This document shows, piece by piece, positions 1-64,000 of a DNA stretch of 64,000 bases. Below the pieces are notes generated by a model. It ran no database searches and had not been told where the DNA came from. It saw nothing but the letters and a program-made list of their open reading frames with translations. Position 1 is the first letter of the stretch. Each line of letters begins with the position of its first letter. The stretch lies in the NCBI RefSeq assembly GCF_055900595.2, contig NZ_CM148325.1; one strand, given 5' to 3'. The position numbers and the translations under genes were made by a program.

Positions 1-687
1 GCACCTGCAACCACACAGGCTAACATACCGTGATACGACTCCATCTCATGGATGGTCCCCGGCGCTGCACCGTCGGCATGAAACCAGCTTTCAAAGTGGC
101 GACGATATGAACAATTGGCACGGAATGCATAAATGTTACAGCCATTAACCTGACTGGCGCGGGTTACTGGTGCATGTCCTTGCGGCGTGACAATCATCAA
201 CTCCTCGCGGTAGACCGGTATTCCATCAATAGCAGTATGGTTAATGGGCCCATCAATAAATGCCGCATTCAGTTTTCCCTCCAGCACACCTTCCAGCATG
301 GTGCCGGAAGGACCGGTGGAAAGTGAAAACTGAATTTTGGGATAACGACGGTTATATTCCGCCAGCGTGGCCGGAATGCGCACTGCAGCGGTGCTTTCCA
401 GCGAACCAAGAGAAAATAAACCTTGCGGCTCATCGCCAGCGACAACACTCCGCGCTTCATCCACTAACGCGAGAATTTGTTGGCTATAGCGTAAAAAGTT
501 ATGCCCGGCAGGCGAGAGACGTAAACGCTGATTCTCGCGAATAAACAGATCAACCCCCAGTTCTGTTTCCAGCTGGCGTAGACGGGTAGTGAGATTCGAC
601 GGGACGCGATGCACTTTTGCTGCAGCCTGGGTAATGCTGCCAGCTTCGGCAACCGCGTTGAACATCTCCAGTTGGGTCAGATCCATG
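1..687 (-). CDS. yneJ: LysR-family transcriptional regulator, N-terminal part (gene runs off the window start)
   Basis: Minus-strand translation from the ATG at 685-687 gives [52 protein letters not shown]..., a typical LysR HTH N-terminus, open to position 1; divergent from sad. Not in the ORF track because no stop lies inside the window. Confidence 0.8.
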
Positions 688-786
688 GCATTCTCAATTC
701 GTGAATAAGTGGCTTAATATTATTCATTTTCAAGCAAGAGTAAATCTGCGTATCTTTTTACCATAACCCATAAAGGAGATACCCCG

Positions 787-2175
787 ATGACCATTACTCC
801 GGCAACCCATGCAATTTCGATAAATCCTGCCACTGGTGAACAACTTTCTGTGCTGCCGTGGGCTGGCGCTGACGATATAGAAAACGCACTTCAGCTGGCG
901 GCAGCAGGCTTTCGCGACTGGCGCGAGACAAATATAGATTATCGTGCTGAAAAACTGCGTGATATCGGTAAGGCTCTGCGCGCCCGTAGCGAAGAAATGG
1001 CTCAAATGATCACCCGTGAAATGGGCAAACCGATCAACCAGGCGCGTGCTGAAGTGGCGAAATCGGCGAATTTGTGTGACTGGTATGCAGAACATGGTCC
1101 AGCAATGCTGAAAGCAGAATCTACGCTGGTGGAAAATCAGCAGGCGGTTATTGAGTATCGACCGTTGGGGACGATTCTGGCGATTATGCCGTGGAATTTT
1201 CCGTTATGGCAGGTGATGCGTGGCGCTGTTCCCATCATTCTTGCAGGTAACGGCTACTTACTTAAACATGCGCCGAATGTGATGGGCTGTGCACAGCTCA
1301 TTGCCCAGGTGTTTAAAGATGCGGGGATCCCGCAAGGCGTATATGGCTGGCTGAATGCTGACAACGACGGTGTCAGTCAGATGATTAAAGACTCGCGCAT
1401 TGCTGCTGTCACAGTGACCGGAAGTGTTCGTGCGGGAGCAGCTATTGGCGCACAGGCTGGAGCGGCACTGAAAAAATGTGTACTGGAACTGGGCGGTTCG
1501 GATCCGTTTATTGTGCTTAACGATGCCGATCTGGAACTTGCGGTGAAAGCGGCAGTAGCCGGACGTTATCAGAATACCGGACAGGTTTGTGCAGCGGCAA
1601 AACGCTTTATTATCGAAGAGGGAATTGCTTCGGCATTTACCGAACGTTTTGTGGCAGCTGCGGCAGCCTTGAAAATGGGCGATCCCCGTGACGAAGAGAA
1701 CGCTCTCGGACCAATGGCTCGTTTTGATTTACGTGATGAGCTGCATCATCAGGTGGAGAAAACCCTGGCGCAGGGTGCGCGTTTGTTACTGGGCGGGGAA
1801 AAAATGGCTGGGGCAGGTAACTACTATCCGCCGACGATTCTGGCGAATGTTACCCCAGAAATGACTGCATTTCGGGAAGAGATGTTTGGCCCCGTTGCGG
1901 CAATCACTATTGCAAAGGATGCAGAACATGCGTTGGAACTGGCTAATGATAGCGAGTTCGGCCTTTCAGCGACCATTTTCACCACCGACGAAACACGGGC
2001 CAGACAGATGGCGGCACGTCTGGAATGCGGTGGCGTGTTTATCAATGGTTATTGTGCCAGTGATGCGCGAGTCGCCTTTGGTGGCGTGAAGAAGAGTGGC
2101 TTTGGTCGTGAACTTTCCCATTTCGGTTTACATGAGTTCTGTAATATCCAGACGGTGTGGAAAGACCGGATCTGA
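787..2175 (+). CDS. sad: NAD-dependent succinate-semialdehyde dehydrogenase (aldehyde dehydrogenase family)
   Basis: 462-aa ORF with AAGGAG-like RBS upstream; aldehyde dehydrogenase motifs ([19 protein letters not shown]); matches my recall of E. coli Sad/YneI. Confidence 0.9.
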
Positions 2176-2238
2176 CGCTACATATTCAGCTCTGATATAC
2201 TCGCAGGTCTTTTCAGACCTGCGGTCCAGGAGTAGAAA

Positions 2239-3165
2239 GTGGCAGTCGCCATGGATAATGCAATTTTAGAAAACATCTTGCGGCAAGTGCAGCCGCTCAT
2301 TGGTCAGGGTAAAGTCGCGGATTATATTCCGGCGCTGGCGACGGTTGATGGTTCCCGACTGGGCATAGCTATCTGTACCGTTGACGGACAGCTTTTTCAG
2401 GCCGGAGACGCACAAGAACGTTTTTCCATTCAGTCTATTTCCAAAGTGCTGAGTCTCGTTGTCGCCATGCGTCATTACTCCGAAGAGGAAATCTGGCAAC
2501 GCGTCGGCAAAGATCCGTCTGGATCACCGTTTAATTCCCTGGTGCAACTCGAAATGGAGCAGGGTATTCCGCGTAATCCGTTTATAAATGCCGGTGCGCT
2601 GGTGGTCTGCGATATGTTGCAAGGGCGCTTAAGCGCGCCACGGCAACGTATGCTGGAAGTTGTCCGCGGCTTAAGCGGAGTGTCTGATATTTCCTACGAT
2701 ACGGTGGTAGCGCGTTCCGAATTTGAACACTCCGCGCGAAATGCGGCTATCGCCTGGCTGATGAAGTCGTTTGGCAATTTCCATCATGACGTGACAACCG
2801 TTCTGCAAAACTACTTTCATTACTGCGCTCTGAAAATGAGCTGTGTAGAGCTGGCCCGGACGTTTGTCTTTCTGGCTAATCAGGGGAAAGCTATTCATAT
2901 TGATGAACCTGTGGTGACGCCAATGCAGGCGCGGCAAATTAACGCACTGATGGCGACCAGTGGTATGTACCAGAACGCGGGGGAGTTTGCCTGGCGGGTG
3001 GGACTACCAGCGAAATCTGGCGTCGGCGGCGGTATTGTGGCGATTGTTCCGCATGAAATGGCCATCGCTGTCTGGAGTCCGGAACTGGATGATGCAGGTA
3101 ACTCGCTTGCGGGCATTGCTGTCCTTGAACAATTGACGAAACAATTAGGGCGTTCGGTTTATTAA
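2239..3165 (+). CDS. glsB: Glutaminase 2
   Basis: 308-aa ORF, serine-dependent glutaminase family; matches recall of E. coli GlsB/YneH; immediately downstream of sad. Confidence 0.9.
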
Positions 3166-3524
3166 TGCAGTCTCTCGATCCACTCTTCGCGCGTTTATCC
3201 CGTTCAAAATTTCGCTCTCGCTTTCGTTTGGGTGTGAAAGAGCGTCAGTATTGTCTGGAGAAAGGCGCGCCAGTCATCGAACAACATGCGGCGGATTTTG
3301 TCTCTAAACGTCTTGCTCCGGCATTACCGGCTAACGACGGTAAGCAAACCCCCATGCGCGGGCATCCGGTGTTTATCGCTCAGCACGCCACTGCAACCTG
3401 TTGTCGCGGTTGTCTGGCTAAGTGGCATAACATTCCGCAGGGTGTTTCGTTAAGCGAGGAACAACAACGTTATATCGTGTCGGTAATCTATCACTGGTTG
3501 GTTATACAGATGAATCAGCCATGA
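3165..3524 (+). CDS. yneG: Conserved small protein of unknown function (YneG-like)
   Basis: 119-aa ORF whose start overlaps the glsB stop, suggesting translational coupling in a sad-glsB-yneG operon. Confidence 0.75.
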   Translation: MQSLDPLFARLSRSKFRSRFRLGVKERQYCLEKGAPVIEQHAADFVSKRLAPALPANDGKQTPMRGHPVFIAQHATATCCRGCLAKWHNIPQGVSLSEEQQRYIVSVIYHWLVIQMNQP

Positions 3525-3662
3525 TAATTGCGGAAAACGATAAAATAGCATTCCCAGGATATCTTTATTTGCCGCCGCTGTCAGCGAACATGCTATCCTT
3601 TATGAGAATTTACTTATTACGTTGAGATAATTGCCACCCGCAATTGTATGGACAGATAATTA

Positions 3663-5081
3663 ATGCATGTACAGCCCATTTCAACTTTCCGTTTGTTCCA
3701 GGAAGGTCATCTGCTACGTAATAGCATCGCTATTTTTGTGCTAACCACGCTGTTCTATTTTATTGGTGCAGAGTTACGGCTGGTTCACGAACTTTCTCTT
3801 TTCTGGCCGCTGAATGGCGTAATGGCGGGGGTGTTTGCCCGCTATGTCTGGCTTAATCGACTGCATTACTATGCGATCAGTTATGTGGCAATGCTGGTTT
3901 ATGATGCCATAACCACCGAATGGGGGCTGGTTTCACTGGCTATCAATTTCTCCAATATGATGTTTATTGTTACCGTCGCCTTACTGGTCGCGCGGGATAA
4001 GCGTCTGGGGAAAAATAAGTACGAGCCAGTAAGTGCCTTACGGCTATTTAATTACTGTCTGATTGCCGCATTATTATGCGCTATTGTCGGGGCGATTGGT
4101 TCGGTCAGTATTGATAGTTTGGATTTCTGGCCTTTGCTTGCCGACTGGTTCAGTGAGCAATTCTCAACGGGCGTGTTGATCGTGCCTTGTATGCTGACGT
4201 TGGCAATTCCTGGAGTGCTGCCGCGCTTTAAAGCAGAACAGATGATGCCCGCTATCGCGCTTATTGTGTCGGTTGTTGCCTCGGTAGTCATTGGCGGAGC
4301 GGGGAGTCTGGCGTTCCCGCTGCCTGCATTAATCTGGTGTGCAGTGCGCTATACGCCGCAGGTAACATGTCTGTTGACCTTTGTCACCGGTGCGGTGGAA
4401 ATCGTACTGGTGGCAAATTCGGTGATTGATATCTCGGTCGGTTCGCCGTTCTCCATTCCGCAAATGTTCTCCGCACGTCTCGGTATTGCCACGATGGCGA
4501 TATGCCCAATTATGGTTTCTTTTAGCGTGGCAGCGATCAATTCGCTAATGAAGCAAGTTGCGCTGCGAGCCGACTTTGATTTTCTGACTCAGGTTTACTC
4601 ACGGTCCGGTCTTTATGAGGCGCTGAAAAGGCCATCGCTGAAACAGACACAACATCTGACTGTCATGCTGCTTGATATCGACTATTTCAAAAGCATTAAC
4701 GATAACTATGGACATGAATGTGGCGATAAAGTGTTAAGCGTGTTTGCCCAGCATATTCAAAAGATTGTCGGTGATAAGGGGCTGGTGGCGCGAATGGGCG
4801 GCGAAGAATTTGCTGTTGCAGTGCCATCGGTGAATCCTGTCGATGGTCTGCTAATGGCGGAAAAAATCCGTAAAGGCGTTGAACTGCAACCGTTCACCTG
4901 GCAACAAAAAACGCTTTATCTCACGGTAAGTATTGGCGTCGGTAGTGGTTGCGCATCGTACCGAACGCTGACCGATGACTTTAATAAATTGATGGTCGAA
5001 GCCGATACATGTCTGTATCGCTCGAAGAAAGATGGGCGCAACCGTACCAGCACTATGCGTTACGGTGAGGAAGTTGTCTGA
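3663..5081 (+). CDS. dgcF: Membrane-anchored diguanylate cyclase (GGDEF domain)
   Basis: 472-aa ORF; N-terminal ~300 aa strongly hydrophobic (multiple predicted TM helices), C-terminal GGDEF domain with RMGGEEF active-site motif. Start codon choice uncertain. Confidence 0.75.
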   Translation: MHVQPISTFRLFQEGHLLRNSIAIFVLTTLFYFIGAELRLVHELSLFWPLNGVMAGVFARYVWLNRLHYYAISYVAMLVYDAITTEWGLVSLAINFSNMMFIVTVALLVARDKRLGKNKYEPVSALRLFNYCLIAALLCAIVGAIGSVSIDSLDFWPLLADWFSEQFSTGVLIVPCMLTLAIPGVLPRFKAEQMMPAIALIVSVVASVVIGGAGSLAFPLPALIWCAVRYTPQVTCLLTFVTGAVEIVLVANSVIDISVGSPFSIPQMFSARLGIATMAICPIMVSFSVAAINSLMKQVALRADFDFLTQVYSRSGLYEALKRPSLKQTQHLTVMLLDIDYFKSINDNYGHECGDKVLSVFAQHIQKIVGDKGLVARMGGEEFAVAVPSVNPVDGLLMAEKIRKGVELQPFTWQQKTLYLTVSIGVGSGCASYRTLTDDFNKLMVEADTCLYRSKKDGRNRTSTMRYGEEVV

Positions 5082-5253
5082 CATCTTTATTCATTCAGAG
5101 CGTTTTAAATACAATGTGTTCTACCACTTTATGTTCCAAGAAAAGGCGTATTTCCTCGATTAAACCATGATCCGCGCCACACTTTTCTCATAAAACTGCT
5201 CATTAATCATCAGGAGTTGATCAAAACAGGGGTTCGGCGTATTAAAGTTTGCT

Positions 5254-5280
5254 AACCTGTCGTACCAATTCAAACAGGTT
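5254..5280. promoter_or_regulatory. Inverted repeat AACCTGT-N13-ACAGGTT upstream of uxaB; candidate ExuR/UxuR-type operator
   Basis: Seen directly in sequence about 30 bp upstream of the uxaB GTG start; uxaB is known to be ExuR-regulated, but the site assignment is inference. Confidence 0.3.
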
Positions 5281-5307
5281 GTATGACTAATCAGAAGGGA
5301 ACCCATT

Positions 5308-6759
5308 GTGAAAACACTAAATCGTCGCGATTTTCCCGGTGCACAGTATCCAGAACGTATCATTCAGTTTGGTGAAGGTAACTTCCTGCGCGCCTTTGTT
5401 GACTGGCAAATCGATCTCCTGAATGAGCACACCGATCTGAATTCTGGCGTGGTCGTTGTTCGTCCGATTGAAACTTCATTCCCGCCGTCATTGAGCACGC
5501 AGGATGGTCTGTACACCACCATTATCCGTGGTTTGAATGAGAAGGGGGAGGCGGTCAGCGACGCGCGTCTGATTCGCTCGGTTAATCGTGAAATCAGCGT
5601 CTACAGTGAATACGATGAATTCCTGAAACTGGCGCACAACCCGGAAATGCGCTTTGTTTTCTCTAACACCACCGAAGCGGGTATCAGCTACCATGCGGGC
5701 GATAAATTCGATGACGCGCCAGCGGTAAGTTATCCGGCAAAACTGACCCGTCTGCTGTTCGAACGTTTTAGCCATTTCAACGGAGCGCAGGATAAAGGTT
5801 GGATCATCATCCCATGTGAACTGATCGACTATAACGGCGATGCACTGCGTGAACTGGTGCTGCGCTACGCGCAAGAGTGGGCACTACCAGAAGCATTTAT
5901 TCAATGGCTGGATCAGGCTAACAGCTTCTGTTCTACGCTGGTGGACCGTATCGTTACCGGTTATCCGCGTGATGAAGTGGCTAAACTGGAAGAAGAACTG
6001 GGTTATCACGATGGTTTCCTCGACACCGCTGAACACTTTTACCTGTTTGTGATTCAGGGGCCGAAATCCTTAGCGACTGAGCTGCGTCTGGACAAATATC
6101 CGCTCAACGTGCTGATTGTTGACGATATTAAACCGTATAAAGAGCGCAAAGTGGCAATCCTCAACGGTGCACACACGGCGCTGGTGCCGGTGGCGTTCCA
6201 GGCCGGGCTGGATACTGTAGGTGAAGCGATGAACGATGCTGAAATTTGTGCATTCGTTGAAAAAGCCATCTACGAAGAGATTATTCCGGTACTGGATTTG
6301 CCTCGTGATGAACTGGAATCTTTCGCCAGTGCAGTCACCGGACGTTTCCGTAATCCGTACATCAAGCATCAGCTGCTGTCTATCGCGCTTAACGGTATGA
6401 CCAAGTTCCGCACCCGTATCCTGCCGCAACTGCTGGCAGGGCAGAAGGCAAACGGCACCCTTCCGGCGCGCCTTACTTTCGCATTAGCGGCATTGATTGC
6501 GTTTTATCGCGGTGAGCGTAACGGAGAAACATATCCGGTACAGGACGATGCCCACTGGCTGGAACGTTATCAGCAACTCTGGAGCCAGCATCGTGACCGT
6601 GTTATCGGCACCCAGGAACTGGTTGCTATTGTGTTGGCTGAAAAAGACCACTGGGAGCTGGACCTGACGCAAGTGCCTGGTCTGGTCCAGCTGGTTGCTA
6701 ATGACCTGGATGCAATTCTCGAAAAAGGAATGCGCGAAGCTGTACGTCCGTTGTGCTAA
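5308..6759 (+). CDS. uxaB: Altronate oxidoreductase (tagaturonate reductase)
   Basis: 483-aa ORF starting at GTG with GAAGGGA RBS; N-terminus [30 protein letters not shown] matches recall of UxaB. Confidence 0.9.
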
Positions 6760-6766
6760 TACTCTG

Positions 6767-6795
6767 AACCCGGTTTCGACCGGGTTTCTTATTTC
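6767..6795 (+). terminator. Rho-independent terminator after uxaB
   Basis: Hairpin AACCCGG-TTTCGA-CCGGGTT followed by a T-rich run, directly after the uxaB stop. Confidence 0.5.
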
Positions 6796-6830
6796 ACTAT
6801 ATTAGTTACAACATCCTATGTGCCTTTATC

Positions 6831-6862
6831 ATTAACAGGTGCCACATGCAGCACCTGTTAAT
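6831..6862. promoter_or_regulatory. Perfect 12-bp inverted repeat ATTAACAGGTGC-N8-GCACCTGTTAAT upstream of yneE
   Basis: Seen directly; lies between the uxaB terminator and the yneE start; candidate operator or bidirectional hairpin. Confidence 0.35.
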
Positions 6863-6955
6863 GTTGTAAGCTTATAGGTAATTTGTAAGTAGTGTCTTGA
6901 GAATGTGATCGTAATCACGTTTAATAGGGCGACTTTTACACGCCTGAAGATAACC

Positions 6956-7870
6956 ATGATCGTTCGTCCACAACAACACTGGCTGCGCCGTATTTTTGTC
7001 TGGCACGGTTCAGTATTATCCAAGATATCCTCACGCTTACTACTTAATTTTCTCTTTTCTACTGCCGTTATTTTCATGCTGCCCTGGTACACGCATCTGG
7101 GTATTAAATTTACCCTCGCACCATTCAGCATTCTCGGTGTCGCCATCGCCATTTTTCTTGGTTTTCGTAATAATGCCGGGTACGCCCGTTACGTTGAAGC
7201 GCGAAAACTTTGGGGGCAGTTGATGATTGCCTCACGGTCGTTACTGCGCGAGGTAAAAACGACATTGCCGGATTCGGCAAGTGTAAGGGAGTTTGCACGG
7301 CTGCAAATCGCCTTCGCCCACTGTTTACGCATGACATTACGCAAACAACCACAGGCGGAAGTGCTGGCACATTATCTCAAGACTGAAGATCTTCAGCGTG
7401 TACTGGCTTCAAACACTCCAGCTAACCGTATTTTGTTGATAATGGGGGAGTGGTTGGCGGTTCAGCGACGCAATGGACAGCTTTCAGATATCCTGTTTAT
7501 TAGCCTCAACGATCGGCTTAACGATATTTCAGCGGTTCTGGCAGGCTGCGAGCGCATTGCCTACACGCCAATTCCCTTTGCCTACACCCTGATTTTGCAT
7601 CGTACCGTTTATCTGTTTTGTATCATGCTGCCGTTCGCGCTGGTCGTGGACCTGCATTACATGACGCCATTTATCTCTGTGCTGATTTCCTACACTTTTA
7701 TTTCGCTGGATTGTCTGGCGGAAGAGCTGGAAGATCCGTTCGGTACTGAAAACAATGATTTACCGCTGGATGCCATCTGCAACGCTATTGAAATTGACCT
7801 GTTACAGATGAACGATGAAACAGAAATTCCAGCAAAAATTCTTCCCGATCGTCATTACCAGCTGACGTAA
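6956..7870 (+). CDS. yneE: Bestrophin-like membrane protein (YneE/UPF0187 family)
   Basis: Long ORF 6905-7870; I place the start at the internal Met (MIVRPQQHW...) to give ~304 aa as recalled for YneE; hydrophobic helices present. Confidence 0.75.
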   Translation: MIVRPQQHWLRRIFVWHGSVLSKISSRLLLNFLFSTAVIFMLPWYTHLGIKFTLAPFSILGVAIAIFLGFRNNAGYARYVEARKLWGQLMIASRSLLREVKTTLPDSASVREFARLQIAFAHCLRMTLRKQPQAEVLAHYLKTEDLQRVLASNTPANRILLIMGEWLAVQRRNGQLSDILFISLNDRLNDISAVLAGCERIAYTPIPFAYTLILHRTVYLFCIMLPFALVVDLHYMTPFISVLISYTFISLDCLAEELEDPFGTENNDLPLDAICNAIEIDLLQMNDETEIPAKILPDRHYQLT

Positions 7871-7873
7871 TAT

Positions 7874-8632
7874 TTACTCCGTACGCCGGGCAACAATAAA
7901 CAGACGCGGAAATGCCAGCAGTATCTGTCCGTTCTCTTGCAGTGGATACTGCTCTTCCAGCATCTGATGGTAGCGCGTAACAAAATGCTGCTGTTCGCTC
8001 TCGGTCAGATCCTGTAACCACGGACGTAATCCAGTGGCGGTCACCCAGTCAATAATCGCCTGGTGCGACGGCATCTGGTGATAGTAAGTGGTTCGCCAGA
8101 TATCGACCTCGCATCCGGCTTCACTCAAAATATCGTAGTAAGCATGAACGCCAGCCAGCGGCTCACGCCCGCGATCCGGGTAGTTTTGTTTCCAGGCGAC
8201 TTCGCGCATGAGCACATGGGTAGGCTCCAGCCAGTTATCCGGCATTTGTACCGCCAGCACGCCCTGCGGACTGAGTAACGAAACCAGATGAGGGAACAGT
8301 TCGTAATGGTCGGGCAGCCATTGCAGCGAGGCATTAGCAAAAATCAGATCGAGTGCCTGTTCCGGTTGCCAGTTGCGGATGTCTGCTTCCACGAACTGGC
8401 AGTCTGGCAAAGCACTGCGCGCTTCAGCAATCATCGCCGGAGACGAGTCGATGCCTGTTATCCTGGCCGCAGGCCAACGTTGATGCAGCAGGGCGGTGCT
8501 GTTACCTGGGCCACAGCCAAGATCGGCAACGTATTCGATATTCTCCAGCGGCACTCTGGCAAGCAGCTCCACCGCCGGACGCGATCGTTCAGCGGCAAAG
8601 TGCAGATATAAAGAGGGGTTCCAGTCAGACAT
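7874..8632 (-). CDS. tam: Trans-aconitate 2-methyltransferase
   Basis: 252-aa ORF with SAM-methyltransferase motif ([12 protein letters not shown]); matches recall of Tam. Confidence 0.9.
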
Positions 8633-8688
8633 TTATTTACTCCCGTCAGTGCGTTACCCCAATTGTAGATAAAACTGATAAATTCGCC

Positions 8689-8979
8689 TCACGGCATCAC
8701 CCCATTGAACACACGTTTTTTACGCGGCCCGGTCATTAAAGATTCCAGTTTCTTGACACAGGTTTTGTAGTGGGGCGTGGTTTTATGGAACGCCACTGCG
8801 TCTTCATCTTTATAGGCTTCGTAGATATAAAAGCGCGAATTAACTTCCGGGTCCTGTAAGACATCGAAGCGCAAATTGCCTTCTTCCTGGACCGAGCCCA
8901 GATGATTCTGGCGAAAAACCTCGATAAACTCGTCAACCTTGTCTTCATGAACGTTAATTTCAACCAGTGTGACGTGCAT
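8689..8979 (-). CDS. lsrG: AI-2 degradation protein LsrG
   Basis: 96-aa ORF at the distal end of the lsr operon; small antibiotic-biosynthesis-monooxygenase-like protein. Confidence 0.85.
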
Positions 8980-9002
8980 GATTCTTCTCCTTAAATCCGC
9001 AG

Positions 9003-9878
9003 TTACTGTTTTTCACTCAGATAGAGTTCATATGCCCGATCAGCCGTTTCGTTATGGTGTACCACCGCCTGTACGGCTTTCATCATCGCCACCGGATGGT
9101 CAGACTGGAAAATATTACGCCCCATATCCACACCAGAAGCGCCCTGATCGATAGCCTGCCAGCACATTTCCAGCGCCTCGCGCTCCGGTAATTTTTTACC
9201 GCCAGCAATAACAATGGGTACCGGACATCCGGCAACAATCCGTTCAAAACCTTTATCGACATAATAAGTTTTGATAATCTGCGCCCCCATTTCAGCGGCG
9301 ATTCGGGTAGCCAGCGAGAAATAACGTTGGTCGCGCACCATATCTTTGCCCACGCCAGTCACGGCCATGGTCGGCATTCCTACTTTCATTCCGGCATCGA
9401 CCAGCTGAATAATATTTTTAATCGACTGATGTTCATATTCGCTGCCGATATAAACCTGCGCCGCCACCGCGCAACTGTTCAGGCGCACGGCGTCATCCAT
9501 CGATAACGCCACGGCTTCATTACTTAATTCCGCCAGAATAGAGTTCGCACCAGACGCCCGCAGTACCACCGGCTTATTGGTCGCCGGGGGAACTACGCTG
9601 CGCAAAATGCCGCGCGTACACATTAATACATCGGCATGTTCAAACAGCGGGGCGATATTTATATCGATGCGTTCTAGTCCGGTAGTCGGCCCCTGAAAAT
9701 AACCATGGTCAAAGGCCAGCATCACGGTTTTACCCGTTTTCGGATTAAAAATCCGCGATAAGCGTGACTGCATTCCCCAATCCAGCGCACCGCAACCTTT
9801 CAGGGTAAAAGGGATATTTTGTTGCGGTTGATCGGTGCGAAAATCTTTACCATCTTTAATATCGTCTAAATCTGCCAT
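9003..9878 (-). CDS. lsrF: Aldolase-like thiolase LsrF (phospho-AI-2 processing)
   Basis: 291-aa ORF of the class I aldolase (DeoC/FbaB-like) family, within the lsr operon. Confidence 0.9.
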
Positions 9879-9904
9879 AACGTACTCCGGTTAAGTAATG
9901 CACA

Positions 9905-10927
9905 TCAGAAATCGTATTTGCCGATATTCTCTTTGTTGAATATCACGCGCTCCGGTAACAGTACGATGCCATTACCATCCGCTTCGTAGTCATAGCCCTG
10001 AACGCTGTTTGGCGAGACTTCAACCTGACCTACGCCCTGAATATTCAGCTTGTCGCCCGTTTTCATTGATCCTTTTTTCAATAATGCATCCGCGACATAA
10101 ACTGAAATTTTGCCTTGCTGAACCACATCCCACAGGCCAAATTCTTTCACCGTGCTGCGCTCTACATACGGACGCATCACGTTTGGCGTACTGAATCCGA
10201 CAATCGCAACTTTGTCATTTTTCAGGTTTTCTGCGGCTTGTGCGGCAGCGGGCAGGGCGTTGGCGTCCGGGGCGATAATGGCGTCGAGATCGCTATAGGC
10301 TTTTAATATTCCTTCTGCGGTTTGTAACGATTTAGTGGCATCGTTATAGCCAAACTGCGTAGTGACAATTTCCCAGCCTGGATGGTCTTTGGCGATTTTC
10401 GCTTTCGCCTCTTTCACCCACTGGTTTTGGTCCGTAACGGTGGGGCTTGAGTAGAAAAACGCGACTTTGGCTTTGTCTTTATTCACCTGACGCGCCGCCA
10501 TATCCACCAACATACCTCCCAACTGGGCGGGCGTTCCCTGATTAATGTAGTAAGAGCGGCACTCCGGTTTGGTATCAGAGTCCCAGGTCAGCACTCTCAC
10601 GCCACGTTGCATGGCGCGTTTCAGTGCCGGACACAAGCCATCAGGCGAAACCGCAGAAACGATAATGGCGTTATACCCCTGATTGACGAAGTTATTAATC
10701 AACTGTACCTGACCAGAAACACTGGGTTCTGTCGGCCCGTCGTAGGTCACATCAACGCCCAGCTCTTTACCCGCTTGTTGTGCGCCGTTGCCACCGCTGG
10801 TAAAAAATCCCACGCCAACCAGTTTGGGAATAAAAGCAATACGCTCTGCGGCCTGCACATTCATAGAGATTGCGGCAATGCCAAGAGCGCTAAGTAAGGC
10901 GATTTTCTTAAAGCGATAAAGTGTCAT
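9905..10927 (-). CDS. lsrB: AI-2 periplasmic binding protein LsrB
   Basis: 340-aa ORF with an N-terminal signal peptide ([26 protein letters not shown]) and sugar-binding-protein fold. Confidence 0.9.
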
Positions 10928-10938
10928 GAAGATATCCT

Positions 10939-11931
10939 TTATGGCAATGGGTTATTGGCCCGACGCGCCAGCCACTCTTTAATTTGCTGGCGATGCAGGC
11001 TAACGGAACGACCTACGACAACGACGATAAGCAGCGCACCGGAAAGGGCGCTGGACACCTGATTTGGCACTCCTGCCATTTGCAAACCTTGTTGCAAATA
11101 TCCCACTAGTAAAACCGCAATGGCGGTGCCGATAATGGAACCGGAACCACCATAAATATTGGCACCGCCAAGCACCACGGCGGTGATGGCGGGCATCAGA
11201 AACGACGCACCGAGATCGGAACGTGCTGAACCAAAATACGATGCCAGCAGCACAGCGGCGACCGCAGACGCCAGCCCCGTCATGGCATAGAGCGCACATA
11301 AGGTGCGGTTAACTTTAATCGCGCTATAAAGCGCCACGCGCGGGCTTTGCCCAATCAAAAACACATTACGTCCGGCATGGGTTTTATGCAGCCAGAGCCA
11401 GAAAACGAGGAGACATATCAGAAAGATAATCAGCGGAACGGGTAGTCCCAGCACATCCAGGTTAGCGAAATCTGTAAACGCCATCGGGAATCCACCAATA
11501 CCTTCGTACCCCGTCGCTCCGGCCATCCCGGAAAGCAGCAGAGCGCTTCCGGCAAACAGATACAGCGTGCCAAGCGTAATCACCAGCGGGTTAACTTTGG
11601 TATAGATAATTAATCCGGCGTTAATCAGCCCGCACAATGCGCCGAGCAGAAAGGTCAGAAGAATCGCCAGCGGCATCGGCACGCCGCTTTGAAACAGTAC
11701 GCCTAATGCAATGGCGCACAAGCCGATGGTCGAGCCAAACGAAATATCGATCCCGCCACTGACAATCACCATCGTCAGCGGTAGGGCGACAATGCCAATG
11801 CAGATAAAGTCACTGGTGCTGAACAGCAACATATTGAGATCTAACATCCGCGGGTTAATTGCACCAAATGCGACAATCTCAATCACGAGCAGTGCGGCAA
11901 GAGCTAGTTCCCAACCGTAGCGAATACGCAT
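10939..11931 (-). CDS. lsrD: AI-2 ABC transporter permease LsrD
   Basis: 330-aa polytopic membrane protein; start overlaps the lsrC stop by 1 nt. Confidence 0.9.
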
Positions 11932-62389: not shown

Positions 62390-62971
62390 ATGTCGGATAC
62401 CATCGAACTGGTTGATTTAGCCGTGATCTTCCCTGATCTGGAGATCGAATTGAAATACGCCTGCGCTGATAACATCACGGGTAAAGCTATTTATCAGCAA
62501 GCGCGTTGTCTGTTACACAAGGATGCGATTACCGCGCTGGCGAAAAGTATCAGTATCGCCCAGCTGTCAGGCTTACAACTGGTGATTTACGATGCGTATC
62601 GCCCACAACAAGCACAGGCGATGTTGTGGCAAACCTGCCCAGACCCGCAATATGTTGTTGATGTGACGGTCGGTTCTAATCACAGCCGTGGCACCGCGAT
62701 CGACCTGACGCTTCGTGATGAGCACGGGAACATCCTCGATATGGGCGCAGAGTTCGATGAAATGCACGAACGTTCCCATGCTTACCATCCTTCCGTCCCG
62801 CCCGCCGCTCAGCGCAATCGGCTGTTGCTGAATGCGATTATGACTGGCGGTGGCTTTGTCGGTATCCCGAGCGAATGGTGGCACTTCGAATTACCCCAGG
62901 CAGCAAGTTACCCACTACTCGCTGATCAATTCACCTGTTTTATATCCCCTGGCACACAGCACGCCAGTTAA
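62390..62971 (+). CDS. ddpX: D-alanyl-D-alanine dipeptidase (VanX-like)
   Basis: 193-aa ORF with zinc-binding SNHSRGTAIDL region, as in the VanX family. Confidence 0.9.
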   Translation: MSDTIELVDLAVIFPDLEIELKYACADNITGKAIYQQARCLLHKDAITALAKSISIAQLSGLQLVIYDAYRPQQAQAMLWQTCPDPQYVVDVTVGSNHSRGTAIDLTLRDEHGNILDMGAEFDEMHERSHAYHPSVPPAAQRNRLLLNAIMTGGGFVGIPSEWWHFELPQAASYPLLADQFTCFISPGTQHAS

Positions 62972-62984
62972 TCAGGAAACTGTC

Positions 62985-64000
62985 ATGAAGAGATCGATTT
63001 CGTTTCGTCCTACATTGCTCGCGATCGTCCTTGCCACAACAATGCCGGTTGCGCACGCCGCCGTACCGAAAGATATGCTGGTGATCGGTAAAGCTGCCGA
63101 CCCACAAACCCTCGACCCGGCGGTAACAATTGATAATAACGACTGGACAGTGACCTACCCGTCTTATCAGCGACTGGTTCAGTACAAAACGGACGGTGAT
63201 AAAGGCTCAACAGACGTTGAAGGCGATCTGGCGAGTAGCTGGAAAGCGTCTGACGATCAAAAAGAGTGGACGTTCACCCTGAAGGACAATGCTAAATTTG
63301 CCGATGGCACACCCGTCACTGCCGAAGCAGTAAAACTCTCTTTTGAGCGGTTACTAAAAATCGGTCAGGGGCCAGCAGAAGCATTTCCCAAAGATTTAAA
63401 GATTGATGCTCCCGACGAACATACGGTGAGGTTTACCCTTAGCCAGCCATTCGCACCGTTCCTCTACACGCTGGCGAATGACGGTGCATCCATTATCAAT
63501 CCGGCGGTCTTAAAAGAACATGCGGCCGATGATGCCCGTGGTTTCCTCGCGCAAAATACCGCTGGCTCCGGACCGTTTATGCTGAAAAGCTGGCAAAAAG
63601 GTCAGCAATTAGTTCTGGTGCCAAATCCGCATTACCCCGGCAATAAACCGAACTTCAAACGGGTATCGGTAAAAATTATCGGTGAAAGTGCCTCCCGTCG
63701 CCTGCAGCTCTCCCGTGGCGACATTGATATTGCCGATGCGCTGCCGGTGGATCAACTCAACGCACTGAAGCAGGAAAACAAAGTCAAAGTGGCAGAGTAT
63801 CCGTCACTGCGCGTCACCTATCTGTATCTCAATAACAGCAAAGCGCCACTTAATCAGGCGGATCTGCGTCGGGCCATTTCCTGGTCTACCGATTATCAGG
63901 GTATGGTTAACGGCATTCTGAGTGGTAACGGAAAACAAATGCGCGGCCCGATTCCGGAAGGCATGTGGGGATACGATGCGACGGCAATGCAATACAACCA
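62985..64000 (+). CDS. ddpA: Periplasmic D,D-dipeptide-binding protein, N-terminal part (runs off the window end)
   Basis: ATG at 62985 then MKRSISFRPTLLAIVLATTMPVAHA signal peptide and family 5 solute-binding protein sequence; open to the window end. Confidence 0.85.
   Translation, partial: MKRSISFRPTLLAIVLATTMPVAHAAVPKDMLVIGKAADPQTLDPAVTIDNNDWTVTYPSYQRLVQYKTDGDKGSTDVEGDLASSWKASDDQKEWTFTLKDNAKFADGTPVTAEAVKLSFERLLKIGQGPAEAFPKDLKIDAPDEHTVRFTLSQPFAPFLYTLANDGASIINPAVLKEHAADDARGFLAQNTAGSGPFMLKSWQKGQQLVLVPNPHYPGNKPNFKRVSVKIIGESASRRLQLSRGDIDIADALPVDQLNALKQENKVKVAEYPSLRVTYLYLNNSKAPLNQADLRRAISWSTDYQGMVNGILSGNGKQMRGPIPEGMWGYDATAMQYN

What the first reader, a model, noticed from the sequence alone, without database searches (positions are those of the whole stretch)
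3663..5081. DgcF has a long polytopic N-terminal domain of unknown sensory function
The GGDEF domain occupies only the last ~170 aa; the first ~300 aa are a multi-helix membrane domain with no recognisable ligand-binding motif, so the signal controlling this cyclase is unknown. If older annotations use a shorter protein (my recollection is uncertain), the true start also needs verification.
Basis: inference. Interest (0 to 1): 0.2.

Follow-up and report, generated by a model that had tools for sequence, protein, structure and literature searches.

The report
Intact DgcF cyclase, MASE1-like membrane sensor
This is the intact form of the known E. coli c-di-GMP synthase gene dgcF; its long membrane domain was already described in 2014, and here it proves to be a diverged copy of the known MASE1 sensor domain, while the shorter lab-strain (K-12) protein results from a 498-base deletion and not from a different start site.

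Summary
The ORF is real. Window 3663-5081 (+) encodes 472 aa, and NCBI annotates the same coordinates in a 99.9 % identical genome. The GGDEF domain covers residues 303-461, with an intact GGEEF active site and no RxxD feedback site. Residues ~17-296 form ten membrane helices, with both ends in the cytoplasm.

The start at 3663 is secure. A TAA stop lies two codons upstream. Orthologues in five genera start at the same place. Codons 1-157 are as constrained as the catalytic domain.

The 315-aa K-12 protein is not a start-site problem. K-12 lacks window 3598-4095, which holds the promoter region, ribosome-binding site, start codon and 144 codons. The identical deletion junction is in 1216 of 5426 complete E. 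coli genomes. All of this was published in 2014.

The input signal remains unknown. This is an ordinary, known gene of low interest.

The parts
3663..5081 (+). dgcF (yneF) coding sequence, full-length allele: 472 codons plus TGA stop
   Evidence: The ORF list shows it. PGAP annotates the identical CDS in a 99.9 % identical genome. Orthologues of 472-484 aa occur in E. fergusonii, Citrobacter, Enterobacter and Lelliottia.
3657..3659 (+). In-frame TAA stop two codons upstream of the ATG; it rules out any upstream extension of the ORF
   Evidence: Read directly from the sequence.
3602..3660 (+). Two overlapping sigma-70-like promoter matches: ATGAGA-18-TGnGATAAT at 3602-3631 and TTGCCA-18-GATAAT at 3631-3660. 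A weak GGA Shine-Dalgarno-like element lies at 3650-3652. All of these lie inside the segment that K-12 lacks.
   Evidence: These are consensus scan matches only: 6 sites found against 3.5 +/- 1.8 in shuffles. An 'ATGGA' placed 11-12 nt before the ATG is also present in Enterobacter. Richter 2014 reports weak, mainly RpoS-dependent expression of the full-length gene and none in K-12.
3711..4550 (+). MASE1-like membrane sensor domain (residues ~17-296). Ten TM helices, N-in and C-in: 17-37, 49-60, 67-84, 89-111, 122-151, 155-179, 191-210, 219-229, 232-251, 265-296.
   Evidence: Helices come from the AF2 model, pLDDT 91.9. K+R counts are 10 inside and 1 outside. 59 of 86 family members hit Pfam MASE1, and two of the twenty members scanned individually score above the gathering cut-off. 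The family profile finds the DgcE MASE1 domain at E 2.1e-9 and none of 11 control membrane proteins. hhalign gives 91 % probability.
3598..4095 (+). 498-bp segment that is absent from K-12-type alleles. It holds the putative promoter, ribosome-binding site, ATG and codons 1-144 plus one base of codon 145.
   Evidence: The window/K-12 alignment and the K-12 junction sequence ATGCTATC|TTGGTTCGG define it. The segment is present in 4196 of 5426 complete genomes. The K-12 junction 56-mer is present in 1216 of 5426, of which 1212 are >=99 % identical.
4134..4136 (+). TTG codon (Leu158 here) that serves as the annotated start of the 315-aa K-12 'DgcF'
   Evidence: K-12 b1522 is 948 bp and ends at the same stop codon. 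Counting back from window 5081 gives position 4134.
4455..4574 (+). TM10 continuing as one unbroken helix (residues 265-304) out of the membrane and into the GGDEF domain; the presumed signal-transmitting element
   Evidence: AF2 secondary structure shows helix H265-304 followed directly by the first GGDEF strand at 311. S270, R272, G274 and P282 are nearly invariant.
4569..5045 (+). GGDEF catalytic domain (residues 303-461)
4797..4811 (+). GGEEF active-site (A-site) motif, residues 379-383. The I-site position (residues 370-373) reads GDKG instead of RxxD.
   Evidence: Read from the sequence. GGEEF is present in 77 of 86 family members. RxxD is present in 50 of 86 but absent from the 12 closest sequences, including this one. 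This agrees with Richter 2014.

Best explanation
Window 3663-5081 is the intact allele of the known E. coli gene dgcF (yneF). It encodes an inner-membrane diguanylate cyclase.

Shown here:
- Translation starts at the ATG at 3663.
- Residues ~17-296 form ten TM helices, with the N-terminus and the catalytic domain in the cytoplasm.
- This domain belongs to a family of about 440 clusters (representatives at 50 % identity). Most members carry it in front of a GGDEF domain and a few in front of a hybrid histidine kinase.
- The family is a diverged branch of the MASE1 sensor-domain superfamily.
- TM10 runs as one continuous helix into a GGDEF domain with an intact GGEEF site and no RxxD inhibitory site.
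- The 315-aa K-12 protein is what remains after a 498-bp deletion, not an alternative start.

Inferred mechanism: like other GGDEF enzymes, DgcF must pair two catalytic domains to condense two GTP molecules.
- The MASE1-like bundle probably perceives a signal in its periplasm-proximal half. Nearly all of the invariant polar residues sit there: R39, W48, N51, D81, N98, W162, S270 and R272.
- The signal could be a small molecule in an S-component-like pocket or a docking partner protein.
- Either would re-pack TM10 in the homodimer, and TM10 would set the geometry of the two GGDEF domains.
- Output is not limited by product feedback.

The signal itself is unknown.
For: Identity and start:
- The ORF and annotation agree.
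- An in-frame stop lies at 3657-3659.
- Orthologue starts and lengths are conserved.
- For codons 1-157, pN is 0.22 and pS 0.74. For the GGDEF domain the values are 0.24 and 0.74.

Family:
- The orthologue profile finds 442 representatives at E<=1e-3 and 285 at E<=1e-10.
- Two members carry HisKA-HATPase-REC(-Hpt) in place of GGDEF.

MASE1 link:
- 59 of 86 members hit PF05231, best E 3.2e-11, and the matches are collinear over the whole domain.
- P0186 scores 41.0 bits and P0194 31.3 bits against a cut-off of 29.8.
- P0186 is 30 % identical to the window domain over 282 aa, E 5e-22.
- The family profile hits the DgcE MASE1 domain at E 2.1e-9, with no hit to 11 control membrane proteins.
- hhalign gives 91.3 % probability, against 2.8 % or less for controls.
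- The DgcF clade against the distant members gives 100 %, E 7e-59.
- Motifs correspond: FWPxN to LWFPT, N98, W162, P175, and WCAxR to WSAVR.
- The ~300-aa length and ten TM segments match the MASE1 description in Pfiffer 2019, PMC6510439.

Structure:
- The AF2 model has pLDDT 91.9, and helix 265-304 runs into the GGDEF domain.

Activity:
- Full-length Shigella DgcF makes c-di-GMP (PMC11327459).
- The CFT073 yneF deletion is complemented by the cyclase WspR (PMC3484386).
- The K-12 allele is not expressed, and no DGC activity (motility inhibition) was seen when it was expressed ectopically.
Against: - The window protein itself gives no Pfam MASE1 hit at E<=1.
- The narrow orthologue-only profile sees neither DgcE, PdeF nor UhpB.
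- The broad family profile finds DgcE but not PdeF or UhpB.
- The hhalign probability is 91 %, not above 99 %. It falls to 65 % against a crude three-sequence MASE1 alignment.
- The clustering of conserved polar residues on the periplasmic side is read from one-dimensional topology, not from coordinates.
- No ligand or partner is known.
- Gene neighbourhood is conserved only among close relatives.
Confidence: 0.85

Rival explanations
1. The MASE1-like domain does not bind a small ligand. It is a docking surface for another protein that carries the signal, as in DgcE (RdcA GTPase docks on MASE1). From my own knowledge, UhpB receives the glucose-6-phosphate signal from UhpC in the same way.
For: Pfiffer 2019 shows that RdcA acts directly on the DgcE MASE1 domain and proposes docking as a general MASE1 role. 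DgcE is also the MASE1 protein that the DgcF family profile finds.
Against: No conserved neighbouring partner gene exists beyond close relatives. The invariant polar residues lie mostly on the periplasmic side, whereas RdcA is cytoplasmic. The S-component-like fold is a ligand-binding fold in its known representatives (PMC11109136).
Confidence: 0.3
2. The N-terminal domain is only a membrane anchor and dimerisation device. DgcF is constitutively active and is controlled only by its weak, RpoS-dependent transcription.
For: [quoted passage not shown] Expression is weak and RpoS-dependent. There is no I-site.
Against: A plain anchor would not keep about 24 nearly invariant positions across homologues only ~25-30 % identical. 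These include the buried polar residues R39, N51, R60, D81, N98, S270 and R272. Nor would it recur in front of histidine kinases.
Confidence: 0.1
3. One reading: translation really begins far downstream (for example Met54 or the K-12-type TTG at 4134), so the membrane domain, or much of it, is not part of the protein.
For: The K-12 annotation uses the downstream TTG. The Shine-Dalgarno element before the ATG at 3663 is weak.
Against: K-12 uses the TTG only because its first 144 codons are deleted. Codons 1-157 are under the same constraint as the catalytic domain. They contain nearly invariant family residues and fold confidently with the rest. A protein starting at residue 158 would have five TM helices. 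Its N-terminus would then lie in the periplasm, and the conserved half of the domain would be missing.
Confidence: 0.02

Closest known systems
Full-length DgcF/YneF as described by Richter et al. 2014 (EMBO Mol Med, PMC4287979) in EAEC O104:H4 and EHEC O157:H7; studied functionally in UPEC CFT073 and Shigella flexneri
   Same: Same gene and same architecture: a ~300-aa hydrophobic N-terminus plus a GGDEF domain with an intact A-site and no I-site. K-12 is recognised there as 5'-truncated by a deletion.
   Different: [quoted passage not shown] Here it is linked to MASE1, which E. coli also has in DgcE, PdeF and UhpB and, per Pfiffer 2019, in PdeA. The window allele differs from the representative of the largest E. 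coli protein cluster at 9 residues.
MASE1 domain (Pfam PF05231) of E. coli DgcE
   Same: About 300 aa at the N-terminus, with ten TM segments, preceding c-di-GMP or kinase output domains. The profile hit is E 2e-9 and hhalign gives 91 % over 218 columns. The motifs (L/F)WxP, N in TM4, W in TM6, P in TM6 and W(C/S)AxR are shared.
   Different: Only 15 % identity in the hhalign alignment. DgcF couples TM10 directly to GGDEF, whereas DgcE has three PAS domains in between. The DgcF sequence itself is below Pfam detection. Whether RdcA/RdcB-type partners act on DgcF is unknown.
K-12 'DgcF' (b1522, 315 aa)
   Same: Residues 159-472 are the same protein, with a few substitutions.
   Different: It lacks window 3598-4095, which holds the promoter region, ribosome-binding site, ATG and TM1-TM5 with the conserved R39, W48, N51, R60, D81 and N98. 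It is annotated from a TTG with no obvious Shine-Dalgarno element. It is not expressed in W3110, and its over-expression does not inhibit motility.
ECF-transporter S-components (RibU, ThiT, FolT, BtuM) and the S-component fold reported in 5TMR-LYT sensor kinases such as BtsS and YpdA (PMC11109136)
   Different: Ten helices here rather than six or seven. No significant sequence similarity: only one family member matches Pfam ECF-ribofla_trS, at E 0.006. From my own knowledge E. coli has no ECF module. The published paper does not mention MASE1. Which helices correspond could not be determined.
DgcC/AdrA (MASE2-GGDEF) and other TM-GGDEF cyclases
   Same: A polytopic membrane domain fused directly to a GGDEF domain.
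   Different: No MASE2 hit, and no MASE3-9, MHYT, 5TMR-LYT or 7TMR-DISM hit at family level. One member matches MASE9 at E 0.014.

Membership tests
GGDEF diguanylate cyclases (PF00990 / TIGR00254) | Full-length match to the GGDEF profile above the curated cut-off | tested here: met
   [not shown]
GGDEF diguanylate cyclases (PF00990 / TIGR00254) | Catalytic GG(D/E)EF A-site and conserved substrate- and metal-binding residues | tested here: met
   GGEEF lies at residues 379-383. D338, D340, K343, N346, D347, H351, D355, R377, K455 and R459 are nearly invariant in the family alignment. Enzymatic activity was shown for the Shigella orthologue in the literature, not tested here.
GGDEF diguanylate cyclases (PF00990 / TIGR00254) | RxxD allosteric I-site (common in the family but not defining) | tested here: not met
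   Residues 370-373 read GDKG. RxxD is present in 50 of 86 family members but in none of the 12 closest. This agrees with Richter 2014.
MASE1 sensor domain (PF05231) | The protein itself matches the Pfam MASE1 model at or above the gathering score (29.8 bits) | tested here: not met
   No MASE1 hit for the window protein even at E<=1. The precomputed Pfam annotation of all close orthologues lists only PF00990.
MASE1 sensor domain (PF05231) | Homology to bona fide MASE1 through intermediate sequences and profile comparison | tested here: met
   59 of 86 family members hit MASE1 at E<=0.1. P0186 scores 41.0 bits and P0194 31.3 bits, both above the cut-off. Window against P0186 gives 30 % identity over 282 aa, E 5e-22. 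The family profile finds DgcE MASE1 at E 2.1e-9 and 0 of 11 controls. hhalign gives 91.3 %. PdeF and UhpB are not reached.
MASE1 sensor domain (PF05231) | A hydrophobic N-terminal domain of ~290-300 aa with ten TM segments, placed before signalling output domains (GGDEF, EAL, histidine kinase) | tested here: met
   Ten helices lie between residues 17 and 296. K+R counts are 10 inside and 1 outside. Output domains are GGDEF in 83 of 86 members and HisKA-HATPase-REC in 2. The definition comes from Pfiffer 2019.
ECF S-component fold / 5TMR-LYT-type receptors | Six-helix S-component fold | tested here: inconclusive
   [not shown]
ECF S-component fold / 5TMR-LYT-type receptors | Match to Pfam ECF_trnsprt, ECF-ribofla_trS or 5TMR_LYT, or association with an EcfT/EcfA module | tested here: not met
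   No such Pfam hit for the window protein. One of 86 members matches ECF-ribofla_trS at E 0.006. No ECF genes appear in the neighbourhoods examined.
Other membrane sensor domains (MASE2-9, MHYT, 7TMR-DISM, CHASE) | Pfam profile match | tested here: not met
   None matches the window protein. Among 86 members the only such hit is one to MASE9 at E 0.014.

The most novel reading that the evidence does not exclude
MASE1 domains, represented here by the high-confidence DgcF model, may contain the ECF S-component fold. That fold has already been linked to 5TMR-LYT sensor kinases and MreD. If so, MASE1 would be an intramembrane small-molecule receptor. In DgcF a ligand pocket would be lined by the invariant R39, N51, D81, N98, W162 and R272 in the outer-leaflet half, rather than the domain being a purely protein-docking or poorly ordered module. 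That would bring MASE1, a sensor domain recurring in bacterial c-di-GMP enzymes and histidine kinases, into the transporter-to-receptor fold lineage. It would also give a concrete set of residues for ligand hunting.
Probability: 0.3. Interest if true: 0.5.

Novelty: already known. Interest (0 to 1): 0.2.

Why it matters
For annotation: a K-12-style 315-aa model would be wrong for this window. The 472-aa protein is the ancestral, functional form, and about 22 % of complete E. coli genomes, including the K-12 strains, carry a promoter-less, 5'-truncated remnant. Experiments on 'DgcF' in K-12 therefore say little about the real enzyme.

For function: placing the N-domain in the MASE1 superfamily replaces 'unique hydrophobic domain' with a testable frame. 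That frame offers docking partners as in DgcE, or an S-component-like ligand pocket, and a short list of invariant intramembrane residues to mutate.

The signal itself remains unknown, so the gain is incremental.

Tried and rejected
- Single-sequence AlphaFold2 gave a useless model (pLDDT 39). I discarded it in favour of the alignment-based model.
- The afdb50 fold library was unavailable. I therefore could not compare the model with predicted MASE1 structures.
- Foldseek against the PDB returned only GGDEF hits among the 50 listed. It was uninformative for the membrane domain.
- The orthologue-only profile (A2) detects no bona fide MASE1 by hhalign and no PDB sequence at E<=10. The MASE1 link appears only with the broad family profile.
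- PdeF and UhpB MASE1 domains are not detected even by the broad profile.
- I looked for an internal duplication (5+5 or 4+2+4 helices) by hhalign of domain halves and found none, with probabilities of 2 % or less.
- An Rfam scan of 3000-5600 found no RNA family at E<=1. No riboswitch or leader RNA precedes dgcF.
- The terminator scan found none in 3400-5350.
- A 200-bp junction query to count the K-12 deletion was confounded, because the tool joins pieces across the 498-bp gap. I replaced it with a 56-bp junction query.
- Neighbourhoods give no conserved partner gene. glsB-yneG-dgcF is syntenic only among Enterobacteriaceae and not in a 44 %-identical homologue.
- Povolotsky & Hengge 2016 and the 2016 nomenclature paper could not be read. 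I cannot exclude that they or InterPro/CDD already label the domain MASE1. NCBI's name 'sensor domain-containing diguanylate cyclase' hints that a sensor domain is recognised.
Full report
**1. What is at the coordinates**

Window 3663-5081 (+) is a single 472-codon ORF starting with ATG.

The surrounding genes are ptrR, sad, glsB, yneG, then this gene, uxaB, yneE, tam and lsr. That is the E. coli dgcF (yneF) locus.

A 1.8-kb query around the gene matches 5414 of 5426 complete E. coli genomes. The best hits (99.9 % identity) carry a PGAP CDS at exactly these coordinates, named 'sensor domain-containing diguanylate cyclase'.

Pfam and NCBIfam find only a GGDEF domain, at residues 303-461 (E 4e-41, full profile coverage). 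No MASE or other sensor model matches, even at E<=1.

**2. The start codon and the 'shorter older annotation'**

An in-frame TAA lies at 3657-3659, two codons before the ATG. The ORF cannot extend upstream, and the next in-frame ATG is Met54.

Evidence that translation begins at 3663:
- Orthologues from E. fergusonii, Citrobacter, Enterobacter and Lelliottia (71-87 % identical in this domain) start at the equivalent Met. The TM-to-GGDEF junction motif R(A)D(F/Y)D sits at position 300-302 in all of them.
- Residues invariant across the nine aligned orthologues begin at F9, F12, L18, R19 and N20.
- Against the Enterobacter orthologue, codons 1-157 have pN 0.22 and pS 0.74. The GGDEF domain has pN 0.24 and pS 0.74. 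The 5' third is therefore coding sequence under the same constraint.

K-12 MG1655 does annotate a 315-aa DgcF (b1522), but not because of a different choice of start.
- K-12 lacks window 3598-4095, which is 498 bp. Its junction reads ATGCTATC|TTGGTTCGG.
- The deletion removes both promoter-like matches, the weak GGA ribosome-binding element, the ATG and the first 144 codons.
- The K-12 annotation then begins at a TTG equivalent to window 4134, which is Leu158 here.
- The 498-bp segment is present in 4196 of 5426 complete genomes.
- The K-12 junction 56-mer is present in 1216 genomes, 1212 of them at >=99 % identity. This points to one ancestral deletion now found in about 22 % of sequenced complete genomes.

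This is published. Richter et al. 2014 (PMC4287979) reported four things:
- K-12 yneF is 5'-truncated by a deletion.
- The start codon was consequently mis-annotated, and the gene is not expressed in W3110.
- Its GGDEF domain has an intact A-site and no I-site.

Consistent with that, the K-12 protein was the only one of four ectopically expressed membrane cyclases that did not inhibit motility (PMC10127611). Full-length Shigella DgcF does make c-di-GMP and affects acid resistance and invasion (PMC11327459). The CFT073 yneF deletion lowers biofilm formation and adherence, and a heterologous cyclase complements it (PMC3484386).

**3. Anatomy of the N-terminal domain**

Hydropathy shows many TM segments.

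A single-sequence AlphaFold run was useless (pLDDT 39). With an 86-sequence family alignment the model is confident (pLDDT 91.9, pTM 0.85).

It shows ten helices: 17-37, 49-60, 67-84, 89-111, 122-151, 155-179, 191-210, 219-229, 232-251 and 265-304. The last helix continues without a break into the GGDEF domain.

With the GGDEF domain in the cytoplasm, the topology is N-in with ten TM helices. The predicted cytoplasmic loops hold 10 K+R and the periplasmic loops hold 1.

**4. The family and the MASE1 link**

A profile of nine orthologous N-domains, searched against 1.84 billion cluster representatives, finds 442 proteins at E<=1e-3 and 285 at E<=1e-10. Most are 460-500 aa long.

Named members come from Erwinia, Serratia, Pseudomonas, Zavarzinia and a Verrucomicrobiae MAG.

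I aligned 86 full-length members and scanned each against Pfam.
- 83 carry GGDEF.
- 2 carry HisKA-HATPase_c-REC(-Hpt) instead, so the domain is a portable sensor module.
- 59 hit Pfam MASE1 at E<=0.1, with a best E of 3.2e-11.

The MASE1 matches are collinear over the whole domain. For example, P0155 residues 20-289 align to model positions 5-297 of 299.

Two of the twenty members I scanned individually exceed the gathering score of 29.8 bits: P0186 at 41.0 bits and P0194 at 31.3 bits. P0186 is 30 % identical to the window domain over 282 residues, E 5e-22.

For an independent test I took the N-termini of E. coli K-12 DgcE, PdeF and UhpB. Pfam confirms all three as MASE1, at 128, 243 and 62 bits.
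- An HMM of the 86 N-domains hits DgcE residues 11-251 at E 2.1e-9 for a proteome-sized search. It hits none of 11 unrelated polytopic membrane proteins.
- hhalign gives 91.3 % probability over 218 columns. Controls give 2.8 % or less.
- The DgcF clade against the distant members alone gives 100 %, E 7e-59. The distant members alone still reach DgcE at 87 %.
- The alignment pairs the family's signature positions with DgcE: FWP(A/L)N with LWFPT, N98, W162, P175, and WCAxR with WSAVR.

Limits of this evidence:
- The orthologue-only profile sees nothing.
- PdeF and UhpB are not reached.
- Probability drops to 65 % against a crude three-sequence MASE1 alignment.

The size and the ten TM segments agree with the current description of MASE1 in Pfiffer et al. 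2019, PMC6510439. That paper lists DgcE, PdeA and PdeF as the E. coli MASE1 proteins, but not DgcF. No paper in the searchable library connects DgcF with MASE1.

I conclude that the DgcF N-domain is a strongly diverged MASE1-superfamily domain. It fails strict Pfam membership on its own sequence but passes through intermediates and profile comparison.

**5. Conserved residues and fold**

Across homologues only ~25-30 % identical, about 24 N-domain positions are at least 90 % conserved: G35, R39, L44, W48, P49, N51, G56, R60, D81, N98, W162 (invariant), P175, P196, G212, G214, P221, L223, W225, C226, A227, S270, R272, G274 and P282.

Placed on the model's helices and the N-in topology, the polar and aromatic ones (R39, W48, N51, D81, N98, W162, S270, R272) all fall in the periplasm-proximal half. 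Only R60 falls on the cytoplasmic side. This is an inference from one-dimensional positions, because I had no access to coordinates.

A 2024 paper (PMC11109136) showed that this fold is reused in 5TMR-LYT sensor kinases and MreD, but it does not mention MASE1.

There is no supporting sequence signal, and I could not learn which helices align. I treat this as a lead, not a result.

**6. Mechanism**

Shown:
- An intact catalytic GGDEF domain with a GGEEF site and conserved substrate- and metal-binding positions.
- No RxxD I-site. The position reads GDKG, while 50 of 86 family members keep RxxD.
- TM10 and the GGDEF domain are joined by one continuous helix, with only about eight residues between the membrane exit and the DxLT start of the domain.

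Inferred: the enzyme works as a homodimer. A change in the MASE1-like bundle re-packs TM10 and so sets the relative position of the two GGDEF domains. Output has no product feedback.

The nature of the signal is open. I put a small ligand in a periplasm-side pocket at roughly 0.3-0.4. A docking partner, as for DgcE-RdcA, is at about 0.3. A plain anchor is at about 0.1.

Gene context (sad-glsB-yneG upstream) is conserved into Enterobacter but not further. No RNA element precedes the gene.

**7. Comparison and verdict**

The gene, its architecture, the K-12 deletion and the 'unknown sensor' status are all in the literature, so the finding is already known.

- The MASE1 assignment.
- The population frequency of the deletion allele (1216 of 5426 genomes, one junction).
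- The loss of the I-site relative to the wider family.
- A possible S-component-like fold.

Interest is low (0.2). The S-component and MASE1 idea is the only part that could matter more broadly.

Noticed in passing
window 3598-4095 (absent in K-12-type genomes): The K-12 5' deletion of dgcF is not a laboratory oddity. The identical junction 56-mer occurs in 1216 of 5426 complete E. coli genomes, 1212 of them at >=99 % identity. The 498-bp segment is present in 4196 genomes. The two counts add up to almost all genomes that have the locus, so this looks like one ancestral event.
   Followed up: yes
window 3663-~4580 joined to ~24993 (ORF 23736-25115, +), and window 3663-~4376 joined to ~7748 (yneE): Public protein sets contain chimeras. 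P0003 (514 aa) is DgcF residues 1-~306 fused to the C-terminal part of HipA. P0124 (550 aa) is DgcF residues 1-~178 fused to a HipA-type tail that maps to the same window ORF. P0058 is DgcF residues 1-~238 fused to the bestrophin-family YneE. These imply deletions of a few kb to about 20 kb downstream of dgcF in some strains, so the locus seems deletion-prone.
   Followed up: partly
window 4770-4781 (residues 370-373): The wider DgcF/MASE1-GGDEF family mostly keeps the RxxD inhibitory site (50 of 86 members). The enterobacterial DgcF clade has lost it (GDKG, GEDG, SNQG and similar).
   Followed up: yes
L006/L007 (Enterobacter) 2953-4542 and 7560-8525: In Enterobacter the syntenic locus has an extra methyl-accepting chemotaxis protein gene between sad and glsB. 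It also has a second cyclase gene (GAF-GGDEF) and an acetyltransferase gene directly downstream of dgcF. All three are absent from the window.
   Followed up: no
window 3903-3905 (codon 81): The representative of the largest E. coli DgcF cluster (P0009, 9487 member sequences) has Y81. The window and 109 of 110 other homologues examined have the conserved D81. It is probably a peculiarity of that one representative, but it changes a nearly invariant intramembrane acidic residue.
   Followed up: partly
window 3400-5200: This dgcF allele is uncommon. Only 33 of 5416 matching records are >=99 % identical over 1.8 kb, and all the others are 95-99 % identical. The window therefore comes from a less-sampled E. 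coli lineage.
   Followed up: no
[not shown]
   Followed up: no
K-12 L002 6866-6921 (junction), equivalent to window 3590-3597 plus 4096 onward: In K-12 the intergenic ATG at window 3590 is brought next to dgcF codon 145 but is out of frame. It opens only an 8-codon ORF (ATG CTA TCT TGG TTC GGT CAG TAT TGA). The dgcF reading frame has no ATG, GTG or TTG before the annotated TTG. This fits an untranslated remnant.
   Followed up: partly
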